The translations under genes and the position numbers were made by a program. A stretch of DNA of 64,000 nt, taken from the sequence record PZ738962.1; one strand, written 5' to 3'. Numbering within the stretch: the first letter of the stretch is position 1; the number at the start of each line of letters is the position of its first letter. The DNA comes from a phage. The notes under the pieces were generated by a model. The model was given only the letters and a program-made list of their open reading frames with translations, was not told the DNA's origin and did no database searches. Shown here piece after piece: positions 1 through 64,000 of this stretch.

Positions 1-40
1 TCAAGAGTCTGGCATTAAACTATATCATAAGGGTGCGCTA

Positions 41-1810
41 ATGATTGAACAATTAAACATCCACGAGATCCCACATGTTGACGGTGTACCAAGCGAAGGA
101 CAGCACCGTATTAACTGGATCAAGAATGGCGAATGTTTAAGCGCAGCAACGACACAGACTGGCAATGACGGGACGCTTAACCGCGCCCCGGTTGCAATTC
201 AAGAAAACGTTGCACGCGTAAACGAAAACGCAAAATCAACCGTCGCTAAAGTTAACGAGGTTGTAACGGCGGTTAACGATATTAAAACAACTTTAGGGGT
301 AATTTCTGACGGAAGTATCATTGATGTGGTTAACCAGACTGTCGCAAAAGTTGAATCCGTCGAAGATAACTTAGGAGAAACAGCAAGAACTCTACAAACA
401 ACGGTAGACGCTGTATCAGAACTTAACATCAAGATTGGTGATCGCCCCGCTGCCGATCCTAGCACAAGAACAATCTATGATGACATTTCTTTCATCAAAC
501 AAGAAATGGGTTCTTATCCTAACTTTAATATCAATGGTTCCCCTGATGCTGGCAGTTCCGGTTCTGGCATCAAATACCGAGTTATTCAGAATACCGCAGC
601 ATTAAATGACCACGGTCGCCGAATCATTCAGCTTGAAAACGACTGGCAAGATTCTGACGTAGGCGAGTTAACAAAACAAGTTAACAAAATGCGCAGTGAG
701 ATCGGCGACACGTCTCTTGCAACACAAGAAAATGTGTATGTTCGTCTCCGCACCAACGCAAGAAACATTGCTAACTTATCAAACGAAGTTCTAGAAGTCA
801 AGAAAGCAATTTTGTTTGATTCAATCCCTGATATCGGGACTAAAGTCACTACGCTGGAAACTAATTATGAACGTCTAAACAATGATGTTAATGGTGTAGA
901 TTCCGGTATTCGTCCTCGTCTTCTGGCTGTCGAGAATAAGATCGGAACGCCTCAATCGGCTGGAAGCATTGATTATCGATTAACCAACACAGAGCGAGAA
1001 TTTTTAGATCTTAAACAGGTTGTTGGTGTAAGCGGTGCTGACGGTTTGCGCGGTGAAGTTGTTCGACTTTCCAATGAGATTGGCACTGACAGCGATCGAC
1101 ATACTCTAGCCGGACGTATTAAAGTTGTAGAAAACACTCAGGGTCGGTTAGAAGCAAGCGTACAGGACATGGAACAGATTGTAGGTGATCGCGAATCAGG
1201 TTTGACCGCTGGCGTTATTAAACTATCAAGTGATATCTATGGCGATGATGGTTCAGAAGATCCATTTACTCAGAAAGGCGTGATTAAAATCGTCAAAGAG
1301 CTACAAACATCTAACGGAAACAAAGTAGATGATGTACCTGATGACGGTTTCCATTATCTGCGTAAGCGCGGAGAATGGGTGCAAGTTGCATATGCTGCTG
1401 GAGCATTTAAAAATACCGCAGATATTACGGTTGAACTGGACGAACAGGATGTTTATAAACCGATTCCGCTTAACGACATGGCGGAAGAAGTTAATGCGCG
1501 TCAAATGGTGAAAAGTGAATCTGTTATTACCGTTCAGGACAAAGGTTTATTCCGTTGTGTATTCCGTTGTGCTGTACAAGCTCAACATAATGCAACATTC
1601 ATTGTTGCGATTTTCAAAAATGGACAGATGATACATGAAGCGAAAAATGGTCATTACGGCACAGACGAATTGATCAGCTATTCTACCAGTGCTTTCCTAA
1701 ATATTGAAAAGGGCGATCAGATTAACATCCGTATTAAGGGTGTATCTGCCGAAGCAGTAGCACAGCCAGTACAAATTAAAGAGTTCCTCTTTGGGATTTC
1801 TCCGGTATAA
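41..1810 (+). CDS. wac: fibritin (whisker/neck fibre) with foldon-like motif and extra C-terminal domain
   Basis: 589 aa; N-terminus ...PHVDGVPSEGQHRINWIKNGE resembles T4 Wac N-terminus (recalled); foldon-like GFHYLRKRGEWV; about 140 aa follow the foldon; position upstream of gene 13. Confidence 0.7.
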   Translation: MIEQLNIHEIPHVDGVPSEGQHRINWIKNGECLSAATTQTGNDGTLNRAPVAIQENVARVNENAKSTVAKVNEVVTAVNDIKTTLGVISDGSIIDVVNQTVAKVESVEDNLGETARTLQTTVDAVSELNIKIGDRPAADPSTRTIYDDISFIKQEMGSYPNFNINGSPDAGSSGSGIKYRVIQNTAALNDHGRRIIQLENDWQDSDVGELTKQVNKMRSEIGDTSLATQENVYVRLRTNARNIANLSNEVLEVKKAILFDSIPDIGTKVTTLETNYERLNNDVNGVDSGIRPRLLAVENKIGTPQSAGSIDYRLTNTEREFLDLKQVVGVSGADGLRGEVVRLSNEIGTDSDRHTLAGRIKVVENTQGRLEASVQDMEQIVGDRESGLTAGVIKLSSDIYGDDGSEDPFTQKGVIKIVKELQTSNGNKVDDVPDDGFHYLRKRGEWVQVAYAAGAFKNTADITVELDEQDVYKPIPLNDMAEEVNARQMVKSESVITVQDKGLFRCVFRCAVQAQHNATFIVAIFKNGQMIHEAKNGHYGTDELISYSTSAFLNIEKGDQINIRIKGVSAEAVAQPVQIKEFLFGISPV

Positions 1811-1816
1811 GAAATT

Positions 1817-1840
1817 AAAGGGGCGTTAAGCCCCTTTTTC
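1817..1840 (+). terminator. GC hairpin (ggggc-gttaa-gcccc) plus T-run downstream of wac
   Basis: stem-loop followed by TTTTT read directly. Confidence 0.5.
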
Positions 1841-1856
1841 GTTTATAGGTGATATT

Positions 1857-2789
1857 ATGTCAGGATATGTAACCAATAACCCAAGAGAATTAAAAGACGC
1901 TATTCTGCGTCGTTTAGGCGCACCAGTAATTAACGTAGAAGTAACAGAAGACCAGATTTACGATTGTATTCAGAGAGCATTAGAACTCTATGGGGAATAT
2001 CATTTCGATGGTGTGAATAAAGGATATAAAGTATTTCGTGTTAGTGCAGAGCAAGCTCAACACGGGGTATTTGATTTGAGCGATTCTGGAGTATTCGCAG
2101 TAACTAAAATAATTCGAACAAACGTAGGTAGCGCGGCTACGATGGATGGTACTGCCGTTTATCCGTGGTTTACCGACTTTCTGTTGGGTTTAGCTGGTGT
2201 AAATGGCGGTTTAGGATCTGGCTGTAGTAAATTTTATGGTCCAAATGCAATGGGTGGTGATCTAGGATATTTCGAACAGCTTATGAGCTATCGAGCCACT
2301 ATGCAAAATATGCTTAATCCTCTTCCCGATTACTGGTATAACAGCGCAAACGGACAACTTAAGATTACAGGAAACTTCCGAGAAGGTGATCTCATTGTTG
2401 TTGAATTATATGTTAAAAGCTATGTAGACGTTCCTGATATGATCGGCGCGGTTGCTGGTTATGCTCATGCTGGAGGATGTTCTACCGCTGGCGGGATTAG
2501 CGCCGTTTATGATAATCCAACTGCTGGTTTAAGCGGGATTGTTGCTGGCATGGGACCAATCAGTGAGAACAAACAGGGCGCATATAATAACCGTTGGGTG
2601 AAAGATATGGCTACCGCCTTCACTAAGGAGGTTTGGGGGTCCATCATGGCTAAACATCAAGGTCTGCAATTACCCGGTGGTGTCACTGTTGATGGTATCC
2701 GAATCATTGAAGAAGCACGCGCCGACATTGAGAAATTGCGACAAGAACTAGAATTATTAGATCCTCCGTTCGGCATCCTCATGATTTGA
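1857..2789 (+). CDS. 13: neck protein gp13
   Basis: 310 aa; MSGY...[44 protein letters not shown] and C-terminal LLDPPFGIL match recalled T4 gp13. Confidence 0.85.
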
Positions 2790-2825
2790 TTTATTGGGGG
2801 ACTATTCCCCCATTTGGAGTAACAT

Positions 2826-3566
2826 ATGTTTAACAACACTCTTTTTGCTCGCCTTGAATCGCAAAAGGATTATGAGAATACACGACAAACAGAGATTCTC
2901 AATCCTTATGTTAACTTTCACAAATATACAAATACTCAGACGTTAGCCGACGTTATGGTCGCCGAAGCTATTCAGATGCGAGGTGTAGAATTATATTACA
3001 TCCCTCGTGAATTTGTCAAACCAGATATGATCTTTGGTGAGGATGTTCAAAGCAAATTTACTAAAGCATGGAAATTTGCGGCTTATATTAACTCATTTGA
3101 TGGGTATGAAGGAGCGGGTAATTTCTTCTCTAGTTTCGGGTATCAAGCTAATGATGAATTAACTTTTACGGTTAACCCCAACCTATTCAAGCATCAAGTA
3201 GATGATCAAGAGCCAAAATCAGGTGACTTAATTTATATTCCAATGAGTAATGATTTATTTGAAATTAATTACGTTGAGCCATATCAGCCGTTTTTTCAGG
3301 CTGGCAAAAATGCCATGCGTAAAATTATTGCAGAGAAATTCGTGTATAGCGGTGAGGAATTGCGACCAGAATTACAACGCAATGAGGGAATTAATGTTGA
3401 TGAGTTTGCGGATCTGGATCTTGCACCGATCACTAATCTGGACGGGTTAACAGATATCAACCTAGATCAGTACAAAGAAGATAAGCAATTCAGAAGCGAA
3501 GGACAAGATTTTATTGATCCGTTTGATCCTATTAATGGCAAGGGTTCACCTTTCGCCGATTTTTGA
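2826..3566 (+). CDS. 14: neck protein gp14
   Basis: 246 aa; synteny after gene 13; N-terminus LFARLE...NPYVN resembles T4 gp14. Confidence 0.7.
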
Positions 3567-3606
3567 TAAATACTTGTATTGATATAATATAAGGATCTAA
3601 TGACTT

Positions 3607-4362
3607 ATGAAAAACTATTATCTATACGAAATAAAGAACAATATAAATGGTAAGATATATGTTGGCATTCGTGGGTATGATGGTGACATAAGTCAAGATC
3701 CTTATATGGGTAGTGGATTGACTCTTAAGAGGTCTATTAAAAAGAACGGGATAGAAAACTTCACAAAAACAATTCTCAAAACGTTTGACTCATGGAAAGA
3801 GGCAAGGAAAGCAGAAAGAGAAATAGTTACAGAGGAATTTGTAAAAAGAGAAGATACCTATAATGTTTCGGTTGGTGGACAAGGTGGAAATACTCACGCT
3901 GGGATGAGCGAAGAACGAAGAAAACTTGCAAGCGAAAGACACGCAGAAGCAAACCGAAATAGAGTATGGAAGCAAGAATCTAGAGATAAGGTTAGCGCAA
4001 GATTCAAAGGTCATAAGCTATCACAGAAGCAGATAGACGCGCTAAAGAAGGCAAACACAGGAAGAAAGTTCACAGAAGAACACAAGTTCAAAATAGGTAA
4101 AACGTGGCGAGGAAAGAAACGACCAGATATAGGAGAGAAGGTTGCGGCAAAATTAACAGGGAGAAAACTACCCCCAGAACATGTGGCAGCAATAACGCAA
4201 AATACACCGAGAGGAAAACAACACTTTAGGGCAAAAAGATTCTTCATCGACGATATGGAATTTTATATTTTGAGTGACGCAGCTAAAATGTTTGGTATAA
4301 GTTATAAAACGGTTAAAGCTAGACTTCTCTCAGATAAGTTTCCTACATGGAGATATGAATAA
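3607..4362 (+). CDS. GIY-YIG homing endonuclease (Seg-like), free-standing between genes 14 and 15
   Basis: 251 aa; N-terminal YLYEIKNNINGKIYVGIRG (GIY...YIG-like); internal KFTEEHKFKIGKTWRGKKRP / KLTGRKLPPEHVAAIT repeat motifs; C-terminal helix-turn-helix-like tail; no T4 gene at this position. Confidence 0.65.
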   Translation: MKNYYLYEIKNNINGKIYVGIRGYDGDISQDPYMGSGLTLKRSIKKNGIENFTKTILKTFDSWKEARKAEREIVTEEFVKREDTYNVSVGGQGGNTHAGMSEERRKLASERHAEANRNRVWKQESRDKVSARFKGHKLSQKQIDALKKANTGRKFTEEHKFKIGKTWRGKKRPDIGEKVAAKLTGRKLPPEHVAAITQNTPRGKQHFRAKRFFIDDMEFYILSDAAKMFGISYKTVKARLLSDKFPTWRYE

Positions 4363-5196
4363 ATGTTTTCACATTTTTACAATTCGTCAATTAGACGGTA
4401 TATTGTATTGCTGGGTAATTTATTCTCCGGTGTACAAATTAAAAGGGTGCGTAGCGACGGTGAGCGTTTTATTAAAGTTCCTATCACCTACGCAAAGAAA
4501 GAAAAATTCATGATGAGTCTGGACAAATATAACAATATCTCAAGTGAGGAAGACGTAGCAAAGGTAGAAACTATTTTACCGCGTATGTGTCTTTCTTTGA
4601 TTGATATGACATACGCCCAGAACTTTAAAACCAATATTGCAAATAAGACAGTACCAAAATATACGGCTGATGGAATCAGGAGCGTAACACAATATAATCC
4701 TGTACCATATAAGTTTACTTTCGAGTTAGGGATTTATACGCGTAACGAAGATGATATGTTTCAAATAATTGAACAGATTCTTCCTTACTTCCAGCCTCAT
4801 TTTAACTGTAAGATTAAAGAACTACACGGTAATGATGTATGGATTGATCGAGATATTCAGGTCACAATTAGTTCTATTACTCCAGATGAACAGGTAGGCG
4901 AAGATAAGTTTTCTCGTCGTCGTCTTGAGTGGACCATTATGTTCGAATTTATCGGGTTTATATATCCTCCAGCTACCGACGTTAAGGGGGAAATCAGAAC
5001 GATTTATCTTGATTTTCATGCCAATTCTCGTGAATTGAATCCTAGCGGTAATTTTGAATCAGTGGATCACGAGGTCGTTAAACGTGACGTCGAGCAAGAA
5101 GATTGGGACGGAACTATCAAAGAATCATATTCTAGTGATATTCCAATACCAGTTGCACCGACTCCACCGGGTCCACGTATTGTAAGAGAATTTTAA
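4363..5196 (+). CDS. 15: tail sheath stabiliser / tail completion protein gp15
   Basis: 277 aa; MF.HFYNSS.RRY...VPITYAKKE.FMM...VAKVETILPR and DMFQIIEQILPYFQPHFN match recalled T4 gp15. Confidence 0.85.
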   Translation: MFSHFYNSSIRRYIVLLGNLFSGVQIKRVRSDGERFIKVPITYAKKEKFMMSLDKYNNISSEEDVAKVETILPRMCLSLIDMTYAQNFKTNIANKTVPKYTADGIRSVTQYNPVPYKFTFELGIYTRNEDDMFQIIEQILPYFQPHFNCKIKELHGNDVWIDRDIQVTISSITPDEQVGEDKFSRRRLEWTIMFEFIGFIYPPATDVKGEIRTIYLDFHANSRELNPSGNFESVDHEVVKRDVEQEDWDGTIKESYSSDIPIPVAPTPPGPRIVREF

Positions 5197-5209
5197 GAGG
5201 TATTTTATT

Positions 5210-8520
<3,311 letters not shown>

Positions 8521-8554
8521 ATACGATAATGCATAAAAAGATGAGGAAATTCTA

Positions 8555-10558
8555 ATGACTCTATTATCACCGGGTTTCGAAACGAAAGAAACTACTCTCT
8601 CCACTACCATTGTGCAATCTGCGACTGGTCGCGCTGCACTGGTAGGTAAATTCCAATGGGGTCCAGCTTTCCAGATTATTCAAGTAACTAATGAAGTTGA
8701 ATTAGTTAATAAATTTGGTCAGCCGGATAATAACACCGCAGACTATTTCATGAGCGGGGCTAACTTCCTCCAGTATGGCAATGACCTGCGTGTTGTTCGT
8801 GTATTGAATAAAGAAAAAGCGAAAAACGCAACTGCCCTAGCTGGTAACATCGAGTTTGAAATCACAAACGAAGGTTCAAACTATGAAGTAGGCGATACCA
8901 TCAAGATTAAACATAACCGTCAAGATATTGAAACGGCTGGTAAAGTAACTAAAGTTGATGGTGATGGTAAAGTTAAGGGCGTATTTATCCCAACTGGTAA
9001 AATTATCGCTCACGCTAAAGCAATCGGTGTATATCCAGAACTTGATGGCGGTTGGACGGCAGAGTTCACTTCTTCGTCAGGTAACGGTAGTGCGGCGCTG
9101 TCAGTAACTAAAATTGTTACTGATTCCGGTCTTCTGTTAACGGATCTGGAAACTTCCCGCGCCAATATCACAAATCAGACTTTCTTGACTAAACTCCAGA
9201 AGTATGATATGCCAGCGGTAAGCGCGATCTATGCTGGTGAGATTGGCAACTCGCTGGAAGTTGAAATTCTGGCACGTAGCGCGTTCAGTGGCGCGGTAGC
9301 ACCTGAATTAACTATATATCCGTTCGGCGGAACTCGTGCCGCAGCACGCAACCTGATTCCATATGCACCGCAGAATGATAATCAATATGCATTTATTGTT
9401 CGTCGCGATGGTGTTGTGGTAGAATCCTATGTACTGTCTACTCTGAAAGGGGATAAAGACGTATACGGCAATTCTATCTACATGGACGACTTCTTTGCTC
9501 GTGGTTCTAGCCAGTACATCTATGCAACCGCTCAAGGGTGGGTAGATGGTTTCAGTGGTATTATCTCTCTTGCTGGTGGTGTTTCTGCTAACGAAGCAAC
9601 GACTGCTGGTGTTGGTGCTGATCCGTTCATCGGTGCGATGATGCAAGGTTGGGATCTGTTTGCTGAACGAGAATCTATTCACGTAAACCTGTTGATCGCT
9701 GGTGCATGTGCTGGCGAAGGCGATGCGTTCTCTACCGTACAGAAACATGCTGTTTCCATCGGCGATGAGCGTCAGGATTGCTTAGTAATGGTTTCTCCGC
9801 CGCGTAGCACTGTTGTTAATATTCCGGTGACTACCGCAATTGATAACCTGATTGCATGGCGCGAAGGTTCAGGAAACTATAATGAAAACAACATGAACAT
9901 TAATACCACTTACGCGGTTATTGATGGTAACTACAAATATCAGTATGACAAATACAACGACGTAAACCGTTGGGTTCCGTTGGCTGCTGATATTGCTGGT
10001 TTGTGCGCTCGCACTGATGCTGTATCCCAGCCGTGGATGAGTCCGGCAGGTTATAACCGTGGACAGATCATGAACGTGGTTAAACTGGCAATTGAGCCTC
10101 GCAAGGCGCACCGCGATCGTCTGTATCAGGCCGCAATTAACCCGGTAATCGGTGCTGGTGGTGAAGGGTTTATCCTGATGGGTGATAAAACCGCTACGAC
10201 TGTTCCTAGCCCGTTTGACCGCATTAACGTTCGTCGTCTGTTTAACATGCTGAAAAAGAATATCGGCGATTCAAGCAAATACAAACTGTTTGAAAACAAT
10301 GATAACTTTACTCGCGCTTCCTTCCGTATGGAGGTTTCGCAATATCTCAGCACGATTCGCTCTCTGGGTGGCATTTATGACTTCCGAGTACAATGCGACA
10401 CCACGAATAACACGCCGGATGTAATTGATCGTAACGAATTTGTTGCTAGTATGTTCATCAAACCAGCAAAATCGATCAACTATATCATGCTCAATTTCAC
10501 TGCTGTTGCAACTGGTTCTGATTTTGACGAAATTATCGGTCCAGCTAACCAGGCATAA
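8555..10558 (+). CDS. 18: tail sheath protein gp18
   Basis: 667 aa; synteny and size (T4 gp18 about 659 aa). Confidence 0.85.
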   Translation: MTLLSPGFETKETTLSTTIVQSATGRAALVGKFQWGPAFQIIQVTNEVELVNKFGQPDNNTADYFMSGANFLQYGNDLRVVRVLNKEKAKNATALAGNIEFEITNEGSNYEVGDTIKIKHNRQDIETAGKVTKVDGDGKVKGVFIPTGKIIAHAKAIGVYPELDGGWTAEFTSSSGNGSAALSVTKIVTDSGLLLTDLETSRANITNQTFLTKLQKYDMPAVSAIYAGEIGNSLEVEILARSAFSGAVAPELTIYPFGGTRAAARNLIPYAPQNDNQYAFIVRRDGVVVESYVLSTLKGDKDVYGNSIYMDDFFARGSSQYIYATAQGWVDGFSGIISLAGGVSANEATTAGVGADPFIGAMMQGWDLFAERESIHVNLLIAGACAGEGDAFSTVQKHAVSIGDERQDCLVMVSPPRSTVVNIPVTTAIDNLIAWREGSGNYNENNMNINTTYAVIDGNYKYQYDKYNDVNRWVPLAADIAGLCARTDAVSQPWMSPAGYNRGQIMNVVKLAIEPRKAHRDRLYQAAINPVIGAGGEGFILMGDKTATTVPSPFDRINVRRLFNMLKKNIGDSSKYKLFENNDNFTRASFRMEVSQYLSTIRSLGGIYDFRVQCDTTNNTPDVIDRNEFVASMFIKPAKSINYIMLNFTAVATGSDFDEIIGPANQA

Positions 10559-10592
10559 TCAGTAAATTAGCATAGATTAAAAGTTAAATCAA

Positions 10593-10617
10593 GCGGGGAG
10601 AAAATCCCCGCTCTATT
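10593..10617 (+). terminator. hairpin gcgggga-gaaaa-tccccgc downstream of gene 18
   Basis: perfect 7 bp stem read directly; weak T-tract after. Confidence 0.4.
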
Positions 10618-10631
10618 AAGGAATATCAATT

Positions 10632-11126
10632 ATGGCACTCGATTTGAATGATATTACACGCGGTTTCGAGTCTGGCGATTTTGCTCGTCCTAACCTGTTT
10701 GAAGTTGAGATCCCGTATCTGGGGCAAAACTTTAAGCTGATGTGTAAGGCTGCGACTGTCCCGGCTGCTACCGTAGAAAAAATTGCTATAGGCTATCAAA
10801 ACCGTAAAATTAACATCGCTGGCGACCGTGTATACGACGACTGGACCATCACTGTATTCAACGATGACGCACACAAGATCCGTGATGCTATCGTTGCATG
10901 GAGCGATCAGACACACGGAACTGGTTCGGCGATCACGGGTGCAACTCCTGCACAATATAAGAAACAAGCTATTGTTCGTCAACTTAACCGTAACACCGAA
11001 TCAACTAGCGAAAAAACATTGTACGGTATTTTCCCGACCAACGTTGGTGAAGTAACCCTCGATTGGGAACAAAACAACGAAGTTGAAACGTTTGAAGTTA
11101 CTTTTGCTATCGATTGGGTAGAATAA
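10632..11126 (+). CDS. 19: tail tube protein gp19
   Basis: 164 aa; synteny and size. Confidence 0.8.
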   Translation: MALDLNDITRGFESGDFARPNLFEVEIPYLGQNFKLMCKAATVPAATVEKIAIGYQNRKINIAGDRVYDDWTITVFNDDAHKIRDAIVAWSDQTHGTGSAITGATPAQYKKQAIVRQLNRNTESTSEKTLYGIFPTNVGEVTLDWEQNNEVETFEVTFAIDWVE

Positions 11127-11138
11127 ATATATTATCAT

Positions 11139-11160
11139 GCGGGGAGAAGTTCCCCGCCTA
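11139..11160 (+). terminator. hairpin gcgggga-gaagt-tccccgc downstream of gene 19
   Basis: stem-loop read directly. Confidence 0.4.
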
Positions 11161-11184
11161 ATTTCTCCCAATTCGAGGTGAATA

Positions 11185-12750
11185 ATGTTTAGTAGATTAA
11201 AAATGCTTGCGCGTTGGGCTGATTTTGACAACGACAAATACGAAGAACAAATTAAAGATAAAGCAGAGTCTATCGCCGCACCTAAAAACAATGATGGTGC
11301 TACGGAAGTAGAAATTAATGATAATTTACCTGCTAGCGCGTGGAACTCTCTTACCCAGCAATTTTACAGCACCGACCAGAAAATCAGCACAACTAAGCAA
11401 TTAGTTAACACATATCGCGGTTTGATGAATAACCATGAAGTCGAAAACGCTGTACAAAATATCGTTAACGATGCGATTGTATTTGAAGAAGGTCATGAAG
11501 TTGTTTCATTAAATCTTGAGGCGACTGGCTTTAGTGAATCTGTAAAAGAGCGCATTCATGAAGAATTTAAAGATCTTTTAAACACTATCCAGTTTGATAG
11601 GCGCGGTCAGGATATGTTCCGTCGCTGGTATGTCGATTCTCGTATTTTCTTCCATAAAATCATCGGCAAAAATCCAAAAGATGGTATCGTAGAATTACGC
11701 CAGCTTGACCCACGTAATCTTGAATATGTTCGCGAGATCATTACAGAAGACACACCGGAAGGTAAAATTTATAAAGCAACGAAAGAATATTTCATTTACA
11801 CTGTAGGCAATAGCTCTTATTGCGCAGGTGGTCAAGTATTCTCTCCTAATAGTCGCGTTAAAATCCCGCGTAGTGCTATTACATACGCTCACAGCGGCTT
11901 GATGGATTGCGATGATAAATATATCATTGGTTATTTGCATCGGGCTGTTAAGCCAGCAAACCAGCTTAAATTGTTGGAAGACGCAATGGTCGTTTATCGT
12001 ATCACGCGTGCACCGGAACGCCGAGTGTTCTTTATTGATACCGGAAACATGAACAACCGCAAGGCTGCACAGCACATGAACTCAGTGGCACAGTCTTTTA
12101 AAAACCGCGTTGTTTATGATGCGTCGACTGGTAAACTTAAAAACCAGCAAGCAAATCTATCAATGACAGAGGACTACTGGTTACAGCGTCGAGATGGTAA
12201 AGCAATCACCGACGTTACTACTTTACCCGGTGCATCCGGTATGAGTGATATCGATGATATTCGCTACTTTAACCGTAAATTGTATGAAGCGTTGCGTGTA
12301 CCATTGTCACGCAGTAATCTCTCCGATGCTAATATGGTGATCGGTGGTGACGGTTCAGAAATTACTCGCGATGAGTTGGAATTTTCGAAATTCATTAGAA
12401 CTCTGCAATCACAGTTTTCGGAAGTATTGCGCGATCCTCTGAAATATAATCTGATTCTCAAAAATGTAATTACGGAAGACGATTGGGATCGTGAAATAAA
12501 TAATATCAAGGTGGTTTTCCATCGGGACTCTTATTATACAGAAGTTAAAGACGCGGAAATTTTAGAACGTCGAATCGGTCTAATCGAACGTATTACACCT
12601 TACATTGGTAAATATTTCTCTAACCAGACAGTGATGCGTGACATTCTGAAATATACCGATGACCAGATGGACACCGAGAAGAAACAGATCGAAGAAGAAG
12701 CGAACGATCCGCGCTTTAAACAAACTCCCGATGAAATAGAGGATTTTTAA
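11185..12750 (+). CDS. 20: portal vertex protein gp20
   Basis: 521 aa; FRRWYVDSRIFFHKII, IGYLHRAVKPANQLKLLEDA, MTEDYWLQRRDGKA match recalled T4 gp20. Confidence 0.9.
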   Translation: MFSRLKMLARWADFDNDKYEEQIKDKAESIAAPKNNDGATEVEINDNLPASAWNSLTQQFYSTDQKISTTKQLVNTYRGLMNNHEVENAVQNIVNDAIVFEEGHEVVSLNLEATGFSESVKERIHEEFKDLLNTIQFDRRGQDMFRRWYVDSRIFFHKIIGKNPKDGIVELRQLDPRNLEYVREIITEDTPEGKIYKATKEYFIYTVGNSSYCAGGQVFSPNSRVKIPRSAITYAHSGLMDCDDKYIIGYLHRAVKPANQLKLLEDAMVVYRITRAPERRVFFIDTGNMNNRKAAQHMNSVAQSFKNRVVYDASTGKLKNQQANLSMTEDYWLQRRDGKAITDVTTLPGASGMSDIDDIRYFNRKLYEALRVPLSRSNLSDANMVIGGDGSEITRDELEFSKFIRTLQSQFSEVLRDPLKYNLILKNVITEDDWDREINNIKVVFHRDSYYTEVKDAEILERRIGLIERITPYIGKYFSNQTVMRDILKYTDDQMDTEKKQIEEEANDPRFKQTPDEIEDF

Positions 12751-12990
12751 ATGAAACAATTTATCGAAGCAATTAAAACTCGCGATCTAACGCTGATCGA
12801 AAAAGAATTTGATAAGATCATGGAGGCTAAAAAAGCCCAGAGCATCGAATCTCAGCGTGTCGAAATCGCATCCAGTATCATGATCGAAGGTGAAGAAGAA
12901 AAAGACCGCGATGATGAAGATATGGAAGATGAGGACGACGAAGACGAAGATCACAAAGACGATAAAAAAGACAAAGAAGACGACGAATAA
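12751..12990 (+). CDS. 67: prohead core protein gp67
   Basis: 79 aa with highly acidic C-terminal tail; synteny. Confidence 0.6.
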   Translation: MKQFIEAIKTRDLTLIEKEFDKIMEAKKAQSIESQRVEIASSIMIEGEEEKDRDDEDMEDEDDEDEDHKDDKKDKEDDE

Positions 12991-13002
12991 TAGGAAGCCA
13001 AC

Positions 13003-13410
13003 ATGATTAAAGATTTTACTCCTAAAGCTGACTTAGAAACTTTTCTGCCGGAAGCACAGGAAAAATTGGACATGTTGGCTATGTTTGAGTCAGAAGAACT
13101 ATTGAAAATCGTTGAAGGTATCTCCGAGGATGAGCCGGAACTGGCGGTAGCAATGCTGTCTATCATCGACGGAATTACTGTAAATGAAGCAATGGTTAAA
13201 CATGTAAACGCACGCGGGGAAGTTGCACGTAAGAAAGATCGCAAAACCCGTGAGCGTAATGCTTACATGACTACTGGCCTAAGCAAAGCTAAACGCCGTC
13301 AAATTGCCCGTCGTGCTGCAAAAACCAAACGTGCAAATCCATCTATCGAGCGTCATGCGGAACGTAAGCGCAAAAAAGCAATGCGTAAACGTAAGGCGTT
13401 AGGATTATAA
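13003..13410 (+). CDS. 68: prohead core protein gp68
   Basis: 135 aa with basic C-terminus; synteny. Confidence 0.6.
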   Translation: MIKDFTPKADLETFLPEAQEKLDMLAMFESEELLKIVEGISEDEPELAVAMLSIIDGITVNEAMVKHVNARGEVARKKDRKTRERNAYMTTGLSKAKRRQIARRAAKTKRANPSIERHAERKRKKAMRKRKALGL

Positions 13411-13421
13411 CAGGAAACAAC

Positions 13422-14117
13422 ATGGAAAAGAACGAATTACTGATCGAACAATGGGGCGTTCCTTGTGCTCGCGGTAGTTCGTCATTGCTTGAATCATTTG
13501 ATGATAAGGCTACAGGAAATCTCTATATTCAAGGGATTTTCCTGCAAGCCGAAACGGTAAACCGCAATAAACGCTGGTATCCTCGCAGTGTTCTAGAAAA
13601 TGCGGTTACTAAATACATACATGAACAAGTTGAGACACATCAAGCTCTAGGCGAACTTAATCACCCAGCAAGAGCAATGCCAGATCCATCTAATGCTTGC
13701 ATCATAATTGAAAAATTATGGTGGGAAGGTAATAACGTGATGGGTAAAGCCCGTGTTATTGAAGGGGATAAAGGCGCAGGTGATAAACTTGCTGCACTGA
13801 TTCGCGCTGGCTGGATTCCTGGCGTTTCCTCCCGTGGGTTGGGTCGGTTGAAAGACTCTGGTCGCGGATACAATATTGTACAGGAAGGTTTTGTGTTGAC
13901 GGTTGGTGTTGATGTTGTATGGGGTCCGAGCGCACCAGATGCGTGGGTAACTCCGGTGGTTGAGTCAACGGATAGCGATTCTAGCGCGTCAGACGCACCA
14001 GAAATCGATAAAACCGAAAAAGTGACTAACCCTACAGCCTCACAACAAAACATCGTAGAATCGAATAATAGCGCGTTTATGGCGCTCGCAGAAGCGTTAT
14101 CTAAACGCTATAAATAA
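13422..14117 (+). CDS. 21: prohead core protease gp21
   Basis: 231 aa; synteny between 68 and 22. Confidence 0.7.
   Translation: MEKNELLIEQWGVPCARGSSSLLESFDDKATGNLYIQGIFLQAETVNRNKRWYPRSVLENAVTKYIHEQVETHQALGELNHPARAMPDPSNACIIIEKLWWEGNNVMGKARVIEGDKGAGDKLAALIRAGWIPGVSSRGLGRLKDSGRGYNIVQEGFVLTVGVDVVWGPSAPDAWVTPVVESTDSDSSASDAPEIDKTEKVTNPTASQQNIVESNNSAFMALAEALSKRYK
14109..14116 (+). promoter_or_regulatory. T4-type late promoter TATAAATA upstream of gene 22
   Basis: exact TATAAATA about 30 nt upstream of the gene 22 ATG. Confidence 0.5.
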
Positions 14118-14148
14118 TAACGTCGTTATCAACAAGAAGGTTATAACC

Positions 14149-14943
14149 ATGCTTAAAGAAATGCTGCTCGAAGAAGCAAAACAGATCACCGTAGACGTTG
14201 CTCTCGATGACCTGTTTGAATCCGTCGAACTGTCGCCGGAAGTAAAAGAAAATTTTGGTACTATCTACGCTCAGGCGGTAAAAGCTAATGCTGTTGCACT
14301 GGCAGAAAGCCACATTGAAAAAATCGCCGCTAAAGCCGATGAACTGGTAGAATCAAAGGTCGAAGAAGCACGCACCGAGATTGAAACCAAACTGTACGAA
14401 GATGCAGATAAATTCCTGAATCACTTAGGCGCTAAATGGCTGGCAGAAAATAAAGAAGCCGTCACCCGTAATATTAAAGCGGATCTGTGCGAATCCCTGA
14501 TTGGTTCTCTGAAAGATGTTTTCGTTACTCACAATGTTGTAGTACCGGAAGAATCTGTAGACGTTGTTGCTGAACTGGACGAAGCACTCAAAGAAGAAAA
14601 AGAAAAAACCTCCGAACTCTTTGATGCCAAACTGCAACTTGAAAGCGAAATTCGTGGCATGAAGCGCGAACAAGCGATCAATGAAAGCACTCGTGATCTT
14701 TCCGATACTCAGAAAGAAAAAGTAACCGCGCTGATTGAAGGTCTGGAATATAGCGAAACTTTCGATAAGAAATTAACTGCAATTGTCGAAATGGTTGCTA
14801 AGAAAGAAGACAAACCAGCGAAGATTGAAGAATCACTAAATACTGATGCCGACAAGCTGAATGTTATTGCAGAAGCTGTCGAAGAATCAGAGAAAAAGGC
14901 AACTGTAGATTCCGGCGTATCCCGCTACCTGAATTTCATCTAA
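14149..14943 (+). CDS. 22: prohead core scaffold protein gp22
   Basis: 264 aa, acidic coiled-coil composition; synteny. Confidence 0.75.
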   Translation: MLKEMLLEEAKQITVDVALDDLFESVELSPEVKENFGTIYAQAVKANAVALAESHIEKIAAKADELVESKVEEARTEIETKLYEDADKFLNHLGAKWLAENKEAVTRNIKADLCESLIGSLKDVFVTHNVVVPEESVDVVAELDEALKEEKEKTSELFDAKLQLESEIRGMKREQAINESTRDLSDTQKEKVTALIEGLEYSETFDKKLTAIVEMVAKKEDKPAKIEESLNTDADKLNVIAEAVEESEKKATVDSGVSRYLNFI

Positions 14944-14961
14944 TGTAATTCAAATCTACTT

Positions 14962-14969
14962 TATAAATA
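14962..14969 (+). promoter_or_regulatory. T4-type late promoter TATAAATA upstream of gene 23
   Basis: exact TATAAATA about 33 nt upstream of the gene 23 ATG. Confidence 0.6.
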
Positions 14970-15002
14970 CTTTAGGTTAACAACAAACAAGGTTTAAAGA
15001 AC

Positions 15003-16601
15003 ATGAAAACTACCAAAGAACTGATGGAAAAATGGTCCCCGCTGCTGGAGAACGAAAAACTGCCGGAAATCGCAACTGCGTCTAAGCAGAAACTGGTTGC
15101 TAAAATTCTGGAATCTCAGGAAGCGGATTTTGCTGTAGACCCGATCTATAAGGATGAAAAAGTTGTTGAAGCATTCGGTGGCTTTATCGCAGAAGCCGAA
15201 GTTGCTGGCGACCACGGTTATGACGCATCTCAGATCGCGGCTGGTCAGACTACTGGTGCAATCACTAACGTAGGTCCGGCTGTTATCGGTATGGTTCGCC
15301 GTGCTATTCCTAACCTGATCGCATTTGATATTTGTGGCGTTCAGCCGATGAGCACTCCGACTAGCCAGATCTTTGCAATCCGTTCTGTATACGGTCCAGA
15401 TCCGCTGGCAGGTGGCAATGCTCAGAATGTTCGTGAAGCATTCCATCCGATGTATGCGCCAGATGCTTTCCATAGCTCTCTTGCTGCTAAAGGTGCATCT
15501 GTAGGTTCTCCGAATGGGACTCCGTTTGCTAAACTAACTATCAATACTCAGATTGAAGCAGGTGATATTGTACACCACACCTTCGCAGAAACTGGCATTG
15601 CATATCTGCAAAACGTTACCGCTGGCGCAGTAACCCCGGCCAAATCTGGCAGCGAGTCCGAAGATGAAGTTGTCATGAAGCTGATGGAAGAAGGTAAACT
15701 GGCTGAAATCGCTTTCGGTATGGCGACTTCCATTGCCGAAATTCAGGAAGGCTTTAACGGTTCCAGCAATAACCCGTGGGCTGAAATGTCAATGCGTATT
15801 GACAAACAGGTTGTTGAAGCGAAATCTCGCCAACTGAAAGCCCGTTACTCTATCGAAGTTGCGCAGGATCTGCGTGCTGTACACGGTATGGATGCTGACG
15901 CTGAACTGAATGCTATCCTGGCTAACGAAGTTCTGCTGGAAATCAACCGTGAAATCGTTGACGTGATCAACTTTACCGCTCAGGTTGGTAAGACTGGTAT
16001 GACTCAGACCGTTGGTTCTAAAGCTGGTGTATTTGACCTGCAAGACCCGATCGATACTCGCGGTGCTCGTTGGGCTGGTGAATCCTTCAAATCTCTGATC
16101 TACCAGATCGACAAAGAAGCTGCTGAAATCGCTCGTCAGACTGGTCGCGGTGCTGGTAACTTTGTTATCGCTTCCCGTAACGTTGTAAACATTCTGGCTT
16201 CTGCTGATCAGGGTATCAGTCTTGCTATGCAGGGTGCTGCAAAAGGTCTGAATACCGACACCACTAAAGCTGTTTTCGCTGGTGTTCTGGCTGGTAAGTA
16301 CAAAGTGTTCATCGACCAGTATGCTCGTCAAGACTACTTCACCGTAGGTTACAAAGGCGACAACGAAATGGATGCTGGTATCTACTATGCTCCGTATGTT
16401 GCTCTGACTCCGCTGCGTGCAACTGATCCGCAGTCTTTCCACCCGGTTCTGGGCTTCAAGACTCGCTACGGCATCGGTATTAACCCGTTTGCAGACAGCA
16501 AATCCCAGGCACCGTCCGCTCGCATCACCTCCGGTATGTTGAGCAAAGACAGCGTAGGTAAAAACGCATACTTCCGTCGTGTATGGGTTAAAGGTTGCTA
16601 A
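15003..16601 (+). CDS. 23: major capsid protein gp23
   Basis: 532 aa; synteny; strongly biased codon usage typical of a highly expressed late gene. Confidence 0.9.
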   Translation: MKTTKELMEKWSPLLENEKLPEIATASKQKLVAKILESQEADFAVDPIYKDEKVVEAFGGFIAEAEVAGDHGYDASQIAAGQTTGAITNVGPAVIGMVRRAIPNLIAFDICGVQPMSTPTSQIFAIRSVYGPDPLAGGNAQNVREAFHPMYAPDAFHSSLAAKGASVGSPNGTPFAKLTINTQIEAGDIVHHTFAETGIAYLQNVTAGAVTPAKSGSESEDEVVMKLMEEGKLAEIAFGMATSIAEIQEGFNGSSNNPWAEMSMRIDKQVVEAKSRQLKARYSIEVAQDLRAVHGMDADAELNAILANEVLLEINREIVDVINFTAQVGKTGMTQTVGSKAGVFDLQDPIDTRGARWAGESFKSLIYQIDKEAAEIARQTGRGAGNFVIASRNVVNILASADQGISLAMQGAAKGLNTDTTKAVFAGVLAGKYKVFIDQYARQDYFTVGYKGDNEMDAGIYYAPYVALTPLRATDPQSFHPVLGFKTRYGIGINPFADSKSQAPSARITSGMLSKDSVGKNAYFRRVWVKGC

Positions 16602-16686
16602 TATAAGCCAATTCCTGAAAACTCCGGTCGGGTGCAATACCCGACTTATCATAAACCTTATGACAGTGTAAAGTGTTAATTCCAAA

Positions 16687-16715
16687 GGGAAGACTCGAAA
16701 GGGTCTTCCCTTTTT
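16687..16715 (+). terminator. rho-independent terminator after gene 23 (gggaagac-tcgaaa-gtcttccc-TTTTT)
   Basis: perfect 8 bp stem plus T5 read directly. Confidence 0.7.
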
Positions 16716-16731
16716 GCGTATTATAACCCGT

Positions 16732-16739
16732 TATAAATA
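16732..16739 (+). promoter_or_regulatory. TATAAATA late-promoter-like motif in the 23-24 spacer
   Basis: exact octamer just downstream of the gene 23 terminator. Confidence 0.35.
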
Positions 16740-17292
16740 AGGTTGCAAGCCTATATTCTATTGGGAGCGAAAATAGATACACACAACAAAGACAGGAAGA
16801 TGCAGAACATCGGTGGGTCGCGAGCCTAAATCCGGTGGCTATGATATGTGATTTCTTTTGATGCTGGATTTATTAAAACACAACAAACAATTCCACCAAT
16901 TTTCGTAGTAACTGCATGGCAAAGGGACCAATGAATGAAATGAGCGTTCATGTTGATATTGGGTCGGATAGATTTGGTAGATATACAGATCTGGTGTATG
17001 CCGACCTTGTTATGACATTCCAGTGTGACGCTAGCGGTAATTTTTGGTTTTGGTACGCTGTTCCCCGAATTAACCCAAAATTCTCCATAAGGAGGAATGC
17101 ATGAGTAAGAAAGAAAACAGCTATGTTATGACTCGTAAGGAATACAACGAATTGATGTTAGCATTAGCTTATGCAATTATTCGTTCTGATCATGCAATTA
17201 ATCTGGTAAACAAAGTTAACCGTAGCGTTGATAATGTTTCTAGGAAGAAGTAAGTTTATTTTTGGAATCCTTTGGATTCCTTTTTCTTTTTG

Positions 17293-17300
17293 TATAAATA
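17293..17300 (+). promoter_or_regulatory. T4-type late promoter TATAAATA upstream of gene 24
   Basis: exact TATAAATA about 38 nt upstream of ATG 17338. Confidence 0.55.
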
Positions 17301-17337
17301 TGATATATCCATTAAGGCAAATACAGGATTCATAAAC

Positions 17338-18579
17338 ATGACTCATATTTTTACTGAACTGTTGCGGGAATCTACTTCCTCAGTAGCTAACCAGACAGCG
17401 CGACCGCAACTATTATCATTAACTCGCGCGGTAAACAACCTGATTTTCTCTGATCTGGTAGCAATCCAGCCAACGGATCAACCAGTATCTGCATTGTACG
17501 GCCTACGTTATCTTAATCGTGATGGTCAGATGACTTTCCGAACTGCTGCGACCTACGGTGGCGCGGCTGGTGATCGCACAGAGATTGAAGAGTTTTCAAA
17601 AGAAAAATCTTATGACGAAGGCGCACTATTCAAATCAGGCGATGTTGTATACGAAGTTGTGACCGCTGGTACAGTCGGTGAAGATGCCGAAACTCCAGAA
17701 GCTGCAATCTTTAAAGGCGTAATGACAAACAAAATTCGTTTCTACAGCGATTGTGCATCGGTAGAATACTTTGAAGATAAAAACACCGAAATTTCGTCTA
17801 CCTCTATGCAGTTTGATAAATGGCAGGTTAATGTAGGTTCTCGTAAACTGAAAACCTCATTCACGACCGAATTGATGCAGGATCTTGAGGCAAGCCAAAT
17901 CAACTCTGAAAACTCTGTAATTGATCTTCTGGCTACTGTTGCTTCCGAAGAGATCAACAAAGATATTATTCAGAAGTTGATCACTGTATCATCTCGCTAT
18001 AAAATTAAAGGGATCACCCCTGATGGCGTACTTTCTCTCGTTAGCGTTCAGGATGCACCAACACAAGCGCGTGAACTTTACCGCTACGCGTGCGAAATGA
18101 GCAATCAAATGTTGCGTACTTCCTCCTTTGCTGGTACATACGTTTTGGCTTCTTCTCGCGTGGTTGGCCTCCTGCAATCTACCGGGTGGATGGAAGAAAC
18201 CGACAATGCTCTAAGCGAAGGTCGTCTACGTTGCGGTCTGGAAGTGTACGCAGACACGACAACACCTTTCGATTATATGCTCGTTGGTTGTAAGCACATG
18301 ATCGGTGATATGGAGAGTGTAGGTTCTCTGTTCTACTCCCCATATACAGAAGCCGACGGCGCTGGAGCGTATAAGAGCGTAATTGACCCTAATAGCTTCC
18401 AGCATCATGTAGCTATTATGAATCGTTATTCACTATCTGTCAACCCATACACATCAAAAGTTGATCAGGAAGAACACCAGGTCATCAAGGGTGACGATTG
18501 GGGTAAAATGGCTGGACGTTCAGAAATGTCCTACATTTTAGGAATCGAACTGCCACCGCTTGAGATTGACAACGCTTAA
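17338..18579 (+). CDS. 24: capsid vertex protein gp24
   Basis: ORF-track start 17272 is TTG; ATG at 17338 gives MTHIFTELLRES... collinear with recalled T4 gp24 (ELLREST..., RPxLxxLTRA, LEANG/LEASQ, NPYT). Confidence 0.85.
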   Translation: MTHIFTELLRESTSSVANQTARPQLLSLTRAVNNLIFSDLVAIQPTDQPVSALYGLRYLNRDGQMTFRTAATYGGAAGDRTEIEEFSKEKSYDEGALFKSGDVVYEVVTAGTVGEDAETPEAAIFKGVMTNKIRFYSDCASVEYFEDKNTEISSTSMQFDKWQVNVGSRKLKTSFTTELMQDLEASQINSENSVIDLLATVASEEINKDIIQKLITVSSRYKIKGITPDGVLSLVSVQDAPTQARELYRYACEMSNQMLRTSSFAGTYVLASSRVVGLLQSTGWMEETDNALSEGRLRCGLEVYADTTTPFDYMLVGCKHMIGDMESVGSLFYSPYTEADGAGAYKSVIDPNSFQHHVAIMNRYSLSVNPYTSKVDQEEHQVIKGDDWGKMAGRSEMSYILGIELPPLEIDNA

Positions 18580-19167
18580 CTAAATATCTAACCAAGACAA
18601 GTCAGATCCGCCCAAGATTTTTTCGACGGCGGATCTATTTTCTTGATGATATAAGTTAAAACATGGTATCCCATGTCTACGGGCAACATAAACAGCAATT
18701 CTAGTTCCTCCAGAAACGATTCCATTAACTTCTTTCGCCCAGAATATCACACAATCTACAGGATCATCAAGTGTCTCACCTAAGACTTGAGCAACATTTC
18801 TCGAAAACAGATTTTGCATGTATAACGGTATAGAACGAGGATTATCATAAACGTGTTCTAATTCATCCATCGCCAGATTTTTTTGTTCTAAGGTTTGCCA
18901 TGCAATCACATCATGACCGTTATGCTTGTGGTCATAAAACTTCCAATTTGGAATGAAAATTTTTCTATAATCTGGATCGTAATACTTCATGAAAGCATTG
19001 TCCATACCGTAAGCCCCTCCAGAATGCGCTACAACGCGATTTTCTGACAATACCCTCCCAATGGTACTAGCCATTATCAAAATGTCGCTAGGCGCTTTTC
19101 TAGAGCCGATTAAAGCACATCTACGAAGTGGTTTTACTCCAAATAGATCTTGTAACTGGTCAAACAT
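18580..19167 (-). CDS. DprA/Smf-like (SLOG-fold) protein
   Basis: 195 aa; ALIGSRKAPSD, HSGGAYGMD, SRNVAQVLG, GGTRIAVYVARRHGIPCFNL resemble the DprA Rossmann-like domain; good Shine-Dalgarno. Confidence 0.45.
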   Translation of the reverse strand: MFDQLQDLFGVKPLRRCALIGSRKAPSDILIMASTIGRVLSENRVVAHSGGAYGMDNAFMKYYDPDYRKIFIPNWKFYDHKHNGHDVIAWQTLEQKNLAMDELEHVYDNPRSIPLYMQNLFSRNVAQVLGETLDDPVDCVIFWAKEVNGIVSGGTRIAVYVARRHGIPCFNLYHQENRSAVEKILGGSDLSWLDI

Positions 19168-19320
19168 AATATTTCCTCCATAGAAAGCAATATCATACTA
19201 CAAGTTAATAACAAATACAAGTATCCGCGTAGCGGAAGCGAGCACAGCGAGCATTAAAAACACTTCCAGTAATTGATTAATAAATGTTCGAAACAAATTT
19301 TTATTATTCTATAAGATAAG

Positions 19321-19343
19321 TCTTCGTTTTGATCATAATTTAA
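19321..19343. repeat. direct repeat copy 1 (tcttcgttttgatcataatttaa) in the AT-rich intergenic region
   Basis: identical 23-mer recurs at 19469..19491. Confidence 0.5.
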
Positions 19344-19468
19344 ACATACATGTAAAACTACACAAAAGGATATCGCTTCGCGAACTCCTACGGAGTATAA
19401 CATTTGTGTTACAATATGTAGTGATTAATAATTAACCAAAGATACATTTTCTATGTTCTAAAGATCTT

Positions 19469-19491
19469 TCTTCGTTTTGATCATAATTTAA
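19469..19491. repeat. direct repeat copy 2 (tcttcgttttgatcataatttaa)
   Basis: identical to 19321..19343, 148 bp apart. Confidence 0.5.
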
Positions 19492-19544
19492 TCAAACAGT
19501 ATTAATATTGTGCATATGTAAACTAAAATTATGTTAATAATAGA

Positions 19545-19571
19545 TACAAAAAAGCCGCCCAGAAGGACGGC
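19545..19571 (-). terminator. rho-independent terminator (minus strand) after the 145 aa gene
   Basis: gccgcccagaaggacggc stem-loop followed by T-run on the minus strand. Confidence 0.6.
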
Positions 19572-19580
19572 TAATGTTAA

Positions 19581-20018
19581 TTATTTGTTGATAACGATCT
19601 GATTTCGGCGAATGGTAACATTACTCTTAGAGATGATCAGATCATCCGGCACTACGTTAGTTTTGTATGGTTGGAATCGAACAAGCATCTGATTGCGTTT
19701 AGACCCTTCCTTAATCTTGATTTCCATCTGGATATTGTTGCCTACGTGAGCAACCGCAATTTCACCTTTATTCTCATAGACCCACTTGCTGGTAACGTCT
19801 CCAGCAAAAGCCTTAATAACTTGCAATGCTTCGTCGTATGCGGTAGAGCTGTGAACTTTCAGAAGGCCAGCCGTAGCAAGACGGGAGCAGGTGATCGCCG
19901 GAGATTGCCAAACATCAACATTAATTTGCTCAATCAGAGTAACACCGCCCTGATCAACTGCTTTGAATGCTTCGAACATTGCCTTTTTCATTGCTACGTG
20001 GTTTTTACGGAATTTCAT
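19581..20018 (-). CDS. hypothetical protein
   Basis: 145 aa; ATG with GAGGTG Shine-Dalgarno. Confidence 0.45.
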   Translation of the reverse strand: MKFRKNHVAMKKAMFEAFKAVDQGGVTLIEQINVDVWQSPAITCSRLATAGLLKVHSSTAYDEALQVIKAFAGDVTSKWVYENKGEIAVAHVGNNIQMEIKIKEGSKRNQMLVRFQPYKTNVVPDDLIISKSNVTIRRNQIVINK

Positions 20019-20064
20019 AATTAGTCACCTCTATTGATTAGTTATTCAGAATATTAATTACAAA

Positions 20065-20340
20065 TCAGGACATTGCCCGTTTGAATGCGTCCATTATAAC
20101 AGTGTTATTTGGCTTGTCAACACGTTTTTGAACTTTATTTTTAAATTTTTTGTTGATGTGGTGTTTACGATAAACAACCTTTTCACGATTGGCGTAAGAC
20201 TCTCGTGCATCTTTTACCATCAACCATGCCTTAGCCGCATCTTGTCCGCTGATCCCGCCAATCTTCTTAGCAATATCAACAAAATTAAGACCGTGGTCTT
20301 CGCGTAGCATGTAAACCATTAACGCTGTTTTCTTGTCCAT
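20065..20340 (-). CDS. hypothetical protein, possible helix-turn-helix
   Basis: 91 aa; LNFVDIAKKIGGISGQDAAKAW looks like a helix-turn-helix. Confidence 0.35.
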   Translation of the reverse strand: MDKKTALMVYMLREDHGLNFVDIAKKIGGISGQDAAKAWLMVKDARESYANREKVVYRKHHINKKFKNKVQKRVDKPNNTVIMDAFKRAMS

Positions 20341-20537
20341 TACTTCGCCTCATTGACGATTAACAGGATAGTGATCAGTACCGGAAACTGGATCATGACA
20401 GTACCAAAAAACCGGATAAACGCATTTTCTGACTTCCACACATGACATGCGACTAGCTGATAGACCATTGTTGCAACCAAAGCCAGAAAATACATCTCGA
20501 TTGGTGCTTCTTTGATCAATCGTACAATCTCATTCAT
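20340..20537 (-). CDS. small membrane protein (two predicted transmembrane helices)
   Basis: 65 aa, hydrophobic segments; start overlaps stop of the downstream gene. Confidence 0.3.
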   Translation of the reverse strand: MNEIVRLIKEAPIEMYFLALVATMVYQLVACHVWKSENAFIRFFGTVMIQFPVLITILLIVNEAK

Positions 20538-20689
20538 ACTTCACCTCATACATTCATAAACACAACAACGAATAGGACAGTAACAGTTATTAAAGCCATT
20601 TTCAACCCCATATTCATAATATTTTCCTCATAAGGTAACGCCCTGTTGATGTGTGCCATTATAAGCCACTAAATCACACTGTCAAGCAC

Positions 20690-20721
20690 TAAAAACAAAA
20701 AAGCCACCCCGAAGGATGGCT
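20690..20721 (-). terminator. hairpin plus T-run (minus strand) downstream of hoc
   Basis: agccatccttcggggtggct then TTTTTTG on the minus strand. Confidence 0.45.
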
Positions 20722-20732
20722 GATAGATTTCA

Positions 20733-21947
20733 TTAAGCAGGATGCGTTTCACGAATGCGTAGAACTCGCTCTAACGTCTCTCGGTCCAGTTTATGTAACT
20801 TTTTGGACTGATACATGAAACCATTGCGAGATTCCATGCAAGTGCAATCACTATATTTTTCTTCCGCTGCCGCGATTGTCTCCAGATCTTTGGCGTACTT
20901 GCTGGTTGAATAAACTTCTCGGTTACGCCACTCTAACCCAGCCTCATTGAATTTAACAATCTCGTCAAATACCCACCATCCAATGTAGATAAATGAAGTT
21001 TTGCGCCACGGGATCGGGTGTACGTAACGAAACATTTTAACAACTTCCATTGAACATTTTCTACTTGTACTTGTTGCAACTTCTACTGTTTCATCTTCGA
21101 TCTGTTGATATAGTTTAGCAACACACCAGAATTTGGCTGTGTCATCGTAAGTAGCACTCTCTTTGAACAGATGACCGTCTGGCATGATAGAAAATCCTTC
21201 CTGTGCTTCGCCGACCTCACTACCGATCAGAGTCGGTGGCATTTGCCCTTCGCGCTGCAAATACCAGTTATATTTGATCGTCAAATTAGGCATACCGCTA
21301 GAATCGCCTACAATGTTCTCTGACACAACATAATTAAGTGATATCTCATTACCTAGTGCCACGGTCTTTGATTCCACCACATCCTGATCTACGTTCATTG
21401 TTGCCAGCATGATTTTAGTCGATGTGCTAGCGGCTGAATCTTCCGACTCACCCCACACTTTTACAGTATACACGCCGTTTTTATCTGCTGTAAATTCTTG
21501 GATCGTAATATCCTTTTTTGTGTCTATAACTTCTTCGCCCTTACTCCAACTATAATGTAGTTCATAGTTGTCTGATGGAGTCTTCCCACCCGAAAATTTT
21601 ACTGTTGCATGTAATTCTACGTTTGTTTGTGATGATACGTAGAAATGCTGCGGTTCGGTGATATTTACGATTAATTCAGCTTCTTCCATGAGGAAAACTT
21701 CAGATTCTACTGATGTCATCGTATCGGTATCCTGTACCGTTACTTTATAGCTACCCGCATTTTCACTTGTTGCGTCTGCTACAGTTAGCGTAGCTGTGCT
21801 ATTTTCATGCGGTTGGTCGTCTTTTGTCCATGTATATGTCAAATTGCTGGGTAATGGTTCGTCACCCGCTACAGTCGCCGTTAAGGTGAAACCATCTCCA
21901 GCAAGAAAACATCTTTTGTCAGATTTAATTGATACTGTGAAAGTCAT
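20733..21947 (-). CDS. hoc: Hoc-like outer capsid protein with Ig-like domains
   Basis: 404 aa; repeated beta-rich Ig-like segments (e.g. LTYTWTKDDQP...AGSYKVTV); position between 24 and uvsW as in T4. Confidence 0.65.
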   Translation of the reverse strand: MTFTVSIKSDKRCFLAGDGFTLTATVAGDEPLPSNLTYTWTKDDQPHENSTATLTVADATSENAGSYKVTVQDTDTMTSVESEVFLMEEAELIVNITEPQHFYVSSQTNVELHATVKFSGGKTPSDNYELHYSWSKGEEVIDTKKDITIQEFTADKNGVYTVKVWGESEDSAASTSTKIMLATMNVDQDVVESKTVALGNEISLNYVVSENIVGDSSGMPNLTIKYNWYLQREGQMPPTLIGSEVGEAQEGFSIMPDGHLFKESATYDDTAKFWCVAKLYQQIEDETVEVATSTSRKCSMEVVKMFRYVHPIPWRKTSFIYIGWWVFDEIVKFNEAGLEWRNREVYSTSKYAKDLETIAAAEEKYSDCTCMESRNGFMYQSKKLHKLDRETLERVLRIRETHPA

Positions 21948-22212
21948 ATAAAGCCACTCCCATAGAAAATCCGAATTTAATTAATTGAAATAGTTGATTG
22001 CCATCAACCAGATAACCATTGCGAGATTCCAATACATGAGTATTAGAATAGTGATGCAACGAGGCCGAAATAGTATCGATCTCGTCTGGGTATTTGTTCT
22101 GTTTGATGTAATACATTGATTTTGTTAGACATGTAGTATCCTCTTTTTAATTGCATAACGGAACTACAATTAAAATTATAACAAATATTTCACAACTTTT
22201 ATCACCCAAAAA

Positions 22213-22938
22213 TTACTTGAGTGTGTGGAATTGGCTGTGTTTAGTCTCTCGCACCTTGACAGACCCATCGCGTTTGATATAATAGATCAGCGACTTGAGG
22301 GTGTCGTGTACATACGCGTGCGGGAAACGCTCTGGATACTTCTTCCAATCTGGAGTATTAACGATCCAGTCGAAAATCCACCACGGACAGGAGTAGTAAC
22401 CACGACCGCCACCGATCAAGCAAATGGTCGGACGGAAGCCAGTAAGATCGCAAAATGAATCAGTGTCATGTGCTGGGGAACGATGCTCTGCTTCGTTAGA
22501 GAAAATGTTGGCTACCGGAGATTCCACTTTAACTTCCGGTGCTTCTTCAACATCTGACTTAACTTCTTCGACCACTGGTTCAACTGCCGGAGATTCTTCT
22601 TTTGTTTCTTCAATGACGATCTCAGGTTCTTTCATTGCTTCAACCAGAGACGGATCAACTTCGTCGAATACCACTTTATCATCTGCGGTGTCTGCTGCCA
22701 GAATAAGATCGTTAATACTGGTTCCTTCTGCCGGAGTTTCTTCTTCCATTTCGGAAGCCAGTTTAGTTAATTCTGTTTCTACGAACTCGATCATGTTCTC
22801 TAGCGAGAGCGTCTTTTTGACCTTTATATCAAATTGTTTTGCGTAGTCCGCTAATTCTGTTTTAGCGGCTTTCTGTGATTCTTTGTCGTCGGACGCCGCA
22901 ATAGCGCGGAGTTCTTCGAAATATTCTTTATCAAACAT
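22213..22938 (-). CDS. inh: Inh-like protein (assigned by position only)
   Basis: 241 aa, acidic central region; lies between hoc and uvsW as T4 inh does. Confidence 0.35.
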   Translation of the reverse strand: MFDKEYFEELRAIAASDDKESQKAAKTELADYAKQFDIKVKKTLSLENMIEFVETELTKLASEMEEETPAEGTSINDLILAADTADDKVVFDEVDPSLVEAMKEPEIVIEETKEESPAVEPVVEEVKSDVEEAPEVKVESPVANIFSNEAEHRSPAHDTDSFCDLTGFRPTICLIGGGRGYYSCPWWIFDWIVNTPDWKKYPERFPHAYVHDTLKSLIYYIKRDGSVKVRETKHSQFHTLK

Positions 22939-22964
22939 GTTATTCTCCTGATTGGGGGTGTTTG

Positions 22965-22972
22965 TATAAATA
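22965..22972 (+). promoter_or_regulatory. T4-type late promoter TATAAATA upstream of uvsW
   Basis: exact TATAAATA about 37 nt upstream of ATG 23009. Confidence 0.5.
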
Positions 22973-23008
22973 TTTGTATACTGTATTTATTGAGTGAGGC
23001 TATTCGCT

Positions 23009-24511
23009 ATGCAAGATATTAAAATTCACTTTCTGAACTACTCCCATGTTCAAATTGAATGTAGCGATTCAATTTTATTAGAAATGCGAGATTATTTTAG
23101 TTTTGAAGTCGAGGGAGCGCGATTTCAAAAAAGATTTAAGTATGGTGGATGGGATGGGCGTATTCGTCTTTTAGATTACAACGGAAAGCTGCCAATCGGC
23201 CTAACTAAAACCGTGGGAATCTTCGCTAAAAATATGGGCTATAGCGTATGGGTAGATCCTCGCTTATTCGAAAAAGAACAAGTTACAGAAGAAGAAATTA
23301 CAAAATGGTGTAATGACTTAGAATTATATTCCGGTGCTAACAGGATCACCCCGCATTGGTATCAATCAAAGGCCGTCTTTGAAGGTATTCATCATAAACG
23401 CCGTATGTTAGTTTTGCCTACGTCCGCTGGTAAATCTGCGATTGCTTGTATGTTGTCTCGTTGGTACTTAGAGAACTACGAAGGGAAAGTGTTGATCATC
23501 GTTCCTACCACGTCGCTAGTGCTGCAAATGCGTGATGACTTTGTTGATTATCGCCAGTTTCCTTATGAAGCAATTCATACTATCATGAGCGGTACTAGTA
23601 AACACGTAGGTGATCGCCTGATCGTTGTTAGTACGTGGCAATCTGCATGTAAACAACCTCGTGAGTGGTTCCAACAATTCGGGATGGTTATTGTTGACGA
23701 ATGTCATAAAGCCACTGCTAAAAACCTGCTAAACATCGTTACTGATATGGATCATTGCCAATTTAAGATCGGCATGACTGGTTCCCCTCGTGACGGGAAA
23801 GCTAACATGATGCAGTATGTCGGGCTTTTCGGTGATATTTCTAAGATCGTTAGCATTGACCGCCTGATGGAAGAAGGGCAGGTGACAAAACTGAAAATTA
23901 ACTGTCTTTTCCTTCGTTATACCGATGAGGAATGTAGCGCGGTTAAGGGGCGAGAATATGCGGAAGAGATCAAGTATATTACGTCTAACCCACGACGAAA
24001 TAAGTTTGCTTGTAATTTGGCGCTAAAACTCGCTAAGAAGGGCGAAAACGTATTCCTGATGTTCCGCAATACTAAGCACGGAAAACTTATGTATGACGCG
24101 TTACAGAAGGTACACGACAAGGTTTATTATATTGACGGTGGAGTTAAGACAGAAGAACGTGATGAATTTAAGAAAATGGCGGAGGGTGACACCGGGATCA
24201 TTTGTGTTGCGTCTTATGGTGTGTTCTCTACTGGTGTTTCAATTAAGAATTTGCACCATGTTATTTTCGGTCATCCAGTGAAGGAATCAACTATCGTTCG
24301 TCAGAGTATCGGTCGTGCATTGCGTAAACATGGTTCGAAAGACATTGCAACGGTTTGGGATCTTATAGATCATCTGGCGGTGAAGACAAAGAGCAAGAAT
24401 GCTAAGAAACAGTTTAGCCACCTTAATTATGCTCTTAAACATGCCCTTGAAAGAATAAAAATTTACAACACCGACCGATTTGAATATGTCACGAAAACCA
24501 TCGAGATTTAA
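23009..24511 (+). CDS. uvsW: UvsW DNA/RNA helicase (SF2)
   Basis: ORF-track start 22994 is GTG; ATG 23009 gives MQDIKIHF... as in T4 UvsW (MDIKVHF); Walker A LPTSAGKS, DECH box VIVDECHKA, KLKINCLFLRY. Confidence 0.9.
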   Translation: MQDIKIHFLNYSHVQIECSDSILLEMRDYFSFEVEGARFQKRFKYGGWDGRIRLLDYNGKLPIGLTKTVGIFAKNMGYSVWVDPRLFEKEQVTEEEITKWCNDLELYSGANRITPHWYQSKAVFEGIHHKRRMLVLPTSAGKSAIACMLSRWYLENYEGKVLIIVPTTSLVLQMRDDFVDYRQFPYEAIHTIMSGTSKHVGDRLIVVSTWQSACKQPREWFQQFGMVIVDECHKATAKNLLNIVTDMDHCQFKIGMTGSPRDGKANMMQYVGLFGDISKIVSIDRLMEEGQVTKLKINCLFLRYTDEECSAVKGREYAEEIKYITSNPRRNKFACNLALKLAKKGENVFLMFRNTKHGKLMYDALQKVHDKVYYIDGGVKTEERDEFKKMAEGDTGIICVASYGVFSTGVSIKNLHHVIFGHPVKESTIVRQSIGRALRKHGSKDIATVWDLIDHLAVKTKSKNAKKQFSHLNYALKHALERIKIYNTDRFEYVTKTIEI

Positions 24512-24516
24512 TAAAT

Positions 24517-24540
24517 AGGGGCTTTAATGCCCCTATATTC
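24517..24540 (+). terminator. hairpin ggggc-tttaat-gcccc after uvsW
   Basis: stem-loop read directly. Confidence 0.45.
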
Positions 24541-24554
24541 TACGGAGATTAAAA

Positions 24555-24791
24555 ATGATTAGCTTTAAACGTTTTTTGGTTGAGGCCGCTATTGACGGTT
24601 TCATGCGTAAGATTTATTCTTGTAATACTATCGAGGGATTAAATGAACTTGAGGCATATTATGAGAAGCGCAAGAAAGAAACAGAATTGAAACCTGCTGA
24701 TGATATTTCGATCCGTGATGCCATCGCTGGACGCCGTAAGCAACTGGAAGCGGACAACGAGCCGGAAGAGGAGCCGGAAGAGGATTTTTAA
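24555..24791 (+). CDS. uvsW.1: UvsW.1-like small acidic protein
   Basis: 78 aa; position immediately after uvsW. Confidence 0.5.
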   Translation: MISFKRFLVEAAIDGFMRKIYSCNTIEGLNELEAYYEKRKKETELKPADDISIRDAIAGRRKQLEADNEPEEEPEEDF

Positions 24792-24795
24792 GATA

Positions 24796-24829
24796 TAAAA
24801 AAGCCCCATCAATGATGGGGCAAAATAAA
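24796..24829. terminator. bidirectional terminator (A-run, gccccatc/gatggggc, A/T-run)
   Basis: hairpin flanked by A and T tracts between convergent genes. Confidence 0.6.
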
Positions 24830-25052
24830 CCAATTAAAATCGGTTATCAACAAATTACATTAACAGCATTGTTTGCTCTACGAGTTGTTCTTGTTCTTCG
24901 CCGTTCGCATCTTCACTAATCGAACGTTCTGTTACTAGCTGTAAGCAGTAGCCAGTGTGAACAACGCCGTTTTCTGTCTGGACGGATAACGCATCCTCGA
25001 CAGGTTGTTTACAACAAATACAGATTTTCATAAAAATTCCTCCTGCATGTAT

Positions 25053-25460
25053 TTAGCGACCAGATTCCAGCATACGCAATTCTATAGCATTCTTGATCGC
25101 AAAGCCACGAGATTTAACGATATCAAGTGCGCGACCAGCAAAATCCATTACCATCTGGTAATATGCAATTTTCGTATCAAGCGGTAAGATCTCGTCGTCT
25201 GCTGCCATGACAACTTTCAATTCTGATTTCTCATATTCAGCACGACACCAGTCATCACTACGGTTAGTGTAAAAATCAAGACGATTTTTCATAGCCTTTT
25301 TCTTTTTAGCCTCAAGAGCAATCGTCTCTCTTTTCGCCTCGCTGTAAATCCTTAACCACTTTGAGTATACTACCGGATTATTCAGCGCCTCCCATTGCAA
25401 CTTAGTCGCATCGATCTTCATGTCAGCTTCTAATTGTTCTTTCAAATCGTTTAGGTCCAT
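25053..25460 (-). CDS. uvsY: UvsY recombination mediator
   Basis: 135 aa; KLQWEALNNPVVYSKWL and IVKSRGFAIKNAIELR match recalled T4 UvsY. Confidence 0.85.
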   Translation of the reverse strand: MDLNDLKEQLEADMKIDATKLQWEALNNPVVYSKWLRIYSEAKRETIALEAKKKKAMKNRLDFYTNRSDDWCRAEYEKSELKVVMAADDEILPLDTKIAYYQMVMDFAGRALDIVKSRGFAIKNAIELRMLESGR

Positions 25461-25507
25461 AATATCCCCTTATTCACACTAAGACCTATATCATATCACA
25501 CACAAAA

Positions 25508-25894
25508 TCACTTTGCAAGTCTTATGCGTAGTTGTTCAAGATCATCTGGGTTATCTATTACTGAAAAGTAGATTGATACTATGATTGAGTTATCGTCGTA
25601 CTGCGGAGTTACTTCTACTGTCAGGTTTCGGACCCGTGGTTCATAGTTTCGGATCGCCTCATTGATGTTTTTTGATAAGGTATCCACTGTCAGTGGGTTC
25701 ATGTTCTCAAACAGTGATTTATTGAGATCGCATCCAAACAGTGGATCAAATGGACGAGACCCCTTGCGAGTAGTCACGATCAGTAGAATAGAATCCTTAA
25801 CCGCTTTAATCCCTATGTTCTTTTTAACGTCGTTATTCCACGATCTGGATATATTGAGATCCAAATCAGTATACATCTGATTAATAGTTGCCAT
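25508..25894 (-). CDS. 25: baseplate wedge protein gp25
   Basis: ORF-track start is TTG; ATG gives MATINQMYTDLD (T4 MANINKLYSDIDPEM); 128 aa. Confidence 0.8.
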   Translation of the reverse strand: MATINQMYTDLDLNISRSWNNDVKKNIGIKAVKDSILLIVTTRKGSRPFDPLFGCDLNKSLFENMNPLTVDTLSKNINEAIRNYEPRVRNLTVEVTPQYDDNSIIVSIYFSVIDNPDDLEQLRIRLAK

Positions 25895-25902
25895 GTTATA
25901 CC

Positions 25903-26532
25903 TCAAAGAATTTTAAGGAAACTGGATAGACCTGATAATGAATATACACCAGATTCCCCGCATTCGCACTTGATCGGTACTGCCAGCGTGATTTGATTTC
26001 TTGTTAGCTCGTCGATCACTTCTTCCACTTTATCCGTGGTAAGCATATCCAGCACGCGGTCAAAGTCCTGTGCGTTCAGGTCGTCTATATTGAATTGCTG
26101 ATCGCCGATCACGATATATTCGATACATGCAATTACCATCTGCATAATATCAACATCTTCTGTAAACTTAGGTTGACGAAACTTGATTTTTACTTGTCCT
26201 AAGTCTAGAATATATGGTTCAACTTCTGGTATCTGTGTGCGTGAAACATCAAGAGAGTATACTTTCTCTTTATTGCATACACCACACACCCAAGTAGCAT
26301 CAATTTTCATCTTATTGAGGCTGTGACACCATAAGAGAAGAAAAATATATTCTGCTTCGCATTTCTCTAGCTCTAATGCATTGATCCCCGTACATTCATG
26401 TATGATCTCTATAACAACCTCTGACAGCTTGCCAGTCTCTTTTGCTGCTACCAGTTTTTGAAATTCGCCGAAGGTGAAAGCACGGGCGTGTATCAACTTT
26501 TCGCCTAATTGGATCTTGAAAAAGTATTGCAT
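25903..26532 (-). CDS. 26: baseplate hub protein gp26
   Basis: 209 aa; synteny upstream of 25. Confidence 0.65.
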   Translation of the reverse strand: MQYFFKIQLGEKLIHARAFTFGEFQKLVAAKETGKLSEVVIEIIHECTGINALELEKCEAEYIFLLLWCHSLNKMKIDATWVCGVCNKEKVYSLDVSRTQIPEVEPYILDLGQVKIKFRQPKFTEDVDIMQMVIACIEYIVIGDQQFNIDDLNAQDFDRVLDMLTTDKVEEVIDELTRNQITLAVPIKCECGESGVYSLSGLSSFLKIL

Positions 26533-26574
26533 AATAAAACACCCTTTATAAACACATAGAATTATTTAGTATTT

Positions 26575-26582
26575 TATAAATA
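26575..26582 (+). promoter_or_regulatory. T4-type late promoter TATAAATA upstream of gene 51
   Basis: exact TATAAATA about 21 nt upstream of the gene 51 ATG. Confidence 0.5.
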
Positions 26583-26602
26583 CCCGAAAGGGGGATTATA
26601 CC

Positions 26603-27373
26603 ATGAATATTATCCGAATAAAACTACCGGAAGGTGTGCAGAGATTTAAACCATTCACGGTAAAAGATTATAGAGATTTCCTTCTGGTGTCAACTGAAAT
26701 TAAGATGAATCCAGAAGAAGAACAAACGATTCTTGATGAGCTATTAGAAGAAATATATCCAGACGTAGATCCGGCATTTCGTGAATATATTTTCCTGAAT
26801 GTCTTTACTAGTTCAATTGGTAAAACTAAGATACCGCTTTGTTTTACTTGCCCGACTTGCAACAAAGAAAGAAGAATGTTGCTTAACTTACAGGTTGAAG
26901 CACTAAAACCAATCGTTCTAGAGGCCGCAGGGCTTAAAATAACTTTCCGGTATGTTAAACCATCAACCGACTATGCAAAAACGTTTCTGGATGCGATAGA
27001 GCGTGTATCTGATGGTATTAATGACTATCTATGGACTGAATTGCCGGAAGAAGTTAGAGAACAGGTTATCGATTCAATCTCATTTTCTGAATTTGAAGAA
27101 GTTGTTAAGCAGATGCACACAATCAAGATCGAACAAAAGATATCTTGTTGTGAGAGTCATGACCTGAAATACATAGGTCTTCTTCCATTATTCAAATTGT
27201 TGTTGAATCCAGATGAGTTATTCATCTTTTATCGAATAAACCATCTATTGGCAAAATCAAATTATTCTATCAGTGATCTTATGGACATGTTGCCCGTCGA
27301 GAGAAACATTGCACTGACACTGGTCGAGAAAGACGTAAAAGAGGCAAACAATGCAAAGAACGGGGTTTCCTAA
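26603..27373 (+). CDS. 51: baseplate hub assembly protein gp51
   Basis: 256 aa; synteny. Confidence 0.65.
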   Translation: MNIIRIKLPEGVQRFKPFTVKDYRDFLLVSTEIKMNPEEEQTILDELLEEIYPDVDPAFREYIFLNVFTSSIGKTKIPLCFTCPTCNKERRMLLNLQVEALKPIVLEAAGLKITFRYVKPSTDYAKTFLDAIERVSDGINDYLWTELPEEVREQVIDSISFSEFEEVVKQMHTIKIEQKISCCESHDLKYIGLLPLFKLLLNPDELFIFYRINHLLAKSNYSISDLMDMLPVERNIALTLVEKDVKEANNAKNGVS

Positions 27374-28460
27374 TGTCTCAATAAAACTTTATCAGGATTA
27401 TGAGGCATTTCTAAATCATCGCTTTATAGAATTGGGTGCTACCTTTGTTACAATGACTCTGCGTGATTCGATTCGTGGGGTGAACGAAGGATTGTTGCAA
27501 TTCTATGATAATAAGGCGATGCATACAAAATTAAACGGGAGAGAGATCATTCAGATTTCGCTATCCACTGCTAATACAGATGAAGTGTTTAACCGAATCT
27601 ATGGGATCTCTCATAGTAATGTAACAATTGACCAAAAATCCGACAACATTTTAACATTCCAGTTAAAGAGCTATCACGAATCATTAAACCTTAAATTTTC
27701 TCGCTCATTGACAAATAACGCGGTTAATAACGTAACTAGCATGATTGATGCCATCTATAAGGAAGTTCCTTTATGGAAACCTACTATAAAGGGTGATAAC
27801 GTTGTTATTCCTCGTTGTCCGTGGGTTAGTACCATAAATGACTATATGGATTTTGTGAGGGCATACGGGCAAAGCGTAGAAACCGAGTCTTTCGTGTATT
27901 GCTGGGAAGATTTTGATGGTATAACGATCGCTGGACACGATACAATATTAAAAAATGAGCCAATACCAGCTATAATCTGTGAGCCTAGACTCATGGGGCA
28001 GTTTATTGATATGTCGCCTAATCTGATGGTTTTTAATTTCGAGTGGCAGACTAAGAGCAATGCTAAAGTTAAAAATTCATTTAGCAATGTGACATACACA
28101 ACTATTGATTTTGTTACTAAGCAGTATAATAAAATTATTGTTGGTAATGGGGATAACATTGCACACTTTGCTCATGGTGGCGCTTATGGCGATTTAACTT
28201 ATAAGAATGCGTTTTTGGAAGGTTCTAAACTTGCCACAATAGAACAATATGATTCATATGCTACCGCCGTGTGTCACGGTAATTTTTCGTTGCGCCCCGG
28301 TATGGTTATTCGATTCTTTGATGAGAAGCAACAAGCACGCAATGATTTTATTGTTGACGAAGTGGTGCATGAAATTAGCCGAGAGCAATCATTAACTCAC
28401 CTGTATATGATCGGTAACAGCGAAGAATTACAGGAAGTCAAATTTGAAGGTAAGATATAA
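27351..28460 (+). CDS. 27: baseplate hub protein gp27
   Basis: 369 aa; synteny. Confidence 0.7.
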   Translation: MQRTGFPNVSIKLYQDYEAFLNHRFIELGATFVTMTLRDSIRGVNEGLLQFYDNKAMHTKLNGREIIQISLSTANTDEVFNRIYGISHSNVTIDQKSDNILTFQLKSYHESLNLKFSRSLTNNAVNNVTSMIDAIYKEVPLWKPTIKGDNVVIPRCPWVSTINDYMDFVRAYGQSVETESFVYCWEDFDGITIAGHDTILKNEPIPAIICEPRLMGQFIDMSPNLMVFNFEWQTKSNAKVKNSFSNVTYTTIDFVTKQYNKIIVGNGDNIAHFAHGGAYGDLTYKNAFLEGSKLATIEQYDSYATAVCHGNFSLRPGMVIRFFDEKQQARNDFIVDEVVHEISREQSLTHLYMIGNSEELQEVKFEGKI

Positions 28461-28978
28461 TGACAGAAACTAAACCTATGTTAAAATTTGTTGTTCCTGT
28501 AAAAAAATTAGAGATAAACGGGAAACATATCAAGATCCCAAAAATGGGGATTAAGCAACATCGATTATTAAAAGATGTTCGTAGCTGTGATGAAACATTA
28601 AAGATTCTTCTTGATTCAATCTATCCTGGGTTAAACGCTGCCGAGTCTGAATTGGTTATGCTTAACCTTTGTGCGTTTAATGGTAAGTGTCAGGAAGAAA
28701 AAGATGGTCTTAAGCTGTCTGATGTGTATATTTGTACAGAGACTGAATTTACTTTAAATGGTAAAGTCTTTAAATTTAAAAATCCAATGTATACTTCTGA
28801 CCCCATTATCGATGACGCTGATTTCTTGAGTCATCATTATCACGATCCTAGTGTAGACTTCCATGATTTCCCAGCTTTTATTATGGATTGGGCTACAGGA
28901 TTAAGAAAAACTATTGCACTGGATACACCGGAAGGTACTATCTATGGTGGAATTAACATATTGGATCGCCTATCATGA
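28460..28978 (+). CDS. 28: baseplate hub protein gp28
   Basis: 172 aa; synteny. Confidence 0.6.
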   Translation: MTETKPMLKFVVPVKKLEINGKHIKIPKMGIKQHRLLKDVRSCDETLKILLDSIYPGLNAAESELVMLNLCAFNGKCQEEKDGLKLSDVYICTETEFTLNGKVFKFKNPMYTSDPIIDDADFLSHHYHDPSVDFHDFPAFIMDWATGLRKTIALDTPEGTIYGGINILDRLS

Positions 28979-30708
28979 ATGACGCATTAACATCATTTCG
29001 CGGGATGCGCAAGGAAGCGGAAGAAAACCCGATTGATAAACTGAACAAATTAGATAAACTTGATTCTATTGATAATTTGCAAGCCGCTACCGAATTGGTG
29101 GCGGAGACAGTGGAACAAAAATCTAATGAAGTTGTTGGTGCGGTAGAGGATAACACCGCAGCCAATGAATTGACGGCAGAGAATACCCAATCTACCGCTG
29201 GCAATACCCAAAAAACTTATGAAGAATTGCAAAAACTCAATAATTTCTCTTCTCAGATGAATGAGAAATTACGTGGTTTTGGTGTTATGATGGAACGTAG
29301 ATTTGGTGTTGTCAGTAAAATGGCTAGCGGTATTGGTGCGATTGAAGAAGCACTGAAAACCCAGGAACAACCGCAAACAATGCCATCACCTCAGCCAGTT
29401 TTGCCTACTGTACCGGAACAGCCTAATAATGACAACTATCAAGGTCTTCCAAAGAAAAAACCGGATGTTGAGGAACGGAAGAAAAAGAACGCCGCAGATA
29501 AGCGCAATGCGGATTCTATGGAAAATCTTCTTAAAGTTGTTCGTGGAGGATTTAAAGAAACCATAGGTATCTCTAATAAGGTCTTAGGGATGTTATTTAA
29601 GATCACCTTGACCGCTATGGCAGAAGCCGCAAAATGGGGCGCTATTTTGATGGGTATTGTTTTTGCCATTGATACCCTTATGATTCATTTCAGATATTGG
29701 AGTGATTTATTCGAAACAAAATTTGATGAATTTATGGATAAAGCCGGAGAATGGGCTGGACCAATTAGTGATATTCTAACAACTATTCGTCAAGTTCGAG
29801 ATTATTGGTCTAAAGGCGAATATGGAGAGTTAATTAAATCTCTTGTTATGGGTATTGGTGATGCATTCTATAAAACCTTTATCCAACTTGATCGAATTAT
29901 CACTACTGGTATTGCTAAAATTCTTCGCATGATCCCTGGTATGGGTGATTATGCCGATAAGTTAGAATATGGTGCTTTAAAATCTGCTGTCGCTCAAGGC
30001 TATACGCCAAATGAAAGAGAACTCGAATTAATGGATAAGGTCGAGTCTGAACACGAAGAGGACAAATACGGGGAGCGTACTGGTTGGACCGGAAAAGCCC
30101 GTGATATTGGTGAGGCTATCGGTGACTCCATTAAAGATAAAGTTAACGAGGGTCTTGTTAGTCTGGGCTGGAGAGATCAAAAGGATGTTGACGCAGAGAA
30201 GCGACAAGAAGAATTAAAACGCGGGGAATACAAGTCTGTTTCTGCTGAACAACGATCTGCTAGTCGTAAACTTAGAATTAAAAGCGAGGGCGCGATCAAT
30301 AATATTAATGAAGTTATGGAGAATTTGAGCGGTGACTATGACAAAGAAAGAATGGGAGAGTTGAAAAAGGATATTGATGTTTACCGTGAGCAAGTTCAAG
30401 ATCCTACATTAGTTGAAAGTGATCGTTCTCAGTTAGAGCGTCTTATTGAAAAATTTGATGAGATGTATGCTGATAAAACTAAGGGTGTGGTTCCAACTAA
30501 TCCTGTTCCTGCAACTGAAACGGAAACAGCAAAACAAGCGGAACGTACTGAACAAATGCAGAAACAAGCTGCAATCCAGCAACAAACGACAAATCAGACC
30601 TCAAACGTAAATAATACACAAATTGTAACAAACAATAGAACTATTAAACAGGGTGCACCAACAACTAGAATTGATGCTCCCGGTACAATTAATATGGGGA
30701 ACTTTTAA
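28975..30708 (+). CDS. 29: baseplate hub / tail length tape-measure protein gp29
   Basis: 577 aa; synteny. Confidence 0.7.
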   Translation: MNDALTSFRGMRKEAEENPIDKLNKLDKLDSIDNLQAATELVAETVEQKSNEVVGAVEDNTAANELTAENTQSTAGNTQKTYEELQKLNNFSSQMNEKLRGFGVMMERRFGVVSKMASGIGAIEEALKTQEQPQTMPSPQPVLPTVPEQPNNDNYQGLPKKKPDVEERKKKNAADKRNADSMENLLKVVRGGFKETIGISNKVLGMLFKITLTAMAEAAKWGAILMGIVFAIDTLMIHFRYWSDLFETKFDEFMDKAGEWAGPISDILTTIRQVRDYWSKGEYGELIKSLVMGIGDAFYKTFIQLDRIITTGIAKILRMIPGMGDYADKLEYGALKSAVAQGYTPNERELELMDKVESEHEEDKYGERTGWTGKARDIGEAIGDSIKDKVNEGLVSLGWRDQKDVDAEKRQEELKRGEYKSVSAEQRSASRKLRIKSEGAINNINEVMENLSGDYDKERMGELKKDIDVYREQVQDPTLVESDRSQLERLIEKFDEMYADKTKGVVPTNPVPATETETAKQAERTEQMQKQAAIQQQTTNQTSNVNNTQIVTNNRTIKQGAPTTRIDAPGTINMGNF

Positions 30709-31766
30709 TGAAAATTAGTGTTATCAATGATGCCGTTGATAGCTTTAAAGCGGGGGTTAAAACCTCCGCTGGTTTTACCTCAAAAAATAAAGGGAAAACA
30801 TTAACCGCTCAATTCCCCGCTGAACGTGCTAGCGGTAATGATGCTAGCGGTTATTATATCAACGACTTATATAATAATGGTCTGTTATTCACTGCATACG
30901 ATTATACATCTCGTACTACTGGTTCGTTGCGTGATTTCAGGAAAAAGAAAAATGTTGCTAGCGGTTTTGGTGGTAGCGTTAATATCGCTGGTTTTGATTT
31001 AAATTTGGGTGGGAGAAATGCTGCATTTGACCGAGAGGCAATTGCTAATATTCTTCTTCCTCGTAGTCAATCTGACGTTGACGCTGCTAGCCATAAGTTT
31101 AATGATGTTGGTGAATCTGTTATTTCTCGCGGTGGTGGTACTTTAGGCGGTGCTCTTTCTAATATGGCATCTACTGCCGTTTTTGGTGGTATCGAAAGTA
31201 TTACTGGTGGATACCTTGCCGATCACGGTGAACAGATTTATAATACTGCGCGAAGCATGTATGCTGGTGCTGACGCACGAACTAAAAACTACGTATGGCA
31301 TCTAACCCCACGTAGTATTGAAGACCTTCGCAATATTCTGATCATATACGAAACGTTTTTAGAGTTGTCTTATGGGTCTAGTGGTATTTCCAGCACCGCA
31401 AAAGAATTAAAAGCGGAAGTTGATGCGTGGTATAAAAATACACTATTGAGAAAATCCACCCCAGAGGAAGCGAAGAGAAATGATACTCTGTTTGAAGGGA
31501 TCACCGATTTTCTATCAAACGCAATTACTGTATCTAACCCGACAATATGGATGATCTCTAACTTCGGCAAGCGTACATCGTTTGAAGGGCGTAGCGATGC
31601 ATTTGGTCCCGCTCAGATCTCAAGTGTACGTCTGGACAAGTCGCCTGATGGTAAGTTTAATGGCCTTGCTATTTCTCCTAACTTGCCTAGTACATTTGTT
31701 CTGGAAGTATCATTTAGAGAGATCTTGACACTTTCCCGTGGTACTATATTTGGGAGTGCGGCATAA
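30708..31766 (+). CDS. 48: baseplate tail-tube cap protein gp48
   Basis: 352 aa; synteny. Confidence 0.7.
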   Translation: MKISVINDAVDSFKAGVKTSAGFTSKNKGKTLTAQFPAERASGNDASGYYINDLYNNGLLFTAYDYTSRTTGSLRDFRKKKNVASGFGGSVNIAGFDLNLGGRNAAFDREAIANILLPRSQSDVDAASHKFNDVGESVISRGGGTLGGALSNMASTAVFGGIESITGGYLADHGEQIYNTARSMYAGADARTKNYVWHLTPRSIEDLRNILIIYETFLELSYGSSGISSTAKELKAEVDAWYKNTLLRKSTPEEAKRNDTLFEGITDFLSNAITVSNPTIWMISNFGKRTSFEGRSDAFGPAQISSVRLDKSPDGKFNGLAISPNLPSTFVLEVSFREILTLSRGTIFGSAA

Positions 31767-32698
31767 TGTTTGATTTAAATGACTTTAACGAACAAGCCGC
31801 TAACCTTGACTTTCAGCGATCCAACTTATTCAGCGTGGCATTTGCCACCACTCCAAGTAATAAGACACAAGCGATCCTAGAAAGTATGGGCGGGGCGGTA
31901 TATGATATTATACCAAATGCATTAAATGACTATTTCGGGATTACTCGTGGTGATTATACTGACGCATTAACAAATCTTGCTGTACAGGGTGTTAGGCGTG
32001 CTGTTGATTCATCTGGTGTCAAAAAGTATCTTTTAGGTGCAATGTCATCCCGCGTAGTTCAATCTCTTCTGGGGCAATTTGATGTTGGTACATATGCGCT
32101 TGACTGGTTCAATATGGCATATAAGACAAGCGGTCTTCTGGTGTATGCTGTTAAGGTTCCAGAAAACAGATTGAATTATGAAATGGACCGTAACCACAAT
32201 GCGCCAAACATTCGAATTACCGGACGTGATTTTGATCCGCTTGTATTGAGCTTTAGAATGGACTCTAGCGCATCAAACTATAGAGCAATGCAGGATTGGG
32301 TTAACTCAGTAGAAGACCCCGTCACAGGGCTTCGTGCGCTTCCTGTTGACGTTGAAGCGGATATTCAGGTCAACTTACATAACCGAATGGGAGTCCCTCA
32401 CACGATCATGATGTTTAATGGTTGTGTTCCTGTCGGTGTGAGTGCACCGGAATTAACCTATGAAAACAACAACGAAATTACAACATTCGATGTTACTTTT
32501 GCGTATAGGACTATGCAAACTGGTGCTGTAGGAGAGCAAGCCGCGCGAGAATGGATTGAGGATAAGGCAATAAACGCAATAACAAACACTTTCGGCAATA
32601 ATTTACTTGATAGTGGGTTATCTGCTGCTGGTAATGCTTTATCGCGTCTAAATGGCGTTGGTGGACGTGTGGTGAATACTGTCACTAACTGGTTCTGA
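31766..32698 (+). CDS. 54: baseplate tail-tube initiator gp54
   Basis: 310 aa; synteny. Confidence 0.7.
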   Translation: MFDLNDFNEQAANLDFQRSNLFSVAFATTPSNKTQAILESMGGAVYDIIPNALNDYFGITRGDYTDALTNLAVQGVRRAVDSSGVKKYLLGAMSSRVVQSLLGQFDVGTYALDWFNMAYKTSGLLVYAVKVPENRLNYEMDRNHNAPNIRITGRDFDPLVLSFRMDSSASNYRAMQDWVNSVEDPVTGLRALPVDVEADIQVNLHNRMGVPHTIMMFNGCVPVGVSAPELTYENNNEITTFDVTFAYRTMQTGAVGEQAAREWIEDKAINAITNTFGNNLLDSGLSAAGNALSRLNGVGGRVVNTVTNWF

Positions 32699-32704
32699 TA
32701 AACG

Positions 32705-32734
32705 AAAGGCGGGGATTATCCCCGCCTTTTTATT
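32705..32734. terminator. bidirectional terminator ggcgggga-ttat-tccccgcc with flanking A/T runs
   Basis: perfect 8 bp stem plus T5; between convergent gene 54 and the minus-strand lipoprotein gene. Confidence 0.65.
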
Positions 32735-33215
32735 TTGCTAAATCATTGCAATATTTTAGTGCCTTAGTTTGAAATTCTGCGCTGTTAAGTTCTTCATAAC
32801 GGTCATAATCACCGTTTAATGCTGCCTTTCTTGCTTCTTGCTCTATCTGCATGTCAGACATGATAATACAGCGATCCCGCGCTTTCATCTTCTCAAGTTG
32901 TATAGACTCTTCTTTCTGCTTGCGCAATTCTTCTTGACGCTTCTTTTCTTCTTGTGCTTTCTCTTCCCGCGCTTCTTTGATTGCATCCTTGAACATCTGC
33001 GTTTGTGGTGCTAAACCAACTTTAACGCGATCCACGTCTCGACGTTCCATTTTAGAAATAAAGCATGATTCGATCTGATCATCACTTGCATATGCTGCTT
33101 TACATTCACGAAGCAAGAAAACCGGATCTGATTTAGCATTCATCATAGCTTCCATGTTGGCACAACCAGTAAGCATGAATGCAGCCGCAAGACCAATCAG
33201 TTTAATCATTTTCAT
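32730..33215 (-). CDS. putative lipoprotein
   Basis: 161 aa; signal peptide with lipobox LTGC; charged K/E-rich segment; start overlaps stop of the upstream ART gene (ATGA). Confidence 0.5.
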   Translation of the reverse strand: MKMIKLIGLAAAFMLTGCANMEAMMNAKSDPVFLLRECKAAYASDDQIESCFISKMERRDVDRVKVGLAPQTQMFKDAIKEAREEKAQEEKKRQEELRKQKEESIQLEKMKARDRCIIMSDMQIEQEARKAALNGDYDRYEELNSAEFQTKALKYCNDLAK

Positions 33216-34036
33216 TTAGTCACCTCACCGAAAATTGTAAATTGTCTACGATTCTCATCGCCGAAAGATTCTACTACGTCGTTTACCTTGACGCAAGTCC
33301 CTCGCGGTAAAATTACTTCACATTCGCAAGGGTTCCATGCAATTGACCCAACAACAAAACCTTTATGATCTTTTACGTCAATTACCCATGATACATTACA
33401 AGAATGTTGCATCTTTCCGGTCATTGATTCATATCGATTCTCACAATAAAGGCTAGTGCTGTTTGATAGCCATCCTCCAAAGATGATCGGTGTCATGCTG
33501 GTAGATACAAAGTTTTTAAAGGTAAACTCCTTATCTTCAATGATACGCTCTATTGTCTGAATGTCAAGATGTTGACCTCGATAAAGAGTACCGTTTAACT
33601 TTTCGGTTTTATCCATGACACAATCCATCAAATCAACAATCTCTGATATCTCATCGGTCATGTCTTCTTCCCCTAAGAGAGCACCATTTACCCATTCGTA
33701 TTGTTCAGACACATAATCACAGATTGCATTATATTCTGCTGGGGTTATGTTGTTATGTTTGTAATGTTTGAATACATTATCTCCAAAGTCTTCGGAGTGT
33801 ACTTCATACATCACATTAATGATTTTCTTGACAAATCCATAATCTTGTGTCTCGCGCTCAAGGAAGCGGATAACCTTCACATAATCATCAAAGTTAATCT
33901 GATCGCTGATCATCTCAGTGATCATGTAACCATTAATCCCCTCAATGTCATATGTTTCGATGTAATTATCCATACGTTCCATCATTGATTCGCGTGATTC
34001 TTCTGAAAGACGAAAATCCTGTAATTTCTTGAACAT
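33212..34036 (-). CDS. Alt-like ADP-ribosyltransferase paralog
   Basis: 274 aa; TLYRGQ...FTFKNFVSTSMTPIIFGGW...CECEVILPRG parallels Alt ILYRGM...FYFKNYVSTSLAPNIFGGW...ECEILLPRG (R-S-ExE motifs). Confidence 0.6.
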   Translation of the reverse strand: MFKKLQDFRLSEESRESMMERMDNYIETYDIEGINGYMITEMISDQINFDDYVKVIRFLERETQDYGFVKKIINVMYEVHSEDFGDNVFKHYKHNNITPAEYNAICDYVSEQYEWVNGALLGEEDMTDEISEIVDLMDCVMDKTEKLNGTLYRGQHLDIQTIERIIEDKEFTFKNFVSTSMTPIIFGGWLSNSTSLYCENRYESMTGKMQHSCNVSWVIDVKDHKGFVVGSIAWNPCECEVILPRGTCVKVNDVVESFGDENRRQFTIFGEVTK

Positions 34037-34049
34037 TTTAAACCTCCCA

Positions 34050-34090
34050 TATAACAGAAAACGGGGCTAGTATAAAACTAGTCCCCGTTT
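34050..34090 (-). terminator. long hairpin after alt (minus strand)
   Basis: acggggctagt...actagtccccgt stem followed by T-rich run on the minus strand. Confidence 0.5.
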
Positions 34091-34114
34091 GAGTCAACCA
34101 TTATTTCTTAAAAA

Positions 34115-36166
34115 TTACATTTTAAATTTATCTGGCATTGCGTCTACAGATACCAGATCAGCGATAAGCTGACGTAGAGTTGCCTTATCTGCTTTCTTAC
34201 GTTCGGTTTTAGCTTCGCTAATGAAGCTGGAGAAAGACAGGTCAGAAGCAGGTTTAATAACACCTTCACGGATGAATGCATCACCGTCCGCGATCATCTC
34301 GCCAGATTCTTGTAATGCTGCCAGTTCATTTTTGTTCATAATATGTGCCTCAATGTAATAAGTTTCTTGTGAATCCGTCGATGCCGTAGCACGAGTTACC
34401 GTATCAAAGGATAACACAACACCGCGAGGAAGTAAAATCTCGCATTCTTTGTAAGCAAATGCTTTGTTACCTACTGGCAATACAGGGATGTTTTCCGCGC
34501 CAGCAATGGAGAAAGCAACATTAGCGCCACCTTCACCGCGAGAGCCAGCCATAGAATCAACACCAGCAACGGCACTAGCCACGTTTGCATTCCAGCCGCC
34601 AAAAATGTTAGGTGCAAGGGAAGTGCTCACATAGTTTTTAAAGTAAAACGCTTTTTGCTTACGTGCAGTTTCCCACATTTGCGACCGGAAGTCCATACCA
34701 CGATACAGAATAGTACCCGGATCAAGTTTAACGCCATAGTTGGAGAAGGCATTATCCAGTGCATCGCACATCTTGACCAATTCTTCTGGATCTGCGATGC
34801 CTTCAAACTCTTCCAGCTTACGGTCGGTTAGGAAGTTGTTCATATTGATGTATGCTGCATCGGCATATTCGCTCAACACAAAACCTTCCGCGCCTGGCAG
34901 ATCAAGATCAATATCTGCCATCATTTCACCCATGTTGCTAGCAATTGCTTCAAACATACCGGACGCAACATTACGTAGGGCATCGGTTTTAATCTGGGTG
35001 ATATGACTACGCAGCATTTCAGCTTTTACATCTGCTGGCATAGACTGGTCTACTCGATCCATTGCCAGGACGGTGATCTTGTTTTCGAATACTTCCTCGC
35101 TCATGATTTCTTTTAAGCGTTTGACCGAGGCTGCGATAACTTCCGCAGACAATGGATCATATTGATCCTGAACTTTTACCAGTTCGCTTACTGCGTATTT
35201 TGCATCGGCTTCGCTTTCAAAAATAGTACGCATGAAACCATAGCGAGTGATAATATCACTTGTCCAGTCATTCAGAGAACGAGCGGTTGAACGTTCTAAG
35301 GCTTGACGGTCAATCAGAGTATTAAACTGTTTCTTAGGTTCTGCTTCGGTGATATCTTCTTCCGGTTTAAGATTAATTTTTTCTGGATGATTCACATAGT
35401 CGCTGTTATAGGTCGCTTGAGTTTTCAGCATTTCTTCTTTAGTCAAACGAGATTTAGCCGCTACGCGTTGTTCTGCTTCCGCGTTTCGTTCTTCTTCTGA
35501 CACAAGACTAGCCGCATATGCCTCATCTTTAGTCAGAGATTCACCAGTAGCCTTAGATACCCAGCGATCACCTAAATCACTTTCTACTTTAGTGAACAAG
35601 GATTCATCAAGTTTAATCCCTTTAATCTTATCAATCGCCATCCCGCGACGCTTGACAACAACTAAAGCGATCTTTTTGCTGGTCATTACTTCCTGCTGGA
35701 ATACTTCAAACTTCGGTGTACGACGCACCAAACGCTCTATAACGCGCTTAACCAGTTCGGTCTTACCTTTCATGCGGGATACGTTAAAACGGAACATAAC
35801 AGCGTCTAATTGCGCTTTACGGGCTGTTTCCATAACCACATCAAAAGCACTTGACATAACTGCAATCGGGTTATCGCCTAGACCATTTTTAAGCTGTACA
35901 ATACGACCGCTTTTGTTCATTTCGCACAGTACAACATGTGCGGTCTTGTCACCCATACGAATGATTTTAGGTGTTTTGTTGGTGAAGTTACAAAGACGGA
36001 CAATCACATCTTTATCGCGTGTCTGTACTGCAAAAAGTTGTTTAGGATTCTGCTTAGGCTTTAAGCACTGTATCGGAGCAATACTGCCAAAGTTTTCTTC
36101 CTCTTCCGTCAACAGCCATTTCTCGAAAGATTCAATCATTAGATCGTCGATTTCTAAGTTAAACAT
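34115..36166 (-). CDS. alt: Alt ADP-ribosyltransferase (injected internal head protein)
   Basis: 683 aa (T4 Alt about 682); C-terminal ART motifs YRG / STS / ECEILLPRG; position after gene 54. Confidence 0.8.
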   Translation of the reverse strand: MFNLEIDDLMIESFEKWLLTEEEENFGSIAPIQCLKPKQNPKQLFAVQTRDKDVIVRLCNFTNKTPKIIRMGDKTAHVVLCEMNKSGRIVQLKNGLGDNPIAVMSSAFDVVMETARKAQLDAVMFRFNVSRMKGKTELVKRVIERLVRRTPKFEVFQQEVMTSKKIALVVVKRRGMAIDKIKGIKLDESLFTKVESDLGDRWVSKATGESLTKDEAYAASLVSEEERNAEAEQRVAAKSRLTKEEMLKTQATYNSDYVNHPEKINLKPEEDITEAEPKKQFNTLIDRQALERSTARSLNDWTSDIITRYGFMRTIFESEADAKYAVSELVKVQDQYDPLSAEVIAASVKRLKEIMSEEVFENKITVLAMDRVDQSMPADVKAEMLRSHITQIKTDALRNVASGMFEAIASNMGEMMADIDLDLPGAEGFVLSEYADAAYINMNNFLTDRKLEEFEGIADPEELVKMCDALDNAFSNYGVKLDPGTILYRGMDFRSQMWETARKQKAFYFKNYVSTSLAPNIFGGWNANVASAVAGVDSMAGSRGEGGANVAFSIAGAENIPVLPVGNKAFAYKECEILLPRGVVLSFDTVTRATASTDSQETYYIEAHIMNKNELAALQESGEMIADGDAFIREGVIKPASDLSFSSFISEAKTERKKADKATLRQLIADLVSVDAMPDKFKM

Positions 36167-36204
36167 TTTATATCCTCTAGTTGATAACCTATAAACCTAT
36201 ATTT

Positions 36205-36228
36205 ATGAAAAAGGGGCTTAACGCCCCC
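36205..36228 (-). terminator. hairpin ggggc-ttaac-gcccc plus T-run (minus strand)
   Basis: read directly; downstream of the 70 aa gene. Confidence 0.45.
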
Positions 36229-36233
36229 ATTTA

Positions 36234-36446
36234 TTATAATGCACCATCGAGCAATTGCTCTAAGGTGTATCCTGAATAGTCTTTTTCAATCAGGATATAT
36301 TTTCCTACTCGTTTAATACAACCGCGCATTTCAACGTATTCTGCGTAGTTGATGGTACGAGTTGTTCCATCTTCCAGTAATGCAGTACCGATTTCGTTAA
36401 TGCGGTCATAAGTTACGTCGGTAATGATGATTTCGATGTTAGCCAT
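36234..36446 (-). CDS. hypothetical small protein
   Basis: 70 aa; ATG with Shine-Dalgarno; promoter cassette upstream. Confidence 0.4.
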   Translation of the reverse strand: MANIEIIITDVTYDRINEIGTALLEDGTTRTINYAEYVEMRGCIKRVGKYILIEKDYSGYTLEQLLDGAL

Positions 36447-36482
36447 TTGATACTCCTTAGTAGTTCGTTTCGGTATGGGTGT

Positions 36483-36511
36483 ATTATGATATACACCCTC
36501 TGTTATGTCAA
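36483..36511 (-). promoter_or_regulatory. sigma70-like early promoter (minus strand TTGACA-17-CATAAT)
   Basis: plus strand shows attatg...tgtcaa; sits about 37 nt upstream of the 70 aa gene start. Confidence 0.5.
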
Positions 36512-36517
36512 CAACTT

Positions 36518-36697
36518 TTAGAACATTTTTGAAATCAATTCTGCTTTGATTTCGCAGAGAACATCTAAAGATTTCTCGTCACCCGCTTTTGCTGCTTCTG
36601 CTTGCATTTTTGAAATGGCTTCAATGTCAGTGCAATTATAAGCCGCTTGAACTTTAGCGATTGCGATGATTGCCGATTCGATGGTTAAGTGTTTCAT
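36518..36697 (-). CDS. hypothetical small protein (59 aa, below ORF-track cutoff)
   Basis: hand-translated MKHLTIESAIIAIAKVQ...; ATG preceded by AGGAGAATCAAAC. Confidence 0.35.
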   Translation of the reverse strand: MKHLTIESAIIAIAKVQAAYNCTDIEAISKMQAEAAKAGDEKSLDVLCEIKAELISKMF

Positions 36698-36731
36698 GTT
36701 TGATTCTCCTAGTTCGTTTCGGTATGTGTGT

Positions 36732-36761
36732 ATTATAGGGGATCTCCGATCCCCCTGTCAA
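36732..36761 (-). promoter_or_regulatory. promoter-stem-loop cassette (TTGACA, palindromic GGGGGATCGGAGATCCCC spacer, TATAAT)
   Basis: consensus -35 and -10 hexamers on the minus strand with 18 nt palindromic spacer. Confidence 0.6.
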
Positions 36762-36768
36762 CAACTTT

Positions 36769-37287
36769 TTAGTTATTTTTTAATTGCTCATCTTGCAATA
36801 GGGCAATCACATGCTGGCGATGTTCTTCCGATTGAGGAACACCGAAAAAGTTTGTTTTGTAGAAATACTCTAATCGGTCTTCTCGTGTGCTCTCTTCCAT
36901 CATGATCGCGGGTAGTCCGAGATTTCGGAAACGTCGCTTTTCTGCTGACGTAAAATCACTGTAATACAACATAGAATCATCATTACCAGCAATGCTAAAC
37001 TCATCTTTCATAAAGGAGAATATTGCGTTTAAACGCTGTTTACCGTCCACGATTTCGATCTCATAGCGAGAGCCATCATCAATCTTAGCCATTGCGATAG
37101 CACCAACCGGAAAATCATTAATCAGGTTTTCGATAAACATACGTTTGTTTTCGGTGTCCCATACCAAAGGACGCTGATAATCTGGGTTCATGTTGATATA
37201 GCCATCTTCTAACCACGCCTCATAAACAGAGATGACAAAGTTTTTAGTATTGGTATAGTAACGGCGTTTAGGCGTTAAACGGTTCAT
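36769..37287 (-). CDS. DUF262 / ParB-Srx-like domain protein (stand-alone)
   Basis: ORF-track start is TTG; ATG at 37287 has AGGAGA Shine-Dalgarno and abuts the upstream stop; motifs NPDYQRPLVW and VDGKQRLNAI (DGQQR-like). Confidence 0.55.
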   Translation of the reverse strand: MNRLTPKRRYYTNTKNFVISVYEAWLEDGYINMNPDYQRPLVWDTENKRMFIENLINDFPVGAIAMAKIDDGSRYEIEIVDGKQRLNAIFSFMKDEFSIAGNDDSMLYYSDFTSAEKRRFRNLGLPAIMMEESTREDRLEYFYKTNFFGVPQSEEHRQHVIALLQDEQLKNN

Positions 37288-37288
37288 G

Positions 37289-37621
37289 TTATAGTCTCCT
37301 GAATGGATCATCACGTAAATCAATATCTTTTAAGAACTCATCCCATGAATGTCGGATATTGTTCTTAATTCTCCAGATAAGCGCAGGGATTGAACGCTCT
37401 CCCATCTGGAAGTATGGATCATATGATCCGTATGCCCAATATGCTACTACAATTCCACAATCAGCGCAATAATATTCTATTTCACTTGCTGGCGACCAAA
37501 GTCCATCAATATGATCAGTGATCTTGCTTTCGATGTTATGGCTATGACAATCAGGGCAACGGATGCAATGACCTTGTTTATCGTAATTTGACGTTAGCGA
37601 ATACTTAAACAATCTCATCAT
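37289..37621 (-). CDS. zinc-ribbon protein
   Basis: 110 aa; CIRCPDC...YYCADCG (two CxxC pairs); translationally coupled on both sides. Confidence 0.5.
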   Translation of the reverse strand: MMRLFKYSLTSNYDKQGHCIRCPDCHSHNIESKITDHIDGLWSPASEIEYYCADCGIVVAYWAYGSYDPYFQMGERSIPALIWRIKNNIRHSWDEFLKDIDLRDDPFRRL

Positions 37622-38334
37622 AGATCCTTATTTGCTTCAAATACTGCCTTTGCGAATCCTCGCGGGGTAAGTGACCTGATAGTCTTTGTTTTCGTTCCTT
37701 TCCCGCCTAGCTTAGAATGCTGTTTACTGTACCCTTTATTAATCTGCAACGGTTTCTTTTCTGGCATTATAAAGCCTTGTCCGGTCCATAAGCAAGTCTT
37801 TTTCGGGTACATATCACGGGCGGCGATATACTCAGGAAACGTAGGATGTTTATCATCTTCCGGCAAATAACCGCCATATTCCCACGGATGTAACATGTAA
37901 TCAGGCTTACGCCACATACTAGAGATAACGCTTACAGGATTCTCTATCATGTAGGGAACTCCTAGCCATTCACCCAAATAAGCGGTTATTTTAGCTGCCC
38001 GTACATCATGAACTTGAATCAATGGTCCTTGTTCTCGTTTCTTTCGTTCAAAGTGTGCAGCGCCACTAACAGCTAAATTGGTGCACGGTGGGAATGCAAA
38101 GATAATATCCGGTTTCCCCCATTCAAGGTCCATTGCTCTTTCTAGCCAGTTCAAATCAATCCATGTGTTTACATAGGTAATGTTTGGGTGTTCAAATCTG
38201 GTATTATACTTTTTGTATGTGCCGTGGTCGCCATCGTCAGCATTAAAGCAGATCACCTTATGACCTGCTTTAGCCCATTCTAGCCCCATTATCCCCGATC
38301 CGTCAAAGTTACAGAATATTAATTTTTGTTTCAT
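37618..38334 (-). CDS. minimal C5-cytosine-methyltransferase-like protein (no obvious target-recognition domain)
   Basis: 238 aa; motif I-like FCNFDGSGIMG, motif IV-like IIFAFPPCTNLAVSG (Pro-Cys), motif VI-like YMIENPVSV, motif IX-like RSLTPRGFAKAV; collinear with M.HhaI motif order (recalled). Confidence 0.45.
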   Translation of the reverse strand: MKQKLIFCNFDGSGIMGLEWAKAGHKVICFNADDGDHGTYKKYNTRFEHPNITYVNTWIDLNWLERAMDLEWGKPDIIFAFPPCTNLAVSGAAHFERKKREQGPLIQVHDVRAAKITAYLGEWLGVPYMIENPVSVISSMWRKPDYMLHPWEYGGYLPEDDKHPTFPEYIAARDMYPKKTCLWTGQGFIMPEKKPLQINKGYSKQHSKLGGKGTKTKTIRSLTPRGFAKAVFEANKDL

Positions 38335-38576
38335 ATACGCCCCTTTAATCCAACACAGATTTTAGAAGGTTCTTTGCCGTGCCACATTAAGTAAAGTCCG
38401 TTAATGCGGCCTTGTTTTGTATATGATTCTTTTCTGATCTTCTTATAGTGTCGTGCTTCCTCAACTGATTGTTTAGAATACCAATCATAAAGGAAGAGGC
38501 ACAAAGGCCAACCATTAGCGGCCTTAATGCAGTTATTAAGAAATTCCTTATTGCGTTTAATTAATTTTCTTTTCAC
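38331..38576 (-). CDS. hypothetical protein (GTG start overlapping upstream stop)
   Basis: 81 aa; 4 nt overlap (GTGA) with upstream gene. Confidence 0.35.
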   Translation of the reverse strand: MKRKLIKRNKEFLNNCIKAANGWPLCLFLYDWYSKQSVEEARHYKKIRKESYTKQGRINGLYLMWHGKEPSKICVGLKGRI

Positions 38577-38824
38577 GCTGCCCCCATTGGTTTGATAGTA
38601 ACAGAATCTAAAAGACCTTTGTTAGCCAGTTCGCGGCAAGTTTTCAGATCCGCAACTTCCCAGCCAGCCGCAATCAGGTTATCAATCAGGCTGTTAGCAA
38701 CTTCTTCGCTCATGAAAGAGCACTGTTTGCCGATGGTGTAGCGTACACGCTGTAATTTCAGTTTACGGAAGCCTTTAACGTTCAGGTCTTTAGCGATTTT
38801 CTTTGCGGTTTCGATGTTAGCCAT
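38573..38824 (-). CDS. hypothetical protein, first gene of the five-gene operon
   Basis: 83 aa; ATG with AGGAGAATCAAAC; promoter cassette about 40 nt upstream. Confidence 0.45.
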   Translation of the reverse strand: MANIETAKKIAKDLNVKGFRKLKLQRVRYTIGKQCSFMSEEVANSLIDNLIAAGWEVADLKTCRELANKGLLDSVTIKPMGAA

Positions 38825-38864
38825 TGTTTGATTCTCCTAAGTGGTATCTCGTCTTGATGGTTGT

Positions 38865-38893
38865 ATTGTAGGGGAGTTATCCTCCCCTGTCAA
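38865..38893 (-). promoter_or_regulatory. promoter-stem-loop cassette (TTGACA, GGGGAGGATAACTCCCC, TACAAT)
   Basis: palindromic 17 nt spacer between near-consensus hexamers. Confidence 0.55.
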
Positions 38894-38907
38894 CACTTTT
38901 TATAAAA

Positions 38908-39075
38908 TTATTTGTTAATTTCCGGTGCGTTGCTCGGATAGTAACCTTCTTTAACACCCAGATATTTTGCAACCATCCCTACAATCTTCTGTGCTACTAC
39001 AATGTCAAATTTCAGATAATCTTCGCCGTGGGTTTCAATGATATATGCTTCACATGCTGCTTTAGTCTCGAACAT
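38908..39075 (-). CDS. small protein (55 aa), paralog of 42193..42360
   Basis: hand-translated MFETKAACEAYIIETHGEDYLKFDIVVAQKIVGMVAKYLGVKEGYYPSNAPEINK. Confidence 0.4.
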   Translation of the reverse strand: MFETKAACEAYIIETHGEDYLKFDIVVAQKIVGMVAKYLGVKEGYYPSNAPEINK

Positions 39076-39108
39076 TTTGATTCTCCTATATCTCGTTGGT
39101 ATGTGTGC

Positions 39109-39137
39109 ATTATAGGGGATCTCCCGATCCCCGTCAA
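39109..39137 (-). promoter_or_regulatory. promoter-stem-loop cassette (TTGACG, GGGGATCGGGAGATCCCC, TATAAT)
   Basis: read directly. Confidence 0.55.
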
Positions 39138-39151
39138 CAACTTTTTTAAAA

Positions 39152-39433
39152 TTATTCGTGATTAGTTTCGATATTGTGCATTTTGCACCAGTTTAGCCAA
39201 TCACCCAGATCCTGATAGTTAATGCTTTTATCTGCTGCCATCGTTTTTGTCTTGATACCCATATGTGCGTTATGAGTAAGCATTTTTACAGTGAACTCAA
39301 TTTTATCACCTTTAGCTTTAACATCAACCAGTTTGGTCCACTGGCTACCAGCGCCGCGAATGTTCATACCAACGATGTTTCCGATGTATGCTTCTTTGTT
39401 TTTCAGGATTTCGGTTGCTTTGATGAATTTCAT
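39152..39433 (-). CDS. hypothetical protein
   Basis: 93 aa; Shine-Dalgarno plus ATG; cassette upstream. Confidence 0.45.
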   Translation of the reverse strand: MKFIKATEILKNKEAYIGNIVGMNIRGAGSQWTKLVDVKAKGDKIEFTVKMLTHNAHMGIKTKTMAADKSINYQDLGDWLNWCKMHNIETNHE

Positions 39434-39466
39434 TTTTGATTCTCCAGTTCGTTTCGGTATGGGTGT

Positions 39467-39495
39467 ATTATGCTATGTTCTTACTTTGGTGTCAA
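39467..39495 (-). promoter_or_regulatory. sigma70-like early promoter (TTGACA-17-CATAAT)
   Basis: read directly. Confidence 0.5.
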
Positions 39496-39503
39496 CAACT
39501 TTT

Positions 39504-39773
39504 TTAGATATTTTCAGAAATAAATTTTAAAACTTGACGTAAATGTTTCTCATCTTTGATAGTCGCCGGAAGTTCTTCTTTTACTTCCTGTGCAAGATAG
39601 ATATTTCCGTTCCAAGTGAAAGATCCGTCTTCGTTTACGCGATAGCTGAACATCCACTCGCAATCATTTTCGATTTCATATACACACAGAAGGGTGTAAT
39701 CGTTAAAGCTATTGATTTCAAGGTCGAAGCCGTGACGTTTTGCAAAGTTGGTAGTGGTTTTAGTCAGTGCCAT
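39504..39773 (-). CDS. hypothetical protein
   Basis: 89 aa. Confidence 0.45.
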   Translation of the reverse strand: MALTKTTTNFAKRHGFDLEINSFNDYTLLCVYEIENDCEWMFSYRVNEDGSFTWNGNIYLAQEVKEELPATIKDEKHLRQVLKFISENI

Positions 39774-39813
39774 TGTTTGATTCTCCTAAGTGGTATCTCG
39801 TTTCGATGGGTGT

Positions 39814-39842
39814 ATTATGCTATAGGCGTGATCTGGTGTCAA
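39814..39842 (-). promoter_or_regulatory. sigma70-like early promoter (TTGACA-17-CATAAT)
   Basis: read directly. Confidence 0.5.
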
Positions 39843-39863
39843 CAACTTTTTTTAATTTTTTGG

Positions 39864-39892
39864 AAATAAAAAAGCCGACACTAAGGTCGGCT
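39864..39892 (-). terminator. hairpin agccgac...gtcggct plus T-run (minus strand)
   Basis: read directly; downstream of 39900..40208. Confidence 0.5.
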
Positions 39893-39899
39893 AATAAAA

Positions 39900-40208
39900 T
39901 CATTTAGACAAGTAATCATTCTGTGCAATACGGTCGGCGTATGCTGGTGTTACGTCAATCGCAATCACTTTAACGCGTGCTTTCTTGCGACCTGGGTTTT
40001 CTCGTAACCAGTGCTCATGACCGTGAACATTTTTATACTTTGATGCTTCTTCAAATGTACGGATCGGACCTGGATAATCTGCGTAAAGGATCTCTAGGTC
40101 TTCGGTGATGTAAAAATATACATCATAATTACTGTTCTCTAGTTTAAGCAGAGACTTTCGGAACATTGGGAGATTTTCGCGGGTAAATTCAAAGATATTA
40201 TCTTTCAT
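39900..40208 (-). CDS. H-x-H-W family protein, member A
   Basis: 102 aa; YDVYFYITEDL...HGHEHW...KVIAIDV. Confidence 0.5.
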   Translation of the reverse strand: MKDNIFEFTRENLPMFRKSLLKLENSNYDVYFYITEDLEILYADYPGPIRTFEEASKYKNVHGHEHWLRENPGRKKARVKVIAIDVTPAYADRIAQNDYLSK

Positions 40209-40231
40209 AGTATTATCCTCAATAGTTTGAT

Positions 40232-40258
40232 GAAAAGGGGTGGGGCTTAACGCCCCGT
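40232..40258 (-). terminator. hairpin ggggc-ttaac-gcccc plus T-run (minus strand)
   Basis: read directly. Confidence 0.45.
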
Positions 40259-40261
40259 ATA

Positions 40262-40549
40262 TTAAAACAGTCCTTCCTGTACACCGTAGTAGAGTTCATC
40301 GCTGATAATTTCATTAATGCGACGGTGTGCATATTCCTGATTTGCGAAGTTATCAGCAAGTTCTACTTTAGTTTCTCCGTCATGAGTCCATTTAGTGATA
40401 ACTTTACCATCTGCAAATTTGAAGTTGAACTCTTTAGCTACTGCATCGCGTACCAGACGTGCGAACTTGTTATTACGGATTGCATTATCGGTTTCGTGTG
40501 CAGCGTGAGCGAATTTGTTAACTTTCAGAGTGATAGTAATGTATGCCAT
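40262..40549 (-). CDS. hypothetical protein (paralog of 43575..43886)
   Basis: 95 aa; shares VR.A.AKEFN.K motif with 43575..43886. Confidence 0.45.
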   Translation of the reverse strand: MAYITITLKVNKFAHAAHETDNAIRNNKFARLVRDAVAKEFNFKFADGKVITKWTHDGETKVELADNFANQEYAHRRINEIISDELYYGVQEGLF

Positions 40550-40595
40550 AATTTGATTCTCCTAGTTAGAAAGTGTATCTCGTTTCGATGGGTGT

Positions 40596-40624
40596 ATTAT
40601 GCTATACACCCGATCTTATGTCAA
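40596..40624 (-). promoter_or_regulatory. sigma70-like early promoter (TTGACA-17-CATAAT)
   Basis: read directly. Confidence 0.5.
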
Positions 40625-40630
40625 CACTTT

Positions 40631-40909
40631 TTATAAAATAATTTTTTGATATTTTTCTATGATGTTTGTGTAGGTCACGTCAACCGCTAGCACCGTTGCT
40701 TCGAATCCACCGTTTAGCCAATGGCTATGATCATGATCGTGAAAGAAACCAAGACCAGTACGAAGACCTTCTTTATATTCGGCGCGTACATTTAGATCAT
40801 CATCGATAAACAGATAAAACCATGAATTTTTACTAGGATTGATGATACAACCTTTCAGATTAGGGAGAATATCACGACTAAGAATAAACTTATCACCTAC
40901 TTTGAACAT
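40631..40909 (-). CDS. H-x-H-W family protein, member B
   Basis: start moved to ATG at 40909 (GAGGA Shine-Dalgarno); WFYLFIDDDL...HDHSHW...TVLAVDV. Confidence 0.5.
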   Translation of the reverse strand: MFKVGDKFILSRDILPNLKGCIINPSKNSWFYLFIDDDLNVRAEYKEGLRTGLGFFHDHDHSHWLNGGFEATVLAVDVTYTNIIEKYQKIIL

Positions 40910-40913
40910 AATA

Positions 40914-41234
40914 TTAGTCCTCATTTATAAGGTCAAACCAATTGTTTTTCGCATAATGCTTAATGCGTGCTTGATCTGCTTCCGCTGGTGATAGATTCCA
41001 TGCAACCACTACAACTTCTGACGCATCGTCATCCGTTTCTGATACCCAATGATTGTGATTCATACAGTTATTTGCGATCGAGTGAGCAAATGATTTCATC
41101 ACTGGAGACGTATAATCATAGTAACGGATTTTCAGATTTTCATCAACGTACAAATAGATCGTATAAGGTTTATATTCAGTAACCAGTAACAGACAGTTAC
41201 GCAATTCTGGGAAAATCTTTTTAGTTAATTTCAT
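40914..41234 (-). CDS. H-x-H-W family protein, member C
   Basis: start moved to ATG at 41234 (GAGGA Shine-Dalgarno, directly after upstream stop); YTIYLYVDENL...MNHNHW...VVVAWN. Confidence 0.45.
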   Translation of the reverse strand: MKLTKKIFPELRNCLLLVTEYKPYTIYLYVDENLKIRYYDYTSPVMKSFAHSIANNCMNHNHWVSETDDDASEVVVVAWNLSPAEADQARIKHYAKNNWFDLINED

Positions 41235-41235
41235 T

Positions 41236-41454
41236 TTATAATCCTCGGTCGCGGCTATAGTACACGGTACGCCATACAATTTCATGTTTCGTGTCGCTCC
41301 AGCACACGATCTCATTTACTCTTAAATCTTTGTTATCAACAAAAGATGAACATTGTGACGCTTCTTTCATCATTTTATCTGCTGTTTTCTCATCAAATAC
41401 AGCACAGATTTCTTTATACACTCGATAATCTTTGAATTGACTCTGAATACCCAT
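41236..41454 (-). CDS. hypothetical small protein (paralog of 41414..41671)
   Basis: 72 aa; shares F.EKMM..AS.C.SF with the next gene. Confidence 0.4.
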   Translation of the reverse strand: MGIQSQFKDYRVYKEICAVFDEKTADKMMKEASQCSSFVDNKDLRVNEIVCWSDTKHEIVWRTVYYSRDRGL

Positions 41455-41671
41455 AATTCACACCATTCCAACCAATTGTTTTTGAGAAAACGTTTATCCA
41501 CTGTTGAGTGTAACATGTTTCTTTCCATGATACAATACGAGTAGAATAATGGTTTTTGTTTCCAGAAAAGGACGGGCATTTTGATGCATCTTCCATCATC
41601 TTTTCGGCGAACTCTGGTGCGTATACTCGCAGGATCTGTTGATATGCTTTGTATTCTTTAAATTTGCTCAT
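41414..41671 (-). CDS. hypothetical small protein (paralog of 41236..41454)
   Basis: start moved to ATG 41671 (AAGGT Shine-Dalgarno). Confidence 0.4.
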   Translation of the reverse strand: MSKFKEYKAYQQILRVYAPEFAEKMMEDASKCPSFSGNKNHYSTRIVSWKETCYTQQWINVFSKTIGWNGVNYGYSESIQRLSSV

Positions 41672-41936
41672 AATCATTCACTACCTTATCAGCTTCTTTT
41701 GTTGTTTTTACATCAACTGCGATAACTCGTAAAGGTTCGTCATGGTTCCACCAGTGGTCATGAATATCAGCTTGTGATTTATCACCAAAGGAATCACGAA
41801 TATCATTTTTACATTTATAGCTAATGTGACCTTCATAGTCAACATAAAGGTAATTATCGAAAATCGGCGTTTTTAAGATCATACCGAAAAATCTTTCTTT
41901 GTGTGTCTTATCCAGCGTTGCAGTAATTCGCATCAT
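41658..41936 (-). CDS. H-x-H-W family protein, member D
   Basis: 92 aa; NYLYVDYEG...IHDHWW...RVIAVDV. Confidence 0.5.
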   Translation of the reverse strand: MMRITATLDKTHKERFFGMILKTPIFDNYLYVDYEGHISYKCKNDIRDSFGDKSQADIHDHWWNHDEPLRVIAVDVKTTKEADKVVNDYEQI

Positions 41937-41948
41937 AATATATTCCTC

Positions 41949-42128
41949 TTAGAAAGGGATGGTCATTTCTTGAGCTTGTACATTCTCGTTAGGATTAAAC
42001 TTCATCCAGCCGATATTGTCTACCAGCATATGCACATTTTTATCATATCCTACGTGAGTAGTCAACACTAAATGTGCTTTATCTTCAATGATGAGTTCCA
42101 TGTACTTCTGAACTTCGATAGCTTTCAT
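41949..42128 (-). CDS. hypothetical small protein (59 aa, below ORF-track cutoff)
   Basis: hand-translated MKAIEVQKYMELIIEDKAHLVL...; Shine-Dalgarno plus ATG; cassette upstream. Confidence 0.3.
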   Translation of the reverse strand: MKAIEVQKYMELIIEDKAHLVLTTHVGYDKNVHMLVDNIGWMKFNPNENVQAQEMTIPF

Positions 42129-42160
42129 TTTGATTCTCCGTTTGTTGTCTTGATGGGAGT

Positions 42161-42189
42161 ATCTTACTACTCCCTTTAATCATTGTCAA
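42161..42189 (-). promoter_or_regulatory. promoter-stem-loop cassette (TTGACA, palindromic GGGAGTAGTA spacer, TAAGAT)
   Basis: read directly; same cassette type as 51787, 52294. Confidence 0.45.
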
Positions 42190-42192
42190 CTA

Positions 42193-42360
42193 TTATTTGT
42201 TAATTTCTGGTGCGTTGCTCGGATAGTAACCTTCTTTAACACCCAGATATTTTGCGACCATTCCGGTGATCTTCTGTGCTACTACGATATCGAATTTCAG
42301 GTAATCTTCACCGTGGTTTGCTACAATGTATGCTTCGCATTCTGCTTTAGTCTGGAACAT
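42193..42360 (-). CDS. small protein (55 aa), paralog of 38908..39075
   Basis: ORF-track start 42447 runs through the promoter; ATG 42360 gives MFQTKAECEAYIVANHGEDYLKFDIVVAQK... Confidence 0.4.
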   Translation of the reverse strand: MFQTKAECEAYIVANHGEDYLKFDIVVAQKITGMVAKYLGVKEGYYPSNAPEINK

Positions 42361-42394
42361 TTTTGATTCTCCTATATCTCGTTGGTATGTGTGC

Positions 42395-42423
42395 ATTATA
42401 GGGGATCGGTGATCCCCTGTCAA
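42395..42423 (-). promoter_or_regulatory. promoter-stem-loop cassette (TTGACA, GGGGATCACCGATCCCC, TATAAT)
   Basis: perfect consensus hexamers, 17 nt palindromic spacer. Confidence 0.6.
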
Positions 42424-42430
42424 CAACTTT

Positions 42431-42739
42431 TTATTCTTCATCTTCATTTTTATCTTTATATGCGTACTTCATAAATTTGTCTGCTACTTTGTCCGCGTTT
42501 TCAGGTTCGACGTCTGACGCTAGGACAACAGCTAGTTCGGTTTTGTCGTTTCCATCATACCAATGATTATGAGTGTCGTTTTCTTCGATATAAAACGAAT
42601 CATTTGGAGTTGTGCGACAATATACGTCTAAATTCCCGTCGATATAAAAGATCCAATCCGAATACAAAATGATTGCTTTAGCCAGATTTTTATTGTCTCT
42701 TACAAAAGGTTCCGCGACAAATAGCTTAGTATGTTCCAT
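42431..42739 (-). CDS. H-x-H-W family protein, member E
   Basis: start moved to ATG 42739 (GAGGA Shine-Dalgarno); WIFYIDGNL...DTHNHW...LAVVLASDV. Confidence 0.5.
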   Translation of the reverse strand: MEHTKLFVAEPFVRDNKNLAKAIILYSDWIFYIDGNLDVYCRTTPNDSFYIEENDTHNHWYDGNDKTELAVVLASDVEPENADKVADKFMKYAYKDKNEDEE

Positions 42740-42755
42740 AGTATTTTCCTCAAAA

Positions 42756-42947
42756 TTATACAGCTTCGTAAACTTCCCAATGTCCAACACCAGCACGCTT
42801 AACGAAAAGGTTTTCTTTGATGTTATTCATAAACGTCTGGATGGATTTAATGCGGTTTGAAGGTTTCCAGTCTTCGTTGGCATTGCGTCGATACATCATA
42901 ACATTACCAGTTCGCTTATATTCAGCAACCATTTTAAGACCACACAT
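42756..42947 (-). CDS. hypothetical small protein
   Basis: 63 aa; GAGGA Shine-Dalgarno. Confidence 0.4.
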   Translation of the reverse strand: MCGLKMVAEYKRTGNVMMYRRNANEDWKPSNRIKSIQTFMNNIKENLFVKRAGVGHWEVYEAV

Positions 42948-43003
42948 AATATTATCCTCAATTTGTGGGAGAGTATTACCCTCCCGATTATTGTTATACT
43001 ACA

Positions 43004-43306
43004 TTACGCAAAATGGCGTGTCAATGCTTCTTTTGCTGTTCCGCTAAGATTCTCGATCTCTCCTGGCATAACATCAACCGCAAGAACTTCTACAACATCC
43101 TCTGATCCTAACCAGTGAGTATGACCTTTGTAGAACTTGATATCCCATTTATCGCTATCGCTAGCCCACCACACATCACCGTCGATAAAGTTGATGTAAA
43201 GCACACTACGCCACATTGAATTAATTACTTTCAATACTGCGCCTTTCATCTCTTCCACGGTGTGGTCTTCCATTTTGAAGACCTCGCCTACCTTAACTTT
43301 TGCCAT
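43004..43306 (-). CDS. H-x-H-W family protein, member F
   Basis: 100 aa; LYINFIDGDVW...KGHTHW...EVLAVDV. Confidence 0.5.
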   Translation of the reverse strand: MAKVKVGEVFKMEDHTVEEMKGAVLKVINSMWRSVLYINFIDGDVWWASDSDKWDIKFYKGHTHWLGSEDVVEVLAVDVMPGEIENLSGTAKEALTRHFA

Positions 43307-43323
43307 TTAGTCACCTCTCTTTA

Positions 43324-43503
43324 TTACATAACAATCACGCCCGCCGTTGAAAGTTGATGTTTCAACTGAGCATTTTCTGCTACCGTCAAATCAATGATTT
43401 CTTGTGACGCTGCAATCATATAGCCATTGGTGATATTGTTTTGCATCAGTTCAATGGTTTCTTCGTTGTAGCGGATTTTAGCGATGATTTCGTTGAAGTT
43501 CAT
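43324..43503 (-). CDS. hypothetical small protein (59 aa)
   Basis: ORF-track start runs into the promoter; ATG 43503 with AGGAGAATCAATT. Confidence 0.35.
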   Translation of the reverse strand: MNFNEIIAKIRYNEETIELMQNNITNGYMIAASQEIIDLTVAENAQLKHQLSTAGVIVM

Positions 43504-43537
43504 AATTGATTCTCCTAGTTCGTTTCGGTATGTGTGT

Positions 43538-43566
43538 AGTATAGGGGATCGGTGATCCCCTGTCAA
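43538..43566 (-). promoter_or_regulatory. promoter-stem-loop cassette (TTGACA, GGGGATCACCGATCCCC, TATACT)
   Basis: read directly. Confidence 0.55.
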
Positions 43567-43574
43567 CAACTTTT

Positions 43575-43886
43575 TTAAAGTTTTTCCATGATAACGGTCA
43601 TAATTACATCTTCTGCGCGAGCGGTCAGATTATCAGCGTCAGCATGTGGGCGGCTGGTTGTTACAGAGATAACACCGTTGCGCACTGGTTTGATGTTGAT
43701 ATCAAGATGATCCGCGAAACGTTCGCCAGTTACAGAATGAATTTTGGTGTTAAATTCTTTTGCCAGTGCCTTGCGAACTTCACGAATCAGGGTAGCGTTT
43801 TTCAGTTGGTTCTCCGCGCTCATGGTCTTCTGGGTGTTCATGGTTCCGTCGAAGTCAATCATTGGCAGCGTTACGATGTATTTCAT
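43575..43886 (-). CDS. hypothetical protein (paralog of 40262..40549)
   Basis: start moved to ATG 43886 (MKYIVTLPM...); shares KEFN.K motif. Confidence 0.45.
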   Translation of the reverse strand: MKYIVTLPMIDFDGTMNTQKTMSAENQLKNATLIREVRKALAKEFNTKIHSVTGERFADHLDINIKPVRNGVISVTTSRPHADADNLTARAEDVIMTVIMEKL

Positions 43887-43931
43887 TTTTGATTCTCCGT
43901 TTAAGAAAGTGTGTTTCGTTTTGATGTGTGT

Positions 43932-43960
43932 AGTATAGGGGATCACCGATCCCCTGTCAA
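43932..43960 (-). promoter_or_regulatory. promoter-stem-loop cassette (TTGACA, GGGGATCGGTGATCCCC, TATACT)
   Basis: read directly. Confidence 0.55.
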
Positions 43961-43972
43961 CAACTTTTTGAA

Positions 43973-44449
43973 TTATTTTTCTTGATGCTCGCGATCGTAC
44001 TTTTCGAAATAAAATTCTACTGGCTGGTCGTGGATTGACAGCAAGCCAAAGCGTTTAGCCGCTCGCAATCCCATATTGCGCTGAATGTACTTCTGGAAGT
44101 TCTCGCGTATACACTTACGCCAGTATTCTAAGCCCATACAGCTTTTATAAAGATTGCATTGCACACACGCCGGATTCATGTTATCAAGTATATCATGCTC
44201 CGGTTTATGCATTCCTACAACCTTATATTTCCATGATCCATCATCATTACGGGCAATTCGTCCATTTTCATCATAGACTACCTTTGAGCGTCGCAATACT
44301 GGTTTGATGTGGTCCGCGTGCCAGCGATCCCCTAGTTCCTCGCCACAATAGGCACAACGTCCACCATATTTCATTTTCAGGATCTGGCGTTGCTCTTTCT
44401 TTGACAATTTTTTAGGTTTAGGGGCTTTCGCCCCTTCATTATCACACAT
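43973..44449 (-). CDS. HNH homing endonuclease (Mob-like), free-standing upstream of ligase
   Basis: 158 aa; CAYCG...HADHIKP...N...CVQCN (HNH with zinc-binding Cys pairs); stop overlaps ligase start region. Confidence 0.65.
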   Translation of the reverse strand: MCDNEGAKAPKPKKLSKKEQRQILKMKYGGRCAYCGEELGDRWHADHIKPVLRRSKVVYDENGRIARNDDGSWKYKVVGMHKPEHDILDNMNPACVQCNLYKSCMGLEYWRKCIRENFQKYIQRNMGLRAAKRFGLLSIHDQPVEFYFEKYDREHQEK

Positions 44450-45938
44450 CGAATACCTCTTTTACTGTATTTGCAGTGGTCTTGTCGTAGCGAATACGTT
44501 TGATGATTGGGAGAAATAAAGAGAACTCCGGTTCATCTTCTTTACGTGATTTGCTGCGGATATACCCGTTGCATGTCATCTCAATGACTTTTCCAATCAG
44601 GTTATGACGGTCAGCCCATAACATTTCTCGGTCGAGTTCATTTCGACGATCGAACGGAATTACACGTTCGATACCATCATCACCTTTTTCGGTTGTAGTG
44701 TCGGTTAATCCCGATCCGGTGTTAGTCATCATTCGTCCGCACGCACTACGGACAGTAAAACCGCCTACCTTATTGGGGTCTTTACTATGCGGATATACAT
44801 CAACAATTTCCGCGTCGAAGTCAATCACTTCTTTAAATTTAACCTGATCTTTACTACGGCGATCTTCAAATACACCATGTAAATTTTTAAGGATAATACC
44901 TTCTAAGCCCATGTTGACATAACGATGATATACTTCGCGAGCTTCATCGATATTGTTAACTACAGTGTTTTCGATGATCTGAACACGAGGATCGTTAAGT
45001 TCTTCAACAATCTGTTTTAGTTCTTCGAATCGATCTTTATATTGCTTCGTTGCTTTCTCGTTTCCGTAATACACATCACGGTCGATAACATCCCAGACAG
45101 TGTAAACAATACATTGGGCTTCTTCTTTTGGAATAGTTCCTTTAAGTGATTTGTTGAGGATACCATTTCCGGTCTGACGATCTGCAACAACGGATTCTTT
45201 CACTGCTTCCGCTACTGGCGTTAATGGCATTTCCTCTTCTTCAAATATCCATGACAGAGTACCATCATAAACGCTTTCAACGAAGTTCTGCGCTGGTGTT
45301 TGAGAAAGGGTAGGCATATATACCAATTCGCCATCTAGAACAATTCCACGGCCTCGTAGACGCTCTAAAACCGCAAACAAATCATCAAGCCCTTGATAGG
45401 TATTACCTGAGCGGGTATAGATTGCTAATGTTTCCCCGTCAATATCAGCCATACCACGAGCGCCATCGCTTTTAAGTTGTGCATACGCCGGATACTTGAT
45501 ATTAGCAATCGTCTTATCAGAACATGACGATGCAAGGTGGCACGGTTGCTGGGGGATCAGTTTCTTCCATACCTTGTTTGCAGTGGTAGCGGAACAGCCG
45601 CATTCCAGATCACGATTCAGGACCATCATTGCAACTTTAGCATCATCCTCTGACAAGCAAGTCAGAGTATCGGTAACTAGTTGTAATGCTGCATTACCAG
45701 TTACTTGACGCGTGGCAAGTTTATTTTTAAAGACCTGTAATGCACCGGATAAAGACAATACAGACGAATAGCGAGACGGTTTATCGTATTTCTTTACGCC
45801 AAACGTAACCTGTTTGCAATATGCCAGATAAAAGCATTCTTTCAGCGTTTCATTGCTTGCTGATTCTTTCAGAATCTTTTCTTTCAGCGATGTTTTGTCT
45901 GTTGCTGCAAGCTGATTAATGATATTAAGAATTGACAT
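44442..45938 (-). CDS. 30: ATP-dependent DNA ligase gp30
   Basis: ORF-track start is GTG; ATG 45938 with GAGGTG Shine-Dalgarno; adenylation motif AQLKSDGAR (KxDG); collinear with recalled T4 ligase. Confidence 0.9.
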   Translation of the reverse strand: MSILNIINQLAATDKTSLKEKILKESASNETLKECFYLAYCKQVTFGVKKYDKPSRYSSVLSLSGALQVFKNKLATRQVTGNAALQLVTDTLTCLSEDDAKVAMMVLNRDLECGCSATTANKVWKKLIPQQPCHLASSCSDKTIANIKYPAYAQLKSDGARGMADIDGETLAIYTRSGNTYQGLDDLFAVLERLRGRGIVLDGELVYMPTLSQTPAQNFVESVYDGTLSWIFEEEEMPLTPVAEAVKESVVADRQTGNGILNKSLKGTIPKEEAQCIVYTVWDVIDRDVYYGNEKATKQYKDRFEELKQIVEELNDPRVQIIENTVVNNIDEAREVYHRYVNMGLEGIILKNLHGVFEDRRSKDQVKFKEVIDFDAEIVDVYPHSKDPNKVGGFTVRSACGRMMTNTGSGLTDTTTEKGDDGIERVIPFDRRNELDREMLWADRHNLIGKVIEMTCNGYIRSKSRKEDEPEFSLFLPIIKRIRYDKTTANTVKEVFDV

Positions 45939-46404
45939 TTTCACCTCGTTTTGTTAAACGTTCACGAATATCATTGAGGATACTACAAAATTCCGATTCA
46001 GTCAATATAGTCTTTAACGGATCAGTTCCACCTATACTATGACGTAATTTCTTATTTCCGGTAGCGAGTAATGCTTTACAAAATTCTGGGTTATTCCGTG
46101 CCATCGTAACAAATGCCAGATGTACCAGTCTGTAATAATGCTCACTCATTCGATGAATCGGGCGACCCTGAAAATATAACATGTGATTCTCAATCTTTTC
46201 AGTTCTTCCGGTTCTTTTTGCTTTGCCACCGTGCATCAAAAAGATTTCTCTTTGTCTCTGAGGGTTCTTAAATCTTAGCCCCTGTAAAAATCCTTCTGTG
46301 CTGTTAATATCGCAGCCAAATAAACGGAATGGTCTTTTATTGAAATTACTCAATTCACCCGATGGATAGGGTCCACCCGCATAGATATCAATTTCAGAAG
46401 TCAT
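45925..46404 (-). CDS. NADAR (YbiA-like) domain protein
   Basis: 159 aa; YAGGPYPSGELSNF...STEGFLQGLRF...EFCKALLATGNKKL parallels E. coli YbiA FYS..FSNFA...TSEHYFQAQKF...ELRALLLATAP (recalled). Confidence 0.55.
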   Translation of the reverse strand: MTSEIDIYAGGPYPSGELSNFNKRPFRLFGCDINSTEGFLQGLRFKNPQRQREIFLMHGGKAKRTGRTEKIENHMLYFQGRPIHRMSEHYYRLVHLAFVTMARNNPEFCKALLATGNKKLRHSIGGTDPLKTILTESEFCSILNDIRERLTKRGENVNS

Positions 46405-46558
46405 TGAAACTAATCTCGCTAATCAGAGAGAACGGATCATAATCGTCATTAGGAATATCGATAGTAATCGAATGAGGATTTACCCATACACCAAACTGGT
46501 CTTCTTCGGTGAATACTTCGGTATGGATTTCGTGGATGTTTACATTCATAGTTTTCAT
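46394..46558 (-). CDS. hypothetical small protein
   Basis: ORF-track start is TTG; ATG at 46558 with AAGGA. Confidence 0.3.
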   Translation of the reverse strand: MKTMNVNIHEIHTEVFTEEDQFGVWVNPHSITIDIPNDDYDPFSLISEISFNDF

Positions 46559-46599
46559 AATAAATTCCTTAATAATCAATAACTTACAAAATCATATAG

Positions 46600-46628
46600 C
46601 CAAAATATAGGCGGGATTATTTCCCGCC
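46600..46628 (-). terminator. hairpin ggcggga-ttattt-tcccgcc downstream of gene 31 (minus strand)
   Basis: read directly. Confidence 0.45.
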
Positions 46629-46639
46629 GTTTAAAATCA

Positions 46640-46963
46640 TTAACCGTAAACTACCACAATATTCTGTTTGTGCGTTACAGTCCATTTCAGGTCGATCTCT
46701 TCTTCCTTCTTAACGCCGTTAATAACGTCTGGATGAGGAACTTTATTCATCTTGCCATGTGGCAGTAGAACAGTTTTACCCAGCAATTCTTTATCTACCG
46801 TCTCGCCAATATCAATAATCTTACCTACCAGCGGAATCTCGCCCATAGTGCGCTTTTGCTCAATAATGATCCCCATAGAGCTTTTTACTTCTGTCCCTGC
46901 GCTTTCTGCTTTAGCTTCAATGATCACATAGTCACCAAGCGCTTTAGGAGTTTTAACGGTCAT
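46640..46963 (-). CDS. 31: GroES-like co-chaperonin gp31
   Basis: 107 aa; GroES-like beta-rich sequence with mobile-loop-like Gly-rich segment; position after ligase. Confidence 0.7.
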   Translation of the reverse strand: MTVKTPKALGDYVIIEAKAESAGTEVKSSMGIIIEQKRTMGEIPLVGKIIDIGETVDKELLGKTVLLPHGKMNKVPHPDVINGVKKEEEIDLKWTVTHKQNIVVVYG

Positions 46964-47004
46964 AATTTTATTACCTCTTCAAATCAATACAGTTTAATGA
47001 TGAA

Positions 47005-47319
47005 TTATTTATAAATTTCGACGATCTGCGCTGGAGTCAGCCCGTCTACATTAATCAGACTATCAAGCCCAAAACTACGGAAACCTTCAACTGCAATTTC
47101 ATATACTGGCAAAGATGTTTCTGATTCTTTACGCGGTTTTTCAACATTCGGAACTAACCACTTTTCGTATGTTTCAAACGGCATCAGTGCCGGATCTCGC
47201 GTGGCGATCATCTCACGGACAGTACCATCTTTCTTAGTAAACTGAAAAGAGTGAGTACCGACCGAAAACATTTTCTTTAGTGCTTCACGAAGTGCGATAT
47301 TATCAACTTGTTCAGTCAT
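47005..47319 (-). CDS. hypothetical protein
   Basis: ORF-track start is TTG; ATG at 47319. Confidence 0.4.
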   Translation of the reverse strand: MTEQVDNIALREALKKMFSVGTHSFQFTKKDGTVREMIATRDPALMPFETYEKWLVPNVEKPRKESETSLPVYEIAVEGFRSFGLDSLINVDGLTPAQIVEIYK

Positions 47320-47818
47320 TATCAATACCCTTCAAATCAGTCAATAATGCTTTTGGAATACGCGTGATTGTAATATCTGCATTATTCAGAATATCAGCCC
47401 AATCACGCCCACCATTTCGATCATATGTGTCGCAATAGTATAGATGTTTAATACCACTGTTTGCAATTGCTTTAGCGCAATCTGGACACGGTGAAGCAGT
47501 ACACCACATACTAGCGCCTTCAATCGATACACCGCTACGGGCAGCAAACAAAATAGCATTTAATTCAGCATGAATCTCGTTTTTCTGTGACCATGCACTA
47601 TGCTCTGGTCGTTTTTCTGGGATCATTTTGCCGTCATCATCCAGCCAACCGTTTTTATGTGCATGACAGCTACAATTTACTTGCCCTGCTGGAGTTCCGT
47701 TAAATCCAGTAGAAATGATTCGCCCGTCTTTTTCGATCAGTGCGCCTACCTTCCACGAAACGCATTTAGAGTTCTTTGCGATTAGATAGGCGATCTGCAT
47801 GTAAGTTTGTGACAACAT
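47312..47818 (-). CDS. cd: dCMP deaminase
   Basis: 168 aa; zinc-binding HAE (EIHAELNA) and PCxxC (SPCPDCAKAI) motifs. Confidence 0.8.
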   Translation of the reverse strand: MLSQTYMQIAYLIAKNSKCVSWKVGALIEKDGRIISTGFNGTPAGQVNCSCHAHKNGWLDDDGKMIPEKRPEHSAWSQKNEIHAELNAILFAARSGVSIEGASMWCTASPCPDCAKAIANSGIKHLYYCDTYDRNGGRDWADILNNADITITRIPKALLTDLKGIDND

Positions 47819-47839
47819 AATATAATCCTCACATATTAA

Positions 47840-48043
47840 TTAACCGTATACGCGAAAGTATTCTACTGATCCGTCGCTATACTGTTTTACATTGAATGTA
47901 TTCACGCCATGATCATTGCTCATAATGACATACACACTGCGACGCTCATCACTAAACGGGTTAACTGGTGCTGGTTCAATTTCAACATTAAAACCACGTT
48001 TAGCAAGTGCTTCGCCTAATTTCTTGAGTTTATCGGTAAACAT
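47840..48043 (-). CDS. hypothetical small protein
   Basis: 67 aa. Confidence 0.35.
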   Translation of the reverse strand: MFTDKLKKLGEALAKRGFNVEIEPAPVNPFSDERRSVYVIMSNDHGVNTFNVKQYSDGSVEYFRVYG

Positions 48044-48921
48044 TAAAAGTCTCCGTAGTTAACCTGAAAACATTCTACACCAATTGAGCGATACATGTCA
48101 ACCACTTGATCACGGTCATCTACCGCCAAAACAACATGATAACGCGGTGCAATTTCAGAGAAGAAGATCTCTTTCTTCACTTCATGATCAGGACGACGAT
48201 CATTAGTTTCACGTTGAAAGTGATCACTCGGTTCAATACCCTGTTCACGCAACCATTGCAGAGTATCTTCTTCGCAAACATCCTCACGCCCTGAGCATGT
48301 AATGATACGATAACCATTATCACGATACAGTTTAAGCATTTCGACCACTTGCGGACGAGGTTTATCTTCTTTGACCTTTGTCCAGTCAAACGGATGACGA
48401 CCGCCCTTATCCGCTAATGTCCCATCAATATCAAAGATCACTGCCTTTGGCAGCATGGTATTCGGTTTGTATACTTCTTGACCCATATATTCCTGCATCA
48501 GATAAAATTGGTTGCGCAAATGAGAAAGTGGAATTGCTTTCTCACCGCGATAGAAATTACGTTTCTTTAGTGTCTCAAATGATTCATTGAACACTTGTTC
48601 AGTATACACCGCGTTAAATTCTTTTGCAAGTTCTTTGTAGAATACACGATGTTTTTCTTTCAGGTTGGTATCGGAGATAATGATACTCAATCCGCGTGAT
48701 AGAGTCTCACGAGCAATCATTCTCTGAATAGACTCTACCAGCTTTTCTTTTTCCTTAGTATACTTGTATTTCAAATGTGAGTCAACACCAAACAACATAA
48801 GACGAAGATCATCACGATTCACATTACGATAATTACTAAACCGTTTACATGTTTCCATCGCCCATGTAGTTTTACCGGACCCAGAACAACCAACGGTTAA
48901 AATCACTTCACATTTCGGCAT
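48043..48921 (-). CDS. pseT: polynucleotide 5'-kinase / 3'-phosphatase
   Basis: ORF-track start is GTG; ATG 48921 with AGGAGA; Walker A GCSGSGKTTWA; phosphatase motif VIFDIDGTL; C-terminal QVNYGDF as in T4. Confidence 0.85.
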   Translation of the reverse strand: MPKCEVILTVGCSGSGKTTWAMETCKRFSNYRNVNRDDLRLMLFGVDSHLKYKYTKEKEKLVESIQRMIARETLSRGLSIIISDTNLKEKHRVFYKELAKEFNAVYTEQVFNESFETLKKRNFYRGEKAIPLSHLRNQFYLMQEYMGQEVYKPNTMLPKAVIFDIDGTLADKGGRHPFDWTKVKEDKPRPQVVEMLKLYRDNGYRIITCSGREDVCEEDTLQWLREQGIEPSDHFQRETNDRRPDHEVKKEIFFSEIAPRYHVVLAVDDRDQVVDMYRSIGVECFQVNYGDF

Positions 48922-49373
48922 TATTTCTCCTTCGGTTTGCACCGTTCCTCATTAAGTTCTTTTCGATAATAACACATGATCAACTTACTTTCAAGTGTAT
49001 ATCTCTTAATATCCGCAAGCCAGACTCTGAATTTTTGGGAGTCCTCCCACGACATAGAAACTCTAGGTTTACCGTCTATTGTATCCACTTTCAGGTCAAT
49101 GTCAACTTTTTCTATTGGTGCTGGTAGTGGTGGATGTAATTTCGGTTCCTGTGAATAATGGTCCATTGTACACGAAGAAAGCGCAAATACAATAGGCAAA
49201 GCGAAGACATGGATTATGGAGGTCTGAAAATTCTTATGTGCTTTCTTAAACATCCAGTGTATCACGAAAATTGAAAACACCATCAGGATAATAATGCTTG
49301 CACCTATCCACAGATAATCAACCAGATTAAAATTGCTTATCTGCTCTTGTGTAGGCAATATTTCTATGCTCAT
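48921..49373 (-). CDS. membrane protein
   Basis: 150 aa; N-terminal transmembrane helix; stop overlaps pseT start (ATGA). Confidence 0.4.
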   Translation of the reverse strand: MSIEILPTQEQISNFNLVDYLWIGASIIILMVFSIFVIHWMFKKAHKNFQTSIIHVFALPIVFALSSCTMDHYSQEPKLHPPLPAPIEKVDIDLKVDTIDGKPRVSMSWEDSQKFRVWLADIKRYTLESKLIMCYYRKELNEERCKPKEK

Positions 49374-49693
49374 TTAGTAGCCTCCTTTAATTCTTCGGTA
49401 AACTCCTTAAATGAGTCATTAAGCTGTTTCTCTACCAACTTGGGTTTTTGTGCTACTACATAGCCTCGTGTAGCGTCTTTCATTGCTTTGTTTTGTTCTT
49501 CCGCAAACTTAGTTCTTATTCCGTACATCTCCTTTTGTAGTGAGTCTACGACCTTCATCTTTTCATCGGTCTTTTTCTTATACTCTGTAAATTCCTGATT
49601 CAGTCGATCTACCTCCTTTTTATTTTCCCACCACATATTACCACCTACCCCTAGCAACACAGAGATGATAACAATGTATATCAGCTTTGACAT
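49370..49693 (-). CDS. small membrane-anchored protein
   Basis: ORF-track start is TTG; ATG 49693 gives MSKLIYIVIISVLLGVGG... Confidence 0.35.
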   Translation of the reverse strand: MSKLIYIVIISVLLGVGGNMWWENKKEVDRLNQEFTEYKKKTDEKMKVVDSLQKEMYGIRTKFAEEQNKAMKDATRGYVVAQKPKLVEKQLNDSFKEFTEELKEATK

Positions 49694-49702
49694 ATTACCC
49701 CC

Positions 49703-49731
49703 AACGACAAAAGGCGGGGAACTAGCCCCGC
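49703..49731 (-). terminator. hairpin gcgggg-aactag-ccccgc downstream of rnlA (minus strand)
   Basis: read directly. Confidence 0.45.
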
Positions 49732-49737
49732 TTATTA

Positions 49738-50907
49738 TTACCAATCAATCTTATCCGCCGGAATAAGTTTCTTATAATTCCGTAGATAGTAAGTTTTCAT
49801 TGAATCCAGAATACGGTCATAATCAAGACCATCAAATGCAATCATCAGACACATGAAAATATATGCTTGTGCATCACCATGTTTACGTGATTCGATAGTC
49901 GCATTTGATGCATATGTCTTTCTGTCTTCTCCCGCGTGTGCGTTATAAAATTCTGTTGCTGTCGTGAAGGCATTGCGAAGAATAGACCTGAATGCTTCCT
50001 CGAATAGCTCGATTCGTTCCAGTGCTTCCGGTTCGCCTTCATATGCAGCACGCAAATCATCGGTTTCGCTTTCTACGACATAGTAGATCAGGTTATTAGG
50101 AAACATCGATGTGTTTTTAATGTTATGCACACCAATATACCATTCACTCTTCACTTTGAACATTTGACCGTCTTTAGTGCGTGCAACAATTCCTTCGATA
50201 CCTTCTGCGGTCCGAACTTCATCAAGAATATTGCTAAAACGCGCTGAATCAACCTGTAACGCATTTACCAGATGAGGACGTAGGATTGCGTCAGAAAATA
50301 GCATTTGATGCGGTACGTACTCTCCTGTGACGTTATGGCGTACATTCAGAAGTGTTAGCGACGGTTCAGAATATTCTACAACAATTCGGTTGCTGGGTGC
50401 TGTATATTCAAAGTTGAAAGTATAATCAGACCCAATATCAGCAATCTTAGCGCGTAGATCCGCATACTTCTCTGAATACAGAAGACCGTTTGCTCTCTCT
50501 GCCTGGCTTGAGTACAAGGCCGCTTTAGACTTCAACTGAACATAGCCGTTATCAATGTAGGTGCTTACTAGACTACCGTCCATTTTGTCCATGACCATTT
50601 CCACATCTTCCGGCTTAAAGCGAGCGCGATCATTCTCGCCTAAATTAAAAAACTTCTCCATAGGACGAGATGCAATGCGGACCGGACGACCTTTATCGTC
50701 AATTTCAAACATGATCCCGCGACACTCTAACGCATCTGGTTTATTCCACATTTCCGGTTTGCTCAAGTACAGATAACTAAAAATGCGCATACGGGTTTGC
50801 ATCGCCGTAATTTCATCTTTGTAATAGAACGTATCAGATCCGTCACATAGTGCCATCAGATTTTTGAACAATGCTAAAACTTTTTTGTTGTTTTCTTTTG
50901 TTGACAT
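49738..50907 (-). CDS. rnlA: RNA ligase 1
   Basis: 389 aa; ALECRGIMFEIDDKGRPVRIASRPMEKFFNL and KxDG motif MDKMDGSLVSTY match recalled T4 RnlA. Confidence 0.85.
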   Translation of the reverse strand: MSTKENNKKVLALFKNLMALCDGSDTFYYKDEITAMQTRMRIFSYLYLSKPEMWNKPDALECRGIMFEIDDKGRPVRIASRPMEKFFNLGENDRARFKPEDVEMVMDKMDGSLVSTYIDNGYVQLKSKAALYSSQAERANGLLYSEKYADLRAKIADIGSDYTFNFEYTAPSNRIVVEYSEPSLTLLNVRHNVTGEYVPHQMLFSDAILRPHLVNALQVDSARFSNILDEVRTAEGIEGIVARTKDGQMFKVKSEWYIGVHNIKNTSMFPNNLIYYVVESETDDLRAAYEGEPEALERIELFEEAFRSILRNAFTTATEFYNAHAGEDRKTYASNATIESRKHGDAQAYIFMCLMIAFDGLDYDRILDSMKTYYLRNYKKLIPADKIDW

Positions 50908-51304
50908 AATTTGTGTTCCATTCTGGTTTAAATTTGGTGATCAAAACAGGTTCTTCGATATCGGCAGTGCTTATAATATCCTTACCCGTTGGATTCTCGA
51001 TGTACAACTCAAAGCACTGTCGGTAATAGAATGTTACTGTCTTACCTTCCTCTAGCGCCTTATGAATATTCTTACTCTTGCGAGTATCCGCTGTTGGTGT
51101 TTGTCTGTTAATGCTAGTCCGGTAATAATTGATCCGCTTTCTGAGATTGACAGTCTGACCAATGTATACCAGTTCATCATCAACAACAATAGCGTAAAGA
51201 ACATTTAAACGGTTCTTCTGAGGCGGCAGAATCACATCACCATCTTTACACTCTAAACATGAATATTTAACGAATCCATAGTTTTCTATTAGCTCATTAA
51301 TCAT
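50843..51304 (-). CDS. denA: endonuclease II (GIY-YIG family)
   Basis: 153 aa; NVLYAIVVDDELVYIGQTVNLRKRINYYRTSINR nearly identical in pattern to recalled T4 EndoII. Confidence 0.85.
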   Translation of the reverse strand: MINELIENYGFVKYSCLECKDGDVILPPQKNRLNVLYAIVVDDELVYIGQTVNLRKRINYYRTSINRQTPTADTRKSKNIHKALEEGKTVTFYYRQCFELYIENPTGKDIISTADIEEPVLITKFKPEWNTNYVNKRKQQKSFSIVQKSDGTM

Positions 51305-51321
51305 TATCCTTTCCTCACGTC

Positions 51322-51348
51322 ACAACAAAGGCGGGATTTCTCCCGCCC
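51322..51348 (-). terminator. hairpin ggcggga-tttc-tcccgcc (minus strand)
   Basis: read directly. Confidence 0.45.
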
Positions 51349-51354
51349 ACCTTA

Positions 51355-51753
51355 TTAACTTTCCAGAATATCGCGAGCTTCGTTACGCTCCTTGATGATT
51401 TTCAGGACAAATTCCAGTTTTTCTTTGTTCAGCGTTCCATTTTCCATTGCTTCTTCGACGGTAAACACTCCGCCACCTTGCCCGTATACAGTGACAGTGA
51501 TTTCACCTAACATCGTGGTATGAAAACCGCCAATTTTCGGTGATTCGAAAGAAACAATTACCTCGCGAACAGTATTACCGTCGTTGATTTCTGAGAGGGT
51601 AATGTCGTTTTTGTAGGCGGTTGCTTTAACCATACGGATCAGCATAGTCTGATCTGGGGAGATGGTCATTTTGTCCATTGCATGTTGCAATGCAGCGTAA
51701 CCGAAAACTTTAACGAAGTCCAGAACGTCTTTGCGAGTTTGAAATTTAATCAT
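51355..51753 (-). CDS. hypothetical protein
   Basis: 132 aa; cassette promoter upstream. Confidence 0.4.
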   Translation of the reverse strand: MIKFQTRKDVLDFVKVFGYAALQHAMDKMTISPDQTMLIRMVKATAYKNDITLSEINDGNTVREVIVSFESPKIGGFHTTMLGEITVTVYGQGGGVFTVEEAMENGTLNKEKLEFVLKIIKERNEARDILES

Positions 51754-51786
51754 CTTGATACTCCTTAGTTGTTTTGGTATGGGAGT

Positions 51787-51815
51787 ATCTTACTACTCCC
51801 GTGATATGCTGTCAA
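51787..51815 (-). promoter_or_regulatory. promoter-stem-loop cassette (TTGACA, palindromic GGGAGTAGTA spacer, TAAGAT)
   Basis: read directly. Confidence 0.45.
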
Positions 51816-51824
51816 CTGCTTTTT

Positions 51825-51974
51825 TTATGCAACCGCAAACATCAACATTTGAACATTCTTGGCTGTCTGGCTTTCAAAGTTCTGACATTCTTTGATAATG
51901 TCCTCTACTTTCTCGCCGGAGATCTCCGCGTAAGTTTCGATTGCCATTTTCAGTACCGCGTCAAAGTTGTTCAT
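51825..51974 (-). CDS. hypothetical small protein (49 aa)
   Basis: hand-translated MNNFDAVLKMAIETYAEISGEKVEDIIKECQNF...; AGGAGAATCAA Shine-Dalgarno. Confidence 0.3.
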   Translation of the reverse strand: MNNFDAVLKMAIETYAEISGEKVEDIIKECQNFESQTAKNVQMLMFAVA

Positions 51975-52012
51975 TTGATTCTCCTTAAAGTGTATTTCGT
52001 TTCGATGGGGGT

Positions 52013-52041
52013 ATATTACTACCCCCGTTTCATGCTGTCAA
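52013..52041 (-). promoter_or_regulatory. promoter-stem-loop cassette (TTGACA, palindromic GGGGGTAGTA spacer, TAATAT)
   Basis: read directly. Confidence 0.45.
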
Positions 52042-52260
52042 CTACTTTTTAATGACAAGTTCGAATTTTGCTACCTTGCGTCCTCGTTTATTGAAAGCAA
52101 CCCACGGACGGTTTTCAATGTAGAACAATTCTTCGCCAATAATGAATACTGGCTGATTGTAAAGGCGACCCATCAGGTCACGCTGGCGAATGGTAGTAGA
52201 TTCGTATACTTCTCCTACTACAAAGTGTTTGCTGATAGAGTCGGTGCAAGTAAATTTCAT
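52042..52260 (-). CDS. hypothetical small protein
   Basis: 72 aa. Confidence 0.35.
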   Translation of the reverse strand: MKFTCTDSISKHFVVGEVYESTTIRQRDLMGRLYNQPVFIIGEELFYIENRPWVAFNKRGRKVAKFELVIKK

Positions 52261-52293
52261 TTTGATTCTCCTTTGTTTCGTTTCGATGGGAGT

Positions 52294-52322
52294 ATCTTAC
52301 TACCCCCGTTATTCAGTGTCAA
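52294..52322 (-). promoter_or_regulatory. promoter-stem-loop cassette (TTGACA ... TAAGAT)
   Basis: read directly. Confidence 0.45.
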
Positions 52323-52329
52323 CTACTTT

Positions 52330-52548
52330 TTACTTGTTGTATTCATTCCACCACTGGGTGAGCTTATCAATTATTTTTGTGTTTCTATCCAACTTCTCCC
52401 ACCGTTTTCTAGGGTTTATCAACCGGAATAGGTAAGGTGTACTTGTTAAGTGAACTCGGTCAATGTAGTGATTGATGTACTGCTTTTCAATTCTAAGTTT
52501 CATCTTTTTACGATGAAAATGTGCAATGACTTGTTCTTCTGTTTCCAT
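52330..52548 (-). CDS. hypothetical small protein
   Basis: 72 aa. Confidence 0.35.
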   Translation of the reverse strand: METEEQVIAHFHRKKMKLRIEKQYINHYIDRVHLTSTPYLFRLINPRKRWEKLDRNTKIIDKLTQWWNEYNK

Positions 52549-52572
52549 ATGTTCCTCCGTTTCGATGTGCGT

Positions 52573-52601
52573 ATTATGCTATGGCAAGATCAGATTGTCA
52601 A
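52573..52601 (-). promoter_or_regulatory. sigma70-like early promoter (TTGACA-17-CATAAT)
   Basis: read directly. Confidence 0.5.
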
Positions 52602-52648
52602 CACCCAATAACAAAAAAGTCGCCACTATGGGCGACTTTGAACAAACA

Positions 52649-53125
52649 TTAATCATGACCGTGATTTGCAATATCCGCTCGCGTCTTATCTTTGTGATTT
52701 CCTACGTCAAAGACACGATAACCATTTTCACGCAAAACTTTAATCACTTCTGGGTTATCCTCAAAGACTCCGACAACTTCATCTTTATCAAAGGATTTAA
52801 TTACCTCTAATTTGATGTGATAGTCTTTACGGGAATCGGTACGGCCTCTCATAAAGATTTTATCAAAACACACCCAGTTAGAAATTAACCAATCAATTGT
52901 TTCCATGTAAGCATGTGAACTTCGTCCGGTGAGGATGTAAATCAAATGCCCGTTGTCGGAAAGAGCATTAATAACACGAATTACATCGTAAATGGGGGAA
53001 TCTCCCCCACATGCTTTGTTATATTCGATCCATGACTCGACTTTATCAAGATTTTCGGTTGGCATCTTTGCTAGTCGATGTGTTGGATCTGTGATCGTAA
53101 AATCTAAATCGACAAAATATATCAT
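52649..53125 (-). CDS. HAD-superfamily phosphatase-like protein
   Basis: 158 aa; N-terminal VDLDFTIT (DxDxT motif I); start overlaps nrdB stop. Confidence 0.45.
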   Translation of the reverse strand: MIYFVDLDFTITDPTHRLAKMPTENLDKVESWIEYNKACGGDSPIYDVIRVINALSDNGHLIYILTGRSSHAYMETIDWLISNWVCFDKIFMRGRTDSRKDYHIKLEVIKSFDKDEVVGVFEDNPEVIKVLRENGYRVFDVGNHKDKTRADIANHGHD

Positions 53126-54282
53126 AGATATTTCCCGAATCGGTTGTAGTCGTCATCTGTTAAATCGGTATTAACCTGAGATACCAGATACATAATCTCT
53201 ACTTCCTGCGCTGCATTCTGTACTTCGTCAGAGTTCAACCATTTACGCATCCACGGTAACGGATGACGACGAACACTAAACGGGCTTTTCAGTCCGGCAG
53301 CACGCATACGGGAATCTGCCAGGTATTCTACATAGGTTTTCAGAATTTCCGGTGACAGGTTAGGAATTGCCCCCATTGCGAATAGGTGGTCTACCCATTC
53401 TTTTTCTTGCTCGACAACATCCAGAAAGATTTTCGTTGCTTCGCCTTCAAGTTCTTCCGCAATCTGTTTCCACTCATCACCATCAACCCCCGTTTGCCAT
53501 TGACGAATAATGTATTGTGTTCCTTTTAAGTGAAGTTGTTCATCACGCGCAATAAATTTCATGATCTTCGCGTTACCTTCCAGTAAACCACGTTCGGCAA
53601 AGCTGAAAGTACATGCAAAGGACACATAAAAACGGATTGCTTCCAGTGCATTTACGCAGTGTGCACACAGATAAATCGAAGCCATCAGATCTCGTTTTGT
53701 ATCTTCAAAAAATCTTCTTGCATCATCTAATGCTGTCTGGTCGTCTCGTTCTTCCCAATAGCGGAGATCTTCTTTTGCATTCTCATACTTACGAATCCAA
53801 TAAAGAACATCATCATAATATTTCCCGATAGATTCCGCTCGCTTCATGATAGCAGGGTTATCGATGATCTGGTCGAACTCACTAGCCGGATCAATGAAAC
53901 AGTTACGCATAATGTGTGTATAGCTTCGGCTATGAATCGTTTCGCTGAATGTCCATGTTTGCAACCATGTATCGAGAGTTGGATCAGATACAATTGGACC
54001 AAATGCTGCGGACGGTGCGCGACCTTGAATAGAATCAAGTAATGTCTGATACTTCAAGTTTTCAGTAAAGAAACGCTTTTCAACGTCACCCATATTAAGA
54101 TATTGAATGCGGTCGGTTGCAAGTGAAATTTCTTCTGGACGCCAGAAAAATGACAATTGCTTTTCGATCAGTTCTTCAAATACTTGATGACGCTGAATAT
54201 CATAGCGAGCGATACCCAACCCACTACCCAGAAACATCGGTTCGTTCATAATATCAACATGTTCGCGGTTAAATACGCTCAT
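53122..54282 (-). CDS. nrdB: ribonucleotide reductase small (beta) subunit
   Basis: 386 aa; ferritin-like diiron / tyrosyl-radical protein; uninterrupted ORF. Confidence 0.9.
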   Translation of the reverse strand: MSVFNREHVDIMNEPMFLGSGLGIARYDIQRHQVFEELIEKQLSFFWRPEEISLATDRIQYLNMGDVEKRFFTENLKYQTLLDSIQGRAPSAAFGPIVSDPTLDTWLQTWTFSETIHSRSYTHIMRNCFIDPASEFDQIIDNPAIMKRAESIGKYYDDVLYWIRKYENAKEDLRYWEERDDQTALDDARRFFEDTKRDLMASIYLCAHCVNALEAIRFYVSFACTFSFAERGLLEGNAKIMKFIARDEQLHLKGTQYIIRQWQTGVDGDEWKQIAEELEGEATKIFLDVVEQEKEWVDHLFAMGAIPNLSPEILKTYVEYLADSRMRAAGLKSPFSVRRHPLPWMRKWLNSDEVQNAAQEVEIMYLVSQVNTDLTDDDYNRFGKYL

Positions 54283-54297
54283 TAATTCACCTCACTA

Positions 54298-54465
54298 TCA
54301 CTTTTTAACACAAAAGAACTTAGTATTTCTGTTTATTTCGCTATCCTGCTGCAATTCCTGCACAGCTTCAAAACAATTTTGATATGATGAAAACTCTACG
54401 CTGGTAACAGTTCCTTTATTATATACTCCTACGCTAACGGAAAGCAATAACCATAATGTAGCCAT
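54298..54465 (-). CDS. small hydrophobic-N-terminus protein (55 aa), tandem paralog
   Basis: hand-translated MATLWLLLSVSVGVYNKGT...; ATG overlaps upstream stop (TAATG). Confidence 0.35.
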   Translation of the reverse strand: MATLWLLLSVSVGVYNKGTVTSVEFSSYQNCFEAVQELQQDSEINRNTKFFCVKK

Positions 54466-54638
54466 TAGTTCACCTTTTGTTTTTCAACGCAATATAGATT
54501 CATAAAGCGTTTATTGTCTTCGCGGATAATCTCGCGAGCTTTAACGCAATCCTGCTTTGTTGCAAATTCAATGCTTGACATATTTCCGTAATTATACATT
54601 GAATTGCTGATTGCAATCAATAACCATACAGTAGCCAT
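54465..54638 (-). CDS. small hydrophobic-N-terminus protein (57 aa), tandem paralog
   Basis: hand-translated MATVWLLIAISNSMYNYGN...; TAATG overlap on both sides. Confidence 0.35.
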   Translation of the reverse strand: MATVWLLIAISNSMYNYGNMSSIEFATKQDCVKAREIIREDNKRFMNLYCVEKQKVN

Positions 54639-54640
54639 TA

Positions 54641-54806
54641 TCCGACAACCTCAAAACATTTATCATCAGGAAGAATCGCCCATTCTACACCATATTCATC
54701 CTCGACGTAGTAGCAAGTCCCATCATGTCGAGCATCATATTCATCACCAACAACAAAGCTATCAGCTAGTTCAAAAATCTACAGCAACACATTTTAATTT
54801 GGTCAT
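54641..54806 (-). pseudogene. small gene interrupted by a frameshift in an A5/T5 run
   Basis: ATG 54806 with GAGGA Shine-Dalgarno reads MTKLKCVAVDF then stop; the adjacent frame is open to 54641. Confidence 0.3.
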
Positions 54807-54837
54807 AATAAAATCCTCACTTGTTTTTGATGGTTGT

Positions 54838-54866
54838 ATTATAGCGGGGAGAAATCCCCGCGTCAA
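54838..54866 (-). promoter_or_regulatory. promoter-stem-loop cassette (TTGACG, CGGGGATTTCTCCCCGC, TATAAT)
   Basis: read directly. Confidence 0.5.
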
Positions 54867-54874
54867 CACTTATT

Positions 54875-57118
54875 TTACAGCTTGCAAGATGAGCACTCGC
54901 TAGCGTCTTCCGTACCATCTGCACCGTCGCGAACGTTCGCATAATACAGGGTTTTCAGACCGTAATATTGAGCAAACAACATATCATCTAATACATCAGC
55001 AATATCGACTTTACCAGTCTTATAAGTGCTTGGATCATAGGATGTATTGGAACTAATCGCCTGATCCACAAACTTCTGCATGATTGCTGCCAGTGTCAGA
55101 TAAGGCTTGTTACCTTTCTTGATCAGTGTCCAAAGCAGGTCAATAACATCAGCATTATTCTCTACGTTCGGAATAACCTGATTAAATTGTCCTTCTTTCG
55201 ATCCTTTAACCGATACAATCCCGCGAGGCGGTTCAATACCGTTTGTGCTGTTAGATACCTGAGAAGACGACTCACAAGGCATCAGCGCCGACAGTGTACT
55301 GTTACGAATGCCATATTTTTTCAGGTCTTCGCGCAGTTCTTCCCAATCCATCTCATACACCGGATCAACCAGTTCATCTACTGTCTTTTTGTACCAGTCG
55401 ATAGGCAGTTCACCGCGACCATAACGTGTTTCATGCATCAGTTCGCAAGCACCCTTCTCTTTAGCCAGTTGCACACTAGCCTTAATCAGAGCATATTGCA
55501 AGCGTTCAAACGTTTTATGCGTAAACTCGCTAGCGTCTTCATATGTGAAGAAATTATCTGCTAGATATGATGCAAAGTTAGTCACACCAACACCCAGAGA
55601 GCGACGTTTTTTGGCTGTCAGAGCTTGTTCTACAGGATAATCCTGATAATCTAACAGGTTGTCCAGTGCACGCACCATAACCATAGCAATGCGTTCTACT
55701 TCTTCCATATTTTCGATATCAAAGTTTCCTAAAACATATGCTGCCAAAGTACATAGGCTGATCTCTGAATCATCACGACCCATCGGTTTTGTAGGCAGAG
55801 CAATTTCACAACACAGGTTAGATTGTTTAATCGGTGCTACATTACGAATAAACGCCCCGTGATTGTTCATGTTGTCTGTGAACGTTGGGTAGATTCGACC
55901 AGTGTTAAAACGTTCAATTGCCACCGCTAAAAACAGGTCTTCGGCTTTAACACGAGTTTTACGAACACTCGGATCTTTTTCCAGTTTTTCGTAAAGCTGG
56001 CGGAAACCTTCCTCATCTCGGAAGTACAGATCCCACAACAAGCCACCCGCAACATCTGGACTAAACAGAGTAATGTAATCCCGTTTAAGGAATCGCTCTA
56101 CCATCAGGTTATTAATCTGTACGCCGTAGTCAAGATGACGAATGCGGTTATCTTCCACGCCCTTATTGTTCTTTAACACAATCAGACTTTCAAACTCTAA
56201 ATGCCACATTGGGTAATAGAGTGTCGCTGCCCCGCCACGAATACCGCCTTGTGAGCATGACTTAACGGCAGTCTGAAAATGTTTCCAGAATGGGATAACG
56301 CCAGTATGACGAACTTCACCATGCCCGATCTTAGATCCTTCCGCGCGAATCATACCAGCATTGATACCGATACCAGCACGCTTGCTAATATACTTGATGA
56401 TTGCATTTGCTGTTTCGTTGATGCCCTGCAATGAGTCATCACTTTCAATCACCACACACGAACTAAATTGGCGTGTTGGGGTACGCACACCTGCCATAAT
56501 CGGAGTAGGCAGAGAGATTTGCTTATTCGCAACAGCATTATAAAAATCAATCACATGTTCAAGTCGATTTTCTGTCTCTTCTTGATGCAAGCACATACCG
56601 ATCAGCATATACGCAAATTGCGGTGTTTCGATGATTTTCTTAGTGCTGCGATCCTGAACAAGATATTTCTCTTTTAACTGCATCGCACCAGCATAGGTCA
56701 TTTTAAAATCAAGTTTATGGTCGATGAATTTCTCCAGATATTCCACTTCTTCACGGGAATATTTTTGCAGAATTTCGCGATCATATTTTCCGGTTGCAAT
56801 ATTACGCTCAATATGGCTATAAAAATCAATAGGTTGGAATTGACCGTATACTGATTTGCGAAGCGCGAACATTGCAAGGTTACTTGCTACATATTGATAA
56901 TCGGGTGTTTCGACAGTAATGTTATCTGCTGCGACCTTAATCAATACTTTCTGGATATCATTGGTAGACATACCTTCTGTCAGAAGTGGTTCAACCATAT
57001 CAAACAATTCATATGGATCAACGTTATGACCTTCGGCTGCCGCTTCCAGAATTTTCATTACTTTTTCTTTTTCAAACGGAACAGTCAGACCGGAAGACTT
57101 AACAACATTTTTAATCAT
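54875..57118 (-). CDS. nrdA: ribonucleotide reductase large (alpha) subunit
   Basis: 747 aa; class Ia motifs including NLCCEIALP; uninterrupted ORF. Confidence 0.9.
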   Translation of the reverse strand: MIKNVVKSSGLTVPFEKEKVMKILEAAAEGHNVDPYELFDMVEPLLTEGMSTNDIQKVLIKVAADNITVETPDYQYVASNLAMFALRKSVYGQFQPIDFYSHIERNIATGKYDREILQKYSREEVEYLEKFIDHKLDFKMTYAGAMQLKEKYLVQDRSTKKIIETPQFAYMLIGMCLHQEETENRLEHVIDFYNAVANKQISLPTPIMAGVRTPTRQFSSCVVIESDDSLQGINETANAIIKYISKRAGIGINAGMIRAEGSKIGHGEVRHTGVIPFWKHFQTAVKSCSQGGIRGGAATLYYPMWHLEFESLIVLKNNKGVEDNRIRHLDYGVQINNLMVERFLKRDYITLFSPDVAGGLLWDLYFRDEEGFRQLYEKLEKDPSVRKTRVKAEDLFLAVAIERFNTGRIYPTFTDNMNNHGAFIRNVAPIKQSNLCCEIALPTKPMGRDDSEISLCTLAAYVLGNFDIENMEEVERIAMVMVRALDNLLDYQDYPVEQALTAKKRRSLGVGVTNFASYLADNFFTYEDASEFTHKTFERLQYALIKASVQLAKEKGACELMHETRYGRGELPIDWYKKTVDELVDPVYEMDWEELREDLKKYGIRNSTLSALMPCESSSQVSNSTNGIEPPRGIVSVKGSKEGQFNQVIPNVENNADVIDLLWTLIKKGNKPYLTLAAIMQKFVDQAISSNTSYDPSTYKTGKVDIADVLDDMLFAQYYGLKTLYYANVRDGADGTEDASECSSCKL

Positions 57119-57187
57119 ATTACCTCACTTCATATTTTAGCAGGAACAAGTTTATCCTCCATATTGGGGGCTTTCGCCCCCCTTTGT

Positions 57188-58420
57188 TTATACTGCCATT
57201 TGAGCGGTGATTGCTGGATGGCTTTGATAGTTGTGAATTTTAAAGTCTTTCGGAGTCTTTGTCAATACCTCATCTAAAGATTTAAATTCCGGCAACTCAA
57301 TCGTTGGTTTATCAAACGGAACACGGCTTAACTGTTCCATAACTTGATCAAAATGGTTTTTGTAAATGTGAGTATCTCCACCAGAGAAAATCAGTTCTCC
57401 TACCTCAAGATCACACATTTTCGCTATGATGTGAGTTAACAGCGCATAGCTGGCGACGTTAAAGGGCAAGCCTAAAAAGCTGTCTACGCTTCGCTGAAAC
57501 CACATACAAGACAGTTTACCTTCATTGACGTAGAATTGCACGAAAGGATGACATACACCTAATACAGCATTATGTGTTCCTTGTACGTTCCATGAGTCAA
57601 TGATGATACGTCGATCCGTTGGATTGTTTTTAATTTGTTCAATCACGTTTTGTAACTGGTCTTCCCAAATCTTCGGTCGATAGACATATTCTTCATCGTC
57701 TTTAGTGCTCGATGTGTCTACGTCCATACTAGCAAAGATCGTGGTATCTGGCGCTAAAATATCCCCGCCCAGATAATCACTATCAAGCAGATAACCGAAA
57801 TAACCATCATCTACCCATTCCTGGAATCCCCACAAGCAATATGCATCATTAACAAAATTAGATTGAGTCTTCCAGTGGTCTGCTACTAAGAATTGATTAT
57901 ATTCAGAATCAAACTCTTCATAACGCATACCACGCCAGATAGCACATAAACGGTCTTCTGTTTCATTGGTTGGCGTAAAGTCTTCTACCCACGGGTGCTT
58001 AAATGTATGTGCATATTTGCTCTTAACGCGCTTAATTTTGATTTCACCGTGTGGATGAATCGGTTTGCGTCGCCATGCCATACCATACATATTGCCGACA
58101 TTATAACCATTGAATCGCAAAGGATTCTTTTCTTTCATATCAAGACAGTTGCCGCGCCAAATGTCGAAGGCTTCTTCGTCAAACTTACCGCGTGTAATTT
58201 CCTGTAAGCGACGGCGGTCAAGTGATCCCTCCATAAACCATAGCAATTCGCCAATTACAGAGGCTGTAGCCATCTTTTTAGTGGTCAGTAATGGGAAACC
58301 CTTGCTTAAATCAATTCGCATCTCTGCGCCGAATTTAGATAGCGTACCTACCCCAGTTCGGTCTTCACGAGGCCATCCATTATCAAGAACATCACGCAAT
58401 AGTTTCAAATATTCTTTCAT
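57188..58420 (-). CDS. td: thymidylate synthase with a large internal insertion
   Basis: 410 aa; FPLLTTKK, YGMAWRR, DRRIII, active-site LGVCHPFVQFYV, C-terminal HPAITAQMAV; about 125-130 aa inserted between YG..WR and DRRII relative to T4 Td (286 aa). Confidence 0.8.
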   Translation of the reverse strand: MKEYLKLLRDVLDNGWPREDRTGVGTLSKFGAEMRIDLSKGFPLLTTKKMATASVIGELLWFMEGSLDRRRLQEITRGKFDEEAFDIWRGNCLDMKEKNPLRFNGYNVGNMYGMAWRRKPIHPHGEIKIKRVKSKYAHTFKHPWVEDFTPTNETEDRLCAIWRGMRYEEFDSEYNQFLVADHWKTQSNFVNDAYCLWGFQEWVDDGYFGYLLDSDYLGGDILAPDTTIFASMDVDTSSTKDDEEYVYRPKIWEDQLQNVIEQIKNNPTDRRIIIDSWNVQGTHNAVLGVCHPFVQFYVNEGKLSCMWFQRSVDSFLGLPFNVASYALLTHIIAKMCDLEVGELIFSGGDTHIYKNHFDQVMEQLSRVPFDKPTIELPEFKSLDEVLTKTPKDFKIHNYQSHPAITAQMAV

Positions 58421-58688
58421 CCCACATCACCTTTTTCTTATTGATTGCTTTCTTACGCAGTTTTGCTACTGTCTCGTCAATATCGATAAAGACAACGCCA
58501 CGGTCGAATATAGTAGCAGGTCTTGATATATCGCTATTTTCTTGCACAGGAAGCCATGATGCGCTCGCTTCATCATAGAGATATTGTAAACCGTAATAAT
58601 CTACGGCTACTGCGTAGTTTTCACTGGTAGCCGTCCATAATTGAATAATACCGACTTTCATTATTGTTCCCGTCCGCAATGTAAACAC
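58392..58688 (-). CDS. hypothetical small protein
   Basis: ORF-track start is GTG; alternative ATG at 58661. Confidence 0.3.
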   Translation of the reverse strand: MFTLRTGTIMKVGIIQLWTATSENYAVAVDYYGLQYLYDEASASWLPVQENSDISRPATIFDRGVVFIDIDETVAKLRKKAINKKKVMWDERIFETIA

Positions 58689-58754
58689 CGACTACCAGCA
58701 AACATCAAAGATTCACCACAATGTTTGCACTCATAATCTGTCAGAATTTTCATG

Positions 58755-59324
58755 TTACGCCTTCTTACGTTCTAAAATTTGTTCGCTGATCAGGTAATCA
58801 TCAAGGAAGTAATTATGTTCTTCTTTTGTTGCAAAGTCAAAATATAATTCCTGAATCATTTCCTTAGAGATACCAACATCATATTCAAATGGATCGTTGA
58901 CCCCTGAACGTTGAACATACGTTAACACAATACGGTCCGCAAAGTCAACCGCTTTTTCAATCAGGGAAGGTCCGCCGATAACACTTACCAAACTTTGCGT
59001 TTTCTCCAGGACTTTTAACAGATCCTTTAATTCAATTCCAGTATACACATTAGGCTGGTCGCCGTTTTTTGCTTTCGGTGTCGGCTTGCTGGCATCGGTA
59101 CTAATAACCACATTAAGACGACCTTCCAGTGCTTTAGGCAGACTTTCAAAGGTATTACGTCCCATTACAACCGCCGCAAGATCAACATCTCCCATAGTGC
59201 GCATTTTAAAGTTTTCCATGTCCTTTTTGATTGGACGTCCCCACGGTAAACCGCCTTTAAAACCAAAAGCCCAATTTTCATCTGACATTTTAGTGTCACC
59301 AATCGCAAATACACATTGAATCAT
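58755..59324 (-). CDS. frd: dihydrofolate reductase
   Basis: 189 aa; N-terminal IQCVFAIG...GGLPWG... DHFR-like; position next to td. Confidence 0.75.
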   Translation of the reverse strand: MIQCVFAIGDTKMSDENWAFGFKGGLPWGRPIKKDMENFKMRTMGDVDLAAVVMGRNTFESLPKALEGRLNVVISTDASKPTPKAKNGDQPNVYTGIELKDLLKVLEKTQSLVSVIGGPSLIEKAVDFADRIVLTYVQRSGVNDPFEYDVGISKEMIQELYFDFATKEEHNYFLDDYLISEQILERKKA

Positions 59325-59339
59325 AATATAAATCTCCCA

Positions 59340-59669
59340 TCAAATCAGTTTGAAATAGTTTTCGTTTACATTTTCTTCTGTGATTGCTGTCTTAAATTCT
59401 TGACCGTTATCCTGTGTGATGAAATAACGGTCAGAATAATCACGAAAACGTTTTAAGTGAGATACCCCAACATTAACACCATTTTCCCAAAAACGAAAGG
59501 TAATCATTTTTGGTTCATATCGATAGTCGCTTGTTAACACAGTACCATCACCGCGACGGGCTTCATAAACCGTAATACATTCACGATTAGCGGCTTTTAG
59601 GCATTCTTCAATAGTGCCGCACGAGATAATACTTACTTTTTCATCTACGATTTGTTCTACAGTCCACAT
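59340..59669 (-). CDS. hypothetical protein
   Basis: 109 aa. Confidence 0.4.
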   Translation of the reverse strand: MWTVEQIVDEKVSIISCGTIEECLKAANRECITVYEARRGDGTVLTSDYRYEPKMITFRFWENGVNVGVSHLKRFRDYSDRYFITQDNGQEFKTAITEENVNENYFKLI

Positions 59670-59700
59670 AATATAATCCTCTCTTTGTTTCGATGTTTGT

Positions 59701-59728
59701 ATTATACATCATCTGTGTTCGGCGTCAA
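59701..59728 (-). promoter_or_regulatory. sigma70-like early promoter (TTGACG-16-TATAAT)
   Basis: read directly. Confidence 0.45.
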
Positions 59729-60054
59729 CCTTTTTGTTCCATGAAAAGCGGTGCTGTTTCTTCTTTCAGTTTAATAACTAGCGCGGAAACTTCATCAAGA
59801 AAATCTTTTTCCATATGAGCAAGCATTGATTTAGAATCTTTGATGACTTTCAAAGAATATTCACTTAGATTTCCTTTTCCTAACAATAATGCAGGATACA
59901 CACTATGTGGGATCTCTATTTCATGATATTCGCTCATAGTATAATATTTGTGAATTTTTAAATCTATATTTCTTCGTTGTACGTCCACATCAGCAATGAC
60001 ATACAGAAGTTCGATTTTATCACTTTTCTGGGAAAGGGTAGCATTCAAAAACAT
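59725..60054 (-). CDS. hypothetical protein
   Basis: 109 aa. Confidence 0.4.
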   Translation of the reverse strand: MFLNATLSQKSDKIELLYVIADVDVQRRNIDLKIHKYYTMSEYHEIEIPHSVYPALLLGKGNLSEYSLKVIKDSKSMLAHMEKDFLDEVSALVIKLKEETAPLFMEQKG

Positions 60055-60083
60055 TGTTAATCCTCCGTTGTTTCGATATGTGC

Positions 60084-60111
60084 ATTATACACTATTGCGT
60101 TACGCTGTCAA
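60084..60111 (-). promoter_or_regulatory. sigma70-like early promoter (TTGACA-16-TATAAT)
   Basis: read directly. Confidence 0.45.
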
Positions 60112-61098
60112 CTCTTTTTCAAAAGTTTTTACGATATACATGATAGTGCTCAATTCAGACGGCGCTACTGTTTCGGTCCAGCCATCCGGCATATCTTCTT
60201 TTGAGATATAGGAAGTTTTACCTTTCATCGCTTCCTTGATCTTGTTCTCTAATTCTAAGATCTTTTGACCGTCTTGTAAAGTCAATTCATAAAAGATCTC
60301 GTGGTCGAATTTAGATTTCGCTGATTGAGCTTTTATTCTATCCTTTGTGGTTCTATTTGTTATACCAAATTTAACACCAAAAAATAAACCATTATTCAAC
60401 AATTTTTGGACATAAAAAGTTCCTTGTCTTGACGGAACGTAACCATATTTCGCACATTTACTACATCTATTACCACTTTCGAATCCAGTTATTGTTGGCG
60501 TAAACTTGTGTCCGTTGCAGCATTGTAGATTTAATTTTGTTTTATTTCCTACCCAATCACCAATAAACCCACTAAACTTTATATTTTCTTTACCAAATAT
60601 TGGCTTTAATCTTTGTAAATAATCTTCTTTTGTTATTGACTTTAATTCTTTAAGTTTATCGGCTTTACATTCGGGGCAACGACAACCGCTATTAAATGTA
60701 TCAATAGTTGGTGTAAACTTATGTCCCTTGTTACATTGTAGATTAAGTCTTGTTAGTTTTCCCTTCCATTCACCAATAAATCCATTGAATGTTATATTTT
60801 CCCTGTAAAATATTGGCTTGAATCTTTGCAAATAATCTTCTTTTGTTATTTTTGTGTATGCACATTTAGGACAGCGTCGACCACTATTAAAACTGTCGAT
60901 TCTTGGGGTGAATGTGTGTCCGTTGGTGCACTGTAGATGTAATTTTGTTCTATTCCCCCTCCACTCACCAATAAACCCGTTAAATATTATACCTTCCGAT
61001 AGACAAACTTCCATGATATTTGACTGATAATCTCCCGGTAATTTTGTTCTCCCGGATTTATAAACTAGTTCAATCTCATGCGCTTGACGTACTAACAT
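60100..61098 (-). CDS. protein with three tandem zinc-ribbon-like repeats and a C-terminal GIY-YIG-like (T5orf172-type) domain
   Basis: start moved to ATG 61098 (GGAGGA Shine-Dalgarno); three repeats F(N/S)GFIG.W.G..T.L.LQC..GH.FTP.I..F.SG.RC..C; C-terminal GTFYVQ...GVKFGITNRTTKDRIKAQ. Confidence 0.5.
   Translation of the reverse strand: MLVRQAHEIELVYKSGRTKLPGDYQSNIMEVCLSEGIIFNGFIGEWRGNRTKLHLQCTNGHTFTPRIDSFNSGRRCPKCAYTKITKEDYLQRFKPIFYRENITFNGFIGEWKGKLTRLNLQCNKGHKFTPTIDTFNSGCRCPECKADKLKELKSITKEDYLQRLKPIFGKENIKFSGFIGDWVGNKTKLNLQCCNGHKFTPTITGFESGNRCSKCAKYGYVPSRQGTFYVQKLLNNGLFFGVKFGITNRTTKDRIKAQSAKSKFDHEIFYELTLQDGQKILELENKIKEAMKGKTSYISKEDMPDGWTETVAPSELSTIMYIVKTFEKELTA
60442..60990 (-). repeat. 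three tandem direct repeats of about 190-210 bp within the coding sequence
   Basis: near-identical DNA blocks (e.g. ccaataaa...ttatattttc...aatattggctt...aatctttg.aaataatcttcttttgttat) seen three times. Confidence 0.55.
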
Positions 61099-61129
61099 AT
61101 TTTTTATCCTCCATTGTTTCGATGTGTGC

Positions 61130-61157
61130 ATTATACATTACCACATAAGCATGTCAA
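61130..61157 (-). promoter_or_regulatory. sigma70-like early promoter (TTGACA-16-TATAAT)
   Basis: read directly; -10 overlaps the ORF-track start of the downstream ORF. Confidence 0.45.
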
Positions 61158-61218
61158 CATCTTTTCATAAATTTTTAGGCAATAAAAAAGCCTCCCCGAA
61201 GGAAGGCTTTAAAATTCA

Positions 61219-62187
61219 TTACATCCCTAACAGAGCGTCAAGATCATCCAGATCAGAAGCGGAGGAAGTACCGCCACCCAGGTCCAGAGATGCCATCAGG
61301 TCATCAGCGGAAGAATCTAACGCCGTGCTAGCTGCGTTAATACCAACTACAGTGCTAGCTGCGGTCATACCAGAATCGAATGCATTCATCTGTGCGTCAA
61401 AATCGTCAAGCTGGCTGTTAATCGCTGCCGCAGCACTGGAAGCCGCAGCACCAGCTACCATAGAAACGCCCATAGTTTTCTTAAATTTGGTTTCCAGTTC
61501 ATCGAACGGTTTAAACTGGCTAGGCGCTACAATCTCACTCAGATCAACCATGTTTTCCATCAGATATTTCTGATATGCTTCGTCTTCAATTTTCGGAAGC
61601 TGTGATTGCTGCATGAAACGAGAATCATCATAGTTCTGGTGTTTATCAACCTTCTTAGCTTTCAGGAGGAAGTTAGCACCAGAGAACACACAAGTTACAT
61701 CTACCGGAACTTCGCCCATATCGGTATTCACGTTCACCATTGCAACGATCTTATCATAAATTTTCTGACCGAAGCGGAATTTGAATACCTTACCTTCATT
61801 TTCTGGTGCTTGAGGATCTTTCAGTACCAGAATGTTTGCGTAGTAAGACGCTTTACGCTTAATCAGTTGCCATTCGGTTTTATCGGTATTGTACAAGTCT
61901 TTTTCGTTAATATATTTGCACACAGGGCAAGAATCAAAATCACCGTGGGTGCTGGAGCAGTTTTCCCAATACCATTTGCCATTAACTTTGAAGGAATGGT
62001 TTACCAGTTTCACAATCGGCAGACCGTCTTCTGTCTTAGACGGCAGGAAGCGAATCAGGGCTTCACCGTTACCTGCTGCATCAGTCTTAATCTTCCACTC
62101 TTTCGGATCTTCTTTGGAGAAACCGTTGCCACCTTTCAGTGCGGCCAGTTGAGCTTGCAGTTTGGAAGAATCTTGGCGTTTAAACAT
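61219..62187 (-). CDS. 32: single-stranded DNA-binding protein gp32
   Basis: ORF-track start is GTG; ATG gives MFKRQDSS...; FLPSK...VNH.FK.NGKWY.E.CSSTHGD.DSCPVC, acidic C-terminal SDLDDLD match recalled T4 gp32. Confidence 0.9.
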
Positions 62188-62223
62188 ATTCACTATTCCT
62201 TCTTTTGATTAATTTACTAGACT

Positions 62224-62251
62224 ATTATACAGATTTAAATTTACTTGTCAA
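62224..62251 (-). promoter_or_regulatory. sigma70-like promoter upstream of gene 32 (TTGACA-16-TATAAT)
   Basis: read directly. Confidence 0.45.
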
Positions 62252-62928
62252 CTATTTGTTTCGGCTTTTAATTGAGATATTTCTTTACACTCTTTAACTA
62301 CTTTAACAAATAATGCTCTTGCTTTTGCGGCGTCAATAACAAGTAGTTTCTTGTACGCCTTCATTTTAACACTATAAGTTTGCCAAATCAAGTCTTTGGC
62401 TACCTTGTCGTGTTCGTCGATTATATTTAGAAAGCTATCTAACAACATAAACGACTCAAACGATATAATCCGATTTTGCAGTAGTTTAAAGATACCGCTA
62501 GTTTCGGTTGCGGGATTATATGTAATTAGCTCTTTAAGAGTAACCCCGCGTTTCTCTGAGAAGTATACAAGACTTTTAATGTCATCGTCAAATCGTGTTG
62601 CCGCATCAGTGATTTTACCGATGTACTCCATGTAAAACCCGTATGCGTCAACATCGGTGATTTCACCTACCCATGCATCGGTATTAGCTACCAGATTGCT
62701 TAGGAATAGGAAGTATAATTCTCTTAGATTGTACTTTTCCGCTAATTTTGCGAAATAATACTTATCTCTGCGTTTATTGAATGCGGCATCAGACAACCGC
62801 ATCCTCCAATTGTATTTTACGCAATCATAACGCCCGTTCATGTGAGCTTTCATCATGCAATATAACATATACACAGATTTAGCATTAATTCGCATATCTG
62901 GATCTGGAGGAAGACGGTTTCTGATCAT
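62248..62928 (-). CDS. 59: gp59 helicase loader
   Basis: 226 aa; KSVYMLYCMMKAHMNGRYD.VKYNW.MR.SDAA..KRRDKY.F.KL.EKY and IFKLLQ..IISFE.F.LLDSFLNIID.HD match recalled T4 gp59. Confidence 0.85.
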   Translation of the reverse strand: MIRNRLPPDPDMRINAKSVYMLYCMMKAHMNGRYDCVKYNWRMRLSDAAFNKRRDKYYFAKLAEKYNLRELYFLFLSNLVANTDAWVGEITDVDAYGFYMEYIGKITDAATRFDDDIKSLVYFSEKRGVTLKELITYNPATETSGIFKLLQNRIISFESFMLLDSFLNIIDEHDKVAKDLIWQTYSVKMKAYKKLLVIDAAKARALFVKVVKECKEISQLKAETNS

Positions 62929-62937
62929 ACATACCCC

Positions 62938-63207
62938 TTAAATATCGAGAGTGTTGGTCGGTTCGTCGATCACTCCCTTCCTGAGCGTTCTATTTACTAT
63001 ACATTCTTGTGTGATCTTGTCAATAATGGACACCGGAATATATTTCTGATAGTGACCATATTCTATAGAGTTTTCCTCTACAAACTGAGTTGTCGCTTCA
63101 AGATAAGTCAATCCCTCTTCAACAACCAGTTTTTCGATTGCAAGACCGTTTGCTGTTTTATTCGCGGCTTTTACCGCATGTTCATTAAGCATTGAACACC
63201 CGATCAT
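62938..63207 (-). CDS. 33: late transcription co-activator gp33
   Basis: 89 aa; IEKLVVEEGLTYLEATTQFVEENSI...NTLDI parallels T4 gp33 IEKMVEEFGMSYLEATTAFLEENSI...NTLDF. Confidence 0.65.
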   Translation of the reverse strand: MIGCSMLNEHAVKAANKTANGLAIEKLVVEEGLTYLEATTQFVEENSIEYGHYQKYIPVSIIDKITQECIVNRTLRKGVIDEPTNTLDI

Positions 63208-63460
63208 AGAGTTCTACTGCTTCATCGCGTTCTGCTTCGAAGGTTTCGCGCTGTTGCTGGTGATACAGTTTAAACAGAATGCCCCACATTTTACCATCTA
63301 CGCCTAATTCTTCTTTAGCACGCTGTTTGATCTCTTTGATCTTATCGCCATATGCTTCTTGAATGGTTTTCTGATCGCTGGCTTCTTTAATCAGTTGTGC
63401 CAGGGTATTTCCGTGCACTGCTTCGTCAAATACTACTTTTTCTTTTTTCTGTTCAGTCAT
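63185..63460 (-). CDS. dsbA: DsbA-like double-stranded DNA-binding protein (by position)
   Basis: 91 aa; position upstream of 33 as in T4. Confidence 0.45.
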   Translation of the reverse strand: MTEQKKEKVVFDEAVHGNTLAQLIKEASDQKTIQEAYGDKIKEIKQRAKEELGVDGKMWGILFKLYHQQQRETFEAERDEAVELYDRVFNA

Positions 63461-63464
63461 AATA

Positions 63465-64000
63465 TTAACCCTCTTTCGTCATTAATTGAAAACCACGTTC
63501 AGCTTTTGAAATTTCGCTAGGACTTAAATCGTCACCAACATATTCTAGCATCATTTCTCGGATAATGTCAAGTGCTTTTTCATCACCTGATTTTAACTCG
63601 AACTCAAGTTCATAGTGAGCCTCTCCCATTCTTTCGCCGACTTTGCAATAATAGAAAGTGTCTTTGCACATTTCCACTATAGCACCCTCAAGGTCAAGTG
63701 TCAATGACTTACGGTATGTCATTACTTGCAATAAAGGAACGATAAGGTCGGAGTTTACGCCTAGACTATCAACATAATGATAGAAATCATCCATTGTTGA
63801 AAAAGTAATTTCTTCTCGGTTGAAGAGTCCAGATTCACTATCACCTATTTTGACCATGATCAATGATCTATTAACGTCAAGTCGAGCATAAATTCCTTTT
63901 CGACGCAGTGCATGATCTTCGGTATCATAATAAAATTCGTGTTTTAGAGTGTTAGCACGATCTACTAGATTGTATCCGTCATACATTGCTACCCACAAAT
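63465..64000 (-). CDS. hypothetical protein, probably truncated by the window end
   Basis: ORF-track start at 63998 is TTG and the frame stays open to the window edge. Confidence 0.35.
   Translation of the reverse strand, partial: LWVAMYDGYNLVDRANTLKHEFYYDTEDHALRRKGIYARLDVNRSLIMVKIGDSESGLFNREEITFSTMDDFYHYVDSLGVNSDLIVPLLQVMTYRKSLTLDLEGAIVEMCKDTFYYCKVGERMGEAHYELEFELKSGDEKALDIIREMMLEYVGDDLSPSEISKAERGFQLMTKEG

Follow-up and report, generated by a model that had tools for sequence, protein, structure and literature searches.

Between the DNA ligase gene and gene 31 of the phage record PZ738962.1, of which a stretch of 64,000 nucleotides (the window) was analysed, lies a short open reading frame (ORF) on the minus strand (45925..46404); the questions are which family its product belongs to and what that product does for the phage. 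NADARs remove ADP-ribose from guanine by hydrolysis, and in the DarTG1 system the antitoxin DarG1 is such an enzyme (Schuller et al., 2023; PMC11543638). Moreover, the resistance of T-even phages to DarTG1 has been mapped to gene 30.3, which was renamed adfN for anti-DarT factor NADAR (Johannesman et al., Nat Commun 2025; PMC11825919). Based on the comparisons described here, the ORF is the Krischvirus (RB49-type) orthologue of T4 30.3/adfN and encodes a protein of minimal NADAR fold, probably an ADP-ribosylglycohydrolase that would act as an orphan, DarG1-like anti-DarTG1 enzyme.

Gene 30.3 and its surroundings

The ORF corresponds to gene 30.3 and runs from an ATG start through 159 codons to a TAA stop. 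At its 3' end it shares 14 to 20 nt with the beginning of the DNA ligase gene (44442..45938 or 44442..45944), depending on the ligase start chosen, and its own start is overlapped by 11 nt by the 3' end of a small upstream ORF of 54-61 aa (ORF215c; 46394..46558 or 46394..46579). The GroES-like gene 31 (46640..46963) lies on the upstream side. As in T4, 30.3 is encoded on the early-gene strand and lies within the interval from gene 31 to the ligase gene. In T4, however, about eight small genes (30.4-30.9 and rIII) separate 30.3 from 31, and 30.1 and 30.2 stand between 30.3 and gene 30, while in the window 30.3 abuts the ligase gene and a single small, unrelated ORF lies upstream. The ORF overlapping the 30.3 start (46394..46558) was also considered as a conserved partner that might be the missing T-even cofactor. 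It was rejected, as it resembles neither T4 30.4 nor the genes found upstream of 30.3 in six other Straboviridae.

The 30.3 ORF is a real gene under strong purifying selection. A gap-free, full-length match is present in all 60 of 60 Krischvirus records, and the 1.6 kb around 30.3 is 98-99% identical in about 60 Krischvirus genomes (RB49, JSE, Phi1, W115 and others), with RB49 gp30.3 being 100% identical to the window protein. When eight Krischvirus genomes of 95-99% nucleotide identity are compared, each pair differs by at most 24 synonymous and at most 5 non-synonymous changes, giving dN/dS values of 0.00-0.11. A search of 1.84 billion representative proteins returned 973 relatives at E <= 1e-3 (432 at E <= 1e-10). 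By tblastn the gene was found in 1,510 phage records, and almost all of the sampled rows were Straboviridae that infect enterobacteria, Acinetobacter, Aeromonas and Vibrio. Krischvirus records label the ORF 'gp30.3 conserved hypothetical protein' or 'hypothetical protein', the 'hypothetical' labels being those of the records examined and of sampled rows of the 1,510-record match list.

A scan for promoters and terminators around 30.3 found no excess over shuffled sequence (14 versus 12.3 and 3 versus 3.0, respectively), and because this is the level of shuffled sequence no claim is made on the transcription unit of 30.3. A G+C-rich hairpin (46610..46628, minus strand; GGCGGGA-aataa-TCCCGCC) followed by a T-run separates the stop of gene 31 from the small ORF that precedes 30.3. 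It is terminator-like and resembles the stem of the 'PeSL' elements of RB49 and phi1, and it is not followed by a good sigma-70 promoter. Two further neighbours can be annotated. Directly downstream of the ligase gene, with its start overlapping the ligase stop, is an HNH endonuclease gene of 158 aa (43973..44449, minus strand; PF01844, E = 5e-6; phrog_2118, E = 7e-55), which is the same as RB49 ORF212c and whose product may act as a homing endonuclease of the free-standing type. Gp31.1 (47005..47325, minus strand) has a match to the WYL_2 Sm-like SH3 beta-barrel domain (PF10902, E = 1.8e-10), while in RB49 it carries no annotation beyond conserved hypothetical protein.

Family, fold and conserved residues

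Judged by profile matches and predicted fold, the protein is a member of the phage (gp30.3) clade of the NADAR superfamily. It matches Pfam PF08010 (Phage_30_3) with 132.5 bits against a gathering cutoff of 36, covering positions 2-138 of the 138 in the profile, and phrog_652 with E = 2.5e-45. T4 gp30.3, which also belongs to PF08010, is 38% identical across the entire length (E = 2e-30) in an alignment that reaches the last T4 residue; the two proteins have 159 and 152 aa, and both are NADAR folds of the core-only type. The generic Pfam NADAR profile, PF08719, stays below its gathering score (15.5 bits versus 35.1; E = 0.021). This shortfall is compatible with the NADAR assignment because Pfam has a separate model for the phage clade and because a profile-profile match recovers the homology to YbiA. 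While plain BLASTP finds E. coli YbiA only marginally (23% identity over 107 residues, E = 0.006), a profile of 13 family sequences aligns with it over 125 columns, including the core motifs, with an hhalign probability of 90.7% and E = 1.3e-6. The NCBIfam model 'NADAR family anti-phage protein' is far below threshold (13.8 bits against a 240-bit cutoff), NCBIfam gave no other match, and PADLOC gave none.

The AlphaFold2 model, built from the 13-sequence family alignment, is a confident one, with a mean pLDDT of 93.7 and a pTM of 0.88, and NADAR structures were the sole matches when it was used in a fold search. The model reproduces the fold of YbiA, an alpha+beta arrangement in which a core helical bundle is flanked by two small beta-sheets. 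Against the DarG1 structure 8bat (G. lovleyi), 137 residues of the model align to the 219-residue chain at 11% sequence identity. Searching the PDB by sequence with the family profile returned YbiA alone, weakly (E = 0.041). With the single protein as query, the same search returned designed repeat proteins and 7vhv (E = 3.8e-4), a D-alanyl carrier protein ligase; these hits were judged spurious, being unsupported by the fold search or the family profile. The sequence-only reading had already called a NADAR or YbiA-like domain from a by-eye alignment to the YbiA core motifs. The call is borne out by the strong PF08010 match, the fold search and the profile-profile match, the last of which aligns the same motifs. 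That reading had also named a NADAR profile match as its check; taken literally, the generic PF08719 score is a refutation, while PF08010, the correct profile, gives the match. Within the window the domain occurs once, as a six-frame profile search found no second NADAR copy and T4 gp30.3 as query gave no other match.

PF08010 members also occur outside phages, some of them in larger proteins. Several metagenomic members carry an N-terminal region of about 300-320 aa that is multi-pass membrane-like and has no Pfam domain; P0024 and P0039 have it in common, and P0100 has only part of it. P0058 carries a fused metallophosphoesterase domain, P0061 has fused BspA-type leucine-rich repeats, and P0069 and P0117 have tandem NADAR domains with a second copy that lacks the catalytic Glu.

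In NADARs a Glu contacts the distal ribose and a Lys the phosphates of ADP-ribose (PMC11543638; for the Glu also PMC11825919). Glu37 of the window protein (codon GAA, 46294..46296, minus strand), in the motif S-T-E-G-F-L-Q, is equivalent to E36 of T4 AdfN, E43 of PnNADAR and E88 of the E. coli C7 NADAR, and 162 of 168 family domains have Glu at this column. Seven residues further on, the position of the phosphate-binding Lys (K43 in T4, K50 in PnNADAR, K95 in the C7 NADAR) is taken by Arg44 (codon AGA, 46273..46275, minus strand). In the last beta-strand, YbiA has a Glu at the key position, DarG1 an Asp and the phage NADARs a His (PMC11543638; the clade definition also PMC11125620). His122 (codon CAT, 46039..46041, minus strand), which T4 gp30.3 shares, is this marker of the phage NADAR clade. 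It is invariant in both family alignments, is found in 161 of the 168 domains and stands opposite the Glu of the YbiA motif 'LVEHT' in the profile-profile alignment. The C-terminal alpha-helix (residues 136-157 by the secondary structure of the AlphaFold model; 45934..45999, minus strand), with the conserved motif 'TILTExEF', is complete, as it is in T4, while the frameshifted RB69 allele, which is less active, has lost the corresponding helix (PMC11257639, PMC11825919). Overall, homology, fold and synteny are established for the window protein, as are strong purifying selection and the retention of the key residues, with Arg in place of Lys.

Compared with other NADARs, the protein differs from DarG1 (the BC4488-type, including G. 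lovleyi 8BAT and the E. coli C7 NADAR) in being an orphan. DarT1 is not encoded next to it; its neighbours are ORF215c and the DNA ligase gene, and the nearest ADP-ribosyltransferase genes are of the Alt type (PF03496), 9.8 kb away. DarG1 has a catalytic Asp where the window protein has His122, and it possesses an N-terminal extension, forming an electropositive DNA channel, that a core-only protein of 159 aa does not have. E. coli YbiA (2B3W) has a catalytic Glu in the last strand instead of His122, is encoded on the chromosome next to dinG and has a described role as an N-glycosidase of riboflavin intermediates. AdfN-Bas32 and AdfN-Bas60 from T5-like and Vequintavirinae phages are likewise phage-borne orphan NADARs, and they counter DarTG1. 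They were acquired independently, however, belong to other NADAR clades and work without phage infection, which T4 AdfN does not (PMC11825919).

Probable role against DarTG1 and the alternatives

The function of the T4 orthologue has been addressed directly. Purified T4 gp30.3 hydrolyses guanosine-ADPr but not thymidine-ADPr (Toxins 2024, PMC11125620), and the T4 NADAR leaves cytidine-ADPr in place (PMC12945103). The T4 protein has 152 aa in RefSeq (NC_000866; 2498..2956 in the T4 stretch), while the methods of PMC11125620 describe a construct of 'residues 1-208'. That gene 30.3 confers resistance to DarTG1 has been demonstrated for T4 and T2 (PMC11825919, PMC11257639, HIDEN-SEQ preprint). T4 becomes sensitive to DarTG1 when adfN is deleted, and RB69 is rescued when the gene is expressed in trans; T4 AdfN removes ADP-ribose from DNA and does not bind DarT1 (PMC11825919). 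It is weakened alike by E36A, by K43A and by an RB69-type C-terminal truncation, and it is fully effective only in T-even infection, possibly through another T-even factor (PMC11825919). In addition, transposon sequencing independently found T4 30.3 to be conditionally essential only on DarTG1 hosts, with no fitness effect otherwise (HIDEN-SEQ preprint, 2025).

By analogy with this orthologue, the window protein most likely has the same enzymatic activity and the same anti-DarTG1 role. In an infected DarTG1 cell, the DarT1 toxin would ADP-ribosylate guanine N2 in the phage DNA and block replication. Gp30.3 would then bind the ADP-ribose, Glu37 and His122 surrounding the distal ribose and Arg44 contacting the diphosphate, and hydrolyse the N-glycosidic bond, so that unmodified guanine is restored and replication proceeds. 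An early-expressed gp30.3 would in effect be a phage-carried orphan antitoxin of the DarG1 type. The sequence-only reading had proposed that the protein counters a DarT-type defence by reversing guanine ADP-ribosylation in DNA, and for T4 gp30.3/AdfN this has been demonstrated experimentally (PMC11825919, PMC11125620, HIDEN-SEQ preprint), which suggests the same for the window protein. As to the target, the proposal applies to DarT1, which modifies guanine, and not to DarT2, which modifies thymine. Points against an AdfN role are the Arg in place of the phosphate-binding Lys, the sub-threshold score with the generic NADAR profile and the T-even dependence of T4 AdfN. A literature search on Krischvirus and DarTG found nothing, and RB49 is absent from the AdfN paper.

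The host phage differs from T4 in its DNA, in which cytosine is unmodified; the cytosine of RB49 DNA is likewise ordinary (PMC4041780). The 2024 preprint of the AdfN paper claimed that T4 AdfN prefers hydroxymethylated DNA and that the E36A and K43A variants are inactive (PMC11257639). In the published version, T4-GT7, which lacks any DNA modification, still depends on AdfN, and E36A and K43A partly rescue (PMC11825919). A conflict between the unmodified cytosine of RB49 and an AdfN role was considered and dismissed on the strength of the T4-GT7 result.

Several other roles can be weighed against that of an AdfN-type enzyme. One is that the substrate consists of soluble ADP-ribose derivatives or N-ribosyl metabolites, such as immune signals, by-products of RNA repair or intermediates of the riboflavin pathway, rather than DNA adducts. 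The annotation of YbiA as an N-glycosidase on riboflavin intermediates and the location of 30.3 near the RNA-repair genes pseT and rnlA would fit this proposal. It is older than the direct experiments, however, in which T4 gp30.3 is active on G-ADPr in DNA in vitro and the genetic phenotype is specific to DarTG1, and the window protein has His where YbiA has Glu, so that a soluble substrate is very unlikely. Still less probable is the second proposal of the sequence-only reading, by which gp30.3 reverses or tunes ADP-ribosylation by the phage's own transferases. The remark on transferases some 10 kb away is accurate. The alt gene (34115..36166, minus strand; 683 aa; PF03496, E = 2e-9) and an adjacent short Alt-like gene (33212..34036, minus strand; 274 aa), which matches PF03496 better than alt does (E = 4e-16), lie 9.8-13 kb from 30.3, on the same strand and in the same early-gene block. 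The targets of Alt-type enzymes are arginine residues of proteins. By contrast, the NADAR activities reported are on guanine and, in some clades, on cytosine bases (PMC11125620, PMC11543638, PMC12945103), and no published report was found of NADAR activity on ADP-ribose attached to protein. Early expression of T4-like NADARs together with ADP-ribosyltransferases has been noted (Iyer et al.), but about twenty genes stand between 30.3 and alt, which argues against operon-level linkage, and T4 30.3 has no effect on fitness in the absence of DarTG1 (HIDEN-SEQ preprint). Beyond this loose linkage the tuning proposal found no support. That gp30.3 is a decaying or non-functional remnant is hardly credible, even though the RB69 copy is frameshifted and weak and the window protein lacks the canonical Lys, as the gene is intact at full length throughout the 60 Krischvirus genomes, its dN/dS is low, and the C-terminal helix and every other key residue are in place.

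A further alternative retains the fold and chemistry and places the difference in the target. According to it, the proteins with Arg at this position in Krischvirus, Lazarusvirus and some metagenomic members would act on another DarT1 allele, on a YarT- or pierisin/ScARP-like toxin or on ADP-ribosylated RNA, and not on E. coli C7 DarT1. The change from Lys to Arg is fixed and under purifying selection, and in the E. coli C7 DarG1-NADAR an engineered K95R uncouples the two activities, with hydrolysis in vitro kept and rescue from DarT1 toxicity lost (PMC11543638). NADAR clades also differ in specificity in vivo though activity in vitro is common, and all of them remove G-ADPr from RNA as well (PMC11125620, PMC12945103). 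On the other hand, both Arg and Lys are basic and able to bind phosphate. The occurrence of Arg in scattered members whose other catalytic residues are intact suggests a near-neutral substitution, and the partial rescue by T4 K43A (PMC11825919) implies that the position is not decisive in the phage clade. Overall, a shifted target appears unlikely.

Arg44 and the annotation of gp30.3

For an AdfN-type enzyme, the Arg at position 44 is the one departure from the T4 protein among the key residues. Lys is found at this column in 151 of the 168 family domains and Arg in 11; a basic residue, though not Lys, is kept here. T4, Dhakavirus C6, Vibrio QD01, Proteus PM2, Klebsiella KP15 and Aeromonas phage 31 have Lys. 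Arg44 is invariant in the eight Krischvirus genomes sampled. The same residue is present in Acinetobacter phage KARL-1 (Lazarusvirus) and is found again in several divergent metagenomic members, in which Glu37 and His122 are retained. Because T4 K43A still partly rescues and the Arg form is kept by selection, we read Arg44 as a tolerated, possibly specificity-tuning variant and not as a loss of function. It seems rather doubtful that the Arg44 lineage (Krischvirus, Lazarusvirus and the scattered metagenomic members) is a functionally distinct AdfN subtype, in which ADP-ribose binding would be retuned for other DarT1 alleles or guanine-ADP-ribosylating toxins, or which would act autonomously, without the further T-even factor on which T4 AdfN apparently depends. 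If it were, this subtype would be a way into the host-phage specificity of AdfN, which is as yet unexplained.

In conclusion, the idea of a NADAR at this locus that would counter DarT is correct, but it has already been published for the T4 orthologue and the gp30.3 family. Phage NADARs matter in that they undo the ADP-ribosylation of DNA by the DarTG1 defence, and no new kind of system is described here. The practical value lies in annotation, in that the label 'hypothetical protein' can be replaced by putative AdfN / NADAR-family DNA ADP-ribosylglycohydrolase. The natural Arg in the Krischvirus and Lazarusvirus copies is the sole point found that goes beyond published accounts, and it is a small one. 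Nevertheless, a natural Arg at the position where an engineered change from Lys to Arg impaired DarG1 in vivo is a cheap natural experiment on NADAR specificity.

Follow-up and report, generated by a model that had tools for sequence, protein, structure and literature searches.

Between nrdA and nrdB, the phage stretch analyzed here (64,000 nucleotides of the record PZ738962.1, referred to below as the window) carries three small genes, and the first of them (gene 1) meets a stop codon after 11 codons, at a run of five T (T5), beyond which the adjacent frame continues to the expected end of the gene. Such an interruption can be read as a sequencing error, as a recent pseudogene or as a programmed frameshift, and the first-pass annotation of the window had left these three readings side by side. 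The analysis of the locus and its relatives indicates that the T5 allele is, with high probability, an inherited loss-of-function or strongly hypomorphic allele of a sub-lineage, and that this otherwise constrained gene has been knocked out independently at least nine times, the T5 insertion included, each time recently and by a single lesion.

The three genes lie on the minus strand and are joined by TAATG overlaps, as read from the sequence: the ATG of gene 2 (54638-54636) begins on the last base of the gene 1 TAA, and gene 3 starts in the same way on the stop of gene 2. The identity of the flanking nrdA and nrdB is backed by their collinearity with the annotation of phage RB49. Both the coordinates and this collinearity agree with the arrangement described at first, and the Shine-Dalgarno of gene 1, the stop after 11 codons at the A5/T5 run and the adjacent frame open to 54641 were each reported accurately. 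From downstream to upstream, the features of the locus are:

53122-54282, minus strand: nrdB (ribonucleotide reductase small subunit), the downstream neighbour, 99.7% identical to RB49 NrdB.
54298-54465, minus strand: gene 3 (RB49 ORF231c homolog), 55 aa, PHROG 5579, with AAGGTG 5 nt upstream.
54465-54638, minus strand: gene 2 (RB49 ORF232c homolog), 57 aa, PHROG 5579, with its own GAGG 10 nt upstream.
54638-54772, minus strand: +1-frame remainder of gene 1, 44 sense codons and TAA (54640-54638).
54771-54806, minus strand: truncated zero-frame ORF of gene 1 (RB49 ORF233c homolog), MTKLKCVAVDF and then TGA.
54773-54777, minus strand: T5 run with the 1-nt insertion (A5 on the plus strand; mRNA U_UUU_UGA_A).
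54814-54820, minus strand: Shine-Dalgarno of gene 1, GTGAGGA, 7 nt 5' of the ATG.
54838-54866, minus strand: promoter-like site TTGACG-17-TATAAT, directly 3' of the nrdA stop, with 11/12 matches in the scan.
54845-54860, minus strand: GC hairpin CGGGG-loop-CCCCG, between the -35 and -10 hexamers.
54875-57118, minus strand: nrdA (ribonucleotide reductase large subunit), the upstream neighbour, 99.7% identical to RB49 NrdA and collinear with it.

The ATG of gene 1 occupies 54806-54804, codon 11 (TTT) 54776-54774 and codon 12 (TGA) 54773-54771. The +1 frame, from 54772 to 54641, translates to ELADSFVVGDEYDARHDGTCYYVEDEYGVEWAILPDDKCFEVVG. The sequence GTGAGGA is identical in 17 of the 19 aligned relatives, with one substitution each in W115 and JK32. 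The promoter-like site, the hairpin loop excepted, is kept in all 19, and the annotation of GEC-3S has a promoter at the equivalent position; it is probably a sigma-70-type promoter driving genes 1-3, as predicted from these motifs. Separately, the loop of the hairpin (54850-54855, 6 nt, minus strand) reads ATTTCT in the window and AGAAAT in 19/19 aligned relatives, the pattern of an inverted loop, that is, of a small inversion between the stem arms.

A 751-nt region spanning the locus matches 59 phage records with 92-99% identity, all of them Krischvirus (RB49-like Straboviridae), which places the window among the RB49-like, T4-type coliphages of this genus. In the annotation of RB49 the three genes are ORF233c, ORF232c and ORF231c, and ORF233c is intact, with 168 nt and 55 aa. 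Alignment with RB49, where the run has four T (T4 run), revealed one extra T in the window, placed at 54773 in the blastn indel list. Codons 1-11 agree with ORF233c throughout, and when one T is removed the whole protein of the window becomes 100% identical to it; this repaired protein matched PHROG 16302 with an E-value of 9e-42, residues 1-55 aligning with positions 1-55 of the 55 of the profile. The synteny is also that of the ORF233c family: gene 1 directly follows nrdA, and its stop overlaps the first codon of the ORF232c homolog. Thus, locus, synteny and repaired protein are the same as in RB49, but the RB49 gene is uninterrupted whereas its homolog in the window is broken at codon 12 by an insertion of one nucleotide. 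The uninterrupted 55-codon frame is absent in the window owing to the TGA that the extra T creates, and the copy is therefore a disrupted allele of the ORF233c family. Neither the ORF list nor the translation contains an in-frame ATG, GTG or TTG in the +1 remainder; alternative initiation in that frame was ruled out, and a +1 shift is therefore the only route to a full-length product.

The comparison with orthologous loci that had been proposed as a check was informative, since the ORF is present in the relatives and the intact ones have one T fewer. The T4 run together with an intact 168-nt ORF was found in RB49, kvi, MIZ4, W115, Phi1, JSE and others, and the gene 1 ORF is unshifted in about 44 of 53 distinct isolates and in 3/3 uncultured contigs. 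The T5 allele was found in four sequences only: the window and the phages kaaroe, FL04 and FL38. Phages FL15, FL20 and FL37, from the same laboratory as FL04 and FL38, have the T4 run. A neighbour-joining tree of nrdA groups the four T5 phages in a single clade, to which FL20 and FL37 also belong; this grouping of the T5 phages fits a single origin of the insertion. Of the three readings offered at first, the recent pseudogene is the one upheld by the shorter run of the intact orthologs, the presence of T5 in three other isolates and the identity of the repaired protein with that of RB49.

Further lesions of gene 1 were looked for through records in which the gene was unannotated or matched over a differing length, and through the DNA of truncated protein clusters. 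At least eight further independent disruptive lesions, two nonsense and six indels, were found in the 168-nt gene among isolates and metagenomes, a count that comes partly from records chosen for looking disrupted and in which shared ancestry and recombination complicate the counting of events:

G37-3 and ELT3: GAG to TAG at codon 12, directly beside the T run of codons 11-12.
pEJ01: one A missing from the A4 run of codons 4-5.
FL20 and FL37: a 2-nt deletion (CT) at codon 31, on the T4-run background.
AV108: gain of T at codon 39.
SRR15275265: loss of G in a GGG run.
ERZ28586303 (metagenome): gain of AT in an ATAT repeat.
ERZ10407628, GCA_019973215.1 and SRR15057925: TGC to TGA at codon 31.
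SRR4051861: loss of T in the T4 run of codon 51.

Each disrupted allele carries a single lesion, without exception, and the spectrum looks like that of ordinary spontaneous mutation along the gene and not like one hotspot. Streisinger-type frameshift mutations arise at short repeats in T4-like phages, and most of the gene 1 lesions are likewise gains or losses of one base in runs of three or four identical bases, or changes in dinucleotide repeats; unlike these, two are nonsense substitutions. The G to T nonsense change of G37-3 and ELT3, which adjoins the T4 run, would be compatible with misalignment mutagenesis. These two amber phages share a common local haplotype with different flanks, which suggests that the amber allele has spread by recombination. 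An in-frame change was also observed in GEC-3S (2422-2610), where 21 bp (GTGATGTATATGATGCTCGAC) are duplicated in tandem and the gene 1 protein is longer by 7 residues.

The dN/dS of gene 1 was about 0.16 over the repaired haplotypes (105 pairs, FL20 and FL37 left out), and by this measure it is a real gene under purifying selection. The neighbouring genes behaved differently from gene 1 with respect to lesions. nrdA, genes 2 and 3, nrdB, ORF229c and ORF228c were collinear and had no frame-breaking indel in 20/20 isolate loci, an output that would miss in-frame nonsense substitutions. Among the listed records with a single-piece match, the span deviated from 750 nt only by the lesions of gene 1; four further records have a large insertion at the locus. 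At least 4 of the 11 protein clusters of gene 1 are lesion fragments. The protein search with genes 2 and 3 gave 18 clusters, comprising 16 full-length ones, one lacking a single residue and one 44-aa hybrid of gene 2 and gene 3. With a uniform distribution of lesions among the four small accessory ORFs found at the locus, all five isolate-borne events would fall in gene 1 with a probability of about 6e-4. The comparative data thus depict a gene that selection maintains in some lineages and that has been lost again and again in other ones. The recurrence of the knock-outs means, therefore, that in some hosts or conditions the phages can do without gene 1, and that the gene conceivably carries a cost there.

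The T5 allele could be leaky instead of null, with a few percent of the ribosomes shifting to the +1 frame and giving the normal 55-aa protein. The mRNA reads GAU UUU UGA A, so that a slippery P-site codon and a stop are both present: in the context U_UUU_UGA_A the UUU codon overlaps a second UUU, and the peptidyl-tRNA-Phe could re-pair perfectly while the UGA waits in the A site. A shift after Phe11 would yield exactly the RB49 protein, and the downstream frame is intact in 4/4 T5 phages. Shifty stops are established, and a minority of bacteria use UUU_U for the shift in RF2 (PMC5009743). The RF2 of E. coli K-12 terminates poorly, which raises shifting 5' of UGA (PMC3082878). The site resembles prfB (RF2) and other shifty stops (CCC_UGA in pheL, phage tail genes) in having a P-site codon able to re-pair in the +1 frame followed by UGA. 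It differs from prfB in that no SD-like element lies about 3 nt upstream of the shift site, where the sequence is GCUGUA, in that the 3' base is A and not the conserved C, and in that the configuration is not conserved among the orthologs and has no evident regulatory logic. In substitution studies UUU_U was also much less efficient than CUU_U (PMC5009743). RNA structure at the shift site was not significant (z -0.34 against shuffles), the Rfam scan of 54000-55100 gave no family and one chance-level match, and TTTTTGA was not enriched in the window (26 matches observed against 29.6 expected). Leakiness is consequently put forward as a tentative possibility, and a low-level synthesis of full-length product from this site is plausible. 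The 44 downstream codons have not decayed, which would fit a very recent lesion and also a continued selection on the frameshift product.

A partial precedent is found in the 'savior' indels with low-level compensatory frameshifting described for the G-run mutants of the herpes simplex thymidine kinase (PMC5009743). In both cases a viral gene is inactivated by an indel in a homopolymer, at which slippage could restore a small amount of product. The run of the window, however, is only 5 nt long, and no selective agent is known. Transcriptional slippage occurs on longer runs, and from general knowledge the T5 run was judged too short for it.

The reasons for the recurrent loss were also considered. 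Adaptive loss would mean that making the gene 1 protein carries a cost on certain hosts, for example through recognition by a defence system or through toxicity, and that knock-outs are positively selected there and the gene is kept elsewhere. Nine independent young knock-outs in a 168-nt gene with such a low dN/dS, and none in the adjacent small genes, speak for this explanation, as does the distribution among hosts: gene 1 is disrupted in 6/8 records isolated on K-12 MG1655 compared with 3/45 of the others (Fisher p 9e-5). This association is a lead only, because it is confounded by Danish origin and shared ancestry and comprises just two or three independent events. Moreover, the T5 allele predates the isolation of the phages, since it is common to phages with diverged flanks; the gene 1 protein has no known function or interacting host factor; and weak purifying selection with mutation-selection balance could yield the same pattern. 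Adaptive loss is accordingly regarded as unlikely, and the more specific version, in which ORF233c is conditionally costly (e.g., on K-12 MG1655), the knock-outs are adaptive escapes and T5 is possibly a tuned hypomorph with a trickle of product, as slightly less likely still.

The remaining two readings, an error and a programmed event, did not fare well. In the first, a sequencing or assembly error at the homopolymer, the true genome would have the T4 run. The lesion does sit in a homopolymer, although 5 nt is short for an error of this kind. Phage kaaroe was sequenced on an Illumina NextSeq (PMC7552041) and phages FL04 and FL38 on an Illumina MiSeq (PMC12032242). The identical T5 allele is thus present in Illumina assemblies of three relatives from two laboratories, and it is therefore a real heritable allele. 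Additionally, the whole 64-kb window was aligned to RB49 and the positions of the indels were read against the RB49 annotation. The other indels whose length is not a multiple of three were intergenic or compensated within a few bases, with two borderline exceptions: RB49p196.1, of 25 codons, has lost 1 nt, and ORF206c has gained 17 nt within its final codons. Among RB49-annotated genes of normal size, the extra T at 54773 was the only frameshift over the 64 kb that is left uncompensated. Since the remaining indels are intergenic or compensated, the assembly of the window respects coding constraints elsewhere. With T5 in three other independently sequenced isolates and the rest of the window clean, an error is very unlikely.

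A selected, programmed +1 frameshift that would regulate the synthesis of the gene 1 protein in the manner of prfB has in its favor the shifty-stop context and the intact downstream frame, and nothing else, and it is a very improbable reading, largely refuted by the comparison with relatives, given that the shifted state is derived and in the minority, being limited to one clade, that no stimulatory element accompanies it, and that the amber, opal, -1, -2 and +2 lesions that break gene 1 elsewhere are beyond repair by a +1 shift.

The nature of the three proteins was addressed by profile searches and structural models. None of them had a Pfam match above threshold; the closest for gene 1, DUF7244, scored 15.2 bits, below the 27-bit cut-off. 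The AlphaFold model of the gene 1 protein is five-stranded and all-beta, with a pLDDT of 89.7. Its top matches in the PDB were SH3 domains, with a probability of 0.98 but an E-value of 0.15, and in BFVD it matched many phage proteins with E-values of 1e-3 to 1e-2, both small proteins and N-terminal modules of phage nucleotide-metabolism enzymes, the top viral matches being SH3-like. The protein is tentatively predicted to be a small SH3-like beta-barrel. A word-indexed search and a full HMMER scan of 1.8 billion representatives provided no functional annotation for gene 1. Apart from relatives at the level of Krischvirus, they gave only one protein of 58 aa and two long proteins with multiple repeats; as far as these searches reach, the family is confined to Krischvirus. 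The two long proteins, P0016 (1877 aa) and P0018 (968 aa), match the gene 1 profile at positions 22-52, in 7 and 4 separate stretches respectively, which look like repeated SH3-like modules in large proteins.

Genes 2 and 3 had been described as paralogs with hydrophobic N-termini. Their kinship was confirmed, with 38% identity between them (BLASTP E 6e-16) and full-length matches of both to PHROG 5579 (E 6.8e-24 and 5.7e-24). The hydrophobic N-termini are indeed present in the sequences, but they are modelled, with moderate confidence, as a beta-strand of a small alpha/beta domain and not as a signal or membrane segment, and their hydrophobic stretch, of about 13 residues, is shorter than a membrane helix requires. 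The models are beta-beta-alpha-beta, with a pLDDT of 77, and there are two invariant cysteines. The comparison of this fold with the PDB gave no informative match (best E 0.34). A kinship of gene 1 with genes 2 and 3, proposed from cysteines at similar positions, was rejected on an hhalign probability of 0.3%.

The interval between nrdA and nrdB is hyperplastic in T4-like phages, with mobE in T4 and free-standing homing endonucleases, and it is also variable in Krischvirus. A homing endonuclease is found in place of genes 2-3 in JSE, FL15 and AV108; an annotated DNA methyltransferase is present at the locus in KMB43, Delraymugoa and Aragogtheria, and an insertion of similar size in the unannotated record of LF73P4. 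Other relatives (FL20, G37-3) have a single gene 3-like copy at this position, and one Logan contig encodes the hybrid of gene 2 and gene 3 (P0015). In contrast to the mobile elements of T4-like phages, the window has no endonuclease at the locus and its lesion is a point indel, not the insertion of a mobile element.

Elsewhere in the window, three other differences from RB49 were observed. A 251-aa ORF is inserted relative to RB49 between genes 14 and 15 (3607-4362, plus strand); its N-terminus is GIY-YIG-like (MKNYYLYEIKN..GKIYVGIRG) and the ORF probably encodes a free-standing homing endonuclease. The terminase large subunit gp17 (5704-8520, plus strand) has 938 aa compared with 607 aa in RB49, and contains an in-frame insertion of about 990 nt at approximately 6195-7186, with a LAGLIDADG-like motif (LGYWLGDGH) and the ending ...THNT, which looks like an intein. 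Around ORF238c/ORF239c (59735-61099) the divergence from RB49 is strong, the alignment breaks and one 89%-identical fragment is left, which may reflect a gene replacement.

The following course of events is proposed for the locus. A slippage-type insertion of one T in the T4 run of codons 11-12 would have given GAT TTT TGA. Translation of the T5 allele would then end after 11 residues, the other 44 codons being untranslated except by rare +1 slippage, and the product of gene 1 would be an 11-residue peptide plus whatever this slippage yields; from this truncation we infer the loss of the function of the protein. Genes 1-3 would be transcribed from the predicted promoter located after nrdA. Their translational coupling is deduced from the TAATG overlaps: in intact phages, the ribosomes ending gene 1 would terminate on the start of gene 2, and the same would apply to gene 3. 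In the T5 allele, the ribosomes would be released 130 nt upstream of gene 2, which would rely on its own GAGG. A hairpin was predicted over the start of gene 2, no better than in shuffled controls, and a polar effect of the lesion on gene 2 is possible.

Taken alone, T5 is a frameshift allele of an ordinary kind in a phage ORFan, and its use is mainly for annotation, where the locus should appear as a disrupted ORF233c homolog in place of 'no gene' or of a recoding event. The added value lies in the comparative pattern of a tiny constrained gene knocked out at least nine times with its neighbours intact. Phage genes with such a signature of recurrent loss are good candidates for host-dependent costs, such as immunity triggers or host-range modifiers. 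The natural allelic series of T4 run, T5 run, amber and opal constitutes ready material for testing a host-dependent cost of this kind, and the T5 allele is in addition a natural test of in vivo +1 slippage at a bare UUU_UGA site.

Follow-up and report, generated by a model that had tools for sequence, protein, structure and literature searches.

A probable homing endonuclease gene with a CapR-type zinc-finger array at a polymorphic site adjoining gene 32 of an RB49-like coliphage

Homing endonuclease genes (HEGs) of the T5orf172 type carry CapR, DUF723 or DUF4379 zinc fingers in 87% of cases, often in repeated form, and recombination between these zinc-finger repeats has been documented; T5orf172 genes are absent from phage T4 (Barth et al., 2023, PMC10055350). 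According to work cited in the same paper, the activity of the T5orf172 nuclease Odn depends on a conserved glutamate (PMC10055350). Zinc-dependent, sequence-specific DNA binding has been shown for CapR only, and all four of its cysteines are needed for it (Netter et al., 2021, PMC8096241). The seg and mob genes of T4 have embedded promoters for the genes downstream of them, and the HEG-specific promoters of this phage are middle or late (Edgell et al., 2010, PMC2988022). The promoter-early/stem-loop (PeSL) cassette was defined in phages RB49 and phi1 (Arbiol et al., 2010, PMC2839356); that study does not discuss the locus described below, and a literature search found no paper on this locus in Krischvirus.

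The present study characterised a gene in a 64,000-nt stretch of DNA (sequence record PZ738962.1, hereafter the window) from an RB49-like coliphage of the genus Krischvirus. Coordinates are those of the window, and all of its features described here lie on the minus strand. The gene most likely encodes a homing endonuclease and is mobile, its site beside gene 32 being polymorphic, a reading absent from the original prediction. On the strength of sequence, structural modelling and analogy, we consider it probable that it represents a free-standing member of the T5orf172 branch of the GIY-YIG superfamily equipped with a CapR-type zinc-finger array. This reading draws on which domains the protein contains, on the conservation of its catalytic positions, on the polymorphic site with its decaying copy, and on the existence of a published class of the same kind.

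The open reading frame was listed as 60100..61131, and the coding sequence was set at 60100..61098 (332 aa; stop codon at 60100..60102). The ATG at 61098 is almost certainly the true start, judging from the surrounding sequence: a GGAGGAT ribosome-binding site (61106..61112) precedes it at a distance of 7 nt, homologous proteins open with MLVRQAHEI, and the ATG of the longer frame, at 61131, was discarded since it shares bases with the -10 hexamer of the promoter and would hence be absent from the transcript. The extent of 60100-61098 given by the original prediction, which implies the same start, is thereby borne out. The first ten or so codons of the N-terminal 21 residues (61036..61098), reading MLVRQAHEIE, are common to most alleles. 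Some alleles begin with MKTYF... or MKIKS... instead of MLVRQ..., and two places match the nuclease domain in FL37, Skers, AV108 and Phi1, observations that point to paralogues at another locus or with another 5' junction. A 99%-identical protein of 332 aa (P0002) is present in metagenome assemblies; the exact allele of the window occurred in no record of the phage collection, where the best match to the nuclease domain showed 84% amino acid identity. No second copy of the zinc-finger or nuclease domain was found within the 64-kb window.

Three zinc-finger repeats follow the N-terminus, at residues 22-86 (60841..61035), 87-151 (60646..60840) and 158-222 (60433..60627). The first, with ligands C57, H61, C76 and C79, was delimited by the Pfam CapR profile, a repeat HMM and the secondary structure of the model, and the second by repeat search, Pfam, local alignment and homologues, and the third is the positional homologue of the final repeat in other alleles. 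The repeat search returned a three-copy family of 166 nt, with identities of 77% and 65% and spacings of 213 and 195 nt. Pairwise, the three repeats are 51-62% identical as protein and 64-68% identical as DNA, and their BLOSUM62 local scores against each other (185-222) lie far above those of shuffled sequences (23.4 +/- 4.7, maximum 47; n = 500), so the three tandem repeats of about 65 aa predicted at both levels are confirmed, together with the motifs GFIG.W.G..T.L.LQC..GH.FTP and SG.RC..C, which occur in all three copies. Tandem Repeats Finder reported no array in the gene, because the copies are too diverged.

The Pfam CapR homology domain (PF21817) matched the protein at 72.3 bits (E 3.6e-20; curated cut-off 24.2 bits) in three stretches corresponding to all three repeats, which also match Pfam DUF4379, a 'probable treble clef zinc finger'. 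Each repeat of the window protein carries the pattern Cys-x3-His ... Cys-x2-Cys (C57-x3-H61 ... C76-x2-C79 in repeat 1), that is, two ligand pairs at the distance looked for in a CapR-type finger (about 15-26 residues; CxxC...CxC in CapR itself). The family, as sampled in 210 repeats of 58 proteins, keeps three cysteines without exception, and a His or Cys stands 2-4 residues after the first of them, the ligand chemistry varying among repeats by the use of His in place of Cys. The full-length AlphaFold model reached a pLDDT of 90 locally and a pTM of 0.41 globally, a combination expected of independently folded beads on a string. The protein comprises three independently folded Cys3His modules (CapR homology domains) strung before a domain of GIY-YIG fold. 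In every repeat the model places the Cys-x2-Cys pair at the start of a short helix, and the metal site looks treble-clef-like, closer to this arrangement than to the classic two-knuckle zinc ribbon. Of the proposed zinc-ribbon-like character, zinc binding is supported by the CapR match and the invariant cysteines, and the ribbon itself has to give way to the treble-clef-like geometry of the model. The best reading of the repeats, as far as their sequence indicates, is as zinc-binding modules that would contact DNA.

The repeats had also been taken as the product of a recent internal duplication, and this was rejected: each repeat of the window is as close or closer to the repeats of other alleles than to its own neighbours, with repeat 3 closest to the last repeats of other alleles. 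As the window repeats resemble those of other alleles at least as much as one another, the duplication is old and the modules have been shuffled. Repeat number, proposed as a point of comparison among related phages, ranges from one to six in 43 close homologues, with one repeat in 4 proteins, two in 4, three in 11, four in 16, five in 7 and six in 1.

The C-terminal part of the protein (residues 223-332; 60103..60432) forms a putative nuclease domain of GIY-YIG/T5orf172 type with conserved positions Y229, K243, G245, R254, E284, D305, G306, T308 and E309. Down to relatives at about 20% identity, Y229, K243, G245, E284, T308 and E309 are invariant, and R254 (at least 90% conserved), D305 and G306 nearly so. 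The segments GTFYVQ and VKFGIT.R, from which a GIY-YIG-like domain had been suspected, are present and belong to the conserved core of the domain, which was modelled at a pLDDT of 96.7 and is predicted to adopt the GIY-YIG alpha/beta fold. The secondary structure of the model puts Y229 in strand 1, R254 in helix 1 and E284 in helix 2, so that a conserved Tyr, Arg and Glu appear on the elements where the fold would have them; in GIY-YIG enzymes these places are taken by the GIY tyrosine, a catalytic arginine and a glutamate that binds metal. The second GIY-YIG tyrosine is replaced by lysine (K243).

Profile searches bore out the earlier expectation in part. CapR exceeded its cut-off on the protein alone; MUG113 (PF13455) scored 14.7-16.7 bits, below the Pfam cut-off of 22.3, and T5orf172 (PF10544) gave no Pfam match with the window protein alone. 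Both nuclease profiles were recovered among the 17 aligned family members, eight of which match MUG113 (best 3e-5) and seven T5orf172 (best 2.5e-5). The assignment to the T5orf172 branch follows from these family matches and from PHROG 681 'endonuclease', which matches the window protein at 4e-76. A tblastn search connects the nuclease to the T5 gene T5.141 (E 2e-14), noted in the T5 record as similar to an RB49 ORF. Searched against predicted viral structures with Foldseek, the full-length model matched 222 proteins at E<=0.001, and the named proteins among the best 50 of these are CapR-homology, T5 Orf172, GIY-YIG or 'homing endonuclease' proteins. The same model found no match in the PDB at E<=0.001, as expected for small domains that are loosely connected; a nuclease-domain profile run against PDB sequences produced only chance matches to designed repeat proteins, and an NCBIfam search gave nothing useful. 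A DNA-binding nuclease, as originally suggested, appears to be the best reading of this architecture from both sequence and model.

The minus-strand order around the gene is helicase loader 59 (62248..62928), gene 32 for the single-stranded DNA-binding protein (61219..62193), the endonuclease gene, ORF-B (59725..60054), ORF-A (59340..59669), frd and thymidylate synthase; ORF-B and ORF-A encode 109 aa each and have no Pfam match. The thymidylate synthase ORF (57188..58420) encodes 410 aa and matches a 266-position Pfam profile end to end, and therefore contains about 140 extra in-frame residues, around residues 125-250.

To compare this region among relatives, 17 Krischvirus loci, window included, were taken from the phage collection, as only three gp32 loci were found in IMG/VR. 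Five loci are empty, 11 hold intact alleles with 3-6 repeats and one is broken, which constitutes a presence/absence polymorphism at one intergenic site among close genomes, as looked for in a homing gene. The site is empty in MIZ6, UPWr_E1, OZ035808, KFS-EC and Makalu_003; the gene accompanies ORF-B in the window, FL37, FL04, Makalu_001 and Cognac, and replaces it in W115, GEC-3S, kaaroe, Delraymugoa, JEP8 and RB49. The broken locus, that of FL15 (L013, 918..2136), has a 267-aa N-terminal piece ending out of frame and a separate C-terminal fragment, apparently a decaying copy to judge from its reading frames. The junctions of every architecture lie inside repeated promoter/leader cassettes, and in the empty sites of KFS-EC and Makalu_003 an HEG-type promoter haplotype runs into the ORF-B leader, the product that excision between two promoter copies would leave. 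The flank haplotypes (gene 32, ORF-A/frd) form a pronounced mosaic and do not follow whether the gene is present, a single gene 32 haplotype being found with three different alleles; part of the upstream promoter haplotype co-varies with the gene in the 17-locus alignment. Gene 32 itself measures 313, 322 or 324 aa by ORF calls, with Makalu_001 and Cognac among the variants, and its 3' end exists in two haplotypes, reshuffled among the phages whatever the neighbouring gene content. The records named RB49 also differ from each other, NC_005066 holding a 485-aa allele that replaces ORF-B and OZ035808 being empty with ORF-B.

Sequence identity between alleles is distributed unevenly along the gene. 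The last 210 nt (60100..60309) form a constant arm with 93-99.5% nucleotide identity in all alleles sampled, the first 132 nt of the nuclease domain are 61-72% identical among alleles, and the zinc-finger array 34-65%. Over the first 30 nt, four of ten sampled alleles (W115, GEC-3S, Makalu_001 and Cognac) match the window gene at 87-97% identity; the lower figures for FL37, FL04, Delraymugoa and JEP8, whose starts are 1-5 codons off register, are not comparable. From this profile, the variable cassette ends inside the nuclease domain, and the alignments indicate that the array and the first half of the nuclease are swapped between constant ends. A further family member of 266 aa with two repeats and Krischvirus-type ends (P0025) was deposited as Bacillus atrophaeus on a 4.4-kb contig, and most likely represents coliphage DNA in that assembly.

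The gene has a sigma-70 early-type promoter of its own, TTGACA-16-TATAAT (61130..61157), which agrees with the consensus at 12/12 positions and was located with the help of the 17-locus alignment, and further upstream lies the stem-loop terminator of gene 32 (61187..61210), annotated as a terminator in GEC-3S and Makalu phages. Together, this terminator and the adjoining promoter make up a PeSL-like cassette. Promoter, leader and ribosome-binding site are contained in a 91-nt direct repeat, of which the upstream copy lies at 61094..61184 and the downstream copy, which drives ORF-B, at 60048..60138, with 75% identity between the two. Within the 64-kb window, the 32-nt core of the repeat occurs only at the two flanks of the endonuclease gene, and a flanking promoter duplication of this kind is unique to it. 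The ORF-B promoter (60084..60111) likewise agrees with the consensus at 12/12 positions, and a near-consensus sigma-70 promoter precedes ORF-A (59701..59728); the stem-loop and promoter of a PeSL occur together in the upstream copy, and the copies at 60084..60111 and 59701..59728 consist of a promoter only. The last codons of the endonuclease gene, GAG TTG ACA GCG TAA, encode the -35 box of the ORF-B promoter, and the duplicate promoter is predicted from this arrangement to keep the next gene expressed. The three tandem cassettes share one design, the endonuclease gene and ORF-B both ending over a TTGAC[AG] -35 box, and similar 'catcgaaacaa' leaders stand behind the three promoters. A sub-threshold Rfam match to the sRNA STnc100 (61178..61252; 24.7 bits against a gathering threshold of 47, E 0.017) covers the stop codon and terminator of gene 32 and is probably a chance match to the stem-loop.

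Under the homing interpretation, the zinc-finger array would bind a long, specific DNA site, and in a co-infected cell the nuclease would cut the genome of a competing phage that lacks this allele, close to or within its gene 32/ORF-B junction. Recombinational repair would then copy the gene in, with the 5' promoter and first codons serving as one homology arm and the constant last 210 nt with the promoter copy as the other. The flanking promoter repeats might also permit loss or gain of the gene by plain homologous recombination, and exchange of the array and first nuclease half between the constant ends would retarget the enzyme. Several observations weigh against homing: the flank haplotypes do not follow the gene, the window protein by itself falls short of the MUG113 cut-off and has no T5orf172 match, a lysine stands for the second GIY-YIG tyrosine, and the promoter looks early where the HEG-specific ones of T4 are middle or late.

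The polymorphism could alternatively have arisen with the nuclease playing no part in its own spread, the gene being passive cargo of PeSL-type promoter-cassette shuffling, which we regard as unlikely. Much of the locus fits such shuffling: three near-consensus promoters with similar leaders stand before the gene, ORF-B and ORF-A, every architecture has its junctions in these cassettes, the KFS-EC and Makalu_003 sites look like the outcome of excision between promoter copies, the flank haplotypes do not go with the gene, and PeSL-mediated insertion, deletion and mini-circles have been shown in RB49 and phi1 (PMC2839356). Recombination between promoter/leader cassettes would indeed suffice to explain every indel, with no need of a nuclease. 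Such recombination would leave unexplained, however, why a nuclease with conserved catalytic positions is fused to a DNA-binding array and why this array is hypervariable between constant ends. It is, moreover, compatible with homing rather than exclusive of it, and probably operates alongside it.

The one-to-six modules and the 34-65% nucleotide identity of the array within constant ends suggest diversifying retargeting, and would also suit a domesticated or weaponised nuclease that cuts co-infecting phages or satellites, as Odn of ICP1 does, or excludes their markers, the array varying as its targets change. Expression from an early promoter would begin at the start of infection, and both T5orf172 and CapR domains have been co-opted in phage-satellite conflict (PMC10055350, PMC8096241). 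The gene is nevertheless dispensable, as the empty sites show, and its FL15 copy is decaying, both typical of the turnover of selfish HEGs; a PADLOC search gave a chance-level match only, and a role as a weapon seems improbable to us. Least of all do we favour a sequence-specific regulator, whether a CapR-like repressor or an I-TevI-like autorepressor, with an inactive or secondary nuclease domain. CapR, built from the same zinc-finger domain, is a repressor (PMC8096241), the second GIY-YIG tyrosine has become a lysine, and early promoters that the protein could bind lie nearby; yet CapR has no nuclease domain, and the one found here is intact, is confidently modelled and shows little or no variation at its Tyr, Arg and Glu even in distant relatives, which makes a purely regulatory function very improbable.

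As a homing endonuclease gene, the window gene is an ordinary member of a class already described in other phages (Barth et al., 2023). Its recognition extends the T5orf172/CapR class to T4-like coliphages, points to a hot spot of gene turnover following gene 32 in phages collected for therapy, and supplies a functional annotation for genes listed as 'hypothetical protein' in most Krischvirus records, the RB49 allele (RB49p240) being already annotated as 'endonuclease'. The combination of constant ends with a swappable array at the population level is the only part that a specialist might pursue. With its one to six swappable modules, the allelic series could serve as a natural dataset on how CapR modules read DNA, and could also inform how homing endonucleases become retargeted. 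A more speculative thought, possible but doubtful, is that the exchange of one to six modules and half a nuclease amounts to a naturally re-targetable modular nuclease in an arms race of co-infecting phages; if so, the way in which the modules recognise DNA might be readable as a code, in principle like that of zinc-finger or TALE arrays.

Among known systems, CapR from the Vibrio cholerae satellite PLE, the namesake of PF21817, is homologous in its zinc-finger domain, which requires four metal ligands for DNA binding. CapR is, however, a single-domain repressor of 15.5 kDa without a nuclease, whereas the window protein joins three copies of the domain to one. T4 enzymes of the SegG/seg type and I-TevI share with the window protein a nuclease of the GIY-YIG superfamily combined with a modular DNA-binding part, and segG, like the window gene, is free-standing beside gene 32; genes of both kinds contain the promoter of the gene that follows. 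The notion that both occupy the same position was dropped, as segG is placed between genes 59 and 32 (PMC2988022), on the opposite side of gene 32 from the window gene. The seg enzymes also have an N-terminal nuclease and binding domains of helix-turn-helix type, whereas the order is reversed in the window protein and the binding part is a zinc-finger array; the promoter of the window gene is early-type, in contrast to the middle or late HEG promoters of T4 (PMC2988022). The PeSL elements of RB49 and phi1 (PMC2839356) resemble the window locus in that an early promoter lies beside a stem-loop and the repeats flank facultative ORFs and mark indel junctions, but only the upstream copy in the window has the stem-loop.

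Similar in protein architecture are gp174 and gp165 of the Vibrio phage ICP1 (PMC10055350), which show the same order of N-terminal CapR/DUF723/DUF4379 fingers and C-terminal T5orf172 domain. HEGs of this type often have repeated 'beads on a string', as the window gene does, and like it are free-standing beside essential genes, and their repeat number changes by recombination, as in the window family. Unlike them, the window gene resides in a T4-like Krischvirus, its first ligand pair is Cys-x3-His rather than CxxC, its nuclease half falls below the Pfam threshold on its own, and it belongs to a whole allelic series with near-identical ends. The alleles of RB49 (RB49p240, NC_005066), GEC-3S, JEP8, kaaroe, FL37 and W115 belong to the same family and occupy the same site downstream of gene 32. 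Their last 210 nt are 94-99.5% identical to those of the window gene, and the N-terminal codons of the window gene are shared by GEC-3S, JEP8, FL37 and W115, whereas the N-termini of RB49 and kaaroe differ. Between these ends, the RB49-type alleles differ from the window gene in the number (3-6) and sequence of the repeats in the array and in the first half of the nuclease.
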